From Longimicrobiales bacterium (GTDB lineage Bacteria > Gemmatimonadota > Gemmatimonadetes > Longimicrobiales > Gaopeijiaceae), in the NCBI GenBank assembly GCA_965116905.1, contig OZ220732.1, positions 2,496,001 through 2,560,000 on the forward strand: a DNA stretch of 64,000 bases. The letters run 5' to 3'. How positions within the stretch are numbered: position 1 is the stretch's first letter; every line of letters starts with the position of its first letter. A program made the position numbers and the translations under genes. This document shows, one piece after another, positions 1 through 64,000 of this stretch. The notes below the pieces were generated by a model. The model ran no database searches. It was not told where the DNA came from and was given only the letters and a program-made list of their open reading frames with translations.

Positions 1-14
1 GTGGGGAGGGATTT

Positions 15-761
15 GTGATGGTGAACGGGCATGGGAGAAGTGGTGGGAACGGTGGCGGGGCGAACGGAGTGATCATCCGCACGGAGGGGCTGCGCAAGTA
101 CTACGTGCTTGGAGCGGAGACCGTACGGGCGGTGCGGGGGGTGGATCTAAGGGTCAGCCGGGGCGAATTCGTGGCGATCATGGGGCCCTCGGGAAGCGGC
201 AAGTCCACGTTCATGAACCTGATCGGCTGCCTGGACACGCCGACCGACGGCCGCTACTGGCTGAATGGGCGAGAGGTGTCGGAGCTGTCGGACGACCAGC
301 TGGCGCGCGTCCGGAATCGCGACATCGGCTTCGTCTTTCAGACCTTCAACCTTCTGCCGCGGGCCTCGTCGCTGCACAACGTGGAACTGCCGCTCATCTA
401 CGCGGGGGTGCCCGCCAAGGTGCGCCGCAGGCTCGCCGAGGAGAAGCTCGAGCGCGTCGGCCTGGGCGACCGGATGCACCACAAGCCGCCCGAGCTTTCC
501 GGTGGGCAGCGCCAGCGCGTGGCCATCGCCCGGGCGCTCGTGAACGACCCCGCGCTGCTGCTGGCCGACGAGCCGACCGGGAACCTGGACTCCGCGACAT
601 CCCGCGAGATCGTCGAGATCCTCGTGGAGTTGAACTTGACGGGCCAGACGATTCTGCTGGTGACGCACGAACCCGACATTGCCGAGGCGGCGTCACGCCA
701 GATTCACCTGACCGATGGGCTGGTGGATCGCGATTTTTTCAACGAAGGGATGATGAATTGA
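15..761 (+). CDS. ABC transporter ATP-binding protein, MacB/LolD-like
   Basis: Walker A GPSGSGKS, signature [15 protein letters not shown], Walker [13 protein letters not shown]-loop VTHE. Confidence 0.95.
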
Positions 762-2386
762 TGCGACTGCAAGGATCAGGCGTGATGGGCGCCACCCTGC
801 TGACCGGGTTGGCCGTTGCCGCGTGCGAAGCCGAACCCGAGGCCGAGGCCGTCAGCGTACAGACCGTCGCCGCCGAGGTGCGCGACCTGCGGATCACCGC
901 CGAAGCGACCGGCGAACTGGAGCCGGTGCTGAAGGTCGAAGTGAAGTCCAAGGCGTCCGGAGAGATTCTCCAGCTTCACGTCGACTCGGGCGACGAGGTA
1001 GAGCCGGGAACCCTCCTGGCCGAGGTCGACCCGCGCGACGTCAACAATGCGTACGAGCAGGCCGAAGCGGACCTGGCGGTGGCGCGCGAGCGCATGAACA
1101 TCGCCGAGGCCCAGCGCGACCGCAGCAGGAATCTCCTGGACGTGGAGGTCATCACCGCGCAGGAATACGAGAGCAAGCAGCTGGAATACGCCAACGCCCA
1201 GTCGGCGCTGGTGCGGGCAAGCACGAATCTGGAGCTGGCCACGCTGCGCCGGACCGACGTGACCATTCGGGCGCCGATGGCGGGAACGATCCTTGAGAAG
1301 CTGGTCGAAGCCGGCCAGGTGATCCAGTCGGCGACCCAGAACGTGTCGGGCGGGACCACGCTCTTCATGATGGCCAACCTGGACGACATGAGGGTCCGCA
1401 CCCTGGTCGACGAGACCGACATGGGACAGCTCACCTCGGGGATGATCGCCACGGTGCAGGTCGAGGCCTTTCCGGACCGGACCTTTCGGGGTGAAATCGA
1501 GAAGATCGAGCCCCAGGCCGTGGTCAATCAGAACGTGACCATGTTTCCCGTCATCGTGTTGCTCGACAATCGCGCAGGCCTCCTCAAGCCGGGCATGAAT
1601 GCCGAGGTGGAGATCCTGGTCGATGAGCGCCTGCAGACCCTCACGGTGCCGAACAGCGCCGTGGTGCAGCCCTACGAGGTCGCGCCCGCGGCCGAGGTGC
1701 TGGGCCTCGATCCGCAGGCCGCCACCATCGACAACACCGTCTGGGGCGAGCTGATGGCTCAGGCTGCGGCGCGGGCCGGTGTCGAGGTGAACACGGCAGC
1801 GCGTGGCGGCTTCGGGCGCCCCGGCGCCGGTGGTGGTCCGGGGGCGGCCGAAATGGCGGGCATTCGCCAGAGAATCCAGTCAGGCGAGATCACGGCGGAT
1901 TCGGCACGCGCGCTTATGACCGCCATGCGCGAGGGTTCGGGAGGCCGCACGGAGGGGCAGGGGGAAGCCGCCGAGGCCGACGGGGCGGAGACGGCGCAGG
2001 CCGGCGAGGCCGGCGAGGCCGCGGGACCCGGCGAGGCCGGCGAGGCCGCGGGACCCGGCAGACCACGCGGTCCGGGTGGGGGCGCCATGGCGGGCAACCG
2101 GGGATTCGCCAGGGGAATGACGGGCGCCATGGGTGCCATGCGCGGCATGGGCGGCAGCATGGGAGATCCCTCCTTCAGTCCAGCCGTCGTGTTCGTGGTG
2201 GACGCACTCGGCAACATCACGCCGCGGCCCGTGGTGATGGGAATCGGTGACTACGACTACGCGGAGATCCTGGCCGGACTGGAGGAAGGCGAGGAAACCG
2301 CGATGATCGGCGCCGCCCAGCTCCAGGCGCAACAGCAGGAGCGCATGGAGCGGATGCGCGGCCGCATGCGCCCCTTCGGCGGATAA
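758..2386 (+). CDS. Efflux periplasmic adaptor / membrane fusion protein (MacA-like), lipoprotein-like N-terminus
   Basis: [11 protein letters not shown]...GDEV and [10 protein letters not shown] lipoyl half-motifs, coiled-coil hairpin, [11 protein letters not shown]; overlaps the ATPase stop. Confidence 0.92.
2001..2059 (+). repeat. 27-bp in-frame tandem duplication (GEAGEAAGP x2)
   Basis: CCGGCGAGGCCGGCGAGGCCGCGGGAC at 2001-2027 and 2028-2054, plus a partial third copy. Confidence 0.9.
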
Positions 2387-2396
2387 GGAGCCACCG

Positions 2397-3611
<1,215 letters not shown>

Positions 3612-3616
3612 CCGGG

Positions 3617-3640
3617 GTGATAGCAGTCTGCTATCACTTT
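3617..3640. terminator. Inverted repeat between convergent genes; possible terminator or operator
   Basis: GTGATAGCAG-T-CTGCTATCAC followed by TTT, 6 nt after the permease stop. Confidence 0.5.
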
Positions 3641-3702
3641 GCTAGCGCGGGCGGTTGCTGGTGCGGCTGGTTGCTGGTGCGGGTGGTTGCTAGCGCGGGT
3701 AG
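3639..3702. repeat. 16-bp tandem repeat x4
   Basis: TTGCTAGCGCGGGCGG / TTGCTGGTGCGGCTGG / TTGCTGGTGCGGGTGG / TTGCTAGCGCGGGTAG; the last unit holds the PDZ gene stop. Confidence 0.85.
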
Positions 3703-4676
3703 GCGATACTCAGGCGGTCTCCCTCACGCACGATCGTAAGCTGCACCGGATAGGCAGCTTGCGTGAGCAGGGCGCGCAGCTCCATCACCGTGCCCGCCGT
3801 GTCGCCGCCCACGGTAACAATGACGTCTCCCGCCCGAATTCCGGCCCCTGCCGCAGGACTGTAGCCGATGACTTCGGTGACGAGGACGCCCGAGCCGACT
3901 CCGAAATACTGTTCCAGCTCGCTGGTCAGGTCGCGGACGAACGCGCCGCCGAGGACCACCGGGGTGCTGAGGATGAACGGGGCAAGCAGGTTGGGCCGGC
4001 CGGACTCGACAAAACCGATACGGATGGGCCCGGGCCCCCCGCCGCCTCCGCCGTCCTCGGGCGCCGCGGGATCCCGGAGACGCTGTTCAGCTTCGCCTAC
4101 CTCCACTCTCACCCGGGCCTCGGCGATCATCGCGCGCGTTGACTCCCATAGCCGCCGCTCGGCGGAGAGCATGCCCTCGGCGACGTCACCCCAGTCCACC
4201 ACCACCTGGAACAGCGAATCGATGTGCCGGCTCATGCGAGCCTGGGTGTCGAAGAAGCGCTCCATGACGACGACCGGCTGCAGCGTCGCGGGACGAGTCC
4301 CGGCGACAACCGGCAGGTCGTGTTCATCGGCGCCGCGCTGCACCGTAAGATGCAGGGTCTGGCCGGCCCCGACCGTGCCCACCGCGGCGAGCCACGCCTC
4401 CCAGCTCGGGAGACGGCTGCCGTTTACGGCCACGACCCGGTCTCCGGACATGACGCCGCCCAGGTCGGCCGGACCGGACTGGTACACGTCCGCGATCACG
4501 AAGTCGAAAACGGTGCTGTCCGCGCTCGGGATCACGGTCATGTCGACGTCCAGGCGAATGCCCAGCCAGCCGCCCCCTTCGCTCCCTGCCGACACCCGGC
4601 TCGGGTCCTGCGGTGCCGCGGCCGCGGGCAGTCCGGCCCACAGCGTGCCGAGAACGAGGAGGGAGCGGAATCTCAT
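3690..4676 (-). CDS. Secreted protein with two PDZ domains and no protease domain
   Basis: Signal peptide MRFRSLLVLGTLWAGLPAAAA; GWLGI...GPADLGGVMSGDRVVAVNG and GVLVTEV..SPAAGAGIRAGDVIVTVGG; start moved to ATG 4676. Confidence 0.85.
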   Translation of the reverse strand: MRFRSLLVLGTLWAGLPAAAAPQDPSRVSAGSEGGGWLGIRLDVDMTVIPSADSTVFDFVIADVYQSGPADLGGVMSGDRVVAVNGSRLPSWEAWLAAVGTVGAGQTLHLTVQRGADEHDLPVVAGTRPATLQPVVVMERFFDTQARMSRHIDSLFQVVVDWGDVAEGMLSAERRLWESTRAMIAEARVRVEVGEAEQRLRDPAAPEDGGGGGGPGPIRIGFVESGRPNLLAPFILSTPVVLGGAFVRDLTSELEQYFGVGSGVLVTEVIGYSPAAGAGIRAGDVIVTVGGDTAGTVMELRALLTQAAYPVQLTIVREGDRLSIAYPR

Positions 4677-4681
4677 CGTAC

Positions 4682-5344
4682 TCAATGCCAGTTCGCCTGG
4701 CTTATCTGCCGAAGGGTCTGCTGCCTCTCTGCGAGCGTGCTCACCACCAGCCCGTTGAAGAACTGGTCCGCCGGCGATTCCTCCACCGCGGCCCGGCTCG
4801 CGGCGAGCAGGGCGTCGATGGCGGCGAGCCTCACGGCCGGATCTCCCGGCAATTCGCGTTCGCTCTGGGCGCCCAGCAGGCGGCGGAACTCGGCAAACGC
4901 GACCGACCAATCCTGCTCGGCCTCCTGCACCGCCAGCATGGCCTCTTCCAGCGACGCGAAGGACACCGTTCCCGTCTCCACCGCCTCCGAACCGGCGGCG
5001 AGTCCGTCCGAGGGCCCGGCGGGAGCACCGCCCGCGGCCCAGCCGAACGCGGTTCCCCCGGTGAACAGCACGAGTCCGGCGGCAATCCGCGTCCACTTGC
5101 GCCAGAACGCGGGATCCCTGCGCCTGCCGCGGATAAGACCCTCCGCAACCAGCCTGTCCTCCAAATCCGGCCAGCCGTCGGGAGGCGGCAGCACGGCGGG
5201 CAGGTCCCTCAACGCTCCCTTCTGGGCCCGCAGCGCCTCCAGCTCGCGCTGCAGGTCGGGATCCGCGTCGAGGATTGCCTTTTCTTCCGGTGTCGGCCGT
5301 TCGTCGACCAGCCGAGCCAACTGTTCGAGACTCAAACGCTCCAT
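4682..5344 (-). CDS. Putative membrane-anchored anti-sigma factor
   Basis: Overlaps the ECF sigma 3' end; LSLEQLARLVD N-domain without zinc Cys, one TM (IAAGLVLFTGGTAFGW), helical C-terminus. Confidence 0.7.
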   Translation of the reverse strand: MERLSLEQLARLVDERPTPEEKAILDADPDLQRELEALRAQKGALRDLPAVLPPPDGWPDLEDRLVAEGLIRGRRRDPAFWRKWTRIAAGLVLFTGGTAFGWAAGGAPAGPSDGLAAGSEAVETGTVSFASLEEAMLAVQEAEQDWSVAFAEFRRLLGAQSERELPGDPAVRLAAIDALLAASRAAVEESPADQFFNGLVVSTLAERQQTLRQISQANWH

Positions 5345-5937
5345 GCTTCCACTTCCTTGGGCTGTGTTTCGAAACCTCTCAGCATGCGCCTCATCTTTGC
5401 CCGCGCCTTGAACAACTGCGACTTCGACGTGCCCGAGGTCACCCCCAGGGCGGTGCCGATTTCCTCGTGTGTATAGCCTTCCACGTCGTGCAGGATCAAC
5501 ACCTTCCTCATTCCCTCCGGAAGCTCGTCCAAAGCCTGTTCCAGCTTCCGCGCCAGCAGGGCGTCGCCGACCTGCGGAGCTACGGCCACGACCTCGGGCA
5601 GCGGCACTTCACGCATCCTCCGCGTCTTCGCCTTCCTGACCGCCTGCAGTGCGGTGTTTACCGCGATCCGGTGCAGCCAGGTCGAAAAGCGGGCTTCACC
5701 CCGGAAGGACGGCAGGGCGCGCAGGGCCCGTATCCACGTCTCCTGGGCATAGTCGTGCGCCAGGTCGTCGTCACCCGCGATGCGACGCACGACGGCGTAC
5801 ACCCGCGGGGAATACCGGTCATAGAGCGCCCGGACGGCCTGTCCGTCTCCATCACACGCTCGGCGTATCAGCTGGGCTTCGATGTGTCGGATCCAGTTGT
5901 GGGCCGGGTTTGCTGTCTTTCGAGGATTGAGATGCAA
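5332..5937 (-). CDS. ECF sigma-70 factor
   Basis: Region 2 DYAQETWIRALRALPSFRGEARFSTWLHRIAVN; region 4 LHDVEGYTHEEIG..GTSKSQLFKAR; start uncertain. Confidence 0.93.
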   Translation of the reverse strand: MHLNPRKTANPAHNWIRHIEAQLIRRACDGDGQAVRALYDRYSPRVYAVVRRIAGDDDLAHDYAQETWIRALRALPSFRGEARFSTWLHRIAVNTALQAVRKAKTRRMREVPLPEVVAVAPQVGDALLARKLEQALDELPEGMRKVLILHDVEGYTHEEIGTALGVTSGTSKSQLFKARAKMRRMLRGFETQPKEVEAWSV

Positions 5938-6062
5938 TCACTCCGGCCAGGGGTTGCACCCCTCGAAAGGTTCCACATGTGTGCCCTGCATGCCAGCTTT
6001 ACCCCTGTCCCGCCGCGGCACGTCTCCGCGGACCCCGATTCCTCGACCTCTCCGACGATCCC

Positions 6063-7253
6063 ATGACCGAGTCCAGTCCTGCGCTTCCCGGAGCCAGCCA
6101 TCTCGAGTGCACCGCCACCGGCGCCATCTTCGACTCCGAGACTCTTCGTGGCCTTTCGCCCGCCGGCAAGCCCCTCTTCGCCCGCTACGATCTCGATGCG
6201 ATCCGCACCCGCTTCACCCCCGAGGCGGTCGCGCGCAGAGCCCCGACGCTCTGGCGGTATGAAGAGGTCCTGCCGGTGCGGGACCGTGCCTGCCAGATCA
6301 GCCTCGGCGAGGGCTTCACGCCGCTGCTGGAGTCGCCGCGCCTGGCGGACCGCGTGGGCGTGCGCCGCCTGTGGGTCAAGGACGAGGGACAGAACCCGAC
6401 CGGCTCGTTCAAGGATCGGGGCCTGTGCATGGCGGTCTCGCGCGCACTCGAGCTGGGCGCGCGGGAGCTAGCGATTCCGTCGGCGGGCAACGCGGCGGGG
6501 TCGGCGGCGGCGTATGGCGCGGCCGCGGGCTTGCCGGTTCACGTGGTCGTGCCCCTGGACACGCCGGTCGCGATCCTGGCCGAGATCCGCGCGCTCGGTG
6601 CCGAGCTGGACCTCCTGGACGGCCTGATCAGCGACTGCGGCAGGGTCGTGCGCGAGCGGTGCGACGAGGACGGGTGGTGGGACCTGTCCACCCTGAAGGA
6701 GCCGTACCGCGTAGAGGGAAAGAAGACAATGGGCTACGAGCTCTTCGAGCAGCTGGGCGGACGGCTGCCCGACGCGATCGTCTATCCGACGGGCGGCGGC
6801 ACCGGCCTGATCGGCATGTGGAAGGCCTTCGCCGAGATGGAGGCGCTTGGCTGGATCGGGGCCGAGAGGCCGCGGATGTTCACCGTGCAGGCGACCGGCT
6901 GCGCTCCGATGGTGCGGGCGTGGGAACAGGGCCTGGAGGACGCGGGGCTGTGGGAGGACGCGGCCACGTTCGCGGCGGGCCTGAGGGTTCCGGGGGCCGT
7001 GGGCGACTTCCTCATCCTGCGTGCGCTGCGGGAATCGGGGGGCGGGGCGGTCGCGGTCACCGACCACGCAATGGCTCAATGGGTCGAGACCATGGGCGCC
7101 GCAACGGGGATCTTCGGGGCGCCGGAGGGCGGGGCGACCGCGGCGGCGGTGCCCCGACTGCTGGAGATGGGACTGATCCGCGACAGCGACGAAGTCGTGC
7201 TCTTCAACACGGGCAGCGGGCTGAAGTACGTCGGGATGGAGCCGGTGGACTGA
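6063..7253 (+). CDS. thrC: Threonine synthase (PLP-dependent, fold type II)
   Basis: LGEGFTPL, NPTGSFKDRG (PLP lysine), EGKKTMGYE, PTGGGTG, NTGSGLKY; start taken at ATG 6063. Confidence 0.8.
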   Translation: MTESSPALPGASHLECTATGAIFDSETLRGLSPAGKPLFARYDLDAIRTRFTPEAVARRAPTLWRYEEVLPVRDRACQISLGEGFTPLLESPRLADRVGVRRLWVKDEGQNPTGSFKDRGLCMAVSRALELGARELAIPSAGNAAGSAAAYGAAAGLPVHVVVPLDTPVAILAEIRALGAELDLLDGLISDCGRVVRERCDEDGWWDLSTLKEPYRVEGKKTMGYELFEQLGGRLPDAIVYPTGGGTGLIGMWKAFAEMEALGWIGAERPRMFTVQATGCAPMVRAWEQGLEDAGLWEDAATFAAGLRVPGAVGDFLILRALRESGGGAVAVTDHAMAQWVETMGAATGIFGAPEGGATAAAVPRLLEMGLIRDSDEVVLFNTGSGLKYVGMEPVD

Positions 7254-7264
7254 CCGGGCTCCGG

Positions 7265-7807
7265 TCAGTTCGACTGCCGCCTGCGGTAGCTGAATTCCGG
7301 CAGCGGGACCAGACCCGTGCGAAGCGGGGGGACCAGTTCCGCGGTCGGGCGTTTGACGGCCAGCGCGCGGTTGAGGTGAAGCGTGAAGGCGGCGTTGTGC
7401 CGGGATCCGAAGTCCCAGCCCACCCCCACGGGAAGCCGCGCGACCAGTCCGGCTCCGGTGCCGCCCTCCTCCCGCGCGACAATTCCCCACAGGCCGAAGC
7501 CCACGAACGGCTCCACCGAACGGGACCCCAGGTACTGCTTGGCCGTCACCGACACGCTGAGGTCCCGGAGCCGCCAGGTGCCCACCTGGACCTCCACACC
7601 CTGGTGATCCCAGCGGTATTCGCCGACGAGCGCGGCCATGCTGGCGCCGAACACGGACACGCCGAATCGGTACTGGGCGGAAAGCGGGGCGGCGCCGGCG
7701 ACGGCCAGGAGGCAGGACAGCGACAGCGCGGGGAGGATTCGCCGCCGCGCACCCTCGGCACCGGGTCGGACCGGCCGGTTGCGAGGGCGGGGGGGCGATG
7801 GGATCAT
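7265..7807 (-). CDS. Hypothetical secreted protein, possibly a small outer-membrane beta-barrel
   Basis: Signal peptide ending APLSA-Q, then amphipathic beta-strands (QYRFGVSVFG, PFVGFGLWG, LPVGVGWDF). Confidence 0.6.
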   Translation of the reverse strand: MIPSPPRPRNRPVRPGAEGARRRILPALSLSCLLAVAGAAPLSAQYRFGVSVFGASMAALVGEYRWDHQGVEVQVGTWRLRDLSVSVTAKQYLGSRSVEPFVGFGLWGIVAREEGGTGAGLVARLPVGVGWDFGSRHNAAFTLHLNRALAVKRPTAELVPPLRTGLVPLPEFSYRRRQSN

Positions 7808-7857
7808 GATGGGCGAGTATAACGTGGCCGATTCCGGGCTTCCAGGTTGATGCATCG

Positions 7858-8820
7858 ATGACGTCTCGCACGCGTGGGTCATTGCCCCGCCAGGGGTGGC
7901 AGACCCTGTCGGCACCGCTGGTGGGCCTGTTGGCGTTGCTGTTGGGCCTGTCGGCGGCGTGTGCCGGTGCGGACGATGGCGCCGTGCCGGCACCTCCGCT
8001 CCCGGAGACTGCGCTGACCCGCTATGCGCCCGACTCGTTGCGCGTCGTCCCTCTGAGCCAGGGCGTCCACTATCGCTACCTCTGGTCGCCGGCCGGGCCG
8101 TGGGCGATCCACCTGGTCTCGGCCGACCTCGACCGCTGTCAGCTGGACCTGAGGGTGGTTCCGGCGCTGGCCGCGGACGGAGCCACCCGGACTCGGAAGG
8201 CCGTCTCGGATATGCGGCCATCGGCCGATGCGGATGTACAGGTGCTCGCCGGGGTCAACGGGGACTTCTTCGCCGCGGACGGGACTCCGGTGGGACCTGA
8301 GGTCACCCGCTCGACCCGGCGTGTCTCGGAACGGCCTGCGCTTGCGTGGGGACGGGACCGGGTGCTTCGGATCGGGCCGGGCGACACGGAGGTGGACACT
8401 GCCGGCGTGACCGCACAGGTCATCGGGGGCTTTCCCGAGCTCCTGGACGGTGGAACCCCGGTGGGGGATCTGGGGATTGCCGAACGTCCCTCTTTCGCCG
8501 CCGCGCGGCACCCGCGCACCGCGGCCGGCCTGGACGTTCAGAGCGGGGTGCTGTGGATCGTCGTCGTCGACGGGCGGCAGATGCCGTATTCCGACGGGAT
8601 GTCCCTTCCGGAACTGACCGAGCTCTTCCTGTCCCTCGGAGTGGATGAAGCGCTGAACCTCGACGGTGGCGGCTCGTCCGCGATGTCCGCGGGCGGACGC
8701 ATCGTCAACCGGCCATCGGATACGGACGGAGAGCGCGCGGTAGCGAACAGCCTGTGGCTCGTGCTCGACGAGGCCGGGTGTCAGCGGCCCTTGTCCCAGG
8801 CAAGCGAAAGCCCCAGGTAG
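7858..8820 (+). CDS. Phosphodiester glycosidase family (NAGPA/DUF2233) lipoprotein
   Basis: GVNGDFF, HPRTAAG, VDGRQ, ALNLDGGGSSAM, RAVANSL; lipobox-like LSAAC. Confidence 0.9.
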   Translation: MTSRTRGSLPRQGWQTLSAPLVGLLALLLGLSAACAGADDGAVPAPPLPETALTRYAPDSLRVVPLSQGVHYRYLWSPAGPWAIHLVSADLDRCQLDLRVVPALAADGATRTRKAVSDMRPSADADVQVLAGVNGDFFAADGTPVGPEVTRSTRRVSERPALAWGRDRVLRIGPGDTEVDTAGVTAQVIGGFPELLDGGTPVGDLGIAERPSFAAARHPRTAAGLDVQSGVLWIVVVDGRQMPYSDGMSLPELTELFLSLGVDEALNLDGGGSSAMSAGGRIVNRPSDTDGERAVANSLWLVLDEAGCQRPLSQASESPR

Positions 8821-10940
8821 CCGCCGCGGTCGGGTCCGGGCTCGAAGAACCGTCCTCCGAAGGCGTTGACCACCACCGACGACGCGTAGCGGACGTTGGT
8901 GAGGTTCGTGATGGCCGCGAAGGGCGACACACGCACGTTCCCCGCCCGGATGCCGGACGCTCCGGCGCGCAGTTCGACCAGCGTGTAGCCCTCGGCGCTG
9001 GCGTCGTTGGCATCGTTTGCGGGCACCTCGCCGCGGCGCTCGACGCGCAGTTCGCCGAACCACGGCCCGCCTCCCGCCCGCAGGCTGGCCTCGAGCCGGT
9101 GAGGGGCGATCCCGGGAACGCGGTTGCCGTCGAAGGTGTTGTCCCCCACCGAGAACTCGGTGAACCGGGCGCTGACGTACCCGTAGGCCACGCGGGCGGT
9201 CAGGACCGGCGACAGCACGGCCCGCGCCGACGCCTCGAAACCGCGCACGGTGGACCGTCCCGCGTTGCGGTAGAAGCGCCGTCCGGGCGCGGTCGGGACC
9301 TCGAACGGCACCAGCTGGTTGGACAGGCTCGACGCGAAGGCGGTGAGGTCGTAGGTGGAGCGACTGCCCAGCACGCCGCGGAGTCCGCCTTCGGTCGTCC
9401 ACCCGCTCTGAGGCTCCAGGCCGGGGTTGAAGCCGCCCGCGCGCGTGGGCTGATTGGCGAGTTCGGTGGTGGTCGGCGTCTCGAAGGACCGCGCCAGCGA
9501 CGCGAACAGGCCGTGGTCCCCCAGATCGATGTGGAAGCCCAGCGACGGATTCAGCCCGGTCATGGTGCGGGAGCCGGAGTCGTCGGGATTGTCTGCCCGG
9601 ACAAAGCGATCGTAGGCGGTGAAGTCGAAGTGGTCGAACCGCAGTGCCCCCATGACGCTCAGCCGCCCGGCCACGGGGACGCGAAGCTGACCGAATACGG
9701 CCGCCGCGCGAACTCGCTCGTCCTGATCGAGAACCAGGCTGCCGCGCTCGCCGCCCTCGTTGACGAAGTTCTGCCGGTCGTCGCTCTGGAGCTCGCTCTC
9801 CAGTCCGAAGTCGAACCGGCCCGCACCCGCCTGCGTGTCCCATTCCCGCCCGAGGGCGAGGCGCACGCCCCCACCGTTGCGGGCGAGGTCGATCACGCGC
9901 GTGGGGATGGGGTTGTCCAGCTCGCGCCTCACGCCGTAGGCCGAAAACGCGCCCTCCAGTCCCCCGACGCCACCGGTCCAGCTGACGCCGGCCTGACCCT
10001 GGCGGACGTACTTCCGGGTGCGGCGGGCCACGTTGAACCCCCACGCCTGGTTGCTCCCCTCGTCGAAGAGGGTGGCCGGGAGGGAACCCGCGTTGAGCGC
10101 GTCGAGGTCGAGGCCGTTCAGTTGCACGGCCAGGGTGCCGCCGCCGACCGCCGTCGTGAACCCCGCATTGAGGGTGGTGCGGTCCGCCTGGCTGTACGGG
10201 TCCTCGCCGGACTCCGAGGCGTTGTTCCGGAAGCCGTCGAAGTTTGTGCGGGCCACGCTGGCGCGGAAGCCGACCGCCCCGGCCGTGCCCGATCCGGTGG
10301 CCTGCATCCTCAGCAGCCCGTCCGACCCCGTCACGAAGGTGGCTTCCTGGCTGTAGCTTCCCGCGTACGGCTCCGCGCTGCGAAACAGGAGGACTCCGCC
10401 CGCGCCGTTGCCGAACACCGCCGCCGCCGGGCCGCGCAGCGCCTCCACGCGGCCGAGCGATCCGATGTCCAGGTGGTCGAGCGTGCTCTGGCCGTCGGGA
10501 AGCGTCGCGGGTATCCCGTCCACGAGGATCTTGATCCCGCGCACGCCGAACTGGGAGCGTGCGCCGAACCCGCGGATCGAGATGCGCTCGCCGACCGCCG
10601 GGTTGTAGCGGTTCTGCACGCGCACGCCGGGGAGCGTGTGCAGCGCCTCCTCGATCGACAGGCCGGAGTTGCCCAGCGCCAGGTCGGGGCCGGCGATGAT
10701 CGAAGCCGAGAAGGGAAGCCTGTCGAGACGCACGGGCGAGCGCAGCACGGAAACGACGATGGGCGAGAGCTCGACGGTGTCCGCCGCCTCGGTCTGGGCC
10801 GTGGCGGGCAGGGCGGTGAGGAGGATCGCCGCGCCGAGGGTCGTGATCGCCCCGGCGCGCGCCAGGGCGAGGACGCGCACACAAAGGGCCACGCGCGCAC
10901 GGAGGACGCAGAGGGAGAGTTGTGGGGTTCGCATGGGCAC
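8781..10940 (-). CDS. TonB-dependent receptor
   Basis: Plug ISIRGFG...ILVDGIP, RVEALRGPAAAVFGNGAGGV; C-terminal NLTN..Y...FEPGPDR; overlaps the convergent NAGPA gene by 40 bp. Confidence 0.93.
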   Translation of the reverse strand: MPMRTPQLSLCVLRARVALCVRVLALARAGAITTLGAAILLTALPATAQTEAADTVELSPIVVSVLRSPVRLDRLPFSASIIAGPDLALGNSGLSIEEALHTLPGVRVQNRYNPAVGERISIRGFGARSQFGVRGIKILVDGIPATLPDGQSTLDHLDIGSLGRVEALRGPAAAVFGNGAGGVLLFRSAEPYAGSYSQEATFVTGSDGLLRMQATGSGTAGAVGFRASVARTNFDGFRNNASESGEDPYSQADRTTLNAGFTTAVGGGTLAVQLNGLDLDALNAGSLPATLFDEGSNQAWGFNVARRTRKYVRQGQAGVSWTGGVGGLEGAFSAYGVRRELDNPIPTRVIDLARNGGGVRLALGREWDTQAGAGRFDFGLESELQSDDRQNFVNEGGERGSLVLDQDERVRAAAVFGQLRVPVAGRLSVMGALRFDHFDFTAYDRFVRADNPDDSGSRTMTGLNPSLGFHIDLGDHGLFASLARSFETPTTTELANQPTRAGGFNPGLEPQSGWTTEGGLRGVLGSRSTYDLTAFASSLSNQLVPFEVPTAPGRRFYRNAGRSTVRGFEASARAVLSPVLTARVAYGYVSARFTEFSVGDNTFDGNRVPGIAPHRLEASLRAGGGPWFGELRVERRGEVPANDANDASAEGYTLVELRAGASGIRAGNVRVSPFAAITNLTNVRYASSVVVNAFGGRFFEPGPDRGGYLGLSLAWDKGR

Positions 10941-10954
10941 GTGGTCGCTGTGGG

Positions 10955-12787
10955 TCAGGGCTGCTTCGAGTCAACCCGCAAGTTCAGGGTGGCGAAGCGT
11001 TGTTGGGAGGGAATCATGACCTCTTCTTCCCTCGAGGCCACGAAATCGGACGGCGAGTAGGAGACTTCCAGCACGTCGGGATTGAGTTGCTCGCCGGGGT
11101 CGAGCACCGCCACGCGCAGGCTCGTATCCACGGGTACCCAGCACGCGCGGTAGTAGCCCCGGGCGTCGGTGGTGACCGCCGTTCCGGCCCGGCCCGCCCG
11201 CAGCCGCCGGTCGACGACGGAGGACGCCCCCTCGAACACGGAGATGTCGTATTCGCGGAACAGGACGCGCACCGTGGCGCCGGAAACGGGATCGCCGGCG
11301 TCGTTCGTCACACGTCCGACCAGGATGGCGTGGCTGCGCAGCACCCGTCCGCCGGGCATGGTGGCCATTTCGTCCGGCGGTTCCACGTCGTCACAGAGGC
11401 GATCCAGCACCCGGCCGATCCGCGGAGCCGCGAAGTTCACCTGCGCCGGGGTCTCCGCGCCGTCCACCACCTCCACGTCCCAGGGTTCGGGCCGGTAGGA
11501 GAACCGCGAGAAGTAGCGGTGGGTGAAGTTGACCGCGTAGACGCCGGGCTCCAGGCGGGTGAATTCGAAGCGGCCCTCGCGATCGGTCGTGGCTTCGATT
11601 GTCGTGCCCTCGATGAAGACGACGGCCCCCGGGAGTCCGGCGCGCAGGCTGTCGAACACCACGCCCGCGATGCGGCCGCCCAGGTCCGCCTCCATGACCG
11701 TCCCTTCGCTGCCGTGCACCTTCAGCACATCGCCGCCCTGCTCGGTGATCCCGTCGAGCACGGTCACGACCCTGCTGTCGAAGGGGCTGACCTCGACCCT
11801 GCCGCGCGGCATGCGAATCCTCCACGAGCTCACGATCCAGGTGCCGTTGGGCAGCGCCTCGAACTCGACCGTTCCCCCCGGGTTGGCGCGCTGGAGCCCG
11901 GCCGGGAGGTCGAGGTTCTGGTAGTAGTAGTCGAGCCGCCTCAACACCGAATTCTCGGCCTCGAGCCACAGCGTTCCCCGTATCTCCGCGATTCTCCGGC
12001 CGGGAACGGGTTCGAATTCCAGGCCGACCAACCCCGGTTCGCCCCCGTCGGTCTTGAGGCGGAAGCAGTGGGTGTCGAGGAACGGATCGGAGAGGAGCAC
12101 GCCCGCATCGGGGGCCCAGTACACGGACTCGTTTGGGGTGATCTTCGCAAACCCCTCCGCAACCAGGGAGTCCGCCGGGAGGGAGACGAACGGGTATTGG
12201 CGGTACGCGCGCTCGAAATCGCGGTCTTCCGAGACCACCTGCCGGCCCTCAGGTCCCAGCTGCCGGAGGATCCCCATCATCTCGTAGCGGTAGTACCCCC
12301 GCTCCTGCGTAAACGCCGCGGCGTCGAGTGCCTTGCGCGCCTCGTCCCACACCCGCGTGACCGCGAGTCCCTCCTCGGGGCGAACCCGGCAGCGGCGGTC
12401 GGCTTCCGCCTCGATGCCCGCGAGGGAGACCGCTGCCACCGCCGACGTCATCCGGATCGTGACCGTATCGCCGGCCGCAAGGTCGAAGTAGTCCGAGTAG
12501 GTGGTCGCGTACCCGATCCGGTCGGCCCTCAGGCGGTATCTGCCCGGAGACGTGGTACTCACCTCGAACAGCCCGGAGTCGCGGGTCAGGGCCCGGGAGA
12601 GCTGGTTGTCGCCGCGGTCGAGCAGGCTGATCATCGCGCCGCCCACGCCCGCGTCGTCGGCGGAGTCCACAAGCCGGCCCCGGACCACCTGTGCGGTGGC
12701 GGGGGCGACAATGCCGGCGACGACGACCCCCGACAGCAGCATGGGGAAGACGAAGCGGCAAACCTTCGGAAACAGCGGACGCGGCAC
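10955..12787 (-). CDS. Carboxypeptidase regulatory-like domain surface protein (three repeats)
   Basis: VRGRLVD..GVGGAMI..GRYRLRADRIGY, IAGVVFD..GLPGAVV..TDREGRF, LVGRVTN..PVSGATV..TDARGYY; start (GTG 12787) uncertain. Confidence 0.8.
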   Translation of the reverse strand: MPRPLFPKVCRFVFPMLLSGVVVAGIVAPATAQVVRGRLVDSADDAGVGGAMISLLDRGDNQLSRALTRDSGLFEVSTTSPGRYRLRADRIGYATTYSDYFDLAAGDTVTIRMTSAVAAVSLAGIEAEADRRCRVRPEEGLAVTRVWDEARKALDAAAFTQERGYYRYEMMGILRQLGPEGRQVVSEDRDFERAYRQYPFVSLPADSLVAEGFAKITPNESVYWAPDAGVLLSDPFLDTHCFRLKTDGGEPGLVGLEFEPVPGRRIAEIRGTLWLEAENSVLRRLDYYYQNLDLPAGLQRANPGGTVEFEALPNGTWIVSSWRIRMPRGRVEVSPFDSRVVTVLDGITEQGGDVLKVHGSEGTVMEADLGGRIAGVVFDSLRAGLPGAVVFIEGTTIEATTDREGRFEFTRLEPGVYAVNFTHRYFSRFSYRPEPWDVEVVDGAETPAQVNFAAPRIGRVLDRLCDDVEPPDEMATMPGGRVLRSHAILVGRVTNDAGDPVSGATVRVLFREYDISVFEGASSVVDRRLRAGRAGTAVTTDARGYYRACWVPVDTSLRVAVLDPGEQLNPDVLEVSYSPSDFVASREEEVMIPSQQRFATLNLRVDSKQP

Positions 12788-12926
12788 GGGCGTTCTCCAG
12801 CGTTGATGCTCGCTACAAGGTAATACGCCGGACCGCCGCCGGCATGACACCGGGCCACCCTTGAGCCGAATCCCGGTCGCGGCTTACCTTGGCCTGCCAA
12901 CGTTTCGTCCGGATGGGAGTCGGCAA

Positions 12927-15164
12927 ATGGCACCTCACAGCTGTCGTTTCGGTCTCAGCGCGGCCGCCGCCGTGGTCGCAGGCGCGGTCGCCGCCGTGGT
13001 CGCGGGCGCGGTCTGTGGGGTTGGCGTGCTGGCGGGCCAAAGCCCTGGACAGAGCCGCGGGTACGTGCCCGAGGACTACTACGGTCTGGTCGTGGTGGGC
13101 GACGTCGCGGTCTCGCCCGATGGCGCGAACGTGGCGTTCACCGTCACCACGGTTGTGGAGGACGAGAATCGGCGACACCGTGAGATCTGGGTGCAGCCCC
13201 TGTCGGGCGGGCGCGCCGACGGCGACGCCTTCCCGGTCACCAGCTCCAACGAGGAGTCGAGCGGCCCGCGCTGGTCCCCGGACGGGTCGCTCCTCTCGTT
13301 TTCGTCTTCGCGCGGGGACGACCCCAACCCGATCTGGTTTGTCCGCCTCCGCGGCCCCGGGGGCGAGGCCTTCCACATCGAGGGCGTCGAGGGGCCGCCC
13401 GTGTGGTCTCCGGACGGTGCCTCCATCGCCTACGTGAAGGCTCCCGAGCGCGGGGCGGACGGCTCCGACGGCGGCGATCAGGACGAGGCAGCCGGCCGCG
13501 AGGGCTGGATTGCGCCCGATGCGGTCTCCAGCACCCTGGACGCCACCCGCTTCGACGGCCGGGTCATCACCTCGATCCGCTACAAGCGCGACGGCCGCCT
13601 CGCCTTCCAGCCGCACTACCTGTCCCGCGAGAAGCAGCAGCTCATGGTCGTCGACGCGCGCGGGGGCACGCCCACCCAGCTGACGCGAGTCTCCTTCGAT
13701 GTTGGCGGCCCGGTGTGGTCCGAGGACGGCCGGGTCATCTTCTTCACCGGCGACGAGCGCCAGGACGACGAACTCGACAGCGAGAACACGGGCGACATCT
13801 GGGCCGTGGACGTGAACGTGGGCACCGTCCGGCGACTCACCTCCAACCCGGGAACCGAGAGCGCCCCGGCGATCTCGCTCGACGGCCGCAGCATGGCGTT
13901 TCTGTCGACCCCCGAGCGCGGGAGCCAGACGGACCTGCTGGTCGCCGAAATCGGCCCCGACGGGCACTTCCGCGGCGAGCCCGCCAACCTGACCGCCGAC
14001 TGGGACCTCCGCCCCGGCGCCCCCACGTGGTCGGCCGACGGCGCCAGCGTCCTCTTCTCCGCCGGCGTCGCCGGGGACAGCCACCTCTTCCGGGCGTCGG
14101 CGTCGGTGTCGACGTCGGCAATCGCGGCGACGGCGCCGTCCACCGCGGACCGGGTCCAGCAGGTCACGCGCGGCGCCCGGCGGCTGTCCTCCTTCTCGTT
14201 TTCCGACTCCGGCGGCGTCATGGCCTTCACCGCGACCGACGCGGTCACGCCCGGCGAACTCTACGTCGGCCCCGGAGACGGCTCGAGCGAGCAGAAGGTC
14301 ACGCGCTTCAACGACGGCTGGCTTTCGGAGGTGTCGCTGATGCCCGCCGAGGAACTGACGTGGACCGCCGAGGACGGCACCGAGATCCAGGGCTGGGTGG
14401 TCAGGCCCGTCAACTTCCGCAGCGGCGGCTCGTACCCCATGGTGCTGAAGATCCACGGCGGACCGCATTCGGCCTACGGGAACACCTTCTTCCCGACCTT
14501 CCACGTGCTGTCGGCAGCCGGGTTCTTCGTCCTCTACACCAATCCGCGCGGCTCATCCGGCTATGGCCACGACTTCCAGTACGCGACGCGCGGCGAGTGG
14601 GGCATCGTGGACCGCGAGGACTACCTGGCCGGCGTCGAGGCGGCGCTGGCGGCCTACCCCGAGATCGACGCCAACCGTCTCGGCGTCTCGGGCGGCAGCT
14701 ACGGCGGCTTCATGACCAACTGGCTTACCGCCACGACCGAACGCTTCCACGCCGCGGTCACCTCGCGCTCGATCACCAACTGGGAAAGCTGGTGGGGCAC
14801 CTCCGACGCGCAGGGGCTGACCGAGTACGAGTTCTACGGCCCGCCGTGGGAGCAGCGCGACCTCTACCGCCGCCTCTCGCCCATCTCCTACGTCGAGAAC
14901 GTGACCGCGCCGACGCTCATCATCCACAGCGAGCAGGACTACCGCACCCCGATCGGCGACGGCGAGCAGTGGTTCATGTCGCTCAGGAAGCTGGGGGTGC
15001 CGGTCGAACTGGTCCGCTACCCGCGGTCGTCGCATGGCCTCTCGCGAACCGGCGAACCCTGGCTGCTCGTGGACCGCCTGGAGCGCATCCGGAGCTGGTT
15101 CGCGCACTTCCTGATCCAGAACCCGCCCGCCAGGCGAGCCGGAGCGGAGTCCGGACGCCGTTGA
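12927..15164 (+). CDS. S9 family peptidase (acylaminoacyl/dipeptidyl peptidase-like) with beta-propeller
   Basis: WSPDG repeats, IHGGPH, GGSYGG (Ser), SEQDYR (Asp), SHGLSR (His); start uncertain. Confidence 0.93.
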   Translation: MAPHSCRFGLSAAAAVVAGAVAAVVAGAVCGVGVLAGQSPGQSRGYVPEDYYGLVVVGDVAVSPDGANVAFTVTTVVEDENRRHREIWVQPLSGGRADGDAFPVTSSNEESSGPRWSPDGSLLSFSSSRGDDPNPIWFVRLRGPGGEAFHIEGVEGPPVWSPDGASIAYVKAPERGADGSDGGDQDEAAGREGWIAPDAVSSTLDATRFDGRVITSIRYKRDGRLAFQPHYLSREKQQLMVVDARGGTPTQLTRVSFDVGGPVWSEDGRVIFFTGDERQDDELDSENTGDIWAVDVNVGTVRRLTSNPGTESAPAISLDGRSMAFLSTPERGSQTDLLVAEIGPDGHFRGEPANLTADWDLRPGAPTWSADGASVLFSAGVAGDSHLFRASASVSTSAIAATAPSTADRVQQVTRGARRLSSFSFSDSGGVMAFTATDAVTPGELYVGPGDGSSEQKVTRFNDGWLSEVSLMPAEELTWTAEDGTEIQGWVVRPVNFRSGGSYPMVLKIHGGPHSAYGNTFFPTFHVLSAAGFFVLYTNPRGSSGYGHDFQYATRGEWGIVDREDYLAGVEAALAAYPEIDANRLGVSGGSYGGFMTNWLTATTERFHAAVTSRSITNWESWWGTSDAQGLTEYEFYGPPWEQRDLYRRLSPISYVENVTAPTLIIHSEQDYRTPIGDGEQWFMSLRKLGVPVELVRYPRSSHGLSRTGEPWLLVDRLERIRSWFAHFLIQNPPARRAGAESGRR

Positions 15165-16504
15165 CCGACCTCCCGCCACTTCCATACACCGAGCGCCGCA
15201 AGACCGCGCTCTCGCGCATGGCCGATGGATCCATGGTCCTGCCCGCTTTGGATGTGAGGTACAAGAGCGGTGATTCGGAATACCGCTACCGCCCCGACTC
15301 GGAGATGCTCTACCTCACGGGGTGGGGGGAAGGGGGGAGCGTCGCCGTGCTGAGGGGCCACGGCGCAAAGCACCGCTTCGTGCTCTTCGTGCCCGAGCGG
15401 GACGCGGAACGGGAGCGCTGGACGGGCCCCCGACTCGACCCGGGAGAGGTGAGCGCCCGCTTCGGCGCGGACGCGGTCTTCCCCATGAGGGAGTTCCGGG
15501 ACCGGGGACCGGCGCTGCTGGCCGACGGCGACCGGATCCACTACCGCCTGGGCGCGTCCGCGGTGTGCGACGACGTGGTGCGCGACGCGCTCGGCGCCGG
15601 GCGGGCGCGGCGGGCCCGGCAGGGTGCGGGCGCGCACATGGTGGTCGACCCGGGGGCGATCCTGGACCCGATGCGGGTGCGGAAGGACGCGGCCGAGATC
15701 GCCCGGCTGCGCGAGGCCGCGCGGATCTCGGTGGCCGCGTTCCGCGAGGCGCTGGGGCGCGTGCGGGGCGGGGTGGGGGAGTGGGAGGTGGAGGCCGCGC
15801 TGGAGGCGGGGTTCCGGAGCCGGGGCGCGGGCGGTCCGGCCTTCGCGACGATCGTCGCCGCGGGGGCGAACGCGTGCACGCTGCACTATTCCGCCAACCG
15901 CGCCCGGATCCGGGGCAGCGACCTGGTGCTGATGGACGCGGGCGCCGAGTTCGACTACTACGCGGCGGACATCACGCGCACCGTGCCCGCGTCGGGGCGG
16001 CTGGCGGGGGCACGGCGCGAGGCGTACGAGGTCGTGCGGGGAGCGCACCGCGCGGCCCTGGCGGCGTGTCGGCCGGGTGGGACGCTGGAGGATGTGCACG
16101 AGGCGGCCAGCCGCGCGATCGCGGGGGGGCTGGTGGGGATGGGGGTGGTGGAGGGCACGGTGGAGGAGGTGGTGGAGAGCGGGGCGCACCGGGCGTTCTT
16201 CCCGCACAAGACGTCGCACTGGCTCGGGCTGGACACGCACGATGCGGGGCCGTATTGGGGCGGTGCGGGCGCCGACGGAGCGGGCGCCGACGGACCGGTC
16301 CTGCTACAGCCCGGCATGGTCTTCACCGTCGAGCCCGGGCTGTATTTCCCGCCCGGCAGTTGCGACCGGGTGCCGGAGCTGGAGGGGACCGGGATCCGGA
16401 TCGAGGACGACGTGCTGATCGGCGAGGACGGCGCGGAGGTGCTGACGGGCGAGCTCCCCGTCGACCTCGAAGCGCTTGGGCCGCTGGTGGGGAAGGCGTC
16501 GTGA
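15161..16504 (+). CDS. pepP: Xaa-Pro aminopeptidase (M24B)
   Basis: YRYRPDSEMLYLTG, LMDAGAEFDYYAADITRT, HWLGLDTHD, TVEPGLY, GIRIEDD; TTG start overlapping the S9 stop. Confidence 0.88.
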   Translation: MTDLPPLPYTERRKTALSRMADGSMVLPALDVRYKSGDSEYRYRPDSEMLYLTGWGEGGSVAVLRGHGAKHRFVLFVPERDAERERWTGPRLDPGEVSARFGADAVFPMREFRDRGPALLADGDRIHYRLGASAVCDDVVRDALGAGRARRARQGAGAHMVVDPGAILDPMRVRKDAAEIARLREAARISVAAFREALGRVRGGVGEWEVEAALEAGFRSRGAGGPAFATIVAAGANACTLHYSANRARIRGSDLVLMDAGAEFDYYAADITRTVPASGRLAGARREAYEVVRGAHRAALAACRPGGTLEDVHEAASRAIAGGLVGMGVVEGTVEEVVESGAHRAFFPHKTSHWLGLDTHDAGPYWGGAGADGAGADGPVLLQPGMVFTVEPGLYFPPGSCDRVPELEGTGIRIEDDVLIGEDGAEVLTGELPVDLEALGPLVGKAS

Positions 16505-17439
16505 AGTCGCCTGTCCCGCCGGACACACCGCCACCGGCTTCGCCGCCACCAGCTTCGCCGCCGCCGGGCTCACCGCCGCCGGATGGCCGCGACGCCAGCC
16601 CGCTGCTCCGGCGGCTCGTGGAGCCGGAACCCCTGCTCGCGGTCGAACTGCGGCCGCCCCGGCTCGGCATGGGTACCGCGCGGAGCATGAGCGTCTGGAT
16701 CGACATGCACCACGCGGTCCAGCGGCTCGCGCGGCAGGACACCTTCATCCTGCTGACCGACGATGCCGCCGGGGACCATGAGGAGGAGAGTCTCGCGCAC
16801 CTGGCCGCGAACCTGGGCGGGACCGCCGACCTGGGCGCGGTGGTGCCATTTCTGACGTGCAAGCATCCGCTCGAGTACTGCCGGATGTTCGCGCGGCGGG
16901 CGTCGGGGCTGGGCGTGGCGGCGGTCGCGGTGGTGGGGGGGGATCACTCCGTCGGCCCCGAGCGCTGTGTCCCGCACGGGAAGGATCTACGCCGCATCCT
17001 GCGCGCCGATCAGCCCGGCCTGCCTCTTGGCGGGTGGGCGAACCCGCATCGGGATCCTGTTCAGCAGGCGCGCTACGTCGCCGACGCCGACTTCACCGCG
17101 GACTTCGTCCTCACCCAGATCGTGTCACACCACTCCCTTGGTTGTGTCGAGGGCTTCAAGGCGGAGCTGGGGCGGCTCGGCGTCGATCTGCCGGTCGTCT
17201 ACGGGGTCTTCCACTACCACAGCGCAAATCCCCGCACGCTGAACTACCTGGGGCGCTACTTTCCCGTGCCGGCCGCCGAGATCACGCGGGAGTTCGAGGG
17301 CGGAGCCACCGCCGAGGAGATCTGCCTGCGGACGATCCGGGGGCTGCGGGCGGTCGGCGCCGACAGGGTGTACGTGAGCAACCTGCGGAGCCGGGATGTG
17401 GCGAGGCGGCTGGAGGAGATGGGGGAGGGGGTGGGGTAG
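16501..17439 (+). CDS. Methylenetetrahydrofolate reductase-like TIM-barrel protein
   Basis: VELRPP, LTDD, VPFLTCK, VVGGD, GGWANP, FVLTQ follow the MTHFR motif order; Pro-rich repeat N-terminus; GTGA overlap with pepP. Confidence 0.55.
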   Translation: MKSPVPPDTPPPASPPPASPPPGSPPPDGRDASPLLRRLVEPEPLLAVELRPPRLGMGTARSMSVWIDMHHAVQRLARQDTFILLTDDAAGDHEEESLAHLAANLGGTADLGAVVPFLTCKHPLEYCRMFARRASGLGVAAVAVVGGDHSVGPERCVPHGKDLRRILRADQPGLPLGGWANPHRDPVQQARYVADADFTADFVLTQIVSHHSLGCVEGFKAELGRLGVDLPVVYGVFHYHSANPRTLNYLGRYFPVPAAEITREFEGGATAEEICLRTIRGLRAVGADRVYVSNLRSRDVARRLEEMGEGVG

Positions 17440-17448
17440 GGGATAGGG
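17421..17448 (+). other. G-quadruplex-capable G-run cluster across the stop codon
   Basis: GGGGG-A-GGGGG-T-GGGG-TA-GGGG-ATA-GGG; the first 22 nt are identical to 46156-46177. Confidence 0.75.
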
Positions 17449-17486
17449 TAGAAAAGACGGTCGGGCGGAATGACCAGGTATGTGAG

Positions 17487-17521
17487 CGGGAAAAACAAAA
17501 GTTACATTTTTGATTTTCCCG
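17487..17521. terminator. AT-rich inverted repeat between convergent genes
   Basis: CGGGAAAAACAAAA-GTTACAT-TTTTGATTTTCCCG, 14-bp arms with one mismatch. Confidence 0.55.
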
Positions 17522-17603
17522 ATCCTGACCGATACCGGCCTGCTGCACTCGCTGCTGAGGCTCCGACGGGCTGGACTGACAGCCATTGGGAAGCAATGTC
17601 CGG

Positions 17604-19889
17604 TCAGAACACCACCCGGTAGACGACGTTCAGACTCCGCCCGGCCTCCGGCATGATCTCCTTCACCCGGGAGAGGTGGTTGCGGTACTCGGCATTCGCG
17701 GCGTTGACGAGGCTCACGGTCAGGACGTTCAGGCGCCCGCCGAACGTCAGCCGCATCCCGGCCGCGACGTTGAAGACGGTGTAGCCGGCGGTCGGCGTCT
17801 CGAATTCGCCAACCCTGTCCTGCCGGCTCGCCATCTCGGCCTCCGTCCGGAGATACCACGACGGCCGCTCGTACTTCAGGGCCACGTGTCCCTTGAGTGG
17901 AGGCATGAGAGGGAGTGGCTCGCCGGTCCCCTTGAGACGGCCTCTCACCGATGAGGCCACTCCCTCCAGCGCCAGCCCCCGGCCGGCATCCACGTCCACG
18001 CCGAACTCGAAGCCGCTGAAGACGGCGTCGCTGCCCCGGAACTGGTAGATGGGGAGCAGAACGCGGCTGAGACGGCCCGTGTCCTCGCCGTAGATGTGGT
18101 TCCTGATGTCGTTGTGGAAGCCGGTCACCTCGGCCCGCAGCCGGTCGGACTCGAAGCGGAGGAAGACATCGAGCCCCCTCCCGACCTCGCCCTCCAGAGA
18201 CGGGTTCCCGACCTCGAAGACGTAGGCCGCCAGATGCGGTCCTTCTGAATAGAGTTCGGTGATGTCGGGTGTCCGAAACGCCCGGACCACGCTTGCACCG
18301 AGGACCAGCCCGGAGGCCGACCTGTAGAGGACACCCAGCGACCCCGACAACGAGTGGAACCTGCGGTCGCGGATCTCGCCGATGTCCGAGATCCGATCTA
18401 CCGCCGGATCGGCCAGCGTCCAGTCGTAGCGCAGCCCCGACTCGATCTGGATGGAGCCCAGGTCGACTTCCTCGAGCAGGTACAGGGCCGCCCGGAGCCG
18501 ACGCGTGTCCGGCGTGTAGAGGGATCCCCCGTATCCGAAGTCCTCCCAGGACGCGCGGCCGCCCATCGCACCCGCCGCAAAGGGTCCCCACCTCCCATGC
18601 CGACCCAGGACGTCCGCGCTCACGCCCTGTTGCTCGAAGAGGGTCCCCAGAATGTCCGGCGCCTCGATCTCGCGGTGCGTGTACCATGAGTGATTCGCGT
18701 CGAAACGGAGGTTGCGGAAGGGGCCGACCGGCTCATCGACCACGGTCCGGAACTTCGACGTGAACCGCTCCATTTCGATGCGCACCCCCTCCTCGTGCCC
18801 ACCCACGAAACCACCCGGGATGCCGTAGTCGTTGCGGTACCCGCGGAAGGATGCTCCCAGGCGGCCCCAATCGGCCGCGTACGCCGTACCCGCACCCCCG
18901 CTCCACAGCCTGCCGTCGGTGTTGAGGAGCGTGCCGATGGGGGTCTTCAGGTCTCCCGCCGTCCGTGCGGCCAACTCCACGCGCAGCGGCACGCGCTCGG
19001 CGATGGCGAACACGGTCGTCGCGCTGCCGGCCAGCGAACCGGTCGCGGTGTGCGTCTGCAGGGTCGCGGCGCCCGTCAGGTCGTGCGGCACGGAGGTCGG
19101 AATCTCGTCGCGGATGACGTTGATGACCCCGCCCAGTGCGTTGCCTCCGTAGAGCAGGGCACCCGGCCCGCGCACGACCTCGATCCGCCGCGCCGACGAT
19201 GGATCGAGCGCGGTGGTGTGATCCGCGCCCGAGTTGGAGGCGTCCCCGACCGCGGTTCCGTCCTCCAGCATCAGTACCCGGTCGCCGCTCAGTCCCCGGA
19301 TCACCGGCTGCGCGACCGATGGACCCATCCTGGTGGCGGCCAGCCCCGGCATCGACGCGAGGGTGCCCGCGACGGTCGCCGTCAACTGGCGCTGCAGGTC
19401 ATCGCCCGCCATGACGCTGACCGGCCGGAGCGCCTCGGCCGCGGCGCGCTCGCTGATCGTGGCCGTCACCACCAGGTCGTCCAGCGCAATGGGAGACGGC
19501 GTCAACTCGATCACGACCTCGGCCGACTCCGCCACGGCTCGGCGCGCGCGCACGGTGCCCACGGTCACGACTGCGGTGGCGCCCCGGTATCCCAGCCGGT
19601 CGGCTCGAAGGATGTATCCGCCCGCGGCCAATCCCGTCAGGTGGAAGCTCCCGTCGCCGCCGGTGACCGCCCTGGTGTCCCTCCCGACCACCGATACCTG
19701 CGCTCCCGCCAGGGGTTCACCGGTCACCGCGTCGCGCACATTGCCCTCGAACACATGCACCTGCTCCGGCTGCTGCGCGAAGACCTCGGGAACGCCGAGC
19801 ACGGGAGCCACCGCAAGACACAGGACGAGGGCCGGTCTGCCGAGCGTGCGAATGCCGCCCCCGCGGGGAAAATGGAAAGCCGAGTTCAC
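17604..19889 (-). CDS. TonB-dependent receptor, ZnuD-like, with N-terminal carboxypeptidase-regulatory domain
   Basis: PVIRGLSGDRV, ADHTTALD, IEVVRGPGALLYGGNALGGVINVI, ELYSEGPHLA, ETPTAGY, YRNHLSRVKE. Confidence 0.9.
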   Translation of the reverse strand: MNSAFHFPRGGGIRTLGRPALVLCLAVAPVLGVPEVFAQQPEQVHVFEGNVRDAVTGEPLAGAQVSVVGRDTRAVTGGDGSFHLTGLAAGGYILRADRLGYRGATAVVTVGTVRARRAVAESAEVVIELTPSPIALDDLVVTATISERAAAEALRPVSVMAGDDLQRQLTATVAGTLASMPGLAATRMGPSVAQPVIRGLSGDRVLMLEDGTAVGDASNSGADHTTALDPSSARRIEVVRGPGALLYGGNALGGVINVIRDEIPTSVPHDLTGAATLQTHTATGSLAGSATTVFAIAERVPLRVELAARTAGDLKTPIGTLLNTDGRLWSGGAGTAYAADWGRLGASFRGYRNDYGIPGGFVGGHEEGVRIEMERFTSKFRTVVDEPVGPFRNLRFDANHSWYTHREIEAPDILGTLFEQQGVSADVLGRHGRWGPFAAGAMGGRASWEDFGYGGSLYTPDTRRLRAALYLLEEVDLGSIQIESGLRYDWTLADPAVDRISDIGEIRDRRFHSLSGSLGVLYRSASGLVLGASVVRAFRTPDITELYSEGPHLAAYVFEVGNPSLEGEVGRGLDVFLRFESDRLRAEVTGFHNDIRNHIYGEDTGRLSRVLLPIYQFRGSDAVFSGFEFGVDVDAGRGLALEGVASSVRGRLKGTGEPLPLMPPLKGHVALKYERPSWYLRTEAEMASRQDRVGEFETPTAGYTVFNVAAGMRLTFGGRLNVLTVSLVNAANAEYRNHLSRVKEIMPEAGRSLNVVYRVVF

Positions 19890-20097
19890 ATTATGGAAAC
19901 TCCGGTTGACATGCGCGGCTTGACATGCGAGTCGTCCAACTCCGGGGTTGCAATCCGCGACACCATGTTCGCTCTTGGTAGAGGTTGGCCCGCCCGGTTG
20001 TGCAGGTCAAGGACCGCCCGGCGGGGGCCTCAGCCCGGCATGTCCGGTTCGTGTGCACCAAGCCAGGGGGCCAGATGACGACATCTGCAACCGAGCC

Positions 20098-21423
20098 ATG
20101 CCCCGCGGGGCTTTCCACGTGATCGCGCTGAAGAAGGTGGTCGCGGCGACGGCCCGGTCGGTGTACATCCGCGTGCGGCTGGCCGAAGAGCGACTGCGAA
20201 GCGGCGCGGCGTGGTGGCCTCTCGCCAACGGCTTCGTCGCGAATCCCTATCCGGTCTATCGCAGGCTTCGCGAGCGGGACCCGGTCCACTACAGCATTCT
20301 CCTCGAACAGGTCGTGGTAACCCGCTACGCGGATGTGGACCGCATCCTTCGGGATCACCGGAGCTTCTCCAACGACCTGCGCCAGGCACGTTCATCACGC
20401 GGCTCGCTGGCCACACGCAAGAAACTGAAGCCCAGCATGCTCGTGCTCGACCCACCGGACCACACGCGTCTGCGACGGCTCGTGAACAGGGCGTTCACGC
20501 CCCGTTCGGTTGCGAAGATGGAGGACCATATCCGGGCGACCGCGCATGCTCTTCTGGACGAAGTCGAGGGCAGCGGCGAATTCGACCTGATGTCGGCCTA
20601 CGCCGGGCCGCTGCCAACGCTTGTGATCGCCGGCATGATCGGTGTGCGCGAGCGCGATCTCGACCGCTTCAAGGTGTGGTCCGGGCACCTGGCCCGTGCG
20701 CTGGAACCCCTCCTCACACCGGAAGAAGAGGAGCTGGTGCACCGGACTGAACGGCAGTTGGCCGACTACCACAGGGGGATCATCGAGCAGCGCCGGCGTA
20801 ACCCGCGCGACGATCTCATTTCACGGCTGGTGGAAGCCGAGGAGCAGGGCGACAGGCTCACGCCGGACGAGATGACGGTGATGCTTCGCCTGCTTCTGAT
20901 CGCCGGCAACGAGACGACCACCAACCTGATCGGCAACGGTCTGAGGGCGCTGCTGCGCAGTCCCGACCAGCTCGCCTTGCTGCGGGAACGCCCGGAGCTG
21001 ATGCCTTCGGCGGTCGAAGAGCTGTTGCGCTACGATTCGCCGGTGCAGCTGGACATGCGCTTTGCGACCCGCGACCTGGACATGGGTGGCCGATCGGTGC
21101 GCGCGGGGACCATGATCACCCCCGCAATCGGGGCCGCCAATCGCGACCCGGAGCGCTTCCAGCGGCCCGATGCACTGGACATCACGCGTTCCGATCCCGG
21201 GAACATCTCGTTCGGCCGCGGTATCCATCACTGTCTGGGCGCCCCGCTTGCCCGTCTCGAGGGACGGATCGCGCTGGAGGTGCTGCTGGAGCGTTTCGAA
21301 AGGATCGGCTTCGGCACGCGTGCACCACGGTTTCGGCCCAGTATTGTCCTGCGGGGGCTCGAGCACTTCGACATTCGCGCGATTCCACGCGGCCGCGCCG
21401 GTCGGAGCGCGACAGGCATGTGA
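20098..21423 (+). CDS. Cytochrome P450
   Basis: DPPDHTRLR, I-helix AGNETT, ExxR (EELLR), heme motif FGRGIHHCLGAPLARLEG; start uncertain. Confidence 0.96.
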   Translation: MPRGAFHVIALKKVVAATARSVYIRVRLAEERLRSGAAWWPLANGFVANPYPVYRRLRERDPVHYSILLEQVVVTRYADVDRILRDHRSFSNDLRQARSSRGSLATRKKLKPSMLVLDPPDHTRLRRLVNRAFTPRSVAKMEDHIRATAHALLDEVEGSGEFDLMSAYAGPLPTLVIAGMIGVRERDLDRFKVWSGHLARALEPLLTPEEEELVHRTERQLADYHRGIIEQRRRNPRDDLISRLVEAEEQGDRLTPDEMTVMLRLLLIAGNETTTNLIGNGLRALLRSPDQLALLRERPELMPSAVEELLRYDSPVQLDMRFATRDLDMGGRSVRAGTMITPAIGAANRDPERFQRPDALDITRSDPGNISFGRGIHHCLGAPLARLEGRIALEVLLERFERIGFGTRAPRFRPSIVLRGLEHFDIRAIPRGRAGRSATGM

Positions 21424-21520
21424 CATCCGGGCTGGCGCTCCGGCCAGGTGATGGACACCTTTGCAATCGGTCGTGAACCGGTCACGCGTGCCCGCGCGGT
21501 CTCGCTGGGAAGGAGCCGAG

Positions 21521-22669
21521 ATGACCCGGGAAGACAGGTTCAGTCACCTCGTCGAGAACATGTACAAGGCGGCGCTGGCGGAGGGAAGATGGGTCTCGGT
21601 GGCCGGCCTGATCGACGACGCGATCTCCACGATCGGCCATAGCCTGACGTACGTGGAGGTGGGTCCGGAGGGGCAGTCCGATATCTGGCTTTCTCAGTTC
21701 TTTGTCGACAGCGAGCGTCGGGAGGACCTGCGGCAACTCTATTTCGGGGACTACTTCAAGCGAGACGAAGCGATTCCCCGGCTCGCCGGACTTCGCGACG
21801 GCGAACTGGTACACAAGGCGGATCTCTACACCGATCTCGAGAAGAAAAGATCCCCCGTATACGCGTTTCGCACGCAGCAGTACACGGAAGACGGCCTCTT
21901 CATGGCGATCGACGGGCTGGACGGCACGGCGATCGTCTGGTCCTGCGGCAACACCACCGAACGCTGCGGTTGGGGGCACGATCAGATCAGGACCATCCAG
22001 CGCCTGGCGCCTCACATCCGGCAGTTCTCGCGCGTGCGGCGTGCGTTGGCCAAGGCCGACGCGTTGGGCGCGTCATTTGCCGGGTTGCTGGAGAACAAGG
22101 GGCTGGGGTTGATCCAGCTGGATGGCCGCGGACGCATTGTGGAGGCGAACGACCGCGCCCGCGATGTCCTGCTGAAACGAGACGGGCTGCGCGACGACAG
22201 GGGCGTTCTTGTTGCTGTGCACAATGGGGAAAACGACGAGTTGCAGCGCCTGTTGGCGCAGGTGTCTCCCCCTTTTGGCGATCAGGGCACCGGCGGTTCG
22301 ATGAAGGTCACGCGGACAGAGACCCGAGCGCCGCTGGTCCTCGAAATCCACCCTGTGCAGGCAATGAAGACGAATCATTGCATGCATCAGGTCAGGGCAC
22401 TGGTGCTGGTTGTCGACCCGGCGCTCCGACCGCGTGTAGATCCGGACCTGGCAGCCGCGGCGTTAGGCCTGACGCCCGCGGAGAGCCGAGTGGCCGTGGC
22501 CATAGCGTCGGGGGACACGGTTGCCCGCATCGCACTCACGCTGAGCTGCGCCGAAAGCACCGTGAAGACTCACGTCAAGCGAGTCTACCGCAAGCTGGGG
22601 ATCCACAAGCAGACGGAACTCGTGCAGAGGGTGCTGTCACTGGAGGCCTTTCGAACGTCGGTCCGCTAG
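21521..22669 (+). CDS. LuxR-type HTH transcriptional regulator with GAF/PAS-like N-terminus
   Basis: LTPAESRVA...IA..LSCAESTVKTHVKRVYRKLG; PAS-like LDGRGRIVEAN. Confidence 0.88.
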   Translation: MTREDRFSHLVENMYKAALAEGRWVSVAGLIDDAISTIGHSLTYVEVGPEGQSDIWLSQFFVDSERREDLRQLYFGDYFKRDEAIPRLAGLRDGELVHKADLYTDLEKKRSPVYAFRTQQYTEDGLFMAIDGLDGTAIVWSCGNTTERCGWGHDQIRTIQRLAPHIRQFSRVRRALAKADALGASFAGLLENKGLGLIQLDGRGRIVEANDRARDVLLKRDGLRDDRGVLVAVHNGENDELQRLLAQVSPPFGDQGTGGSMKVTRTETRAPLVLEIHPVQAMKTNHCMHQVRALVLVVDPALRPRVDPDLAAAALGLTPAESRVAVAIASGDTVARIALTLSCAESTVKTHVKRVYRKLGIHKQTELVQRVLSLEAFRTSVR

Positions 22670-22739
22670 ACGTGGTCCTCGTCCGCTAGAACCGGAATGC
22701 CAGGTTCACGATGGGACGGATCTCCGCCTGGTCAGTCGG

Positions 22740-23084
22740 CTAAAGGGCCAACACCAGCCTCAGCCCGCTCTCGACGTGGCCCATGAGTCTTCGGGAAACC
22801 TGTCCGGCTCGGTCGGTGAGGTAGTCCTCATCAATCGTCAGCAGCTGCGTGACATTCGCGACCGAGTCCCTGGGTAGGCCGGTGCTCGCCGCCTGAAGGA
22901 GCACATTGCCCGGAGCGTCGAGGAGCCGCGTATTCGAGGAAAGGGCCACGCCGATGACGGTTCGGAGCCTGCTTCGGTTGAATGCGTCCGCCTGGACGAT
23001 GAGGACGGGGCGCCGAAACCCGGGTTCGGATTTGCGCGGCTCGTCCAGGTCCGCCCACCATACTTCCCGGCGTGCGACTACCAA
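22740..23084 (-). CDS. mazF: PemK/MazF family toxin
   Basis: RREVWWADL..SEPGFRRPVLIVQADAFNRS, GLPRDSVANVTQLLTID. Confidence 0.93.
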   Translation of the reverse strand: MVVARREVWWADLDEPRKSEPGFRRPVLIVQADAFNRSRLRTVIGVALSSNTRLLDAPGNVLLQAASTGLPRDSVANVTQLLTIDEDYLTDRAGQVSRRLMGHVESGLRLVLAL

Positions 23085-23311
23085 TCTTCGGCTACCGACC
23101 GAGCCTGTGCCCGGCGCATGTCAGGATCGATTCCGCTGGGCGAATCGGCGTAGACGGAGTTCAGCCTTGCGGTAACGTCGGCGTCACGGTGCTTCGCCAC
23201 GTACTCCGCGACGGCGGTCGCGTAGAGTGCGCTTCGGGAAACCCCTAGCCGATTCGCAAGAGAATCGGCCGAGGCGAACACCGTGTCGGGAAGTGAAATC
23301 GTCGTTTTCAT
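23078..23311 (-). CDS. Ribbon-helix-helix antitoxin (MazE/ChpI-like)
   Basis: MKTTISLPDTVFASAD.LA.RLGVSRSALYATAV; overlaps the toxin start; start moved to ATG 23311. Confidence 0.88.
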   Translation of the reverse strand: MKTTISLPDTVFASADSLANRLGVSRSALYATAVAEYVAKHRDADVTARLNSVYADSPSGIDPDMRRAQARSVAEDW

Positions 23312-23346
23312 ACTGTAGTCATACTGTGGTATGAAGGCGGAGTCAA
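23308..23346 (-). promoter_or_regulatory. TA promoter/operator, probably leaderless
   Basis: Minus strand TTGACT-N17-TATGAC-N6-ATG; palindrome TCATAC-N4-GTATGA (23319-23334) and a second TCATACTGT over the start codon. Confidence 0.7.
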
Positions 23347-23364
23347 GTCGGAAGGTCGGACTTA

Positions 23365-23409
23365 TTGACGCCACCGGTTCCGTCGTTATATTGGTAACCA
23401 TATGGTTAC
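23365..23409 (+). promoter_or_regulatory. ArsR promoter and operator
   Basis: TTGACG-N16-TATATT, then perfect 16-bp palindrome GTAACCATATGGTTAC (23394-23409) over the ATG. Confidence 0.8.
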
Positions 23410-23782
23410 GCTTCATTCTCCACTCGACGCGACCTTTCACGCGCTGGCCGACCCCACGCGCCGGGCGATCCTTGCGCGACTTGCCGATGGAGAGGCCACG
23501 GTCGGTGAACTGGCGGCGCCGTTCGAAATCTCGCGTCCGGCGATTTCCAAACACCTGCGTGTGCTGGAGCGCGCGGGCCTCGTGGATCGGACTCGGGAGG
23601 GGCGCACGACCCGTTGTGCGCTCGACGCCCGCCCGATGAGCGAGGCCGCGGACTGGGTGGAGACCTACCGGACGTTCTGGGAGGTCCAGCTCGCTGCCCT
23701 TGCGTGCCTTTTCGAGTCGGAAGCGGCCCCAGGCACCGCCCGGAACGTCAGGCGCACCACCCCGAATGGAGAGACGGAATGA
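23402..23782 (+). CDS. ArsR/SmtB family regulator
   Basis: FHALADPTRRAILARL, ISRPAISKHLRVLERAGLV. Confidence 0.93.
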   Translation: MVTLHSPLDATFHALADPTRRAILARLADGEATVGELAAPFEISRPAISKHLRVLERAGLVDRTREGRTTRCALDARPMSEAADWVETYRTFWEVQLAALACLFESEAAPGTARNVRRTTPNGETE

Positions 23783-24219
23783 CGAACGATCCCGAAGGAA
23801 CCCTCCGAGTCTCGAGAGTGATTCCGGCTGACCCGGAGGCGGTGTTCCGCGCCTGGACCCACCCGGATCTGATCCCGCGATGGCACGGCCCGCCCGGCGG
23901 GAAAATACTCGACGTGCAACTCGATCTCGCGGAGGGCGGAGCGTTCAGCCTGCGCATGGAGGGGGCAGACGGAAGACTCTACCATGTATTCGGAGTATAC
24001 GAGGAGGTCACAGCCCCGCGACGGCTGGTCTACACCTGGGACGTGGAAGGCGCGGACGACTGGGTGGGCGAGACCCTGGTGACAGTGGAATTCCTGCGCG
24101 AAGGCAAGTCGACTCGGGTCGTCATCACCCACGAGGGATTCCCCACGGCCAAGGATACCGAAGGCCCTCGCGGCGGCTGGACGGGATGCCTGGATCACCT
24201 GGAGGGCGTGTTCGTCTGA
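23779..24219 (+). CDS. SRPBCC/AHSA1 domain protein
   Basis: RVIPADPEAVFRAWTHP, GVYEEV..PRRLVYTW, TLVTVEF, GGWTGCLDHL; ATGA overlap. Confidence 0.9.
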   Translation: MTNDPEGTLRVSRVIPADPEAVFRAWTHPDLIPRWHGPPGGKILDVQLDLAEGGAFSLRMEGADGRLYHVFGVYEEVTAPRRLVYTWDVEGADDWVGETLVTVEFLREGKSTRVVITHEGFPTAKDTEGPRGGWTGCLDHLEGVFV

Positions 24220-24285
24220 TCTGCTCCAATCGCAGGAGATATCCGTCAGACGTCGCCGAGCCACGGCAAGTTTCTGAGATTATTG

Positions 24286-24313
24286 TTGATTATTGACGAT
24301 TTTCTGTTATAAT
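24286..24313 (+). promoter_or_regulatory. Sigma-70 promoter with extended -10, probably leaderless
   Basis: TTGATT-N16-TATAAT with TGn just upstream of -10; ATG 6 nt downstream. Confidence 0.7.
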
Positions 24314-24319
24314 CGACTT

Positions 24320-25525
24320 ATGATACATACATTTTCGGTATCCAATTACGGGTCCATACGTGAGGAAGTGACCCTCGATCTGCGAATCCCGGGTACGGCG
24401 CCGGACTTGGCTTGCTTCCGCCGGAGCGCAGCCAGGCCGGATGTTCGGCTGCCCGCGGTCGCCGTTCTGATTGGGCCAAACGGGTCGGGCAAGACGACAT
24501 TGCTGCGGGCGTTGGTGGACTTGGGGCGGATGGGTTCTTCGCCGACCGAACCCGTCACTCTGTTGCCATTCTCTTCGCGCGAGACAAGGTGGGCGCCGAC
24601 GCGCTTCGCCCTCGAGGGCGAAACAGATTTCCTGGCACCGGGCGAGTGTCCGCGAAGGTTCCGGTACGAACTGGAGATTGGACGGCAGTCGACGGACGAC
24701 GGGGGGGACGGCCCTATGTTCGTGAATCACGAAGCCTTGGTCCATTTTCCCAAGGGACGCCGCCGCAGACTCCTGGAGCGGCGATCCCCCAGGGAGCCGA
24801 TCTACGTTGCCCGGGAATTCGGTCTCACAGCCCGGGACGATCGCCTGAAGGGGGTCGAGCCCAACCGGTCGGCGGTCGCCACGCTGGCCTTGGTCAACGT
24901 GCCCGCCGCAAACCGGTTCGCGGAATACCTCAGCAACTCGCTGCGCGTCGCGAGCAACATCTCGGGCAATGACACTCTCACGCCGGATACTTCGACCGTC
25001 ATCGGGTGGTTGGAGGGTAGTGGTGAAGCAAGGGAGTGGGTGCGCGGACAAGTCCGACAAAGCGATCTCGGAATCGAGGACATCGAGGTCGTCGACGGAT
25101 TCGGTGGCAAGCACATCCGTTTCAATCACAGGGGATTGGATGGGCCGATCGTCCTCGGTCTGGAGTCCAGGGGTACTCGGAACCTGATTCACCTGCTGCC
25201 ATTGATCAGGTTGGCGCTGGATGTAACCGGATTGGCGGTTTTGGATGAAGTCGACGGTGCCCTTCACGTCGACACGTTGGCGGAGATCCTCAACCAGTTT
25301 CGGTCCCGCGAAACCAATCCGCGCAATGCCCAGCTCATCTTGTCCTCGCACCACGTCGGCTTGCTCGACGATCTGGAAAAGGAAGAGGTCTTCATCGTCG
25401 AGAAGGACGATAGCGGTGCCACCCGGGTGTACGGCGCACAAGACGTCAAGGGTCTGCGCCGTGACGTGCGTCTGTATCCGAAGTACCGGGCGGGTGTGCT
25501 CGGCGGGCTGCCCAGAATCGGTTGA
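24320..25525 (+). CDS. AAA_21 / RloA-like ABC-type ATPase, no RloB partner
   Basis: FSVSNYGSI, GPNGSGKTTLL, ESRGT, LDEVDGALH, QLILSSHH, C-terminal YRAGVLGGLP. Confidence 0.85.
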   Translation: MIHTFSVSNYGSIREEVTLDLRIPGTAPDLACFRRSAARPDVRLPAVAVLIGPNGSGKTTLLRALVDLGRMGSSPTEPVTLLPFSSRETRWAPTRFALEGETDFLAPGECPRRFRYELEIGRQSTDDGGDGPMFVNHEALVHFPKGRRRRLLERRSPREPIYVAREFGLTARDDRLKGVEPNRSAVATLALVNVPAANRFAEYLSNSLRVASNISGNDTLTPDTSTVIGWLEGSGEAREWVRGQVRQSDLGIEDIEVVDGFGGKHIRFNHRGLDGPIVLGLESRGTRNLIHLLPLIRLALDVTGLAVLDEVDGALHVDTLAEILNQFRSRETNPRNAQLILSSHHVGLLDDLEKEEVFIVEKDDSGATRVYGAQDVKGLRRDVRLYPKYRAGVLGGLPRIG

Positions 25526-25547
25526 GGCGCGATGCGGGGACCCCGGC

Positions 25548-25829
25548 CTACGGCTCCCGAAAGAAGTCAATCCTGCAGCGCAACGGGCCCGCGAGGGCGA
25601 CCCTGTGAGGCAGGCCGGGCCGGATCGTGACGCGGTCGGGTGCCGGGATCAGCCGCTCGTCGCCGGTCTCGAGGTTCACGAATCGCAGGCTGCCCTCGAG
25701 CACGTTCAGCACGCCCCAGTGTCCCGGCGCCAGGGTGTGCTCGGCTTGCAGGGCGTCCGGCAGCGTGTCCTGTGTGAAGATTGGAGATGTTCCGCCTGGT
25801 ACGAGTCCATCGGGCAATCGGTCGGTCAT
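25548..25829 (-). CDS. DUF1971 family cupin (TehB-associated)
   Basis: SPIFTQDTLPDAL..EHTL..GHWGVLNVLEGSLRF, PHRV. Confidence 0.8.
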   Translation of the reverse strand: MTDRLPDGLVPGGTSPIFTQDTLPDALQAEHTLAPGHWGVLNVLEGSLRFVNLETGDERLIPAPDRVTIRPGLPHRVALAGPLRCRIDFFREP

Positions 25830-25931
25830 GGTCTTTGGAGGTTGACGCAACGAGGCAGGGGAGGACCCCGGGGGGCCGGTGGGGAGTACCATTCGGGCAC
25901 AGGGCCCAGTTCAGTCCGTATCGTAAGGGCG

Positions 25932-27476
25932 ATGAACAAACACCTGCAATCAACCGCGTTGCTGTTCGCCCTGGTCGGCGCGATTCCCGAACCCGCGGCC
26001 GCCCAAGAAGTTCGCCGGATGGCGGCGTTCATCTCTCCGAACGTCGCTTGCCGGGTAGCGCCGTCCTCTTCGGCGGAAGTGGCGGGGTTCCTCCGGCAGC
26101 CGGGGGAGTTCAGAGAGGCCATCGTCGAAGAGACGGGACGCACCGAGACGGACGATGCCGGAGAGGTCTGGGTCTACGTGGGCCCGGACTACACCAGGTG
26201 GGCGGGACTTGGCACGGGTTGCTGGGTTCATGATTCGGTGCTGGCTCCGATCGACGGGTACGCCCTGACGGAGGCTCACCTGCTGCTGATGGCCGACGGC
26301 CTGCTGTCCGCCCCCGAGGGACGAACGCTGGCCGACCTGGTGGCCTACCACAACGTGTTCAGGCATCCGCGCTACCGGGAGATGGTCGAACGGTCGCCGG
26401 TTCTCGTTGCCCGGCGGCAGGATCTACTCGCCAGGGCGCTTCGGGTGGTGGAGACCGAGAGGCTGGCCGCACGCGATCCGCTGGTGGTCGCCTGGCTCGA
26501 AACGCTCGGTGAGGAGGCCGGGGGTGCGTTGCCGGCCAGGGAAGCTCCGGAAGCTACCGCGCCGGGGGCCCGGGCACTTGCCATCATCGCGCCCGATGTC
26601 GCATGCCGCAGCGCTCCCGCCGCCGACCCGACGCCGCGCGCGGCCACGCTTCGTCTGGACCATCACTTCACGGCGGAGCGGGCCGACACGACGGTCTCCG
26701 GCAACGACTGGACCTTCGTCTTCGACGGCTGCTGGGTGCCCGCCTCCCTGACCGCGTCGGCGGACTCCGGCGAGCACGTCCTGGCGATCGCCGACCGGTT
26801 CCTGTCAGCTGGCGAGGGGAGGTCGACGGACAACCTGCTGCAGGTCTACAACGTGCTGTCCGGCTGGAACAGTGGCCACCGGGACGCGGTGGAGGCTTCG
26901 GGCATCCTGGGCCTGCGGCGGCTCGAATTGATCGAGCGCTGGCTGGCCACCTTCAAATCCCGCGATGCGGATCCCCTGACCCGCGCCGTGGTCCGGTCCC
27001 TCGACGATGAGGTGCTGCACTTCGACCCCGCGGGCGTGTGGATCCTGCGCGACGATGCCTGGCTGGCCCTGTACGAACGACACCGAGGCCGCCCGGAAGC
27101 GCACGATATCCTGTGGAAGCTTGCGACGTCGGCAGTCCACGAAGACTGCGAAGGCAGCTTCGCCTGTCACGCGCGCGGTTGGGTTCTTAACAGGGTGGGC
27201 CGGTACTGGGTCGCCTACCCCGGTGGTCCACACGTTGCCGAGGCGGTGACACGGGCGCGCGACCGACTACGGTGGTCCCTGGAGTGGTGCAATGCTGCCC
27301 GCGATGCCGACCCCGGTTCCCGGGAAGCCCGGCGGTGGGAATTCGCGGGGTGGGATGAGAACGACGCGGAGACGGTCCGGGAGTTGCGAGCGTCGCTACG
27401 CGATGTGGCCGAGGACGACAAGGCGCCGCTGGTGGAGTTGCTGGACGCGCTGGAGGGGTGTGCGGGGGGTGGGTGA
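25932..27476 (+). CDS. Hypothetical secreted protein with duplicated SH3-like + helical module
   Basis: Signal peptide; FISPNVACRVAP..W..GCWV..HLLLMAD.LLSA.EGR repeated as IIAPDVACRSAP..W..GCWV..HVLAIAD.FLSA.EGR. Confidence 0.7.
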   Translation: MNKHLQSTALLFALVGAIPEPAAAQEVRRMAAFISPNVACRVAPSSSAEVAGFLRQPGEFREAIVEETGRTETDDAGEVWVYVGPDYTRWAGLGTGCWVHDSVLAPIDGYALTEAHLLLMADGLLSAPEGRTLADLVAYHNVFRHPRYREMVERSPVLVARRQDLLARALRVVETERLAARDPLVVAWLETLGEEAGGALPAREAPEATAPGARALAIIAPDVACRSAPAADPTPRAATLRLDHHFTAERADTTVSGNDWTFVFDGCWVPASLTASADSGEHVLAIADRFLSAGEGRSTDNLLQVYNVLSGWNSGHRDAVEASGILGLRRLELIERWLATFKSRDADPLTRAVVRSLDDEVLHFDPAGVWILRDDAWLALYERHRGRPEAHDILWKLATSAVHEDCEGSFACHARGWVLNRVGRYWVAYPGGPHVAEAVTRARDRLRWSLEWCNAARDADPGSREARRWEFAGWDENDAETVRELRASLRDVAEDDKAPLVELLDALEGCAGGG

Positions 27477-27534
27477 ATCATGCGGAGTCCGCGTCCGGTT
27501 CATTGGGCAGAGGGTCACACCCGCCAGATTCCGA

Positions 27535-27990
27535 TCACGCTCCCTGCGCCCAAACAACCAACTCTTCAGCCGTCTCGCATTCGGAGACCCTGGCGGCGAT
27601 CGCGGCGATTCGATCCGGGTTGGACACCCGAGCGAGCACCGGGGCGAGGTCGTCCGCGGCCCCGGGACCGAATCTCCGCGTGACCATTCGCATGACCAGA
27701 TCGCGTTCCCCCTCGAGGCGGCCCCGCTCCAGCCACCGCTGGTCCCGCTCCTTCCCCCATTCCCGTGCCCGCTCGATCAACGTCGTCATCCTTGCCTCCT
27801 CGTCCTTCGTGAGCCTGAGATCGTCCGGCAGGTCTTCAACGATGACGTACTCCGGCGTTGTCCCGGTCCTGTTCCCACCTGCGGCCTTGCGAACCACGCC
27901 GGGGACTTTCCCGGCAACTCTGCTGACCGCGTCCATTCCTGCCTGAACCGTGCGCACACCTCGTCTGCCGATCTCGGTTGCGGAGTCCAT
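27535..27990 (-). CDS. Rpn/YhgA C-terminal-like (DUF4351-type) protein; internal GAGGAGG-ATG at 27789 gives an 84-aa form
   Basis: MTTLIERAREW...ERGRLEGERDLVMRMVTRRFG...IAARVSECETAEEL. Confidence 0.6.
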   Translation of the reverse strand: MDSATEIGRRGVRTVQAGMDAVSRVAGKVPGVVRKAAGGNRTGTTPEYVIVEDLPDDLRLTKDEEARMTTLIERAREWGKERDQRWLERGRLEGERDLVMRMVTRRFGPGAADDLAPVLARVSNPDRIAAIAARVSECETAEELVVWAQGA

Positions 27991-28116
27991 GATCTCCTCG
28001 ATTGTCGAACCCCGTTGGTCGAAGCTACCCGCCTGGTGCTCCCGGTAGAAGTCGATCCTGCAGCATAGTCGACCCTCGAGGCGATGGGGGACGGGAGAAG
28101 GTGAATGATGGTGATA

Positions 28117-28134
28117 TGACTAAGGGATTAGTCA
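28117..28134. promoter_or_regulatory. Palindromic operator-like site
   Basis: TGACTAA-GGGA-TTAGTCA in a divergent intergenic region. Confidence 0.5.
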
Positions 28135-28196
28135 ATCTGGCTGGCCGAAAGGGGCACGGGGCCGGCAACGTCGGCAGGCCCCTCGGACCTTACCTG

Positions 28197-28217
28197 AGTT
28201 ATCATTAACTGATAACT
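28197..28217 (+). promoter_or_regulatory. TA autoregulatory operator
   Basis: AGTTATCA-TTAAC-TGATAACT, 6 nt before the toxin ATG. Confidence 0.7.
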
Positions 28218-28223
28218 TCCGTA

Positions 28224-28595
28224 ATGACGACACCTGACCGCGATCCGGGGCTGGACACGCTGCTCCACCTTCACGGCGAGACGCTTTTCGTGGACGATGC
28301 GGGCCACTGGGTGAAGTTCGTCGTGGTGCAGACCGAGGTGACGCCGGAACGGCCACACGGCCTTCGCTACTCGCTGACGCTGCACGCGCCGGATGGCGCC
28401 AGGCTGGTCGGATTCGACAACGCGCACCCGGTGAGGGAGCGTCGAGGCCCAGGCGGCGGGCAACGAGTGAAGCGCGACCACCGGCATCGCTTGCGGACAA
28501 TCCGGCCCTACGAATACGAAAACGCGGCCAAGCTGCTCGCGGACTTCTGGGAGGAAGTCGACCACGTGCTTCGAGAGAGAGGATCGATTCCATGA
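28224..28595 (+). CDS. DUF6516 / TumE-like toxin
   Basis: RPHGLRYSLTLH.PDGARLVGFDNAH, DHRH, PYEY.NAAKLLADFW. Confidence 0.8.
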   Translation: MTTPDRDPGLDTLLHLHGETLFVDDAGHWVKFVVVQTEVTPERPHGLRYSLTLHAPDGARLVGFDNAHPVRERRGPGGGQRVKRDHRHRLRTIRPYEYENAAKLLADFWEEVDHVLRERGSIP

Positions 28596-28987
28596 AGACA
28601 CTGAAGATCGGTATCGCCGACTACGACCAGATGAAGGCGCGCACCATGGCCATTGCCCGTGGCGAGCACACGCCTGCGAGTGGTGAGCCCAAGGTCTGGT
28701 TCACGTCCATCGAGAGCTTCGCAAGGCTGCTTTCTGAGCATAACAGGCATCTCCTGGAACTGATTGCCCGCGAGCGGCCGCGGTCGCTGACGGAGCTTGC
28801 GGAACTGGCCGGGCGCAGCAAGTCCAATCTCTCGCGAACCCTGAAGACGATGTCGCAATACGGACTCGTCGAATTGCGGCGAGGCGTGCGCGGCAGGCTG
28901 GTGCCGCGGGTGCCCTACGACCAGGTGAGGCTCGATGTCTCGTTGACGGGGACGAGCAGTAGTGGGTCGGTCGGTGTCAGCCCGTGA
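28592..28987 (+). CDS. HTH antitoxin (TumA / HVO_A0114-like)
   Basis: VWFTSIESFARLLS.NR.LL, SLTELAELAGRSKSNLSRTLK; ATGA overlap with the toxin. Confidence 0.8.
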   Translation: MKTLKIGIADYDQMKARTMAIARGEHTPASGEPKVWFTSIESFARLLSEHNRHLLELIARERPRSLTELAELAGRSKSNLSRTLKTMSQYGLVELRRGVRGRLVPRVPYDQVRLDVSLTGTSSSGSVGVSP

Positions 28988-29004
28988 ACGGCTCAGAGGT
29001 GACC
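28897..29004 (+). repeat. 108-bp direct repeat, copy 1 (3' end of the antitoxin gene)
   Basis: Aligns without gaps to 29740-29847; 7 mismatches counted by eye. Confidence 0.9.
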
Positions 29005-29074
29005 GAGAGAACTCCATACCGACGACCCTATCGGCATTCAGCGTCCAGACATTCGTCGCTATGGCCGATCAGCA

Positions 29075-29110
29075 AGCGGGCCACCGGGATCGGAACCCCG
29101 GTGGCCCGCT
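29075..29110. terminator. Strong hairpin between convergent genes
   Basis: AGCGGGCCACCGGG-N8-CCCGGTGGCCCGCT, perfect 14-bp stem, no U-tract. Confidence 0.65.
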
Positions 29111-29123
29111 GACCATCCGCTAG

Positions 29124-29672
29124 TCAGCCTTCCCATCCGTCTCCGTGTCGGATGACCAGCCAGAGATGCTCGTCAGGGTAGTTACGGGCAGCGTCGTCGA
29201 TGGGGAACCGTGCGATGTCGACGCACAGCGCACCGCAGTTCAGTTGCTCGTCTGCGTATCCAGGGTGGGCATGTCGCACGATCATGACCTGCCAGTTTCT
29301 GCGGTCGGCCAGCGTCCACGAGATGCTGCCCTCTGCTACGGGTGCGCCGTGCTGGTGAAGCCGCGCGAAGATCCGCACCTCGCCGCTGTTCTCGAAAGAG
29401 ACAGGTCCGTAGGTCATGCCGTCGAAATCGGAGGCGTGGATGACCAGATCGGGCCCTCCCGGCAGAAACACCTCGACCTCGAGTCCGGCCAGGCCGGCGG
29501 AGTCCGTGAGGGCATTGTTGACCGTCACCTGCCGACCGGACCCGATCGGCCACTCCGCGTCGTGGACGGGCGGCGTCCCCGGATCGCCCGCCACGACTTC
29601 AAGCTGCGTGTCCTGGAACAGGCCGCAGGCGCCGAACGCGGCCACCGCGGCCAGTGCTCGCATGATCCTCAT
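29124..29672 (-). CDS. Hypothetical lipoprotein
   Basis: GGGAGG RBS; MRIMRALAAVAAFGAC lipobox-like; CGALC near the C-terminus. Confidence 0.6.
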   Translation of the reverse strand: MRIMRALAAVAAFGACGLFQDTQLEVVAGDPGTPPVHDAEWPIGSGRQVTVNNALTDSAGLAGLEVEVFLPGGPDLVIHASDFDGMTYGPVSFENSGEVRIFARLHQHGAPVAEGSISWTLADRRNWQVMIVRHAHPGYADEQLNCGALCVDIARFPIDDAARNYPDEHLWLVIRHGDGWEG

Positions 29673-29739
29673 CGCCTCCCGCCCTATTTCCCGACTGTTG
29701 ACCCGGTTCCCCATGCACCATACGAAGTCCGCAAGGAAA

Positions 29740-29847
29740 GCTGGCGCCGCGGGTGCCCTACGACCAGGTCAGGCACGATATCTCGTTGACGGGGACGAGG
29801 AGTAGTGGGTCGGTCGGTGTCAGCCCATGAATGGCTCAGAGGTGACC
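29740..29847 (+). repeat. 108-bp direct repeat, copy 2
   Basis: Matches 28897-29004. Confidence 0.9.
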
Positions 29848-29864
29848 CACGGCCATCCGACCGC

Positions 29865-30600
29865 TCAACCCCCAATCACCCCCAGCATCTCCCCCCGAAT
29901 CCGCCGCCAGTCCCGACCCAGGTCCACCGTCCGCGCCTGAATACGGAACCCCTCGAGCCACACCTCGGCCCTCAGCGGCTCGTCGCCCACCTGCGGATAC
30001 AGCAGGATGCCCTCGTGCCGTGCCCCGTCCGGCTGGGTGGCCTGGCGGTTCCGCAGGTACGCGAGCAGTTGGCGGCGTTCGGGTGACTCGAGGATGACGT
30101 CCGCTTCCATGACGGGGATCCGTGCGCGATTGGCGGCGTCCGTGGCGTCGGTGCCCGCCCAGTCGATCCGGCGGCGGCCTCCCGGATTCACCCGGTAGAG
30201 GCGCTGCTCGCGCTCGTAGAATCCCGTGACGAAGTCCTCGAAGAGCCTCCACATGGTGGCCTCGTCGCGTCGGAAGTCGCGGAAGGCGGTGTGGCCGGTC
30301 TTCTCGTCGACCATCGAGTTCCGGTGGAGGAGCCGGCACACCGAGAGCAGGTGGTGATAGACCCGGCGCTGGCCTCCGAGCTGGACCCGGGTGAAGGTGT
30401 TCCGCTTCAGCCGGACGCGCGACACGCCGTCGAGCCTGCGGTAGGCGGAGCGCACCTCGCCGCGGATGGATCGGTCGAGTGGGATCCGTGGGCTAGCAGG
30501 CTGCCCAGCGATGTGCGAAGGATGCGATTGGGCAGGATGTCCACCGACAGCTCCTCGAAGTCGCACGCGGCCCGGGCGCGTGACTGGCACCGCAAGTTGA
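29865..30600 (-). pseudogene. mcrC: Decayed mcrC
   Basis: Aligns to the intact McrC (CDFEELSVDILPNRILR, LFEDFVTGFYERE, MEADVIL, EGILLYP, TVDLGRDW) but is 5'-truncated, frameshifted near 30490 and lacks the D-x-K segment near 30071. Confidence 0.85.
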
Positions 30601-30790
30601 GCGATGCGAGGCACGCGTGGCAGGCCGACACCGACACGCTGATTCTGCTGGTCGCGGCCGGATTCCTGCTCTACCTTGTGAGACCACAGTCAGTGTGGTG
30701 GGGGTGGATTGGGGACGACATGACGTGGTCAGAACCGTGTGTCCACTCATGGGCACGGCACCGTAGCAACAAGGTCACAGAAAGCAATCA

Positions 30791-33034
30791 ATGCCCAAAC
30801 CATCCGCCGACCACCCCGCACTTCGCGCGGCCCGCCTTTGGCGCGATAGCTGCCTCTTGAACGAAGGATCCGTTTTCACCGAAAAGTCGCTCTGGACCTC
30901 GGACAATGTCGGATACCTAGTGCGCTACTACGTACAGAACCTGGACGATGGCGAGGGCGGGTTCTTCCAGAAGCTGGAGAGCCAATTGTCTAGGGCTCCC
31001 GCAAGCGCGAAGCAACTGGCGGCGGAGATGTTCTGGGTGATGTACCTGTTCTGTTCACCGGGATCAATGCAGCCCGGTACGAAGCGCCGCCAGATTCGCC
31101 AGGTCTGGGAATGGTCGGGCGAGCCACTTCCGGACGCCCCGTTTGAACTTGGGGAGGCACTTCAAGACGGCGTCGCCAACCCCGGCATGGCCTTCAATCA
31201 GCTTCGATGGAAGGAGTTTCTCTTTTTCATCGTCGCGATGAAGGCATGGACGGTGTCGTCAAGGCCGCAACGCGAGGCTCGGCTTGCAGACCCGTGGAGT
31301 CTCGCGGAGTGGCTGAAGGACCAGGACGAGACACGCACCCGTCAGCTGCGACACATGCTGTTGTACCTGCTCTTCCCAGATCACTTCGAGCCGTACGCTA
31401 CGGCGTTGCACAAAAGGACCATCGTGCGTGCGTTCACGAAGAAGTTCGGGGAAGATCCGGACCAAGTAGACTACAAAGACAGAATCGCCATTGACCGACA
31501 GCTTCTTGTCGTCCGCGAGAGGCTCCGAGCGGAAGGTGCAGCAGAGGATTTCGGTTTCCACGACGAGCCGTATCTGAAGGTTTGGCAGCCTGATACCGGA
31601 AAAGATGGCAGCGACGACGATCTTCCGACTCCCGAAAAGTCCGGTCGATGGTACCAGGAGAAGTTCGGGGAGGCTCGGGTGTGGGCGTTCGCGCCGGGTG
31701 CGGGTGCGCGGTACTGGGATGAATTCCAGGAGAAGGGGCTCATCGCCATTGGATGGGACCAACTGGGGGATCTTCGAGAGTTTGAAAGCAGGGAGGACAT
31801 CCACGAAGAACTCCGTGACATCCTCGACAAGCCGAATCCGCACAACGACTCGCTCGCATGCTATCAGTTTGCTCACGAGATGCGGCGCGGTGATTATGTG
31901 CTCGTCAAGCAAGGGCGCACGTTGCTGTTGGGCTATGGGGTCATCGAATCCGGCTATGAGTTTGACGAGAGCCGTCCCGAATTCCGACACACGCGGGCCG
32001 TGAAGTGGGAGAAGGCGGGTCGTTGGCGGTTCTCGAAGGAGCGTGCCATCACCACCAAGACCCTCACCGACTTCAGTCGCTACAAGCAGTGGCTTCATTT
32101 CGCCTTCCAACTCATGGAGGAGGGAGCGGACCCACCCCCGCCCCCCCCACCGGGCGACGAGCCCTACACTCGTGAAGCCGCTCTGAACGATCTCTTCCTC
32201 CCTGGAGCAGAGTTCGACCGTATCATCGACGCCCTGGAAAGGAAGAAGAACGTCGTCCTCGAAGGCCCTCCCGGTGTCGGCAAGACCTTCATAGCCAAGC
32301 GGCTGGCCTACCGGGTCATCGGATACAAGGCTCCCGAGAGGGTGCGGATGATCCAGTTCCACCAGAGCTACGCGTACGAGGATTTCATCCAGGGGTACCG
32401 GCCGACTGACGATGGGGGATTCGAGCTGCGCGACGGAGTGTTCCATACGTTCTGCCGGGAGGCGGCGGCGAATCCCAAAGACCGGTACGTCTTCATCATC
32501 GACGAGGTCAACCGCGGGAATCTCAGCAAGATCTTCGGTGAGCTGATGATGCTCATCGAGGCCGACAAACGGGGTGCCGAATACGCCGTTCCGCTGACGT
32601 ATTCGCCCGGTTCGGAGCCGTTCCACGTTCCCCCGAACCTCTACCTAATCGGGATGATGAACACGGCCGACCGGTCATTGGCGATGGTGGACTACGCGCT
32701 ACGTCGGCGGTTCGCGTTCATCCGCCTTCAGCCTGCTTTCGCGACCGACCAATTCAGCGATTTCCTCAACGCGGCAGAAGTGGAGGAGAATCTCGTCAAC
32801 AAAATCGTCGACCGGCTGTCGGCTCTGAACGAACGAATCCGTGCGGATCGTAAGAACCTCGGGCCGGGCTTCGAGATCGGACACAGCTTCTTCTGCCCGG
32901 GCGACGACGACGAGGGACTCGATGATTCCTGGTACGAGGCGATCGTCCGGCGTGAGATCGAGCCTCTGCTGCGGGAATACTGGTTCGACCGTCCCGAGCA
33001 CGTGGAGGAGCAAATCCGAGTACTACTGGCGTGA
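30791..33034 (+). CDS. mcrB: McrB family AAA+ GTPase with two N-terminal domains
   Basis: GPPGVGKT, QFHQSYAYEDFIQG, IDEVNRGN, MNTADRS, DYALRRRF, IGHSFF. Confidence 0.93.
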   Translation: MPKPSADHPALRAARLWRDSCLLNEGSVFTEKSLWTSDNVGYLVRYYVQNLDDGEGGFFQKLESQLSRAPASAKQLAAEMFWVMYLFCSPGSMQPGTKRRQIRQVWEWSGEPLPDAPFELGEALQDGVANPGMAFNQLRWKEFLFFIVAMKAWTVSSRPQREARLADPWSLAEWLKDQDETRTRQLRHMLLYLLFPDHFEPYATALHKRTIVRAFTKKFGEDPDQVDYKDRIAIDRQLLVVRERLRAEGAAEDFGFHDEPYLKVWQPDTGKDGSDDDLPTPEKSGRWYQEKFGEARVWAFAPGAGARYWDEFQEKGLIAIGWDQLGDLREFESREDIHEELRDILDKPNPHNDSLACYQFAHEMRRGDYVLVKQGRTLLLGYGVIESGYEFDESRPEFRHTRAVKWEKAGRWRFSKERAITTKTLTDFSRYKQWLHFAFQLMEEGADPPPPPPPGDEPYTREAALNDLFLPGAEFDRIIDALERKKNVVLEGPPGVGKTFIAKRLAYRVIGYKAPERVRMIQFHQSYAYEDFIQGYRPTDDGGFELRDGVFHTFCREAAANPKDRYVFIIDEVNRGNLSKIFGELMMLIEADKRGAEYAVPLTYSPGSEPFHVPPNLYLIGMMNTADRSLAMVDYALRRRFAFIRLQPAFATDQFSDFLNAAEVEENLVNKIVDRLSALNERIRADRKNLGPGFEIGHSFFCPGDDDEGLDDSWYEAIVRREIEPLLREYWFDRPEHVEEQIRVLLA

Positions 33035-34092
33035 AGATTCCGGTCAGGAACATCTACTATCTCCTCTGCTACGCTTGGGACCACGTGAGGGAAGGGGAGA
33101 CGGTCGATGTCGAGTCCGAGCAGTTTGGGGGGCTGGTCGACCTGTTCGCCAAGGTGTTGAACGAGGGCGCGTCGCGGCTCGTTTCGCGCGGCCTCGATCG
33201 TGACTACCTCGTCGTCCACGAGGATGTCCGGGGCCTCAAGGGAAAGCTCGATTTCGCGACCACGATCAAGAGGAACCTGCTCCTGAACGGCAAGACGCAC
33301 TGCGCCTTCGACGAACTTAGCCATGACGTGCCGCAGAACCAGATCCTCAGAGCGACGCTGCGCGGGCTGGCCTTGGTGCCCGCCCTCGACCCGGCCCTGA
33401 GACGGCATACCGAGCGCCTCTACCGGAAGCTGGACGCCGTCTCCGATGTCCCTCTGACCACGAGTCTGTTCCGCACCGTCCGCGTCCACCGGAACAACCG
33501 GTTCTACAGCTTCCTCCTGCACCTCTGCCGCATCATCCACGAGAATCTCCTGGTGAATCAGGAGCAGGGGACGGCGGAGTTCAACGACTTCCGCGAGGAC
33601 GAACACCAGATGGGGCTCCTCTTCCAGGAGTTCGTGAGGACCTTCTGTGAGCGCGAGACAGACTACAAGGTGAGCGCCCCGAAGATCGACTGGTTCGGTG
33701 CGGAGGCGAGCGAGACCGATCTGCGCCACCTGCCCCGCATGCAGACGGACATCGTGCTGCGGTCGCCGACGCGCACGATCATCGTGGACACCAAGTTCTA
33801 CAAGAACCCGCTGGACACGCGGTGGGAGGGCGAGCGGGTGAACGCGGGGAACCTGTACCAGGTCTTCTCCTATGTGACGAACTGGACAGCGAGGGCAGAG
33901 GCGGGCGAGCCCGAACCGGAAGGGTGGTTGCTGTATGCGGCGGTGGACGGCGGATTCGACTACCGGTTCGAGTTGATGGAGCGGCCGGTGCGGGTGTGCT
34001 CGGTGGATCTGGGGCAGAAGTGGAGGGGGATTGAGCGGGACTTGAGGGAGTTGGTGGGAAGCGCGGCGCCGATGCCGCTTCATCAGGTGTAG
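33031..34092 (+). CDS. mcrC: McrC family PD-(D/E)xK nuclease
   Basis: IPVRNIYYLLCYAW, LFQEFV, MQTDIVL...VDTKFY, NLYQVFSY; GTGA overlap with mcrB. Confidence 0.93.
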   Translation: MKIPVRNIYYLLCYAWDHVREGETVDVESEQFGGLVDLFAKVLNEGASRLVSRGLDRDYLVVHEDVRGLKGKLDFATTIKRNLLLNGKTHCAFDELSHDVPQNQILRATLRGLALVPALDPALRRHTERLYRKLDAVSDVPLTTSLFRTVRVHRNNRFYSFLLHLCRIIHENLLVNQEQGTAEFNDFREDEHQMGLLFQEFVRTFCERETDYKVSAPKIDWFGAEASETDLRHLPRMQTDIVLRSPTRTIIVDTKFYKNPLDTRWEGERVNAGNLYQVFSYVTNWTARAEAGEPEPEGWLLYAAVDGGFDYRFELMERPVRVCSVDLGQKWRGIERDLRELVGSAAPMPLHQV

Positions 34093-34198
34093 CGAGTCGC
34101 GTTAGCGTTTTCTGTGTGTGGGCCGTCGCTACTGCGAGCGACGTAGGCGTTCCGCACCCGGGGGGTGAGCAGGAGGGCGTGCCCCCACTGGTCCCTCG

Positions 34199-35101
34199 TC
34201 ACCCCTTGAATACATGCTCCCGATGATACTCTAGAAACCGCCGATGTGGCCGGTAGGTTTCTTGCTCCGGTAGCCGCAACTGCCCGTTCGGGTTCACCAG
34301 CGACAGTACGTTGCCGGGGATCGCGTTCCTCTTGAAGAGCAGGGTGTAGTCGTCGTCGACTGAGATCAGGCCGCGGTCGAACATCCAGTGAAAGGTGGAG
34401 CTCAGCGCGACGCCATTCCGGAGGCTGTCCGGTCCGTTGGCGTGCACGGGCCGGATGTGCGCGGCTTGGGCCTCGGCGCGCCCGCCGCCGTTGATGATCC
34501 GAAGACCGCTGATCGCGCAGGTGTTGTCGTAGGCCCGCTTGATCCCCGTGGCGAACACCCGGTCGCGAAAAGGTCGTCGTGAGAGTCGCTCGATGATGGG
34601 CCGGTCCGTCAGCTCCAGCCCACCGGGATCGGTGTGAATCCCTTCGCGGATACCGAATCGTTCGCGCCGGGCGGTCGCGGTCTCGAACCCGGCCGCCAGG
34701 ATCAGACTGTACTCGGCATCTGGCAGGAGCCGGACCGAACGCCCGAAAGCGCCCTTGTTCACCGAACCGTCTTCCTTCTGGAGTCCGCTCTCGTAAAAGA
34801 AGCCGTCCTCGCGGAAGGGCACTGGACGGTCGAATTCCAGATAGTCCGCGACATAGGCGTAGTAGTGATCGGTTCTCAGCGGATCGGCATCGATGCTCAC
34901 GATCCGGGCCGTCGCGAAATAAGACTGACGCCCTCCGCTACTGGAAAGGTGGGAGCTGGAGCGGCGAGGCTCGTAGTAGACGATCCAGTTGCCGACCGCG
35001 GCCCGCGCCGCGTTCAGGTAGGTGCGCGGGAAGTGGTATCGCTCCTCGGGAAGGTCGTCGTAGGACGGGTCAACTTTGGTGGTCAGGACGGCTTTGGGCA
35101 T
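34199..35101 (-). CDS. HNH endonuclease with putative PUA/EVE-like N-terminal reader
   Basis: RDRVF...AYDNTCAISG, EAQAAHIRPV..GPDSLRNGVALSSTFHWMFDRGLI; N-domain YDD.PEERYHFP, WIVYYE, YFATARI. Confidence 0.85.
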   Translation of the reverse strand: MPKAVLTTKVDPSYDDLPEERYHFPRTYLNAARAAVGNWIVYYEPRRSSSHLSSSGGRQSYFATARIVSIDADPLRTDHYYAYVADYLEFDRPVPFREDGFFYESGLQKEDGSVNKGAFGRSVRLLPDAEYSLILAAGFETATARRERFGIREGIHTDPGGLELTDRPIIERLSRRPFRDRVFATGIKRAYDNTCAISGLRIINGGGRAEAQAAHIRPVHANGPDSLRNGVALSSTFHWMFDRGLISVDDDYTLLFKRNAIPGNVLSLVNPNGQLRLPEQETYRPHRRFLEYHREHVFKG

Positions 35102-35108
35102 GGGTGGT

Positions 35109-35633
35109 TCAATACCCCCACGGGACCGGAATGCCCGGCTCCACCGGGCCGACCAGGTCGTCTGCGATGTCGGTCTCGACCAGGTTCCGGCAGATCCAGA
35201 TCCGGCACTTGGGAGAGTCGGTGCCGTTGCCCGGTTGAAAGACGAAGATCGCGAGTGCGCCGGTGTTTTCGGGATCGCGCAGCGGGGATGAGGTGCCGAG
35301 ATTGGTGATGCGTATCTGGGCCTGTGGTCTGCCCAAGAGGCCGTCGCCGATGTGCGGAACGCCCCGGACGCGGTGCTCCTGGACTCCGTGAGAGTCGATC
35401 TCGATGTCGAATTCGACGGTGGACGTTCCGCCATCCTCATCTAGCGACGAGAACGCGGGTTTGAGGAGGTCTCTCGGAACGCAGGGGCCAGGCTGCCGCG
35501 TTTGGGTGGCCGAGGTCTCGGTGCCGGAGAGGAACTTGGCGTGCCAGATCCAGCTGGCCCCGATCCAACGCGCGATCCAGTCCCTGAGTCGGTCGGTTTC
35601 GATCGGGCTGTATTGGTGGGGTGTTGTTTCCAT
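35109..35633 (-). CDS. Stand-alone EcoRII N-terminal effector-binding (B3-like) domain
   Basis: KFLSGTETSAT, IDSH, RIT..G..SPLRDPENTGALAIFVF, IWICR..E.DI.....GPVEPG parallel the EcoRII-N sequence as recalled; no catalytic domain follows. Confidence 0.75.
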   Translation of the reverse strand: METTPHQYSPIETDRLRDWIARWIGASWIWHAKFLSGTETSATQTRQPGPCVPRDLLKPAFSSLDEDGGTSTVEFDIEIDSHGVQEHRVRGVPHIGDGLLGRPQAQIRITNLGTSSPLRDPENTGALAIFVFQPGNGTDSPKCRIWICRNLVETDIADDLVGPVEPGIPVPWGY

Positions 35634-35814
35634 TGCGAGGCCTCCCGGGTCGGCTCTGCGTTAACCTGGTGTCGGTCGACGGGAGCGCAACAGTGTCCGG
35701 GTATCCAACTGTCGTTCGGCAGCCGAGATGTGGGAGCGGCCACCCGTGGGACGATTGTTGGTGCTTGGTGGAACTGCCATTTGACCTAACCGTGACGCCA
35801 GCCCAGGATTACGC

Positions 35815-36762
35815 ATGAGATATGATGATCCTGGAACGGCCGCCAGTGGGACCATCTTCGACCGGCGGTACGACGCGCAGGTTCGGACCGCGACCTTCGA
35901 ATGGCTGAATAGCCGGCGGTCTGAGCTGGGAGATGTCTTGCCCCGTACCGTGCTCGCGCGGGGCTTCGAGTTCCGGGGGAAGAGAATCTATGTCATAGGC
36001 CCGCAGGGGATCTTCAAGCCTGCTGCGCTACGAATCCCCTTGTCAATTACGACAAGCCCCAAGGGGCCCTACCGGGATGAATTCGGCCCGGATGGTTTCC
36101 TCCGATACCGATACCGAGAGACGGGCCCTGACCATCGTGACAACGTTGGCTTGCGAGAGGCGATGCTGAATGCCTTGCCGCTGGTGTACTTCCATGGCAT
36201 TCTCCCCGGGAGATATGTGGCGGTCTGGCCAGTGTTTGTGGTTGCAGATTCGCGGAGCGGACGAGCTTTCTCCATCGCGGTGGACGACCCGGCTCATTTG
36301 GGCCTCTCCGGCGGGGTCGGAGAGGGGGCTCGGGTACGGCGCGAGTACGTGACGGTGCAGACGCGTCGCCGGCTTCACCAACAGGCCTTCCGTGAGCGGG
36401 TTTTGAGAGCTTATCAGCACCAATGCACGCTTTGCCAGCTCCGGCGTGACGAATTGCTCGACGCGGCCCATATCGTCCCGGATTCCGAGCCGGAGGGAGT
36501 GGCTAGCGTGAACAACGGTCTGGCACTATGCCGGTTGCACCACGCTGCCTTTGACCGGTTCTTCGTAGGCGTACGACCAAACTATGTCATCGAGGTTCGC
36601 CAGGACGTGATGGCTGAGCGTGATGGTCCGACTCTGCGACACGCGATCCAAGGACTGAATGGGCGCCGCATCGTCCTGCCCAGGCGGAAGGTCAACTACC
36701 CGGATCCCGAGGCGCTGTCGAAGCGCTATGAGCGGTTTCGGGAGAAGGCGAGGGCCTCGTAG
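35815..36762 (+). CDS. HNH endonuclease with putative SRA-like N-terminal domain
   Basis: RRLHQQAFRERVLRAYQHQCTLC, LLDAAHI, NGLALCRLHHAAFD; N-domain PYRD..GFLRYRY..DNVGLREA..PLVYF. Confidence 0.85.
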   Translation: MRYDDPGTAASGTIFDRRYDAQVRTATFEWLNSRRSELGDVLPRTVLARGFEFRGKRIYVIGPQGIFKPAALRIPLSITTSPKGPYRDEFGPDGFLRYRYRETGPDHRDNVGLREAMLNALPLVYFHGILPGRYVAVWPVFVVADSRSGRAFSIAVDDPAHLGLSGGVGEGARVRREYVTVQTRRRLHQQAFRERVLRAYQHQCTLCQLRRDELLDAAHIVPDSEPEGVASVNNGLALCRLHHAAFDRFFVGVRPNYVIEVRQDVMAERDGPTLRHAIQGLNGRRIVLPRRKVNYPDPEALSKRYERFREKARAS

Positions 36763-36912
36763 CATTGGCTCTTTGGTCGAGGGCTGACCGTAGGCAAGAA
36801 GCGTCGGTTGGGAGGAGCGTGAGAGTACGAACCTTCCAGCCGTAGTGCAGCGTGCGTAGCTGGAGTGTCACAATCCGACTCGGTCCGGTACGGATTAGAC
36901 CATACGACCGAT

Positions 36913-38412
36913 CTAATCGTCGTCCGGCGCCTCATAATCATAGAGCCCCGTCGGCCCTCGCGACCCGCGTGGCAACGGCGCTATGTCCTCCGGGAGGATG
37001 GGATCCGGTATCTCTATGGCGGGATTCGACAATCCAAGGGCAGGCAGCAGGAAGACAATGTCGGTGTCAGTCGGCGGCACCGACGATGATCCCCTCGCTC
37101 CGAGTTGCTTCGCGGTGGATCCAATCGATGTGGAAGTCCCCGGAACAAGCAAGTCGACATAGCGCCCGAAGTGCGGCCGCGGGTGCTGCCCGAATCGGCG
37201 GCGGAAACCGTCAAGTTGCGATCCACCCCCGACCAGAATCACACGAACATCTTTCCAGCGGTCGGTGTTCTTCTCCTTCTTGTAGGCGTCACCGAAGCTC
37301 GCGCTGTATGCGTCGAAACTGCGTGCAGCCACCTCGTCCGCGGCCTGGTCCAAGTCACTTGGATCGAGGGGCCGGCACCCCTCGCCCATGCGCACTTGTC
37401 GGTCAGCATGTAGCTCGGGCTTTGCCTCCCGAACCACCGGAAACAGAAGAGCCCTGTCGGTGTCCGACACCGCCAAGATGTCGAGTAGTCTATCGTCGAT
37501 ATCGTCGCACCCGACAAGAGCAGTCTTGGCTGAAAAGAAGAAGACGCAGTCTTCTTCCTCGGAACGGCGCAATTTGAACCACCCCAGGTCCGTCGTTCCC
37601 GCGCCGATGTCCACGATCGCGGTGTATCTTCGACTGTTGGGTACAGTGGACGCTAAAGCCGCCTCGCCCCCCTTAACGACTGCCGACGATTCGGGGACGA
37701 GCTCCCACCGCTTGTGCTCCCGGTCTGGCGAGCCGGTGCTTTCCCTGTTGAGGATTTCAATCCAGCGGTGCCAGAGAGCAGGATAGTCGTCTAGTTGCAG
37801 GTCGTCCGTCTCTGCGAAGTCCACGGCGGCGTCGAGAGCCGTCTGGTATCCGCGCTGGATTGGACCACCGTCCAGCTGCGACACCGGGATATCGAGATTG
37901 TATCGGAACTCGGAATTCGCGCCGTACTCTTCCATCGCCAACTCGCGGACTTGACCGAGGACCGCACTGAGATACACAGCGACAAGAAAGTGAGGATGTG
38001 TGCCGAGCGCCTGGGGAACCGGAGGCACTTCGGATGCGGCCAGGTGGCGCGGGTTCCCGTTGGTGGTAATCAGTGTTCGCTTGAGCGAGCGAAACACGGT
38101 GTCCGTGTCATGCTTCTCTGCCTCCACACCGAAGAGAAAACGAGAGTCGGTGAGGGCGATGGTAGACGGGAAGCTGAACCGTGAGAAGCCGGGCCGATCG
38201 GTGCCGAAATCAACGGCCCACGCCGGACGGCCCTTATCCAGCGAGCGGACGACCACTTTCGTCCCCGAGGTCCCGAAGTCGAGACCGATGAAGACGAACG
38301 CCACCGGCGCTACGGTCGCAGGAGGAGTCGCTTCCCCCTCGATCGAAGCGTGGGCAGTGCCACGCGGACGCCCGATGCGGAAGAGGCGGAGTAAGGAGCG
38401 CAGCCAGCTCAT
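36913..38412 (-). CDS. Actin/Hsp70-fold (ASKHA) ATPase, nucleotide-binding domain only
   Basis: Phosphate-1 IGLDFGTSGTKV, connect VPESSAVV, phosphate-2 VDIGAGTTDL, adenosine ILVGGGSQL; no room for a DnaK substrate domain. Confidence 0.8.
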   Translation of the reverse strand: MSWLRSLLRLFRIGRPRGTAHASIEGEATPPATVAPVAFVFIGLDFGTSGTKVVVRSLDKGRPAWAVDFGTDRPGFSRFSFPSTIALTDSRFLFGVEAEKHDTDTVFRSLKRTLITTNGNPRHLAASEVPPVPQALGTHPHFLVAVYLSAVLGQVRELAMEEYGANSEFRYNLDIPVSQLDGGPIQRGYQTALDAAVDFAETDDLQLDDYPALWHRWIEILNRESTGSPDREHKRWELVPESSAVVKGGEAALASTVPNSRRYTAIVDIGAGTTDLGWFKLRRSEEEDCVFFFSAKTALVGCDDIDDRLLDILAVSDTDRALLFPVVREAKPELHADRQVRMGEGCRPLDPSDLDQAADEVAARSFDAYSASFGDAYKKEKNTDRWKDVRVILVGGGSQLDGFRRRFGQHPRPHFGRYVDLLVPGTSTSIGSTAKQLGARGSSSVPPTDTDIVFLLPALGLSNPAIEIPDPILPEDIAPLPRGSRGPTGLYDYEAPDDD

Positions 38413-41400
38413 CCTGACCCTCCAATCTGAACCACCCCAGCACCTACGAGTTGAGGTTCCATGCTGATTCTCCTGTCTCCCTCGAGTTCACTTCGACGAG
38501 CCTCATACTCCTGCTTCATGTTTCGAATCTGACCGCGGTAGAGGCGAATAATCCTCCGATCCCGCCCCGTCGATTCCGCTTTCGCAAGCCGCTCCTGAAC
38601 CCTCCGCCGGTGGGTACGGTACCGTTTCTCAAGACTGGCGAGGCGCGTCTGTACGATCGCGTGGTTACGGTCTTCGGCGCGCTGCCGAATACCCGCAACG
38701 CGATCCTCAAACGCGTCGTAGCCATGTTCCAGCGCATCGTCGAGACTCCGTGAATCCGAAGGCTCCCGGCGGCCGGTCGTTCGTCCGTCTCGAATAAGCT
38801 CCCCAAGAAGCAGTGAGCAGGCCCTTTCGTCCGGCACCGAGAATCCGTCAGAGCGGGACGACAGCCCAACGAAGATGGCGTCCAGTCGCTTGCGCTCGGC
38901 TCCCGCCTCGATGCGTACGGCGAACAATAGAAAGAGATATGCACCGGCAGCGGCGATCTGTGATTGGTGGAGTCGGAGCCGCGATACCGAGTGGAGTTGG
39001 TCACGGTTGTCGCGATAATACTGAACCGCCAACTGTACCACGGGATGGTGGGCGGCGAGAAACTCAGTATCGGGATGGTCGAAGGCGACTTGGGAATCGA
39101 ACGTAACCGGAACACGTCTGGACAGCGATTTCTGAAGGAATCGCTGCCGTGCAGCGCTGGGCGGCAACTGCCGCGTGGCCATGTCGAACTCGTGGCTAAC
39201 ACGAAGGGTACGTACACCCTTGCGCCGAGCGGAGCCCAGTTCTACTTGAGGGTGTGCCCGTTCCAGGAAGCCCAATACGAAGGCCTCGCGATCGGACGCA
39301 CCGAGAAGTTCACCGCCACGCATGATCCGGTTCAACTGGTCCTCGAAGTAGCCGTCTCCGCTGACAAGTCTGTCGGCTTCAGCCTCCAGCTTCTCGAGTT
39401 CGCGGCGCCGGTTTTCGATTGCGCGAGCGCTTTGTTCGATTCGTTTGCTCTCTTCCTCGGGCGTAAGACGGCTTGAAAGCAGCTGCCGTGTGAGGCGTCC
39501 GATCTCTTCGCCGACAATAGCCTCAAGATCGCCAAGTGTTCGCTCAAAGATGCCGATCCGGCGGTAGAGGCGATTGAGGACCCGATCCTCGATCGTGTCT
39601 TCGAGAGTAAAGTTAAAGATCAGGATTCGATCAGACTCCTGGCCTAGGCGGTCGACACGTCCGATCCTCTGTTCGACTCGCATCGGGTTCCAGGGCAGGT
39701 CATAGTTGATAATGATGTGGCAGAACTGAAAATCGAGGCCCTCACTGCCCACTTCGGAGGAGAGCAGGAGCCGGACATCCGGATCCTCACGGAATCGTCT
39801 CATCCGCTTTCCACGGTCGTCGCGGTCTGGGCGGCGAGGATCACTCTTGATGCCGCCGTGAATCAACTCACACGGTATTCCGTCCCGGTCTAGGCGATCC
39901 TTCAGGTAGTGCAGGGTGGCCTTGTAGTAGGCAAAAAGAATAATCTTCCTGCCAGGTTCCTCGTCATCGAGGCGCACGAGTATGCGGAGAAGCTGATCGT
40001 ATTTCGTGTCTGTATCTCCTAGGCCACGCGCGGCGTCTACCACCCTTTGACTAATCTTGATTGCAACGGATTTGGGAATCTCTTCAAGGTCGTGGACCTC
40101 GGCGTCAACCTCGTCTTCGAGCTTCCATGTCGCCCGTCCTATGAACCGGTCCCGGGCTGCCGGCATGCAGGATGCCGCTTGCCGCTGCGCTGCCATTATT
40201 GCGAAATATTTGATCGCTCCTGTGTCGTTGGGTGCGTTGTCGCGGACGAATTCTGTTACAGCATCGTAGAATTCACCCTCCGCTGGAGTCAGCGCAACAG
40301 AGACAACGCTCGGGGTTCGCATGGTTGCGTCGGCGAAGACGTCGCGTTTCTTTGTGCGGGAAAAGACATGGCTGAGAAGACTCAACTCCTCCAGATCGTG
40401 CTGCAGGTCCGCAGCCCATGCGTGTCCGCTGTCGTTGACGAACTCGGGAGGCTTGTCCAGTTCCCGCTGGACTCGCTCGTAGATCGGATTACCACCGAAG
40501 AAGCTCAGTCGCCCCCCCATCCCGAGCCTCTCGATGCGGTTCCGAATCTCATCGATGGGTGGTGGGATGGCGCGGGCCAGGCGCTGTGCCTCCACGACCG
40601 GTTCATTCGCGCGAAGACGGTCCTCGAAGATCTCGAAGTCATCGAACTCGGAGTCATCGAGTAGCCGGAAGAGGTTGAACAGGTTCTCCTCGCCGAGCTG
40701 GATGGGTGTGGCTGTTAGAAGGAGCACAGCGTGAGCGTTCTGGGCCAGAGCCCGAATGGTCCGGTGGCTCAGGGTCTGCCGATTGCGAAGATGGTGGGCC
40801 TCGTCGACGATCAGAAGGTCGAGTGGAGGAGGGGTCACATTCATGAGGTCAAGGTGGGCCTCATTGCGTACGGCCTGGAGCGAGATGATGTCCCGCGCCT
40901 CGCTGAGGTCCCCCTGTTGGGCTAGTCGCTGAAGCTGTTCCCTGAACTCCGGTGCCCCGATGATGCTGAATTCCTCGTCGAACCTATGCCACATCTCCTC
41001 GCGCCACTTCAAGCACAGCGCCGCAGGGCATACGATGAGCACGCGCCGCAGGGCTCGACGAGCCCGTTGCTCGATCAGCACCAAGCCTGCTTCGATCGTC
41101 TTACCCAAGCCCACTTCGTCGGCAATGAGAAGGCGCTGGTCGGGAGAGTCAAGGAACTTGAGGAGAGGCTTGTACTGGTGCGGATAGAAGGCAGTGCGCG
41201 ACCCCTGCAAGGAGTACAAGGTGTTGTCGAGTGGTGTGTCAAGCTTGTGGAAGGTGACAAGGCGTAGGAAGTCGTCCTTGTCACCAAAAGCGCCCCTGAG
41301 GAGGAGTTGGTCTGGTGATACGTCGGCCTTGAACCGAGTGAGATCCGCTTCGTGCACGACGATCAATCCGCCGGCGTGGAGCCGGATGCGATACCAGTAG

Positions 41401-41513
41401 GCACCGTTGCGCAGCTTAGGCGCGCGTATGACCTCTCCCACCTTGGAGCGGTCGCTCCGTAGCTGAACGCGATCGTCCGTTTCGAAGATGGGTCGTGGGA
41501 TTAGCGAGTCCAT
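38409..41513 (-). CDS. SNF2-family ATPase/helicase (RapA/DrmD-like)
   Basis: LIADEVGLGKTIE, VDEAHHLRN, LTATPIQ, EGLDFQ, NYDLPWNPMRVEQRIGRVDRLGQ; C-terminal coiled coil. Confidence 0.93.
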   Translation of the reverse strand: MDSLIPRPIFETDDRVQLRSDRSKVGEVIRAPKLRNGAYWYRIRLHAGGLIVVHEADLTRFKADVSPDQLLLRGAFGDKDDFLRLVTFHKLDTPLDNTLYSLQGSRTAFYPHQYKPLLKFLDSPDQRLLIADEVGLGKTIEAGLVLIEQRARRALRRVLIVCPAALCLKWREEMWHRFDEEFSIIGAPEFREQLQRLAQQGDLSEARDIISLQAVRNEAHLDLMNVTPPPLDLLIVDEAHHLRNRQTLSHRTIRALAQNAHAVLLLTATPIQLGEENLFNLFRLLDDSEFDDFEIFEDRLRANEPVVEAQRLARAIPPPIDEIRNRIERLGMGGRLSFFGGNPIYERVQRELDKPPEFVNDSGHAWAADLQHDLEELSLLSHVFSRTKKRDVFADATMRTPSVVSVALTPAEGEFYDAVTEFVRDNAPNDTGAIKYFAIMAAQRQAASCMPAARDRFIGRATWKLEDEVDAEVHDLEEIPKSVAIKISQRVVDAARGLGDTDTKYDQLLRILVRLDDEEPGRKIILFAYYKATLHYLKDRLDRDGIPCELIHGGIKSDPRRPDRDDRGKRMRRFREDPDVRLLLSSEVGSEGLDFQFCHIIINYDLPWNPMRVEQRIGRVDRLGQESDRILIFNFTLEDTIEDRVLNRLYRRIGIFERTLGDLEAIVGEEIGRLTRQLLSSRLTPEEESKRIEQSARAIENRRRELEKLEAEADRLVSGDGYFEDQLNRIMRGGELLGASDREAFVLGFLERAHPQVELGSARRKGVRTLRVSHEFDMATRQLPPSAARQRFLQKSLSRRVPVTFDSQVAFDHPDTEFLAAHHPVVQLAVQYYRDNRDQLHSVSRLRLHQSQIAAAGAYLFLLFAVRIEAGAERKRLDAIFVGLSSRSDGFSVPDERACSLLLGELIRDGRTTGRREPSDSRSLDDALEHGYDAFEDRVAGIRQRAEDRNHAIVQTRLASLEKRYRTHRRRVQERLAKAESTGRDRRIIRLYRGQIRNMKQEYEARRSELEGDRRISMEPQLVGAGVVQIGGSG

Positions 41514-41552
41514 ATGCAATTGCAGGGCGGGTTCGTCAATGTGGATGAACGT

Positions 41553-42587
41553 CTAGGCCAGTTTTTCGAGGAGCTTCCGCAGTCTACCAATCTTGTTTCT
41601 GTTCTCCGGAGATAAGTCGTCGGGGCTGAAATGCATGATCTCGTTCCGCAAGTCCTTGACGTCGTGCAGCAACCTCACAAACACCCGCCGATCAATGGTC
41701 AGCTCGAGTCGCTGCCAATTCACATCCACCTCCACCAAGCGGACGATTTCACCAAAAGTCAAATCTGATGCCTCGTTGATCGTCCGTTCTTGATCGCGCG
41801 GATCCCTTGCTGCCGCAATCTCCTCCGTGGAGAACGCCTCATCGATGAGTAGGCGCAGTCGGTCCTCAATCTCTTGAAGTAGCAGAAAGGGAGCGGCCAA
41901 CTCATGGTACTTGAGACTGAGATCGCTGGTTGTCACGATACCCGTCAGTCGCTCGTCCCTGCCGACCACGAGCACCACCTCGTCGCGGACGATCTTCTCG
42001 ACGGCGTCGAGAAGAGGAGTATTGAGGCCAACCGTCGAGTAGTCTCTCTCAATGCAATCCCGTACAAACCGACAGTTGTCGTCTCCCTTCGTGGTTCTGG
42101 CGATGCCGATCGAACGCCAACTGATCATGCCGTCAATTCGACGCTTGTCTTGGGTGACCGGCAGCTGAGAGTAGTTGTGGATCATCATCTCGGTAACTGC
42201 GGCTGACAGGGTGCTATCCCGTGTCACGGTAACGACCCCGCTGGTTGCCGCAGGAAGCATGCCCACATACAACGCTGGATCTCTGGCTTCCGACTTGGTG
42301 GTACCATTGCCGGTTGGTTGATGGTCAGTCTTGCGAGAAGGGTCGTCATCATCTGTGCGTGTAGCAGACATGGGCAAGAATCGTACGAACGCGTCGATGT
42401 CGATAGTGGAGAAATCAGGATCGGTCGCGAGACGGAGTTCTTGAAGGGCGCTGCGGACGGTCCAGACCACCGAAGATCGGCGACGCTTATGTCCAAACCA
42501 GGACAGCAGAGTTCTTACCTTGGCCCGGCGGGGCTTCCCTGCATGGACTGACCGGGCCACGTCTCGCAGGGGATCGGGAGTTGACAC
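41553..42587 (-). CDS. CBS-pair protein with C-terminal HEPN-like domain
   Basis: CBS1 TLSAAVTEM..NYSQLPV..GMISW, CBS2 PLLDAV..VLVV..LTGIVTTSDL; EIEDRLR, LTFGE, RNEIMH (Rx4H); start GTG 42587 inferred. Confidence 0.8.
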   Translation of the reverse strand: MSTPDPLRDVARSVHAGKPRRAKVRTLLSWFGHKRRRSSVVWTVRSALQELRLATDPDFSTIDIDAFVRFLPMSATRTDDDDPSRKTDHQPTGNGTTKSEARDPALYVGMLPAATSGVVTVTRDSTLSAAVTEMMIHNYSQLPVTQDKRRIDGMISWRSIGIARTTKGDDNCRFVRDCIERDYSTVGLNTPLLDAVEKIVRDEVVLVVGRDERLTGIVTTSDLSLKYHELAAPFLLLQEIEDRLRLLIDEAFSTEEIAAARDPRDQERTINEASDLTFGEIVRLVEVDVNWQRLELTIDRRVFVRLLHDVKDLRNEIMHFSPDDLSPENRNKIGRLRKLLEKLA

Positions 42588-42688
42588 TGGCGGTTGACAA
42601 GGTGGAGGGAATCCGTCACTGAGAGACTGAGGGTATGGGAAATGGTCACATTCGGCAACGGACAGGTCCGGTGACCCGTGGTTGCTCC

Positions 42689-43618
42689 TCACCCCCGAAA
42701 CACCTCCACCCTGTGCCACGCCACCATCCCCCGATCCGGCGCGTCCTTCGCCCTCACCGGCGCCCGAATCGCCCTCCCCCTCAACCCCACCAACCGCCTA
42801 GCAGCCCGACTCCTCCCTCGCACCCCGCCAGACACCAGAATCCGAAACCCACCCCCCTTCCCCTCCAGCCCCATCGCCCCAAGGTCCAGCGCCTTGTGAT
42901 GCACGGAGCACAGCGCCAAGCCGTTGGGAACCACGTCCCGCCCATCGTGAGAATGCCACCGGATGTGCGCGGCCTCCAGCCCTAGCAAGCGGTCGCCAAA
43001 GCGGATGTCGTACTCGCACACGGCGCATCGTTCGTCGTACGCCTCAAGGACCGCCCTGCGGAAACGGGGATCCCGCGGCGTGTACTCCCTGACCTTCCTG
43101 CCCCTTCTGGGCATGGGTTCGTCGAGTCCGTCGGAGGAAGGCCCCGCCGCCAGTCGCACGGCGTCCAGGATGTCCTGATGGATCGATAGCGGAAAGTGTT
43201 CGGACAGGATCTGGTGCGCAGCGCGCGACACGAGTTCCGGGTGGTGCCACAGCAGGTCGTGGACATCCTGCCGGAATCCGCCCGTGATCCCGAGGCGCCT
43301 TGCTTCGCTGACGCGGATGTCTGCCGCCCGTCCCGTGGACAGTTGTGATTCCTCTGGTATCTCCCACAGGCGATCGTCGTTTCGCAATCTGCCAAACGGG
43401 TAGTGGACGCGGGGCGGCGTATCCGGTCGCCCGAACTCCTCCCACAGGGCCTTGAACCGCTCGTCCGCGGTCTCATATGGGATCAGCCGACCCTCCGGCC
43501 CCAAGCCGACACGGCCGAGCGCCAACAGCAGCATCAGCGGCTTGTGAGGTGCCCGACCGCCATGGCTTCGATCGATCCTGACGCCAGCCAACCGCGCAAG
43601 GAATTGTTCGGGAGTCAC
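42689..43618 (-). CDS. SBD-HNH, putative phosphorothioate-dependent restriction endonuclease
   Basis: RAPHKPLMLLLAL, YPFGRLRND..WE (sulfur-binding-domain pattern); RDPRFR..AYDERCAVC, LEAAHI, NGLALCSVHHKALD. Confidence 0.85.
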   Translation of the reverse strand: MTPEQFLARLAGVRIDRSHGGRAPHKPLMLLLALGRVGLGPEGRLIPYETADERFKALWEEFGRPDTPPRVHYPFGRLRNDDRLWEIPEESQLSTGRAADIRVSEARRLGITGGFRQDVHDLLWHHPELVSRAAHQILSEHFPLSIHQDILDAVRLAAGPSSDGLDEPMPRRGRKVREYTPRDPRFRRAVLEAYDERCAVCEYDIRFGDRLLGLEAAHIRWHSHDGRDVVPNGLALCSVHHKALDLGAMGLEGKGGGFRILVSGGVRGRSRAARRLVGLRGRAIRAPVRAKDAPDRGMVAWHRVEVFRG

Positions 43619-43688
43619 TTGTCTTCGTGGCAGGGCATCGGCTCAAGGGGCCACGGTATAGTCTAACGCGGACACCAATCAAGCCAGC

Positions 43689-43729
43689 ATTGTAAACTTT
43701 AGTTGTCATTATGTCAATCGAAGTTGACA
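43689..43729 (-). promoter_or_regulatory. Near-consensus sigma-70 promoter for the leftward defence run, with a palindrome on -35
   Basis: Minus strand TTGACA(43717-43712)-N17-TACAAT(43694-43689); TGTCAA-N6-TTGACA at 43712-43729. Confidence 0.8.
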
Positions 43730-43758
43730 CAGACAGCCGCCGACCTCCCATCCAGCTA

Positions 43759-43792
43759 TTGACTCGCTCGTGACATATGTGTACTATGTACA
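43759..43792 (+). promoter_or_regulatory. Sigma-70 promoter and operator for the XRE gene
   Basis: TTGACT-N17-TACTAT; TGTAC-TAT-GTACA overlapping -10; ACATATGT in the spacer. Confidence 0.75.
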
Positions 43793-43826
43793 ACACACTA
43801 CCCACACAATCCACCCATCCCAACCC

Positions 43827-44180
43827 ATGACCCACTTCGGCCCCACCGTCCGCCAGATCCGCGAGACCCTTCGCGCATCCGACCGCCGCTTCTCCCTGCG
43901 GCAGGTCGCCCACCGCGTTGGAGTGGAGCCCGCGTACCTGAGCAAGATCGAACGCGGCGTCGCTGCTCCGCCCTCGGAGGCCACGACCGTGCGCCTGGCG
44001 AAGGAGCTGGACGAGGATCCGGACGTGTTTCTGGCCCTTGCCGGAAAGGTCTCGAGCGACCTGCAGGAGATCATTCGGAAGAGACCGCAGCTCTTCGCGC
44101 AGCTCATCCGGGAGCTGAAGGAGGCGCCCGACGAAGCCGTGTTCCGGGTCGTGCGGGTCGTGCGGGAGGGAGATTGGTAA
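43827..44180 (+). CDS. XRE-family HTH regulator
   Basis: FG..VRQIRE..SLRQVAHRVGVEPAYLSKIERG..PPSE. Confidence 0.9.
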   Translation: MTHFGPTVRQIRETLRASDRRFSLRQVAHRVGVEPAYLSKIERGVAAPPSEATTVRLAKELDEDPDVFLALAGKVSSDLQEIIRKRPQLFAQLIRELKEAPDEAVFRVVRVVREGDW

Positions 44181-44208
44181 GTCACTGAACAGAGGAGAAT
44201 CGCAGCCC

Positions 44209-45213
44209 ATGATCACGCTTGAGAGAGACCGGATGAGCTTCCGGTTCCCCGAAGTCCACCCCCAGGCCCGGTGCAGCGTCGAGTTCCAGCGCACCCTGCG
44301 GATTCCGGACGACGACCGGTCCTACCCGCTTCCTCCGGGACTCGGCTGCTTTCCACTCCGCCATGTCGACGACTTCGCGGACCGCCTCGCCGGGAAGACC
44401 TTGCACCGGGGTGGCGTGGTGATGCCCATGCATCAGGCCGAAGCCATGTGGCTGAACCTCGATCCCGGGTTTTCCGAATACCCCTGTGCGGTCAAGGTGG
44501 CTGCCGGGAAGGTGTGCGCGGTCAGCGGCGAGCCCTGGTCCGACGACCTCAACGCCAATCCGCAGAACTACCTGGTGGTCCCCGACCAGCCGTGGCTGGA
44601 TGGGTACTGCGTGGGAGAGGGCATCATCCGCCAGTTCGTCGCCATGCCGCTCGGCGAAGGATACACCGCGGAGGAGCAGCTGACCGGCGCCGCGGAGCAC
44701 GGCGGCCTGCAGATATCCGTCTGCCCCATGAAGCGCGAGGTGTACGAGAAGCTGTTCGGGGACCGGTTTCGGGCGATGGAGCACATGGTCTGCTACAGCC
44801 CGGCCCCAGCCCCTCACGAAATGGGCTTGGCCCCCGGTGGCCGGATGCGGCAGGAAATCTACGACGACGAATACGGCTTGGACGCGTGGGACGAGGAGCA
44901 CACGAGCCGTTGCTTCGTGACCATCGCCAACTCCAGGCAGTGGCTGGCGATCACCGGCGAGCACCCGCCCACAATCCCGCCGACGGCGCGCCACTACACC
45001 GACGCCGGACTACCCTGGTTCGACTATTACGATGGGGACCGGAAGGCGATATCGGGCTCGGAGTCGCTTGCGGGGCTGAAGAGTGTGGCTGAGACCGGGG
45101 TGGAGAAGGGTGAAGTGCCACTTCCGGAGAACGACCCGCTTGACGTGCCCGAGGTCCTGCGCATTGCGCCGGACAGAGAGCGCGTCGTCCGTGAGTATTC
45201 TGCCGAGGGTTGA
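44209..45213 (+). CDS. Conserved hypothetical protein (FQRTLRIPDD..LPPGLG family)
   Basis: GAGGAG RBS; motifs FQRTLRIPDD, EAMWL, QNYLVVP.QPWLDG, RQFVAMPLG.GYTAEEQLTG, MGLAPGG, GLPWF. Confidence 0.8.
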   Translation: MITLERDRMSFRFPEVHPQARCSVEFQRTLRIPDDDRSYPLPPGLGCFPLRHVDDFADRLAGKTLHRGGVVMPMHQAEAMWLNLDPGFSEYPCAVKVAAGKVCAVSGEPWSDDLNANPQNYLVVPDQPWLDGYCVGEGIIRQFVAMPLGEGYTAEEQLTGAAEHGGLQISVCPMKREVYEKLFGDRFRAMEHMVCYSPAPAPHEMGLAPGGRMRQEIYDDEYGLDAWDEEHTSRCFVTIANSRQWLAITGEHPPTIPPTARHYTDAGLPWFDYYDGDRKAISGSESLAGLKSVAETGVEKGEVPLPENDPLDVPEVLRIAPDRERVVREYSAEG

Positions 45214-45225
45214 GGTCGCGAGTCG

Positions 45226-45385
45226 TCAGCTCCCCTGCAGACGCGCCAGGAAGTCCTGAGGTGTGTCGCAATCGAGGATCGCCGCGGTCACCCAGGCGAC
45301 CCGATCCGGCCAGGGCTTCCCACGATCGACTGCTGCGCCTCCTCCGCGGTCCGCTGTCCGAACTTTAGCGCGATCTGCTTAATCG
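45226..45385 (-). pseudogene. Frameshifted Rpn C-terminal-like fragment, paralog of 46457-46702
   Basis: QIALKFGQRTAEEAQQ then, after a frameshift near 45311, PDRVAWVTAAILDCDTPQDFLARLQGS*. Confidence 0.75.
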
Positions 45386-45490
45386 GCCGAGCACATCGCG
45401 GGCGTAGGCCGGCGTGTGCCCCCTTGTCCCCGCCACCACCCGCTCGGCAACCTCCACCCCGACCCCGTCCCCCCACTGCAGGAGTTTCCC

Positions 45491-46174
45491 ATGCCCCCCA
45501 CCTCCCAACTCCCCGAGCGAGCCGAACGCACCGTCATCGCCGTCATCTGCCTGGACCTCGTCCTCCAGACCGCCGAGACCATCGACGCCCTGGCCGGCGC
45601 GGCGACATTCTTCTTCTTCGCCGGCGTCGCCGTCTGGCTCCTCTACACCATCGAATGGTGCGTCCGGATCCGCCGGGCCGAGGACTGGAAGAAGTACGCG
45701 TTCAGCTTCATGGGCGTCGTGGACTTCCTGGCGGTCCTGCCTCTGTGGGCGTTCACGGGATTCGATCTGAAGGCACTTCGGGCCTTTCGCCTGTTTCGCC
45801 TCTTTGTCTCGACGGCGAAGCTTGCCACCCGCACCAGCGCCGTGGTCAAGCTCGCGCGGGCGTTCCGGTTCGCCATGGACGAGGCCGGTGCGCTGTTCGC
45901 GGGCACGTGCATCGTCGTGATCACGGCCGGGTTCGGGATGTACCACCTTGAGCACGGCGTACAGCCGGAGGTCTTCGCCACCGTGTACGACGGCCTGTGG
46001 TGGGCGGTGGTCACCCTGACGACAGTGGGGTACGGCGACATCCAGCCCGTGACGGCCGGCGGGAGGATCCTGGCCACCGTGGCGATGTTCGCCGGGATCG
46101 GGGTGATCGGGGCGGCGTGCGGGATCATGGCGGATGCGCTGCGGGAGGCGAGTGCGGGGGAGGGGGTGGGGTAG
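45491..46174 (+). CDS. Potassium channel / ion transporter, voltage-gated type
   Basis: S4 LRAFRLFRLF, pore WWAVVTLTTVGYGD; AGGAG RBS. Confidence 0.92.
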   Translation: MPPTSQLPERAERTVIAVICLDLVLQTAETIDALAGAATFFFFAGVAVWLLYTIEWCVRIRRAEDWKKYAFSFMGVVDFLAVLPLWAFTGFDLKALRAFRLFRLFVSTAKLATRTSAVVKLARAFRFAMDEAGALFAGTCIVVITAGFGMYHLEHGVQPEVFATVYDGLWWAVVTLTTVGYGDIQPVTAGGRILATVAMFAGIGVIGAACGIMADALREASAGEGVG

Positions 46175-46179
46175 GGGGG
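46156..46179 (+). other. G-quadruplex-capable G-run cluster across the stop codon
   Basis: GGGGG-A-GGGGG-T-GGGG-TA-GGGGGG; the first 22 nt are identical to 17421-17442. Confidence 0.75.
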
Positions 46180-46262
46180 AACAGCGGCGGTCCGTTCCCG
46201 AAAACGCTAGGATTGAATCGTTCGTTGACGGCCCTGGATCCGGGTGACCCTGGAGGTGGACG

Positions 46263-46444
46263 ATGAAGTACCGGGTAGCGCTACAAGAGTCCGAAGAGGG
46301 GTTCTCCGTCTGGGTTCCAGGCCTTCCCGGTTGTGTGTCCCAGGGGGCAACGGAAGAGGAAGCAATGGCGAACATCGCCGATGCTACCTGGAGGTGGCGG
46401 TGGAGATTGCCAGATTCACGATGGGCCGTCTGGCCGGCGGTTGA
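46263..46444 (+). pseudogene. hicB: HicB-like antitoxin, frameshifted, no hicA
   Basis: MKYRVALQESEEGFSVWVPGLPGCVSQGATEEEAMANIADA; the expected YLEV continues in another frame from about 46386. Confidence 0.75.
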
Positions 46445-46456
46445 AGTCGCGAGGCG

Positions 46457-46702
46457 TCAATCCCCCCGCAGACGCAGACCCTCCAGAAAGTCCTCGGCCT
46501 TGTCGCGGTCGAGGATCGCGTAAGTGGCCCAGGCGATCCGATCCCCGTCAGGGTCTTCGCCGAGAAGCTGCTGCGCTTCCTCCGCGGTCCCCGCTCCGAA
46601 CTTCAGCGCGACCAGCTGAACCAGCATCTCCATCCGCCCCAGTTGCTTGACCTCGTCCCAGCCGCGCAGGAACTCGTTCACCAACGTGCCCATCCATACC
46701 AC
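46457..46702 (-). CDS. Small Rpn C-terminal-like protein
   Basis: GRMEMLVQLVALKFGAGTAEEAQQLL..PDGDRIAWATYAILDRDKAEDFL resembles the 27535 ORF and the 45226 fragment. Confidence 0.6.
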   Translation of the reverse strand: MVWMGTLVNEFLRGWDEVKQLGRMEMLVQLVALKFGAGTAEEAQQLLGEDPDGDRIAWATYAILDRDKAEDFLEGLRLRGD

Positions 46703-46793
46703 GTGCTCGACTTGCCTTGGTGGGCCGGTCTCGGTGACGCCCGAGCCCGAAAGAGGCGTGCAGTAGGGACTGCTGTTTGCGAGTCCTCGAGCT

Positions 46794-47714
46794 TCACCGG
46801 GACGGGTGGTGTGACCGCCCCCTCAACGTGGCCTGCTCCGATGCACTCCAATCGGGGGGCTTCACCAGCACCCGCAGCTTGTTCCTGACTCCTCTCGTAT
46901 GGAGGATCTTCAGGATCAGTCGCTGGATCCCGTGCAGGAACACCTTGATGGGGTTGTTCGAGTTAATCGGTTGGTCGATGCCGTACACCACCGGTTCGAC
47001 CTCCGGCTCGAAGGTGCCGAACATGCGATCCCAAATGATGAGCATGCCCGCGTAGTTCCTGTCCCAATACTGCCGGTTCGAGCCATGGTGCACCCTGTGG
47101 TGAGAGGGCGTGTTGAAGAGGAACTCGACGGGCCGCGGAAGCTTCCGGATGACCTCGGTGTGCAGTATCGCCTGGAACTGCTGCACGAGGACCTCGGAGA
47201 GGAGCACCAGGATCGGGTGGTATCCCAGCATGACGATCGGAAACGAGAACAGGAGCGGGAACACCGCGTCGAGAGGACCGAAACGGTAGGCCACCGACAT
47301 GTTGAAATGGGGTGAGCTGTGATGAACGGTGTGAGTGGCCCACCCGACCCCGATCCTGTGCATTAAGCGGTGATCCCAGTAGTACGTGAGATCGGCCAGC
47401 AGGACGCAGGTGACGATCGTGACCCAGTTCAGCGACAGGTGAGCCAGGCTGAAGTTCTCGTAGATCCAGAAGTAGAGCTTGGTGACGAAGAGAATGCCGA
47501 GCGCGTACTCGATGGCCACGAACGACGCGAAGGCGATGACGTTCGCCACCGAGTCGCCTATGACGTCGAAGCTCAGGCGCTTGACGAACGCGTAGCGGAT
47601 CATTTCGACGAAGAAGAAGGGGACGATCACATACACGATGCTCAGGTCGTTCAATACTTGGAACCACCCCATGACCGCGTCCCAGTTCAGCGCTCTCGTG
47701 ATCGCGTCGATCAT
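46794..47714 (-). CDS. Sterol desaturase / fatty acid hydroxylase family (alkylglycerol monooxygenase-like)
   Basis: His boxes YWDHRLMH, WATHTVHHSS, HTE, NTPSHHRVHHG; RNYAG.LIIWDRMFGTF. Confidence 0.9.
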   Translation of the reverse strand: MIDAITRALNWDAVMGWFQVLNDLSIVYVIVPFFFVEMIRYAFVKRLSFDVIGDSVANVIAFASFVAIEYALGILFVTKLYFWIYENFSLAHLSLNWVTIVTCVLLADLTYYWDHRLMHRIGVGWATHTVHHSSPHFNMSVAYRFGPLDAVFPLLFSFPIVMLGYHPILVLLSEVLVQQFQAILHTEVIRKLPRPVEFLFNTPSHHRVHHGSNRQYWDRNYAGMLIIWDRMFGTFEPEVEPVVYGIDQPINSNNPIKVFLHGIQRLILKILHTRGVRNKLRVLVKPPDWSASEQATLRGRSHHPSR

Positions 47715-47950
47715 GGGTCTCGGGCCTCCTTCCGTTCCCCGGCCTCGTCAGCGGTATCGTCAACTGGGCCGATTCCTCGAGCTGCCCCTTCCAGCTGAAA
47801 CCGAGTCTGCTCCGCCGCCTCGTCGAACGCCTTGGCGTCTTCTTCGGAACTCGCCAGGCGGGCGGCCCCGACCAGAGCAGCCACCATGATGGCGGTCGTA
47901 AGCACCTGCGCCGGAAACGGCAGTCGATTCCGTTCTTTCGGCATGGTCAT
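47711..47950 (-). CDS. Small single-TM hypothetical protein
   Basis: ATGA overlaps with both neighbours; one hydrophobic stretch. Confidence 0.6.
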   Translation of the reverse strand: MTMPKERNRLPFPAQVLTTAIMVAALVGAARLASSEEDAKAFDEAAEQTRFQLEGAARGIGPVDDTADEAGERKEARDP

Positions 47951-48504
47951 ACCCTCTTCCTTTCAGTTGAAAGCCCGTTGGCGATGGTCTCCCAGACAAG
48001 ATCCTGTGCCTGAACCACACCAAGTTGCCCATCGCCGACGGCTCGGCACGCGGCCCATATCAAGCCATCGATACTTGCCACCACCCAGGCGGTGGGGACA
48101 TCGGGTCGAATGCAGCCCTCCCGCTTGGCGGCTGCGACCAGGTCAGCCAACTCGGACATCTGCCGTTGGTAGGCTTCGACGATCTCCGGCTCGTCGTATA
48201 GCTCGGCGGCCGAGTCCAGGAAACGAAAGAACTCGCCGGCGCCGACAACGGCCCGCGTCACCAACCTCAGCGCATCGGTAGCGGTGCGGGCACGTGCCAC
48301 GGCCTGCCGGGTCACGCTGTCCGTCTCGGCGACGGCTCGACCGGCCAGCGCCCTGAGCAGCCCCGCGCGGCCGTCGAAGTGACGGAAGACGGTCGCTCGC
48401 CCAACCCGCGCCTCGGTCGCGATCTGGTCAACCGTAGCGTTCGGATTCCGCAATAGCGCCGTGCTCGCCGCCTCAAGAATCCGTTCCCTTGTCGCCAACG
48501 CCAT
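47947..48504 (-). CDS. TetR/AcrR family regulator
   Basis: TRERILEAA..ATVDQIATEARVGRATVFRHF. Confidence 0.92.
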   Translation of the reverse strand: MALATRERILEAASTALLRNPNATVDQIATEARVGRATVFRHFDGRAGLLRALAGRAVAETDSVTRQAVARARTATDALRLVTRAVVGAGEFFRFLDSAAELYDEPEIVEAYQRQMSELADLVAAAKREGCIRPDVPTAWVVASIDGLIWAACRAVGDGQLGVVQAQDLVWETIANGLSTERKRV

Positions 48505-48527
48505 GATGATACTCCATCGTTATGAAT

Positions 48528-48545
48528 TGAGACTCTATAGTCTCA
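48528..48545. promoter_or_regulatory. TetR-type operator
   Basis: TGAGACT-CTAT-AGTCTCA, 23 nt upstream of the TetR start. Confidence 0.7.
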
Positions 48546-48754
48546 TCAGGGTCGTTGGCGTTGTCAACGCGTTCCGTCCGCTCCCACTTCGACGTGTCCC
48601 ACGGTCCGGGGCGCGCACCCTTCAAAACAGGCCCCGGTACCCGCCCGTCTTCACTTGCCGGCGCGAAACAGGCCAGTCCACGCGGTCGTCTTGTAGATAC
48701 ATCACGGATAGCCAAATCCCTGCGTTCGAGGGGACTTCAAGAGGAGACATCGCG

Positions 48755-50293
48755 ATGCCCGGCAAAACACGTAGCATGTGCCTGGCGGTCCTGGCGACCG
48801 CTTTCGTGGCTGACCAGCCCGTTTACGCCCAAGCTGTCATCGGGGGCGACTGGCGCGCGGATGTCGACGCGTTCGCGGGCAGGCTCGTCGAGATGGGCGC
48901 TGCCCCTGGTATCGGTCTCGCCATCGTCCAGGACGACTGGGTTCTGCACGCGCGCGGCTTTGGCCTGGCCGATATGGATTCCGGCAGGGGGGTCGACACG
49001 GAAACGGCGTTCTACATCGCCTCGACCACCAAGGCGATCACGGCGACGGCGGTGATCGCACTTGCCGATCGCGGCCTCATCGACCTTGACGCACCGATCA
49101 CGGCGTACGTGCCGGAGCTTCGCTTCCAGCCACCGCTCGACGCCGATGCAGTGACGGTCCACGACCTCCTGACGATGGCGCACGGCATCCAGCAGGGATT
49201 GGGACCGGTGGTGTTCCGAACGGCCTTTACCGGCGATTTCACCCATGCACAACTCATTGACGCCATGCATGACTATGGCCCGTCGTCGACCGGTCGTCGC
49301 TTCGCCTACGGGAACCTCGGATACAACCTGCTCGGGATGGTTCTCGAGAGCACGAGTTCCGGGAGTTGGAAGGAAGTCGTACGGCAGGAGGTGCTCGACC
49401 CGTTCGGCATGGATGAGACGACCGGGTACGTGTCGCGGATCCCCTCGGAGCGCATCGCTCAGCCACATGGCTTCGTGCCTGACGGTTTCGAGCGGATCCC
49501 CCTGGCCAAGGCCGACGCGAACATGCACGCTGCGGGTGGACACTTTGCCACCGCGCGGGATCTGGGACGCTTTGTCGCTGTTCACCTGAGTGGCGGAGCG
49601 GAAGGCGCCAGGGGCACTGTGCCGAGCCGGAGCGCGCTCCAGTCGATGCAGCGGCAGCACGTGGAGCAGGATCGCCAATTCCTGTCGTTGCATCGCTTCG
49701 GGTGGGGTTACGGGTGGGACCTCGGCACGTACGAAGGCGACACGGTGGTGCATCGCTTCGGCGGGTTCTCGGGGTACCACTCCCACCTGTCGTTCATGCC
49801 ACAGCACGGCATCGGAGTTGTGGTGCTTGTGAACGGGGGAGGCCCTACTGCCTTGGCGGCCGACCTGATGGCGACGTACGTCTACGATCGCCTGCTCGGA
49901 AAGGCAGGTGTCGAGGCCACACATGCCGCACGCATGGATGGCTTCAGTGCACGCTTGGAGGAGGCCCGTGGCGGGCTGGCCGCCCATCTGGCGGAGCGGA
50001 AAGCGCGTCTCGCTCCCCTCTCACATCCCCTCGAACACTATGCCGGCGTCTACGAAAGCCCTCGATTTGGCCGGATGGAGTGGCGGGTGGTCGCAAACGG
50101 ACTCGAGGTGCGGATGGGGATCGCGCAGAGCCGGGCGGAGGTGTTCGACGCGAGCGAAGACATGCTGCGAGCAGAACTCGCGGGCGGGAACGTCCTGGAT
50201 TTCGAGTTCCCGCCCGACGGAGGACCGGCATCGAGCATCATCTTGCGGACGGGCCCGGATACGGGTGAGGAGTTCTTGCGGAGCGGGCACTAG
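48755..50293 (+). CDS. Serine hydrolase, beta-lactamase family, with DUF3471-like C-terminus
   Basis: SxxK (ASTTK), YGN, AAGG, HRFGG, YAGVYESPRFG; GAGGAG RBS; signal peptide. Confidence 0.9.
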   Translation: MPGKTRSMCLAVLATAFVADQPVYAQAVIGGDWRADVDAFAGRLVEMGAAPGIGLAIVQDDWVLHARGFGLADMDSGRGVDTETAFYIASTTKAITATAVIALADRGLIDLDAPITAYVPELRFQPPLDADAVTVHDLLTMAHGIQQGLGPVVFRTAFTGDFTHAQLIDAMHDYGPSSTGRRFAYGNLGYNLLGMVLESTSSGSWKEVVRQEVLDPFGMDETTGYVSRIPSERIAQPHGFVPDGFERIPLAKADANMHAAGGHFATARDLGRFVAVHLSGGAEGARGTVPSRSALQSMQRQHVEQDRQFLSLHRFGWGYGWDLGTYEGDTVVHRFGGFSGYHSHLSFMPQHGIGVVVLVNGGGPTALAADLMATYVYDRLLGKAGVEATHAARMDGFSARLEEARGGLAAHLAERKARLAPLSHPLEHYAGVYESPRFGRMEWRVVANGLEVRMGIAQSRAEVFDASEDMLRAELAGGNVLDFEFPPDGGPASSIILRTGPDTGEEFLRSGH

Positions 50294-50346
50294 GTGCCAG
50301 TAGTAGGGTCCATTTCCGCACTTTGCGGCGCAGCCCCCTACCGCCA

Positions 50347-50407
50347 ACCACAACACCGCCACCTCCCTACCCTCAAACCGCCACACAATAGCCACAAAAA
50401 CGCCACT
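50347..50407 (+). promoter_or_regulatory. 11-bp phased direct-repeat array (OmpR/PhoB-type box)
   Basis: (G/A)CCAC at 50347, 50358, 50380, 50391 and 50402; degenerate at 50369. Confidence 0.6.
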
Positions 50408-50540
50408 ATCTTTACAGGTTGCACCCCCCTGACCCCGATGGCAGGGCCGCGCTCAGAGTCCCGCCCTTGCCAACCGGACTCGGAATGGGCCATGGACGCC
50501 GCGTCCAGTTCGGTGACGCCCGAACCGCTGGGAGCCCGCC

Positions 50541-53168
50541 ATGTCTCCGAAGGTCGCGGTTTCTCTAGCCCGCCGGGTTGTCCGACTTTCGATCGCAACC
50601 GCGTCCGCCGTGGCTCTGGCCGCGGCACCCGCTGCCGCCCAGACGACCGGGACGATCCGCGGTGCGGTCACCGATGCGGGCGGCGCCTCCTTGCCCGGTG
50701 TCGTGGTGACGGCGATCGGTCCCGGCGTGGACGCGGAAACCGTCACGGACGAGGCCGGAGCCTACGAGTTCACCGGCGTGACGCCCGGCGACCACATCGT
50801 GACCGCCACCCTGTTCGGCTATGCGTCGCGGGAGCTTCGGGTCACGGTCCGCGCGGGCGCCATCGAGGTGGTCCCGATCGTTCTGCAGCTCGCCTTCCAG
50901 CTCGACCCGATCAGCGTGGTTGCGGAGGAGCCCGCGGTCTTCGCGCGGAACTTCGTCGCGGAGCCGATGATGAGGCAGCAGGCGAGCATCACGGCCGTCA
51001 CGTCGGTGATCGACAACCTTCCCGGCGTCTCGGTCCAGGAGGGAGACGCGTACGCCTTCGACGACTGGTCGAGCAACGTGGTCATGCGCGGGTTCCAGTC
51101 GACCATCAACGACGCGCAGATCGGCACCACCATCGACGGATTCCCGAACGGCACGTCCGACTACTGGAGCGGCGCGAAGGCCAACCGGTTCGTGGACCCG
51201 ATCAACCTCGGCGGCGTCGAGGTGTCGCAGGGGACCGCCGACATCGCCTCGCGGTCGGTGGAGGCGCTGGGCGGGACGCTCAAGTTCCTGACAGCTGATC
51301 CTGCGGAGGAGGCAAGCTGGACGGCCTCGGTCACGATCGGCGAGAACGACGGCCAGCGGTTCGCCGCGCGAGTCGAGACGGGATCGCTGTTCGGCGGCAC
51401 GACGCGGGCCTGGGCCGCCGCGATCCGGCAGGAGGCGACCGACTGGATGGAGGGCTCGGCCCGGAACGAGCGGGAGCACCTCGCCGCCAAGGTCGTGTCC
51501 TCGCTCGGCGCCGTCGACCTCACCGCCTACTTCTCCTACGACGACATCGTGGAGAACAACTACCAGCGGCTCTACAGCGAGGCCGACTTCCGGACCAATC
51601 CGCGCTGGGACCGGCTGATCGGTCGATGGCCCGGGGTGCCCTACCTGAACCAGTCGTACCGGCGTGGCTGGGGAACGCTGCGGACGAACACATTCGCCTA
51701 CGCGCGCGCCGACTGGTCCGTCAGCGAGCTGATCTCCCTGACCGCCGGCGCATACCACCACCGCAACCGGGGGCAGGGGGACTGGCTGCCCCCCTACATC
51801 GTCGACGTGGTGGACGACCGCGGCGGACCCGAGTCGGAGCTGGCGGGCCTGGCGCCGGTGCGCGGCGGGAGCCAGCTCGGGGTCATTCGCTTCGTGGACG
51901 GCAATGGCGCGGCCGTCGGTCCGGTGGCGGGATGCACGTCGTCCTTCATCTTCAACTACTACGGTTCGGGCGGCCCGGAGGTCGACCCGGCGTGCCACCC
52001 GGGGGCAACCGCGGTTCAGTCGTACCGCCACAGCCACTACGGGAAGGACCGGACGGGCGCGAGCATGGACGGGGAGTGGTCCACGGTGTTTGGCCCCGGA
52101 GGCGGCAGTGCGCTGCGCGCCGGCATCTGGTACGAGGACTCGCGGCGCCATCTGGGCCGGGACTGGCACCGCATTCTGGACCCGGTGGTCAGCCTCAGGG
52201 AGGATGAGCAGCCCTACTGGCACCAGTACGAGTGGGACTTTCCGCAGGACGTCTTCAGGTGGTTCGTGGAGGAGACGCTGCACTTCGGGTCGTTCAAGCT
52301 GACCGCCGGCGTCAAGCAATTCCTGGTCTCCGTGTCGCGCGAAGACGAGTTCGGCATCGACGGGCCCCTCGACGTCGATTCCGACTCGGACCTGCTGATC
52401 TCCGGCGGCGTCACCTGGGAGACGCCAGTGGACGGCCTCGACCTGTTCGTGGGTTACGCCGAGAACTTCCGCGCGATCGGCAGCACGTTGCTCGAGGTGC
52501 CGGGCCGCAGCCTGGACCGGCTGGAGCCCGAGACCGCGTCGAACATCGATGTCGGGGTGCAGTACGCGGGCGACCGGCTCGCCCTGAGCGCGACCCTGTA
52601 TTCCATCGACTTCGACAACCGGATCTTCTACCTGGGCCCGCTGACGCCCGCCGGCCCCAACTACCTGATCCCGGGCGGCGGCGCCTACTTCAACGCGGGC
52701 GGCATCGAGACCCGGGGCGCCGAGTTGGCCGCCACGGCTGCGATATCCGACCGAACATCGCTCTACACTGCCCTCACGCTGAACGACTCGAAGTACGTCG
52801 GGACCGGCGATCCGCTCCTCGATGCCAGCCAGGGCATCGTGCCCGGCACCGACGTGACCGGTGTGCCGCCGCGGCTGTGGGTCATCTCCGTCGACCGTAC
52901 CGGACCCTTGGGTGGGGGGGTGTCGGCCAAGTACACGGCAGCCCGCCGGGTCAGTCTGACCGCGGACTGGTACACCGATCCCTATTGGACGGCGGACGCC
53001 TATGTCACATTCAGGGGCGAGGCGCTGAGCGATCTTTTCCGATCGATGGAGTTCTCGATAGTGGCGAACAACGTGCTTGACAGATCCTTTCTGTCCGCGA
53101 TCACCGACAACGCCGCCTGGCTGGGCGCGTCCCGGACGGTATCGATGACCGTGACCGCTGCGTTTTGA
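50541..53168 (+). CDS. TonB-dependent receptor with N-terminal carboxypeptidase-regulatory domain
   Basis: GTIRGAVTD, plug NVVMRGF..TIDGFP, LEPETASNIDVG, NNVLDR, C-terminal Phe. Confidence 0.9.
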   Translation: MSPKVAVSLARRVVRLSIATASAVALAAAPAAAQTTGTIRGAVTDAGGASLPGVVVTAIGPGVDAETVTDEAGAYEFTGVTPGDHIVTATLFGYASRELRVTVRAGAIEVVPIVLQLAFQLDPISVVAEEPAVFARNFVAEPMMRQQASITAVTSVIDNLPGVSVQEGDAYAFDDWSSNVVMRGFQSTINDAQIGTTIDGFPNGTSDYWSGAKANRFVDPINLGGVEVSQGTADIASRSVEALGGTLKFLTADPAEEASWTASVTIGENDGQRFAARVETGSLFGGTTRAWAAAIRQEATDWMEGSARNEREHLAAKVVSSLGAVDLTAYFSYDDIVENNYQRLYSEADFRTNPRWDRLIGRWPGVPYLNQSYRRGWGTLRTNTFAYARADWSVSELISLTAGAYHHRNRGQGDWLPPYIVDVVDDRGGPESELAGLAPVRGGSQLGVIRFVDGNGAAVGPVAGCTSSFIFNYYGSGGPEVDPACHPGATAVQSYRHSHYGKDRTGASMDGEWSTVFGPGGGSALRAGIWYEDSRRHLGRDWHRILDPVVSLREDEQPYWHQYEWDFPQDVFRWFVEETLHFGSFKLTAGVKQFLVSVSREDEFGIDGPLDVDSDSDLLISGGVTWETPVDGLDLFVGYAENFRAIGSTLLEVPGRSLDRLEPETASNIDVGVQYAGDRLALSATLYSIDFDNRIFYLGPLTPAGPNYLIPGGGAYFNAGGIETRGAELAATAAISDRTSLYTALTLNDSKYVGTGDPLLDASQGIVPGTDVTGVPPRLWVISVDRTGPLGGGVSAKYTAARRVSLTADWYTDPYWTADAYVTFRGEALSDLFRSMEFSIVANNVLDRSFLSAITDNAAWLGASRTVSMTVTAAF

Positions 53169-53179
53169 AAGGCACGCCG

Positions 53180-53227
53180 GCCTCGATGAACGCCCCGATG
53201 AAGGCCTCGATGAATGCCCCGATGAAT
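53180..53227 (+). repeat. 12-bp tandem repeat x4, each with an in-frame ATG
   Basis: GCCTCGATGAAC GCCCCGATGAAG GCCTCGATGAAT GCCCCGATGAAT. Confidence 0.9.
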
Positions 53228-55897
53228 ACGATCCCTGTGGGTCCCGCCGCGATCCTGTTGCTCGGAACCGCCCTTTCGGCCGCGGCCCCGGCGCTGCAGG
53301 CCCAGGAGCCCCCCGACACTCTCGCCACCGCCGACACGGTCTCCACCGCGGACACCCTCTCCACCGCCGACACGATCCCCGTGGCGATGGAGCTGGCCGA
53401 GATCGTTGTCGTCGGCACGCGGCGCGGCGGCAGGACCGCGATCGAGTCCTACTCGCCGGTGCACGTCGTCAGCGGGGCCAACGTGCGGGCCCAGGGAGGG
53501 GCCGACCTCCTCGACCTGCTGCGCACGGTCGTCCCGACCTTCAACGTCAACGCCCAGCCCATCGCGGACGGAGCGACCATCGTGCGGCCTCCCAACGTGC
53601 GCAATCTGGCGGCGGACCACACGCTCGTGCTCGTCAACGGCAAGCGCCGCCACCGCGGGGCGGTCATCGCCTGGCTGGTGCCCAAGGCTTCCGAAGGTGC
53701 GCAAGGACCCGACCTGTCCACGATTCCGTCGATCGCGCTGCAGCGGGTAGAGGTTCTGCGGGATGGGGCGGCGGCCCAATACGGGTCGGACGCGATCGCC
53801 GGGGTCATGAACTTCGTTCTGAAGGACGACCGCGACGGGTATCATGCGGAGGCCGGATACGGACTGACCACGGAGGGCGACGGCGGACAGGCCCATGTTG
53901 CGGTCAACGCCGGCCTGCCGCTCCTGGACGACGGATTCCTCAACCTGAGCGCCGAGTTCGGCGAAGCGGGCGAGACCGTGCGCAGCGTCCAGAGGGACGA
54001 CGCGGCGGCGCTGGAAGCCGCGGGCAACACGCACGTCCCCAACCCGGCCCAGATCTGGGGCAGCCCCAACATCAGCGGCGACCTCAAGACCTTCGTCAAC
54101 CTCGGCATTCCGCTTGGGGACGACGTCCGTCTCTACGCCTTCGGGAACTATGCCAGGAAGGAGACCGACGGCGGCTTCTACTACCGCAATCCCGACAGCC
54201 GCGAGGGCGTGTACACCCGGGGCGCTCATCGATTGGTGGGTGACCTGACCGGCGACGGCAGCGGCGGCTGTCCCACGATGCTCGACCCCCACGGCGACTA
54301 CTATCGGAACGGCACCTTTCTGGCCAGCGCCTTCAACCAGGACCACCCCAACTGCTTCGTCATGAACCGGTTCTTTCCCGGCGGCTTCACGCCGCGCTTC
54401 GGCGGACACACCCGGGACCATTCCGCCGTGGCGGGGGTCCGCGGCGAATCCGACTCCGGACTCACGTGGGACTTGAGCGGCTCGACGGGGACGAGCGATA
54501 TCGACTTCTTCATCCGCAACACCGTCAACGCGGCGCTGGGGCCGGCCAACCCCGCCGACTTCGAATTCGATCCCGGCGCCTACCGCCAGGACGAGGTCAA
54601 CCTCAGCGCCGATCTCTCCTATCCGGTGGCGGTTTCCGTGCTCGCGGCCGACCTCGACGTTGGCTTCGGCGCCGAGTGGCGGCGGGAGGTGTTCCGGATT
54701 CGTAGCGGAGAGCCCGACTCGTGGGCGCGCACCTTCGAGTGGAACGGAAGGACGGTGGATCTGCAGAGCCAGGGCTTCACGGCAGGCACGAACGGGTTCC
54801 CCGGCTTCAGCGAGGACACCGGGGGACGGTGGGCGCGAAGCAGTGCCGCCGCGTACCTGGAGGCCGAAACGGCAATCCGGGACCGCTGGACCGTGGGGGC
54901 GGCCGTGCGCTTCGAGCACTACGACGACTTCGGAGCCACTACGAACGGGAAACTCTCCAGCCGTGCGGAACTCACCCCGGATCTGGCGCTCCGCGGAACC
55001 TTGAGCACCGGCTTCCGCGCGCCGACCCCCGGGCAGGCCAACGCGATCAACGCAACGTCGAAGAACGCCGGCTCGGGCGAAGAGCGGCAGGTGTCGATCG
55101 TCGCGACGATCGCGCCCTCCAGCCCCGTCGGCATGGCGCTCGGGGGCAGTTCCCTCAAGCCGGAGCGGTCGCGCAACGCCTCGCTCGGATTCGTCTGGAA
55201 TCGGGCACCGGCGGCGGCCACCCTCGACTGCTTCACCATCCGCGTCGAGGACCGGCTGGCCCTGTCGAGGGACATCGAATTCAACCGGCCCGACCTCGGC
55301 CCCGACCGGGTCCGCGACGATCTGATCGAGACGCTTCAGTCCGAGGGCCTGACTTCGGCCCGCAGCTGGAACTACATCAACTACTTCAACAACGACTTCA
55401 CCACTTCGACACGGGGCTGCGAGCTGGTGGGCAGCTACGTCTTCGAGGTCGGGCGCGGTGTCGCCGTCCTCGACGCCGCTCTCAGCCGCACCGTGACGAC
55501 CGTGGAGGAATTCACGCCCGGCGGACCCCTGGCGGACACGAAGGAGATCAAGGACTACGAATTCGGTTTGCCCCGCGACCGCGCCATTGTCTCGGTCCGT
55601 CACAGCGCGGGCCCTCTGCAAGCGGTGGTGCGCTTCAACTACTTTGGCGGCTGGTACGATTCCGAGGAGGATTTCGACTTCGGCGGCTACGGGATGGCCG
55701 ACCTGTCGGTGAGCTACCGGCTTCGCGGCGGCATCCGGTTGACCCTCGGCGCGGACAACGTCCTCGATGCCCACCCGGAGCTGAATCCGAACCGCTTTAC
55801 GGGCCTCGGCAACAAGTACAGCCAGTACGCGCCTGCCGGGTTCAACGGCCGGTTCATGTGGCTGCGGATCAGTTTGGAGCGGCTCGGGGATGGCTGA
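53186..55897 (+). CDS. TonB-dependent receptor
   Basis: EIVVVGTRR, TLVLVNGKRRH, RVEVLRDGAAAQYGSDAIAGVMNFVLK, TGFRAPT, LKPERS, GADNVLD; four alternative ATGs at 53186-53222. Confidence 0.93.
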   Translation: MNAPMKASMNAPMNTIPVGPAAILLLGTALSAAAPALQAQEPPDTLATADTVSTADTLSTADTIPVAMELAEIVVVGTRRGGRTAIESYSPVHVVSGANVRAQGGADLLDLLRTVVPTFNVNAQPIADGATIVRPPNVRNLAADHTLVLVNGKRRHRGAVIAWLVPKASEGAQGPDLSTIPSIALQRVEVLRDGAAAQYGSDAIAGVMNFVLKDDRDGYHAEAGYGLTTEGDGGQAHVAVNAGLPLLDDGFLNLSAEFGEAGETVRSVQRDDAAALEAAGNTHVPNPAQIWGSPNISGDLKTFVNLGIPLGDDVRLYAFGNYARKETDGGFYYRNPDSREGVYTRGAHRLVGDLTGDGSGGCPTMLDPHGDYYRNGTFLASAFNQDHPNCFVMNRFFPGGFTPRFGGHTRDHSAVAGVRGESDSGLTWDLSGSTGTSDIDFFIRNTVNAALGPANPADFEFDPGAYRQDEVNLSADLSYPVAVSVLAADLDVGFGAEWRREVFRIRSGEPDSWARTFEWNGRTVDLQSQGFTAGTNGFPGFSEDTGGRWARSSAAAYLEAETAIRDRWTVGAAVRFEHYDDFGATTNGKLSSRAELTPDLALRGTLSTGFRAPTPGQANAINATSKNAGSGEERQVSIVATIAPSSPVGMALGGSSLKPERSRNASLGFVWNRAPAAATLDCFTIRVEDRLALSRDIEFNRPDLGPDRVRDDLIETLQSEGLTSARSWNYINYFNNDFTTSTRGCELVGSYVFEVGRGVAVLDAALSRTVTTVEEFTPGGPLADTKEIKDYEFGLPRDRAIVSVRHSAGPLQAVVRFNYFGGWYDSEEDFDFGGYGMADLSVSYRLRGGIRLTLGADNVLDAHPELNPNRFTGLGNKYSQYAPAGFNGRFMWLRISLERLGDG
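53315..53373 (+). repeat. 18-bp in-frame tandem repeat x3 (DTLATA/DTVSTA/DTLSTA)
   Basis: GACACTCTCGCCACCGCC GACACGGTCTCCACCGCG GACACCCTCTCCACCGCC GACAC. Confidence 0.85.
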
Positions 55898-55947
55898 CCC
55901 GCCGGCCCGCTGACCCGCCGGCCCACCGACACACACCGGAGAACCTC

Positions 55948-58296
55948 TTGACCGCCACCGACGACGCAGCGCAGAAGATCGCCAGGCTGCGGGAGCGCAT
56001 GGCCCGGCTGAGTTCGGCGAGTCTGCGCATCAGCGAGAGCCTGGACCTGGAATCGGTCCTGCGCGAGGTGGTCGACAGCGCCCGCGTGCTGACCGGCGCC
56101 GCGAACGCGGCAATCACGACCGTGGATCGGGTCGAACGGGTCAGCGATTTCATCTCGTCCGGCCTGACGGCGGAGGAGCGCCGGCAACTCCGGAACCTGC
56201 CCCAGGGAGAGCGCCTCTGGGGGTACCTGCTCCAGAGTACGCGGCCGTTGCGGGTCGACGACCTGGCGTCCCATCTCGACGGGCTCGGCATCGCCACCGC
56301 GCCGATTCTGCGCCGGAGCTTTCTGGGAGCGCCCATTCGTCACCGGGGCGTGAACGTCGGCCACTTCTATCTGACCAACAAGGAGGGCGACCAGGGATTC
56401 ACCGAAGAGGACGAAGAAACCCTCGTGCTGTTCGCATCGCAGGCGGCGACGGCCATCGCCAACGCCCAGGCGTATCGCGACGAGCGGAGGGCCCGCGCCG
56501 ACCTGGAGGCCCTGGTCGACACCTCGCCCGTCGGCGTTGCCGTGTTCGACGCGAAGACCGGCGATCTCGTGCGGTTCAATCGCGAGGGGCGGCGGATGGT
56601 GGCGGGCCTGGACCCGTCGGGCCGCTCGCCTCAGGAGGTGGTGCAGACGATGACGGTCCGGCTCCCCGACGGCGAGGAGTTGTCGTTCGCGGAGCTGCCG
56701 CTTACCCGGGCTCTGGGTGCCGCGACGACCGTGCGCGCCGAAGAGTACGTGCTCTCGGTGCCGGGCGGCCGGAGCATAAGGACCCTGGTGAACGCCACGC
56801 CCATCCGTGCCCGGGACGGCGCGGTCGTTTCCCTGGTGGTCACCTTTCAGGACCTGGAGCCGCTGGAAGAACTCGAACGGCAGCGGACCGAGTTCCTGAG
56901 CATGGTGAGCCACGAGCTGCGGGCTCCGCTGACCTCGATCAAGGGCTCGACCGCGACCCTGCTCTCGCCGGCGAGGGAGCTGGATCCCGCGGAGGAGCGC
57001 GAGTTCTACCGCATCATCGACGAGCAGGCCGACCACATGCAGCGCCTCATCAGCGACCTCCTCGATGCGGGGCGCATCGACTCGGGCACCCTGTCGGTCG
57101 CACCCGAGCCCTCAGCGGTGGCCGCGCTGGTGGACCGGGCGAGGAACACCTTTCTGAGCGGGGGCGGGCGACACACCATCCACATCGACCTGCCGCCCGA
57201 CCTGCCCCCGGTCATGGCGGATCAACGACGCATCGTGCAGGTCCTAAACAACCTGTTTGCGAACGCCGCCCGGTACTCGCCGGAGTCGTCCCCCATCCTG
57301 GTCGAGGCGGTTCGCGACGGCGTCCACGTCGCGGTCTCGGTCACCGATCAGGGCCGCGGCATACCGCCCGAGCGGCTGCCTCACCTGTTCAGCAAGCACG
57401 CCGGCGCCGACGGAACGCCCGGAGGCGTGCGCTACGGCCTCGGGCTCGCCATCTGCAAGGGACTGGTGGAGGCCCACGGGGGGCGCATCCGGGCCGAGAG
57501 CGGCGGGCCGGGGCAGGGCGCACGCGTCACGTTCACCGTACCGGTAGCCCGGGGGGCCGCGCCGGTCTCCGCAGCCAGCCCGCGCTCGCCAACGGAAGAC
57601 GATCGAAATCGCACGCGGGTCCTCGTGGTCGACGACGATCCCCACACGCTCCGGTTCGTGCGCGACGCCCTGCGGACTGCGGGCTACGCCCCGCTCGTGA
57701 CCGGCGACTCACAGGAACTGGCGGCTCTGATCCGCACCGAGAAGCCCGCGCTCGTGCTGCTCGACCTGGTGCTCCCGGGCACAGACGGGATCGAACTGAT
57801 GCAGCAGGTTCCCGAACTGACCGATCTGCCGGTCATCTTCATCTCCGCCTACCGCCGGGACGAAACCATCGCCCGGGCTCTCGAACTGGGCGCCGCCGAC
57901 TACATCGTCAAGCCGTTTTCGCCCACCGAGCTCGTGGCGAGGGTGCGGGCGGCGCTGAGCCGGCGGGTCGAGACCGAGCCCTTCGCGGCGGGCGACCTCC
58001 GTATCCGCTACGACCGGCGCGAGGTGACCGTGGCCGGGCGTCCGGTCGCGCTGACCGCCACCGAGTACGAACTCCTGCGCGTGCTTGCGGTCAACGCGGG
58101 GCGTGTGGTGACGCACGAAGTCCTGCTGCGCCGGGTCTGGGGCGTGCGCGGCGGGCGCGGAGGTCGCAAATCGGAGGCCGTGCGCACCTGCGTGAAGAAG
58201 CTCCGCCGGAAACTCGGCGGCAGCGGGTCCGATCCCGCGTACATCTTCAACGAGCGCGGGGTGGGCTACCGGCTGGCCGGGGCGGATGACGGGTAG
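55948..58296 (+). CDS. Soluble hybrid kinase-regulator: GAF-PAS-HisKA-HATPase-REC-OmpR wHTH
   Basis: FTEEDEE.L.LFA, NREG, VSHELRAPL, NLFANAARY, DQGRGI, GLGLAIC, VVDDD, LLDL, KPF, LTATEYELL, NERGVGY; TTG start after GGAG. Confidence 0.9.
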   Translation: MTATDDAAQKIARLRERMARLSSASLRISESLDLESVLREVVDSARVLTGAANAAITTVDRVERVSDFISSGLTAEERRQLRNLPQGERLWGYLLQSTRPLRVDDLASHLDGLGIATAPILRRSFLGAPIRHRGVNVGHFYLTNKEGDQGFTEEDEETLVLFASQAATAIANAQAYRDERRARADLEALVDTSPVGVAVFDAKTGDLVRFNREGRRMVAGLDPSGRSPQEVVQTMTVRLPDGEELSFAELPLTRALGAATTVRAEEYVLSVPGGRSIRTLVNATPIRARDGAVVSLVVTFQDLEPLEELERQRTEFLSMVSHELRAPLTSIKGSTATLLSPARELDPAEEREFYRIIDEQADHMQRLISDLLDAGRIDSGTLSVAPEPSAVAALVDRARNTFLSGGGRHTIHIDLPPDLPPVMADQRRIVQVLNNLFANAARYSPESSPILVEAVRDGVHVAVSVTDQGRGIPPERLPHLFSKHAGADGTPGGVRYGLGLAICKGLVEAHGGRIRAESGGPGQGARVTFTVPVARGAAPVSAASPRSPTEDDRNRTRVLVVDDDPHTLRFVRDALRTAGYAPLVTGDSQELAALIRTEKPALVLLDLVLPGTDGIELMQQVPELTDLPVIFISAYRRDETIARALELGAADYIVKPFSPTELVARVRAALSRRVETEPFAAGDLRIRYDRREVTVAGRPVALTATEYELLRVLAVNAGRVVTHEVLLRRVWGVRGGRGGRKSEAVRTCVKKLRRKLGGSGSDPAYIFNERGVGYRLAGADDG

Positions 58297-58369
58297 GGCT
58301 TTCCGCCGTGGTGGGCGCCGGAGTGGCCAGCGCTGTCACTCCCGAACCGAGTCGTGGCTCAACACTCGA

Positions 58370-59557
58370 TCACTCTGCCGCAGGGTGCCAATCAGGCATC
58401 GCGCGGAACAAATACTGATCGAACATGGGGACTGTGAAGGCCGTGTCGCCATGAGAAGGGCTCCAGATCATGCCCTTTCGGATTAAACCGGTCCGAAGGG
58501 GTCCGGCCGAGGTGACCGCGACCCCCAGCTTGCCAGCCACTGCCCCTGAGCGGTGTGGGCCAGGGCCGAGTTCCGCCATCGCCCTCAGGTAGTCCTGCTC
58601 TCTCGGTGTGAGGCGATCGAAACGGACGCGGAAGAAGCTCGCGTCGAGGGCTTTGATGGCTCGGCTGCTGGCCGAGAGCACGTCCTGCAGGGTCACGGGT
58701 GAGCTCGCTGCGACATCCCAGGAGTGCGCCCCCCATTCCTGGAGGAAATACGGATAACCCTCGGTTTGCTCGGCGATCTCCGCGAGAGCGTCATCGGTGA
58801 TTCCCGCCCCGGCATCCTCGATCGGAACTCGAACGGCATCCTGTATCGCGTTCTTGTCCAGCGGGCCGACACCGGGGAAACCGAAGAGCCGTTCTGAATA
58901 GCTCTTGGCCTCTCCCGACAACGCGGCGAGCTGGGGCAATCCCGCTCCGAACATGAGCAAGGGCAGCGCCTTCTGGCTTATTCGGTGCAGTGCGACAATG
59001 AGCGCGCGCAGGTCTTCATCGTTCAGGTATTGTACCTCATCGATCAGGAGGGTTGCGGGCTGGCCTGCGGCTTGGGCGGCTTCTCCGATGGCGACCAGGA
59101 GGTCCGTGAGATCGGTTTCCAGGTCTCCGGAAGCAGCCAGGCCAGGCTCTGGCGTCACCCCCACTTCGAGATCCGCGTAGGACACCTTGAAGGCGCTGGC
59201 GAAGTTGCGAAGAGCACCGAGTGCATGGTTCCCGACGACCCGGGCTTTCTCTCTCCCGCTGATTCGATACAGGATTCTGCGGAGCTTGGGAACGAGCAGT
59301 CCAGCGAGGCGGCGTTCCTCGGGCGCCTCAATGACCGCGGTCAGGTATCCCAGTGATTCAGCGAGTTCACCGATCCGGGTCAAAAGGACGGTCTTCCCCA
59401 CGCCCCGTAGGCCGAGAAGCATCATGCTCTTCGCGTGACGTCCGGCCCGAATGCGCTGCAGGGCAATGCTTACCGTTTCGAGCAGACCGTCACGACCCGC
59501 CAGGGCCGGAGGCCGCGATCCCGCGCCTGGTGCGAACGGATTGGCAACAGGATCCAT
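58370..59557 (-). CDS. AAA family ATP-binding protein with C-terminal wHTH-like region
   Basis: NPFAPGAGSRPPALAGRD, GLRGVGKTVLL, LIDEVQ, GAGLP, TEGYPYFLQ. Confidence 0.85.
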   Translation of the reverse strand: MDPVANPFAPGAGSRPPALAGRDGLLETVSIALQRIRAGRHAKSMMLLGLRGVGKTVLLTRIGELAESLGYLTAVIEAPEERRLAGLLVPKLRRILYRISGREKARVVGNHALGALRNFASAFKVSYADLEVGVTPEPGLAASGDLETDLTDLLVAIGEAAQAAGQPATLLIDEVQYLNDEDLRALIVALHRISQKALPLLMFGAGLPQLAALSGEAKSYSERLFGFPGVGPLDKNAIQDAVRVPIEDAGAGITDDALAEIAEQTEGYPYFLQEWGAHSWDVAASSPVTLQDVLSASSRAIKALDASFFRVRFDRLTPREQDYLRAMAELGPGPHRSGAVAGKLGVAVTSAGPLRTGLIRKGMIWSPSHGDTAFTVPMFDQYLFRAMPDWHPAAE

Positions 59558-59571
59558 CGATTCCTTTCGAT

Positions 59572-59642
59572 TTAGAGGAAGTTAGGGGTATTTATACCCA
59601 CTTTAGGGCATAACCCTATCTAACTATCCCTAATTCTGTCAA
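59572..59642 (-). promoter_or_regulatory. AT-rich promoter with phased TTAG/CTAA array
   Basis: TTAG/TTAT at 59572, 59582, 59592, 59603; ATAA/CTAA at 59610, 59620, 59630; minus-strand TTGACA-N18-TAGGGT. Confidence 0.65.
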
Positions 59643-59686
59643 TGTAGTCTCGTCGTTCCCTGCAATTCGGAATCGCTCCGATCCGT

Positions 59687-60409
59687 CTAACCCCTCCCGC
59701 CCACCAACTCCCCCACGCCTCCCAACACCGCCCTCACCGGGTACCTGGTGAACACCTCCTCCTCCGTCGTCCCCGACAACACCGCCACGAAAGCCACGCC
59801 CAGGGCCTGGGCCGCCATGGCATCCACCGCCGAATCGCCGACGTAGATGCAGTTGCTGATGGGGATGCCCAGCAAGTCGGCCGCGCGCATCAGTCCATCG
59901 GGGGCAGGTTTGGGCCGGGGCACATCGTCCGCTCCGACGACGACGTCGACAAGTGCGTGGAGGCCGTCCCGCTGAAGGGCGTCCACGACGCGGCGCCGGT
60001 ACTTGGTGGTCACGATCCCGACCTTGTAGCCGTCATTGCGGAGCGTCCGGAGCACCCGAGCCGCGCCCGGCAGGAAGGTCGTGCTGGCCACCATCACCTC
60101 GTCCGCCTTCCTGACGAAGTGCTCGAGGAACTCGTCCTCCCGCGGCCGCCACTCCTCGCCGGCCAGAATCCCGAGCGCCTCACGCGGATCGAGCCCGATG
60201 GTCCTGCGGATGGCGTCCTCCGGGGCCCGAGCCAGCCCGAGGCGGCCCAGCGCGTGATTCATGCAGACCACGATGCCCTCGGAGGAATCCGCTAGGGTGT
60301 AGTCGAAGTCGAAGAGGACGGCGCCGGCGGGGGCGATGGCAGGGTGAATGCGGGGGCTCGCGGGCACTCGCGGGTCGGGCTGTTGGGACTCGGTCACCAC
60401 GGCGCCCAT
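59687..60409 (-). CDS. HAD-IA hydrolase (phosphoglycolate phosphatase-like)
   Basis: FDFDYTLADS, IVTTK, KPAPD, YVGDSAVD; GGAGGAGG RBS before ATG 60409. Confidence 0.9.
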   Translation of the reverse strand: MGAVVTESQQPDPRVPASPRIHPAIAPAGAVLFDFDYTLADSSEGIVVCMNHALGRLGLARAPEDAIRRTIGLDPREALGILAGEEWRPREDEFLEHFVRKADEVMVASTTFLPGAARVLRTLRNDGYKVGIVTTKYRRRVVDALQRDGLHALVDVVVGADDVPRPKPAPDGLMRAADLLGIPISNCIYVGDSAVDAMAAQALGVAFVAVLSGTTEEEVFTRYPVRAVLGGVGELVGGRG

Positions 60410-60597
60410 CGTCGTCGCCTCCTCCAATTGTCATGTGGAAAAACCCTTCGAACGTAACATCGCGGGTTCCAGGTTCGGTCGTGGATTCCTGTACCTGCGG
60501 CCCCAACGTGGCACTCGTCGACACTCCGCCACGTTAACACCACGAATTGATCGTAAGTCGCCACATTTTAGCCACATAGCATGCGTCATCTTTCCGT

Positions 60598-62034
60598 ATG
60601 GCGACCGGCGACCGTCTCAGAATCGCCTGTCTCGCAGCGGTGGCACTGGCTGGCGTTCCCTCGATTCCCGCCTGCGGCGACGGGGCCGTGCTGCCGTTGC
60701 CCCCCGATCCGCCCCGTGCAGCAACGGTCGTCGTCACTCCGCCCACCGCCCGGCTGTCGGCCCTGGGCGCGACCGTGCAGCTCTCGGCACGGGTGCTGGA
60801 TCAGAACGGGCGGCCGATGGCGGGTGCGGCGGTGGCGTGGTCGAGCGGCAGCGCCGCCATCGCGACGGTGGATGCTTCCGGGCTGGTGGCGGCGGTGCAG
60901 AACGGAACCGTCACGATCATGGCGACATCGGGTTCGGCGAGCGGGAGCGCGGAGGTGACGGTGGCCCAGGAAGCGAGCGCGGTCACCGTGTCGCCCGCGG
61001 TGGACACGGTGGCGCTGGGCGACACGCTTCGGCTGGTCGCGGAGGCGTCCGACGCGAACGGTCACATGGTCGAAGGCGCGGAGTTGGGCTGGTCGTCAAG
61101 CGACGGGTACGTGGTAACGGTGGACGCGTCGGGGCTGGTGACGGGCCTCGGGCAAGGCACGGCGAACATCACGGCGATGGCCGGTGAAGCCTCGGGCACG
61201 TCCGGGATCACGGTGACACCCATCGGCGAGTGGGGACCGGCGAACACATTTGGATTCTATACGTTTCCCGATTCGGTCTATCCGCTGGCGCGCATCGAGT
61301 GGACCATGCTTCCAGTACAGGCTCCGGACGAGAGTCTGCATGAGAAGGCGCTGCTGCACTACTGGGCGATGCAGTTCCTCCATGACGAACATGGTCATCT
61401 GGCAGGTTATGCCGGTTTCCAGTCGCAAGGCGTGTTCAGGAATGAGCCGCTTCACCGTCGCGTTGTGAACTTCGCCATATGGGACTCGGATGCCTCGAAC
61501 ACCGACAGCGGGATGGTGGATACGGAAAACCCCGAGTGCCGCTGTCATCAGATCATGCTTCCTTATGAGTGGAAGGAAGGGACGCCCTATCGATTTGTTG
61601 CGGACACGGGTCCGTCCGGCGAAACGGACGAGTATCGGTGGTGGGGCCTATGGGTGACGAACCTGGTGACCGACTCCACCACCTTCGTCGGCGAGACCCG
61701 ATCGTGGCGGCGACGCATTGAAGACCCTCCCGTCTCATGGGGTGAGGATATGCACTGGTGGCAGACGCTGGTGGGGAATGCAGCCTATGAGTGCGGGGAC
61801 TTCGAGTCCTCGTCGCTGGCGGTCCTGGATGTGCTGGCGGACGGTGTCGCGCCCGTCTCCGTTCACGCCCTTACCAGTGGCGGGGAAGACGCGACGGGTC
61901 CGAATGGTCACCGGACCAGACTCTGCGATTCGGCGGTGGTCTACTCACACGGCACCGACGTTCAGCACAACCTTGGCCACTGGTCCACCCCGCCGCGCAA
62001 CGTACTCGGTGCGGACCGCCGCGACTCCCGATAA
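60598..62034 (+). CDS. Lipoprotein with two Ig-like (Big_2) repeats and a DUF3472-like domain
   Basis: IPAC lipobox-like; WSS...ATVDASGLV x2; YWAMQF, GYAGFQ, FAIWD, PYEWKEG.PYRF. Confidence 0.8.
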   Translation: MATGDRLRIACLAAVALAGVPSIPACGDGAVLPLPPDPPRAATVVVTPPTARLSALGATVQLSARVLDQNGRPMAGAAVAWSSGSAAIATVDASGLVAAVQNGTVTIMATSGSASGSAEVTVAQEASAVTVSPAVDTVALGDTLRLVAEASDANGHMVEGAELGWSSSDGYVVTVDASGLVTGLGQGTANITAMAGEASGTSGITVTPIGEWGPANTFGFYTFPDSVYPLARIEWTMLPVQAPDESLHEKALLHYWAMQFLHDEHGHLAGYAGFQSQGVFRNEPLHRRVVNFAIWDSDASNTDSGMVDTENPECRCHQIMLPYEWKEGTPYRFVADTGPSGETDEYRWWGLWVTNLVTDSTTFVGETRSWRRRIEDPPVSWGEDMHWWQTLVGNAAYECGDFESSSLAVLDVLADGVAPVSVHALTSGGEDATGPNGHRTRLCDSAVVYSHGTDVQHNLGHWSTPPRNVLGADRRDSR

Positions 62035-62064
62035 CACGCCCCTTGCGAGCGTGACCCTGCCCCC

Positions 62065-62538
62065 CTACCCGTGCTCGTGAACGTGCGCGTGCACGGGCGT
62101 CGTTACGAAGTCGGCGTGTCCCGACCCGACGGCACCGTGCATGAGCATGAACGTCACGTCGGTCTCGCCCTCCATGTGGCCGTGCAGATGGCCGCCGAAC
62201 TCACCGGGGCTGTCCTGTTCCCACTCGGCGATCGACTCGTCTTCGATGTCGACTTCCAGGTATGTGTCGCCTCCCAACTGGATCGGATCGCCGTCGTGAT
62301 CCACGAAGCGGACCGTGATGTGGGGAGTCTCTTCGCCCTCATCCACTTCCAGCTCCCCGGTCCAGTTCTGTGTGTGGCCATCGTACGATGCGATGACCCG
62401 GCCACTCATGACGAGTTCCAGACCCTCGGGTTCGTAGTGCTCTTCCTCCGGCTCGGTCGCCGACTCGCAGGCAGCGAGGACCAGGGCGAGGGCGGCAACG
62501 ACCGCGAACGGCCGGTTTCTGTAGCTCCGTGTCTTCAT
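62065..62538 (-). CDS. His-rich lipoprotein, putative metal-binding partner of the upstream receptor
   Basis: LAAC lipobox; GGHLHGH, HGAVGSGHADF, HAHVHEHG; AGGAG RBS. Confidence 0.75.
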   Translation of the reverse strand: MKTRSYRNRPFAVVAALALVLAACESATEPEEEHYEPEGLELVMSGRVIASYDGHTQNWTGELEVDEGEETPHITVRFVDHDGDPIQLGGDTYLEVDIEDESIAEWEQDSPGEFGGHLHGHMEGETDVTFMLMHGAVGSGHADFVTTPVHAHVHEHG

Positions 62539-62586
62539 TTCGTTTCTCCTTGTGGTCTTGCAGGTAGTGAGTCGTGCGCAGGCTTG

Positions 62587-64000
62587 CTAGAACACGACCC
62601 GGTAGTTGGCACGCAGGCCCCTGCCCGCCTCGGGCATGATTTCCTTCACCCGCGACAGATGACGCCTGTACTCGGTATCACCGAGGTTTTCGAGGTGGAG
62701 CGTCACGACGTGCAGTCGCCCTGCGAGGGTTAGACGCAAGCCGCCCGAGAGACCCAGTACCGTGTATCCGTCGGTTGACTGCTCGAACCGTCCGGTCCGC
62801 TCCTGGCTTCCGGCCATCCGCGCCTCGGCCTCCACGAACCAGTCCACCGGCGAATAGCCGATCGCGAGGCGACCCTGGAGCGGGGGCATGAAGGGGAGGG
62901 GTTCGTCTGTGGCGCGGATCGTGCCGTGCACGTACGAGGCGACGGCCTCGAGTTTGAATCCGGCCGGCATCGACCACCCGAGCAGGCTCTCGAAGCCGGT
63001 CAGAAGCGCGTCCTCGCCCACGTACTGATAGATCGGGAGCAGGGTGCGGCTGAGTCTCCCCGTCGCCTGCGGAAAGATGTAGCCCGCGATCGTGTTTCGA
63101 AACCACGTCACCTCGGCGCTGAGGCGTTGCCGCGTCAGACGTCCGAACACGTCGATCCCGAGTCCCGTCTCCGTCTCGAGCGAGGGATTGCCGACGTCGA
63201 ATGAATTGGCCGCCAGGTGCGGCCCCTCCGAGTAGAGTTCGTGTACATCCGGGGTGCGAAAGGCCCGGGCCAGGCTCCCTCCCAGGGTGAACTGATCCGT
63301 CAACCGCAGAAGTGCGCCCAGCGATCCGGAGGCCGCGCTGAAGGCACGTGCGCGGATGTGCCCGATGTCGGACAGCTCTTCCCTGTCCGGTTCCAGGTCG
63401 ACCCGATCGTAGCGGAGCCCGGCCTCGATCAGGACCGGATCGAGCTGGATCTCCTCAACGACATACGCGGCCTGCGTCCTGCGCCCGGTATTCGGGGAGT
63501 ACAGCGCGCCCCCGAATCCGAAGTGCTCCCACGAGACTCTCGCTCCGACGGCACCCGATGCGAACGGCCCCCACCCGGCGTGCCGCGCCCGCGCCTCGCC
63601 GCTCGCGATCTGTCGCTCGAAAAGCGTTCCCAGGATGTTCGGGGGTTCCCACTCGTTGTGCCGGTACCACGTGTAGCCGGCATCGAGTTCAATCGCCTCA
63701 AAGCCTCGCCCGGGCCGGATGACGCTGCGAAGTCGACTTGCGGCTCTCTCCTGCTCGGTGCGTACCGGGTTCACGTGGCCGCCGAGGAATCCTCCGGGAA
63801 TCCCGTAGTCGTTCCGGTAGAAGCGAAAGGCACCGCCCGCGTAGCCCCAGTCGGCCACCCACGATGTCCCGGCCCCCACGCTCCACGTGTCGGTCTGGGT
63901 CCCCGCAAGCGTCCCGATGGGCGTCCGCAAATCCCCTCCCTGGTGTCTCGATACCTCGACGCGCAGAGGGATGTGCCCGGTGACTCCGACCGTCATCTGG
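62587..64000 (-). CDS. TonB-dependent receptor, ZnuD-like (5' part outside the window)
   Basis: NDYGIPGGF, ELYSEGPHLAA, YRRHLSRVKEIMPEAGR..YRVVF; paralog of 17604-19889. Confidence 0.9.
   Translation of the reverse strand, partial: QMTVGVTGHIPLRVEVSRHQGGDLRTPIGTLAGTQTDTWSVGAGTSWVADWGYAGGAFRFYRNDYGIPGGFLGGHVNPVRTEQERAASRLRSVIRPGRGFEAIELDAGYTWYRHNEWEPPNILGTLFERQIASGEARARHAGWGPFASGAVGARVSWEHFGFGGALYSPNTGRRTQAAYVVEEIQLDPVLIEAGLRYDRVDLEPDREELSDIGHIRARAFSAASGSLGALLRLTDQFTLGGSLARAFRTPDVHELYSEGPHLAANSFDVGNPSLETETGLGIDVFGRLTRQRLSAEVTWFRNTIAGYIFPQATGRLSRTLLPIYQYVGEDALLTGFESLLGWSMPAGFKLEAVASYVHGTIRATDEPLPFMPPLQGRLAIGYSPVDWFVEAEARMAGSQERTGRFEQSTDGYTVLGLSGGLRLTLAGRLHVVTLHLENLGDTEYRRHLSRVKEIMPEAGRGLRANYRVVF

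Follow-up and report, generated by a model that had tools for sequence, protein, structure and literature searches.

The analysed window, a stretch of 64,000 nucleotides of contig OZ220732.1 from a Longimicrobiales bacterium, contains a defence island in which McrBC is accompanied by three HNH genes and a DrmD-like helicase. Within this island, a minus-strand gene (35109..35633) encodes a stand-alone EcoRII-N (B3-fold) protein of 174 aa, assigned by profile, predicted fold and residue comparison. It is followed on the same strand by a gene for a 300-aa protein, for which profile and fold matches indicate an EVE/PUA-like reader (about residues 1–138) and an HNH nuclease (34199..35101). An McrB/McrC pair, identified by profile matches, is convergent to these genes (30791..34092, plus strand), while a second HNH gene is divergent (35815..36762, plus strand) and has a predicted promoter (35781–35809) that in the source genome also holds a CCAGG.

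Several other genes of the window were recorded. A minus-strand HNH protein (42689–43618) scores over the cut-off for the phosphorothioated-DNA-binding restriction endonuclease NF045808, and at 36913–41519 (minus strand) the DrmD-like SNF2 helicase is followed by a 499-aa ORF without Pfam or NCBIfam match, which by eye has the look of an Hsp70/actin-type ATPase; a weak match to PADLOC PDC-M61B was also obtained there. At 29865–30614 (minus strand) there is a remnant resembling a second McrC, by eye close to the McrC of L007, a locus described below, and at 28224–28987 (plus strand) a TumE-like gene and its HVO_A0114 HTH partner form a probable toxin-antitoxin pair. The database names of homologues point to Gemmatimonadota, some to Candidatus Palauibacter, and one sequencing run with a third of the words is labelled as sponge metagenome.

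A preliminary description of this DNA had called the 174-aa ORF EcoRII-N-like, and the Pfam search that it proposed agrees: the EcoRII-N profile covers residues 28–172 (E 3.7e-25, over cut-off). The predicted model finds its best structural matches in the EcoRII structures 1NA6 (Foldseek E 1e-9) and 3HQF (TM 0.73), which places the protein among the EcoRII-N/B3 pseudobarrels. Its likeness to the N-terminal effector domain of EcoRII (PF09217; 1NA6, 3HQF; described in the available text of PMC2770665) comprises the profile, the fold, the first strand, helix H2, the core and the C-terminal acidic helix, and equivalents of R98, R81 and T100 are present; unlike EcoRII, the protein is free-standing, without an EcoRII-C or cognate methylase being found in the genome, and has a predicted CCAGG promoter of its own. 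EcoRII-C was not found in the source genome (97% complete) using a profile that detects this domain in 12 of 53 genus genomes. Four C5 methylases are present, none of them Dcm-like: on PRK10458 three reach 27–39 bits and one gives no match, against 386 for the genus EcoRII methylase. The earlier statement that there is neither an EcoRII catalytic domain nor a Dcm-like methylase agrees with these results, and with neither of them found the 174-aa gene does not qualify as part of a type IIE EcoRII restriction-modification system. The source genome shows barely any under-representation of CCWGG (0.95–0.96), in contrast to CTAG, which is strongly under-represented at 0.28 of expectation. Controller (C) proteins are HTH proteins that bind paired C-boxes upstream of their own gene; this identity was rejected for the 174-aa protein, which has the B3 fold and gave no HTH match, and whose promoter contains only a single pseudo-palindromic ACCAGGT.

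The neighbouring HNH protein's N-terminal domain matches EVE/YTH/PUA folds, including those of THYN1 and VcaM4I, and its HNH part matches TagI weakly (pLDDT mostly 80–90 for the N-domain, 64.6 for the whole model). A PUA-superfamily reader combined with an HNH domain is the arrangement of the EVE/PUA-HNH type IV class, whose members often cut modified DNA (PMC6765204, in the text available), and the neighbour is a probable modification-dependent endonuclease. Its sequence identity to such enzymes as VcaM4I and TagI is low, and the available text on them (PMC6765204) mentions no accessory gene. EcoRII-N and EVE-HNH are likely co-transcribed; a contig from an RNA run spans their junction, which cannot show transcription. 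A complex prediction for the two proteins scored 0.00 and was counted neither for nor against an interaction.

The junction itself (35102..35119, minus strand) comprises a G5 run (35115–35119) formed by a Trp-Gly codon pair, the stop codon and a 7-bp spacer before the HNH start codon, and its sequence reads exactly as first quoted. The proposal attached to it was that the two ORFs are one G away from fusing. This is true on the sequence, but there is nothing special about the G-run: in the source genome no stop codon interrupts the HNH reading frame over the 113 codons that precede its start, so that a one-base loss anywhere in this stretch would fuse both ORFs. Among 20 distinct 3′ junctions of the EcoRII-N gene the HNH start comes next in 13, with gaps of 7 bp (nine junctions), −19 (two), 124 and 127, and in contigs of relatives the gaps are 5 and 6 bp. 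G5 is present in two of these 13 junctions and the codon before the stop varies, whereas the +1 register is common to 11 of them, a recurrence that we read as descent. Contigs matching the source strain exactly cross the G-run without a difference or a shortened run, although contigs drop rare alleles. Fused homologues were sought in three protein sets and no intact fusion was found: only five of 570 longer candidates gave a match, four of them being full EcoRII enzymes and the fifth a chimera (P0003) that passes from a partial EcoRII-N into the beginning of an HNH-like sequence and stops after 13 residues of it; no EcoRII-N was seen in the best 120 of 5,982 HNH homologues (228–329 aa); and the profiles of both HNH-protein domains matched 0 of 261 EcoRII-N proteins. 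The near-fusion of the two ORFs is incidental, and the junction is not a switch.

The EcoRII-N gene belongs to a stand-alone family, to which 114 of 165 candidates of 95–305 aa could be assigned, mostly 171–187 aa in length and 51–90% identical to the 174-aa query, the query itself aside. Within the 53 genus genomes, 13 carry an intact stand-alone copy (69–83% identity to the query) and six carry fragments only; a full EcoRII (44–49% identity) is found in six, three of which also carry fragments, and one genome has a separate stand-alone EcoRII-N of 37% identity. The gene is under purifying selection, with a dN/dS of 0.32 (bootstrap 0.25–0.40; 17 sequences, two of them near-duplicates) compared with lower values for the HNH (0.20) and for full EcoRII (0.14). 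It also stands without any HNH, and in three other genomes McrBC directly follows it; constraint is 0.30 for the seven copies adjoining an HNH and 0.29 for the six copies without one. At L007 an McrB variant (6726–8021) without any Pfam match in its first 130 residues comes next, separated from the stand-alone gene by 200 nt and with a conserved element of its own. Frameshifted-looking database proteins exist among the EcoRII-N homologues, and a FastTree analysis of core columns placed degenerate stand-alones at several positions, in a tree that is unrooted and modestly supported.

No homologue was found in IMG/VR with the 174-aa protein, in annotated phages with one distant stand-alone, in PHROGs with seven proteins, or in the BFVD structural search (best E 6e-3). 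Plasmid matches, in the best 60 and best 30 of about 2,500, were all full-length EcoRII-type. In the ESM Atlas there are clusters of EcoRII-N proteins of 142–174 aa, one with phage members, with recognition scores below the reliable level, and these are leads only. The literature searched, with poor coverage of subscription papers, contained no description of a stand-alone EcoRII-N. The EcoRII-N/B3 domain is likewise reused in defence loci in Menshen NsnA (PMC12065111, in the text available), in EcoRII-N–NOV_C fusions and in the N-domain of LlaJI.R1; these are fusions, unlike the free-standing gene, and the NOV_C fusions keep 5–6 of the seven base-reading residues discussed below. The latter proteins (P0269, P0332 and P0337; the Pfam check covers two) have EcoRII-N joined to NOV_C/DUF3883 instead of EcoRII-C. 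In three genomes (L101/L102, L111 and L112) a distant stand-alone EcoRII-N lies back-to-back with a NOV_C gene, the copy at L112 appearing frameshifted near its start. The stand-alone EcoRII-N gene is real and conserved, and is built from known parts.

Base reading by EcoRII-N has been ascribed to N28, H36, Q37, Y85, R94, E96 and R98 (PMC2770665, available text). The 174-aa protein keeps two of these seven (Q37 and R98), its N28, H36, Y41, Y85, R94 and E96 equivalents being replaced, and four family members that were scored keep two or three. The recognition segments are altered as had been suspected, and the EcoRII segments quoted for that comparison agree with the PDB sequence. All 57 full-length EcoRII enzymes keep 5–7 of the seven, whereas 20 of 41 scorable short homologues (43 in total, two dropped for coverage) keep four or fewer; the other 21 look like ordinary truncations. 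None of 50 family members retains the N28, Y41 or Y85 equivalent, while 6% retain H36 and 12% Q37; H36 has mostly given way to Arg, both in the family and in a distant stand-alone lineage. Other reader positions vary within the family (position 104: R 48, Q 40, L 8%; 106: E 62, Q 34%; 51: C 54, R 36%), and in some distant stand-alones base readers have given way to acidic residues or glycine. In 90–100% of the family the K23, R81, R98 and T100 equivalents are present (either K or R at 23), which leaves room for persisting DNA binding. The 20 degenerate short proteins retain 81% at 18 other positions conserved in the full-length enzymes, compared with 30% at reader positions, a figure that is circular since these proteins were chosen by their lost readers; some of them may be broken genes. 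Overall, the 174-aa protein likely no longer reads CCWGG.

Conservation in the family is region-specific. Residues 28–43, which form the first strand and helix H2, have the lowest dN (0.059), while constraint on the C-arm is relaxed (dN 0.253). A 2009 study by Szczepek reportedly found the first strand and helix H2 to be essential for EcoRII autoinhibition, and EcoRII-N to inhibit EcoRII-C in trans. Yet this strand belongs to the core of the fold too, and the segment has a low dS as well (0.175), so that the conservation of residues 28–43 may have a cause other than an interface. Of the earlier interpretation, repurposing is what the family supports: EcoRII-N stands alone with changed recognition arms, in most cases beside this HNH.

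Upstream of the gene, homology between family loci starts at about TTGCGC, and conservation points to a promoter (35663..35690, minus strand) with a −35 element TTGCGC (35690–35685), a 16-nt spacer and a −10 element CAGGTT (35668–35663). The pattern TTGCGC-N16-CAGGTT is found in 18 of 19 upstream regions, the remaining one being 5′-truncated, and the spacer itself is fairly conserved (9–18 of 18 per position). Over the predicted −10 lies a CCAGG, an EcoRII/Dcm site (35665..35669, minus strand) with its inner C at −12, about 30 bp beyond the coordinates covered by the preliminary description, in which it was overlooked. This site is present in 17 of 18 family loci, one intact locus having CCAGA. 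The distant stand-alone lineage, three genomes of one family to which a Thermoanaerobaculia record led by way of its phylum, carries TTGACA-N17-CAGGAT with variable spacers and CCAGG in the same register at all three loci, and an A at −14, flanking the CCAGG, occurs in 21 of 21 loci across both lineages. No such promoter was found at L038, another distant stand-alone, or within 330 nt of any of 14 full-length EcoRII genes, operon-internal genes of which need not have it.

Among 105 crude promoter candidates from the source genome, a CCAGG in register is seen in one. CCWGG is found 20,364 times in this genome; CACCAGGTT, a longer word, has only 60 occurrences with both strands counted. Its intergenic DNA is enriched for TTG-N3-N17/18-TANNNT (74 and 63 occurrences versus 12–30 for other spacings), and a scan with the E. 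coli consensus calls no promoter at the predicted site. At the promoter of the divergent HNH all three orthologues have C at −12, and CCAGG is found only in that of the source genome (one of three). Where EVE-HNH copies have their own predicted TTGAG-type promoter, a CCTGG stands just before the −10, over the extended −10, in five of six cases; at L050, L051, L052, L056 and L057 this CCTGG is about 77 nt upstream of the HNH start, and the sixth, L054, has CCCCG. The conserved CCAGG in the predicted promoter of the stand-alone EcoRII-N gene is a new feature.

A comparable arrangement is that of PcaRCII, a methylation-dependent HNH with a CCTGG over the extended −10 of its promoter; Dcm-type methylation of this site silences it (PMC8989522, in the text available). 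Both are solitary HNH enzymes in conflict with a Dcm-like methylase, and in both CCWGG overlaps the −10 region, here of a predicted promoter. Unlike PcaRCII, the present locus has an EVE/PUA-like reader, its site falls inside the −10 (inner C at −12), the EcoRII-N gene leads the unit, and silencing is predicted only; coexistence with the silencing methylase is seen in 0 of 13 genomes with an intact copy. On the simplest view the switch is alike, and CCWGG methylation would probably turn the predicted promoter off. Activation, through 5mC at −12 mimicking T, was ranked below repression because C at −12 occurs without CCWGG and because the tested precedent is repression.

Within the genus the gene and EcoRII show a weak pattern of mutual exclusion. 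Of the 53 genomes, 12 carry EcoRII-C and 11 a Dcm-like methylase, and neither is found in any of the 13 with an intact stand-alone copy (Fisher 0.026 and 0.047, respectively, uncorrected for kinship and from incomplete genomes). Four of the six fragment-only genomes have EcoRII-C, and the three distant-lineage genomes yielded neither EcoRII-C nor a Dcm-like match. The exclusion pattern could equally be explained by type IV incompatibility alone. A Dcm-like methylase is found in one of 17 genomes with an intact HNH (G225) compared with 10 of the 36 others (Fisher 0.08), which is at most an indirect sign of modification-dependent cleavage by the HNH. At L072, L074, L073 and L080–L083, EcoRII-C occurs without an EcoRII-N match there, in genomes with a Dcm-like methylase (the Pfam check covers two).

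Our best reading of these data, offered tentatively, is that of a methylation-silenced cassette whose first gene would encode a DNA-blind trans-inhibitor of EcoRII-type nucleases. As long as CCWGG is unmethylated the cassette would be on, and both EVE-HNH and the inhibitor would be made; EVE-HNH would cut methylated DNA, and the inhibitor would neutralise an EcoRII-type enzyme that enters a naive cell or remains after loss of an EcoRII system. In the presence of an EcoRII- or Dcm-type methylase the site would become methylated and the cassette silenced, so that the chromosome would be spared from EVE-HNH. Expression would be confined to the unmethylated CCWGG state, in which an EcoRII-type nuclease is dangerous. 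Having lost CCWGG reading, the inhibitor would not respond to the effector DNA by which the native domain is released, and the retention of the inhibitory elements together with the loss of the releasing readers fits an antidote. The stand-alone family, its selection, the replaced readers, the conserved CCAGG and the absence from genomes with EcoRII-C or Dcm-like methylase speak for this reading. Against it, a silenced cassette should be able to exist beside the methylase, whereas no intact copy is found with one; the conservation of residues 28–43 may be structural, and the kept K23, R81, R98 and T100 may allow DNA binding. The C at −12 without CCWGG at the divergent promoter, the fairly conserved spacer, the lack of a consensus-scan call, the CCAGA locus, L038 and the absence of homologues from the phage collections searched also count against it.

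The main rival reading keeps the protein on its DNA. A methylation-sensitive autorepressor, with a retuned B3 domain bound to ACCAGG over its own −10, would hold the cassette down until an incoming CCWGG methylase evicts it; EVE-HNH would then be induced, the cell would die and the invading system would be blocked. We consider this unlikely, though it has several observations in its favour: the EcoRII-N gene takes the leader position, the target site of its parent domain lies in its own promoter in two lineages, the A at −14 is invariant, the R98, R81, T100 and K23 equivalents are kept while H36 has mostly become Arg in both lineages, B3 domains are transcription factors in plants, and the longer word is rare in the genome. 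On the other side, a 5-bp binder would be titrated by the many CCWGG sites of the genome; variable reader positions (104, 106, 51) and a relaxed C-arm are unlike a protein that reads one fixed site, and in G914, with its convergent downstream gene, there is little to repress.

The remaining explanations, all raised in the preliminary description, fare worse. If the protein served the modification-dependent nuclease next to it as an accessory subunit, for regulation or specificity, this would account for the HNH start following directly in 13 of 20 junctions and for the co-occurrence of intact EcoRII-N and intact HNH in eight genomes (Fisher 0.016, uncorrected), and the fusion of EcoRII-N to a NOV_C nuclease domain in other proteins and the divergent NOV_C gene in three of three distant-lineage genomes point the same way. 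However, the partners differ (EVE-HNH, McrBC, NOV_C or none), the NOV_C domains of the fusions are not close to those of the neighbouring genes (E 0.16), constraint is unchanged without an HNH, nine of 17 genomes with an intact HNH have no intact EcoRII-N copy, and the HNH family has 5,982 matches against 114 for the stand-alone family, all of which makes a subunit dedicated to the HNH quite improbable. Equally improbable is a decaying R.EcoRII relic, kept for its promoter and for translational coupling to the HNH. Its weaker constraint relative to the HNH and full EcoRII, the fragments in six genus genomes and the frameshifted-looking database proteins would suit such a relic, but the dN/dS interval of 0.25–0.40 with region-specific constraint speaks against neutral decay, the family is closer to itself (69–83%) than to the genus's own EcoRII (44–49%), and the gene is intact where no HNH follows. 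A slippage- or frameshift-switchable EcoRII-N/EVE/HNH fusion is the least probable of all, hardly worth entertaining: the shared +1 register and the reading of P0003 into HNH-like residues are outweighed by the lack of an intact fusion in the three protein sets, the scarcity of G5, the varying last codon, a register that is not fixed, the gaps of −19, 124, 127, 5 and 6 bp, and the unchanged G-run in contigs of the strain, which may hide rare alleles.

Returning to the antidote reading, a known counterpart is Dcm, a solitary antidote to EcoRII post-segregational killing (PMC3874152, in the text available). The same nuclease would be countered, but Dcm masks the DNA by methylation and so conflicts with type IV enzymes, which the proposed protein inhibitor would not. 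It is possible, with more reserve than for the locus itself, that such genes form a widespread class in defence islands: an autoinhibitory domain cut loose and made DNA-blind, under a promoter sensing the methylation mark of the enzyme it came from, which would act as a host protein antidote to EcoRII-type addiction modules and toggle between type II and type IV restriction, possibly with more than one origin.

Stand-alone EcoRII-N genes are easily dismissed as truncations; here they are under selection, recurrent in distant lineages and tied to a CCWGG in their predicted promoter. Should the autorepressor reading hold instead, the family would represent a bacterial B3 transcription factor that senses methylation. 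If the antidote reading is true, the gene would encode a chromosomal anti-restriction protein made from the very enzyme that it inhibits, and cells carrying a methyl-cutting nuclease would be able to resist an addictive restriction-modification system without methylating their own DNA.

Follow-up and report, generated by a model that had tools for sequence, protein, structure and literature searches.

A DS-11-family CBS-HEPN gene in a Longimicrobiales genomic island, a predicted ligand-gated anti-phage protein

The window (i.e. the whole stretch of DNA that was analysed, 64,000 nucleotides from a Longimicrobiales genome) carries an island of lower GC content, 58-62% against 67-72% in its flanks. 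Together with the DS-11-family gene described here, this island holds McrB/McrC, three HNH nucleases, a SNF2 ATPase and an Hsp70-like protein, a context that fits a defence role. Features of the gene and of its immediate neighbours are summarized in Table 1. The scan for sigma-70-like consensus sites, from which the candidate promoter in the table was taken, gave three sites where 1.4 were expected.

Table 1. Position and basis of the features described at the DS-11 locus (window coordinates)
Feature	Coordinates	Strand	Basis
Anti-phage gene of the DS-11 family (N-terminal domain, CBS pair and predicted Swt1-like HEPN domain)	41553..42587	-	344 aa; NCBIfam and alignment
Conserved N-terminal domain, residues 1-72	42372..42587	-	homologs and AlphaFold2 model
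Variable linker, probably disordered, residues 73-102	42282..42371	-	pLDDT and conservation
CBS pair (Bateman module) at residues about 103-228, predicted to sense an adenosyl ligand	41904..42281	-	Pfam PF00571 and fold matches
Y139, counterpart of DS-11 Y157 (predicted adenine contact)	42171..42173	-	pairwise alignment
Predicted RNase domain of the Swt1-like HEPN type, residues about 229-344	41556..41903	-	homology
Rx4H motif R314-H319 (DS-11 R330, H335)	41631..41648	-	alignment
DrmD/RapA-like SNF2 ATPase	38409..41513	-	PADLOC DrmD model, E 1.6e-176
Hsp70/actin-like protein whose start codon overlaps the stop of SNF2	36913..38412	-	ESM Atlas neighbours
Phosphorothioated-DNA-binding HNH restriction endonuclease	42689..43618	-	NCBIfam NF045808, 252 bits against a cut-off of 180
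Sigma-70-like site, 11/12 matches, upstream of the HNH, DS-11, SNF2 and Hsp70-like run	43689..43717	-	consensus scan only

The GTG start at 42587 was backed by a matching start in 10 of the 11 close homologs printed, and an in-frame GTG upstream, at 42719, had no support from homolog starts. All motifs quoted in the first-pass annotation were recovered in this reading frame, namely VRTLLSWFGHKRRR at residues 24-37, EIEDRLR at 239-245 and RNEIMH at 314-319, and the two CBS repeats claimed there correspond to two stretches matched by Pfam PF00571 (E 3.8e-14). Likewise, the 39-bp gap said to separate the gene from the SNF2 gene holds with an SNF2 ATG at 41513, which aligned with the SNF2 start in a related locus (L002); the mechanical ORF caller placed this start 6 nt earlier, at a TTG. 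An AlphaFold2 model built from an alignment of 137 sequences (mean pLDDT 92.4) displayed a compact N-terminal domain (residues 1-72), a low-confidence linker, the CBS pair and a helical C-domain. Linker residues 73-102 had pLDDT block means of 49-68 and a mean conservation of 0.14, against 0.48-0.57 in the domains.

On sequence grounds, the gene is a member of family DS-11, a system that is itself already published and validated. The NCBIfam equivalog NF053863 (DS11_antiphage) was matched over its whole profile (1-305 of 305) with 336.1 bits for a cut-off of 260, a level that none of the 14 control genomes reached. Aligned with E. coli DS-11 (WP_000257686.1) over 339 columns, the window protein was 35% identical (E 2e-68); the reference used was the ORF in locus L001, whose letters match by eye the entry in Table S8 of PMC13092281. 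Both proteins show the same domain order, N-terminal domain included, with homology over the whole length, and both occur as a single gene in a mobile or defence context. The window protein differs by a shorter linker (344 vs 365 aa in total) and, unlike its E. coli counterpart, was found in a host of the Gemmatimonadota lineage, beside an unrelated SNF2/Hsp70-like pair. No PADLOC 2023 model matched it, nor did any entry of an annotated phage collection.

DS-11, from the DefensePredictor study, was described as a one-protein CBS+HEPN defence that works alone, from its native promoter, in E. coli MG1655 (PMC13092281). Protection, expressed as -log EOP, was 1.6-3.0 against T3 and 1.4-1.7 against Bas67, with mutant rows at -0.6 to 0. 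Substitutions Y157A, R330A and H335A each abolished defence, so that the R/H-to-A mutants suggested in the first-pass annotation already exist for E. coli DS-11. In the same source, AlphaFold3 placed ATP at Y157 (ipTM 0.88), the dimer model had an ipTM of 0.59, and the ligand was stated in 2026 to be still awaiting discovery.

The three residues mutated in E. coli (Y157, R330 and H335) correspond to Y139, R314 and H319 of the window protein in the pairwise alignment. Their conservation was counted in the best 150 of 638 cluster representatives at E up to 1e-30, 149 of which cover the motif region. The Rx4H motif, whose conservation the first-pass annotation had made a touchstone of its reading, was not lost in these homologs, since the arginine (R314) was present in 149/149 and the histidine (H319) in 147/149. 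E241 and R245 were conserved in all 149 as well, and the Y139 column displayed Y or F in 143, a motif conservation far beyond chance. Two family-typical residues are altered in the window protein, R37 (G in 120/144) and A232 (E in 122/149).

The C-domain is predicted to be a Swt1-like HEPN domain on the basis of its homology to DS-11, of the invariance of E241, R245 and R314 in the family alignment (the Rx4H motif plus an upstream glutamate) and of HEPN_Swt1 matches at a loose threshold. With E 0.05 as the limit, HEPN_Swt1 was matched by 34 of the 137 family members, the best of them at 4.3e-6; the window C-domain alone reached E 0.068, below the Pfam gathering score. A conserved glutamate upstream of Rx4H has a role in HEPN domains. 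The Swt1-like HEPN match that the first-pass annotation expected from HHpred had been obtained, at 98%, in the published analysis of E. coli DS-11 (PMC13092281). At the structural level, a single-sequence model of the C-domain was weak (pLDDT 65) and gave no Foldseek match at E up to 0.001; comparisons of the C-domain with the PDB by sequence or profile gave none either. VIA-align associated the C-domain with Csm6, AbiF, RnlA and LsoA at Z 5.2-5.8 over 91-119 aligned residues (for Csm6, a weak match with Z 5.8, rmsd 4.8 and 100 aligned), scores that unrelated helical bundles equalled or exceeded.

The N-terminal domain was described as basic in the first-pass annotation, which is true of the window protein (14 K/R vs 7 D/E) but not of the family, whose median net charge is +1 (136 homologs). 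It was found in 145/150 representatives (best 150 of 638) and was duplicated in five proteins (P0132, P0203, P0226, P0228 and P0252), and some homologs display an additional Mrr_N (P0234), HTH_3 (P0215) or PF18755 (P0292) domain. In a profile search, 31 of 32 matches bore a precomputed CBS domain. Other searches with this domain gave no Pfam match, no credible PDB match, no usable ESM Atlas match and no match among proteins of 603-2000 aa; a CFAP115 match (E 5e-6 over 49 positions) was taken as chance. Its secondary structure in the AlphaFold2 model is helix-strand-helix-helix-strand-strand, an order that presumably resembles a winged helix. Conserved as it is, the domain lies outside the two domains given in the DS-11 HHpred table of PMC13092281.

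For the CBS pair, the top Foldseek and VIA-align matches were all CBS pairs, with Z about 10. The sensor region is thus CBS by sequence and by fold, and the window protein displays neither a CARF nor a SAVED sensor. Most structural neighbours bind AMP, ADP or ATP. The CBS pair of MJ0100, solved with MTA and SAM (PDB 3kpb/3kpc), has the same fold (Z 10.0, rmsd 1.9, 117 aligned), but shows 21% identity with the window protein and carries no nuclease; it ties with many equally similar CBS pairs that bind AMP, c-di-AMP, ATP and others. Fold likeness does not tell CBS ligands apart. As for c-di-AMP, the source genome contains one DAC gene, about 345 kb away; this ligand is unlikely, since DS-11 works in MG1655 although the control genomes that gave a DAC match do not include E. 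coli.

The distribution of DS-11 was patchy both in the family (4 of 151 genomes) and in the phylum (6 of 401), source genome included. Several homologs appeared as lone extra genes among structural or regulatory phage genes, on prophage-like contigs (ORF starts in L021, L022, L025 and L026). Others lay beside unrelated defence genes, PD-T7-5 in L001 and PD-T4-3 in L015, as seen in a scan of 43 hand-picked neighbours. In L005 (146-16941), a BREX/Pgl operon carries a DS-11 homolog and a PDC-S11 gene as insertions between its pglX and brxC genes. In relatives L012 (6686-9464)/L051 and L052 (7117-9577), DS-11 is split by transposase-like insertions, and in L002 (12407-14928) such an insertion splits the Hsp70-like gene.

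We consider it very probable that the window gene encodes a ligand-gated, stand-alone anti-phage protein of the DS-11 type. The ligand predicted for its CBS pair is an adenosine derivative whose level increases in the course of infection, most likely methylthioadenosine (MTA) from phage SAM lyases. The bound ligand would switch on the predicted HEPN RNase, presumably acting as a dimer, and the ensuing RNA cleavage would likely halt the infected cell. A CBS-gated HEPN RNase in anti-phage defence, as predicted in the first-pass annotation, thus gains support from DS-11 family membership, and the idea had already been published. CBS-HEPN fusions were noted in 2013 together with a proposal of ligand-regulated RNA stability (PMC3710099). 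The CBS(+HD)-HEPN fusions of Anantharaman et al. 2013 likewise join CBS to an active-looking HEPN domain and were predicted to be ligand-regulated, but the window protein is devoid of the HD domain and the 2013 proposal dealt with RNA-stability signalling, not with phage defence (PMC3710099). In the literature found on the system, no DS-11 protein is reported to have RNase activity, to bind a ligand or to arrest the cell.

In the CARF-HEPN RNases of type III CRISPR systems (Csm6/Csx1), a nucleotide sensor gates a HEPN dimer. By analogy, the window protein would follow the same logic, with a CBS pair where these enzymes have a CARF sensor. Another difference is that CARF and SAVED effectors have a cyclase partner (Cas10 or CD-NTase), whereas the source genome (97% complete) gave no SMODS or Cas10 match with PF22335 and PF18144, one model each. 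E. coli DS-11, too, is described as needing no dedicated signal synthase, unlike type III CRISPR effectors (PMC13092281).

The choice of MTA comes from the phage range. Out of a panel of 24 phages including T7, T3 and Bas67 are the only ones for which Table S7 of PMC13092281 has a DS-11 row. The 'Systems' sheet of this table (183 rows) appears to be restricted to pairs in which an effect was seen, and the lack of a T7 row in it therefore suggests that T7 is not blocked. A SAM lyase (PF23780) was detected in T3 and Bas67 (E 1.5e-43 and 6.4e-41, respectively), and no match was obtained in T7, T4, Bas26 and Bas1 (6 of the 24 panel phages checked in all). T7-like phages outside Teseptimavirus, e.g. 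Berlinvirus Bas67, carry a SAM-degrading enzyme and T7 carries Ocr (PMC8594841); SAM lyase forms MTA (PMC7877911). A tblastn search with the T3 enzyme gave 513 matches, and all 60 that were evenly sampled came from genomes of 37-46 kb. Seven of the 101 T3 ORFs matched Bas67 but not T7, i.e. the lyase, genes 0.6, 0.65 and 1.05, and three short ORFs. Of these seven, only the lyase is known to make an adenosine derivative.

DS-11 might be an MTA-activated RNase that punishes a SAM-destroying counter-defence, a suggestion that we put at rather less than an even chance. With the same reserve, DS-11 proteins could be regarded as guards of SAM-dependent defences (type I restriction, BREX) that sense MTA from phage SAM lyase. 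The insertion into the SAM-dependent BREX/Pgl operon of L005 fits such a guard role, but may be ordinary island clustering. An activating product fits better than the loss of an inhibitor because Y157A is silent and not toxic. SAM loss as the trigger, with SAM as the inhibitor, is accordingly less likely since one would then expect constitutive activity of the pocket mutant instead of silence. Against MTA, the argument draws on two related phages, a very small sample, and on an absent T7 row, MJ0100 is but one CBS pair among its equals, and six other T3 ORFs are common to Bas67 and undetected in T7; the pattern would be no different if other shared genes, or an inhibitor specific to T7, were responsible. 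In a literature search based on titles and abstract openings, with subscription journals mostly outside its scope, no link was encountered between SAM lyase or MTA and a CBS or DS-11 sensor, and the match between DS-11 target phages and SAM lyase is a lead that we did not find in print. As an annotation, the gene is ordinary, as it adds one more member, from a distant lineage, to a defence family already validated. If MTA were indeed the ligand, the metabolic by-product left by a phage anti-restriction enzyme would set off a defence RNase, the second messenger being made by the phage counter-defence enzyme with no bacterial cyclase. This would explain why DS-11 needs no cyclase, as well as the difference between T7 (Ocr) and T3 (SAM lyase).

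Two other triggers were considered, and both appear doubtful. According to the first, which we judge conceivable but improbable, the CBS pair would read a general metabolite shift in infection, such as the AMP/ADP/ATP ratio or Ap4A, in line with the ATP/AMP sensing suggested in the first-pass annotation. The ATP placed at Y157 by AlphaFold3 (ipTM 0.88, PMC13092281) and the prevalence of AMP, ADP or ATP binders among the fold neighbours agree with this reading, but only 2 of the 24 phages are listed as blocked in Table S7 of that source, and close relative T7 is not among them. Energy charge fits less well than a phage-made adenosine product because the phage range is narrow, and a general signal would be expected from more phages.

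According to the second, to which we would likewise give about one chance in four, a phage protein or nucleic acid would be recognized by the N-terminal domain or on the surface of the CBS pair, with the adenine nucleotide serving only as a structural cofactor of the dimer. Consistent with it are an N-terminal domain as conserved as the CBS pair and its occasional duplication or junction to Mrr_N, HTH_3 or PF18755, along with T3 genes 0.6, 0.65 and 1.05, which are shared with Bas67 and were not detected in T7. However, this domain matched no known function or fold in Pfam, PDB or ESM Atlas, and the essential Y157 (PMC13092281) points to a ligand pocket.

The reading of the gene as a stand-alone protein was also confronted with its linkage to the SNF2 and Hsp70-like genes. 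The first-pass annotation had proposed, as one option, that the protein responds to what the two ATPases encoded downstream alter. A three-gene system would then have DS-11 as an effector reading nucleotides turned over by the SNF2 and Hsp70-like proteins. The same strand, the 39-bp gap and the single promoter-like site upstream are in favour of such a system, together with the recurrence of DS-11 followed by SNF2 in L002, L027, L028 and L029. Yet, when 39 related loci were compared, 27 of which extend 2 kb or more downstream, SNF2 followed DS-11 in only 3 of these 27 informative loci (L002, L027 and L028), to which the short L029 adds a fourth case. All four are at 67-79% identity, and the 23 loci that fall below 50% and extend as far downstream all lack SNF2 there. 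In a tree of 34 rows (partial hits omitted), the SNF2-linked loci and the window formed one small clade, in which two were identical and which had a branch support of 84/49 on the full tree. The linkage therefore probably reflects one acquisition. Of the 401 genomes of the phylum, 6 had DS-11 and 7 had the Hsp70-like gene, but only 2 had both. Conversely, two same-genus genomes (L047 and L048) keep the pair, at 80-81% and 62-63% identity, in the absence of DS-11, and two others have DS-11 and not the pair. Since E. coli DS-11 moreover acts alone (PMC13092281), the claim of sensing these ATPases is not supported; the three-gene system, very unlikely in our estimation, was rejected on the linkage data, and the SNF2/Hsp70-like pair is a unit separate from DS-11.

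A CBS-HEPN protein that is inactive or devoted to tuning RNA stability to metabolites instead of defence, in line with the 2013 proposal of ligand-regulated RNA stability (PMC3710099), is the least credible reading, given the above-cut-off equivalog match to a validated defence family, the defence-island context, patchy distribution and prophage cargo, and the transposase-like insertions splitting DS-11 in L012/L051 and L052.

The pair itself (36913-41513, minus strand) recurred without DS-11 in L045-L048 and has no name in the libraries scanned. An Hsp70-like gene followed SNF2 in L002, L027, L028 and L045-L048. The Hsp70-like protein had no Pfam match; its ESM Atlas neighbours, at 0.96-0.98, were named hypothetical, putative chaperone or Hsp70 family. 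DISARM class 1, in which drmA, drmB, drmC and drmMI should adjoin a DrmD gene, was tried for SNF2 and rejected, as the protein scored 373 bits for an NCBIfam DrmD cut-off of 610 and the adjacent genes scanned were DS-11, the Hsp70-like gene and HNH.

Further observations concern relatives and neighbours of the gene. Haloarchaeal plasmid proteins H5-H11 matched the CBS-HEPN part (24-31% identity) and not the N-terminal domain, and may represent an archaeal relative family. In the island, three HNH_2 nucleases occur within 10 kb (34199-36762 and 42689-43618), only the last of which passed the phosphorothioate-restriction cut-off. At 29865-34092, the McrB-McrC pair on the plus strand is accompanied by a degenerate second McrC-like remnant (29865-30614) on the opposite strand. 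An ABC-type ATPase like AbiLi/AriA (24293-25525, plus strand; PADLOC E 1.3e-55) is probably part of another defence unit. Finally, 43770-45213 (plus strand) holds an HTH regulator followed by a 334-aa protein without family match, a homolog of which was found near the SNF2 pair in L045.
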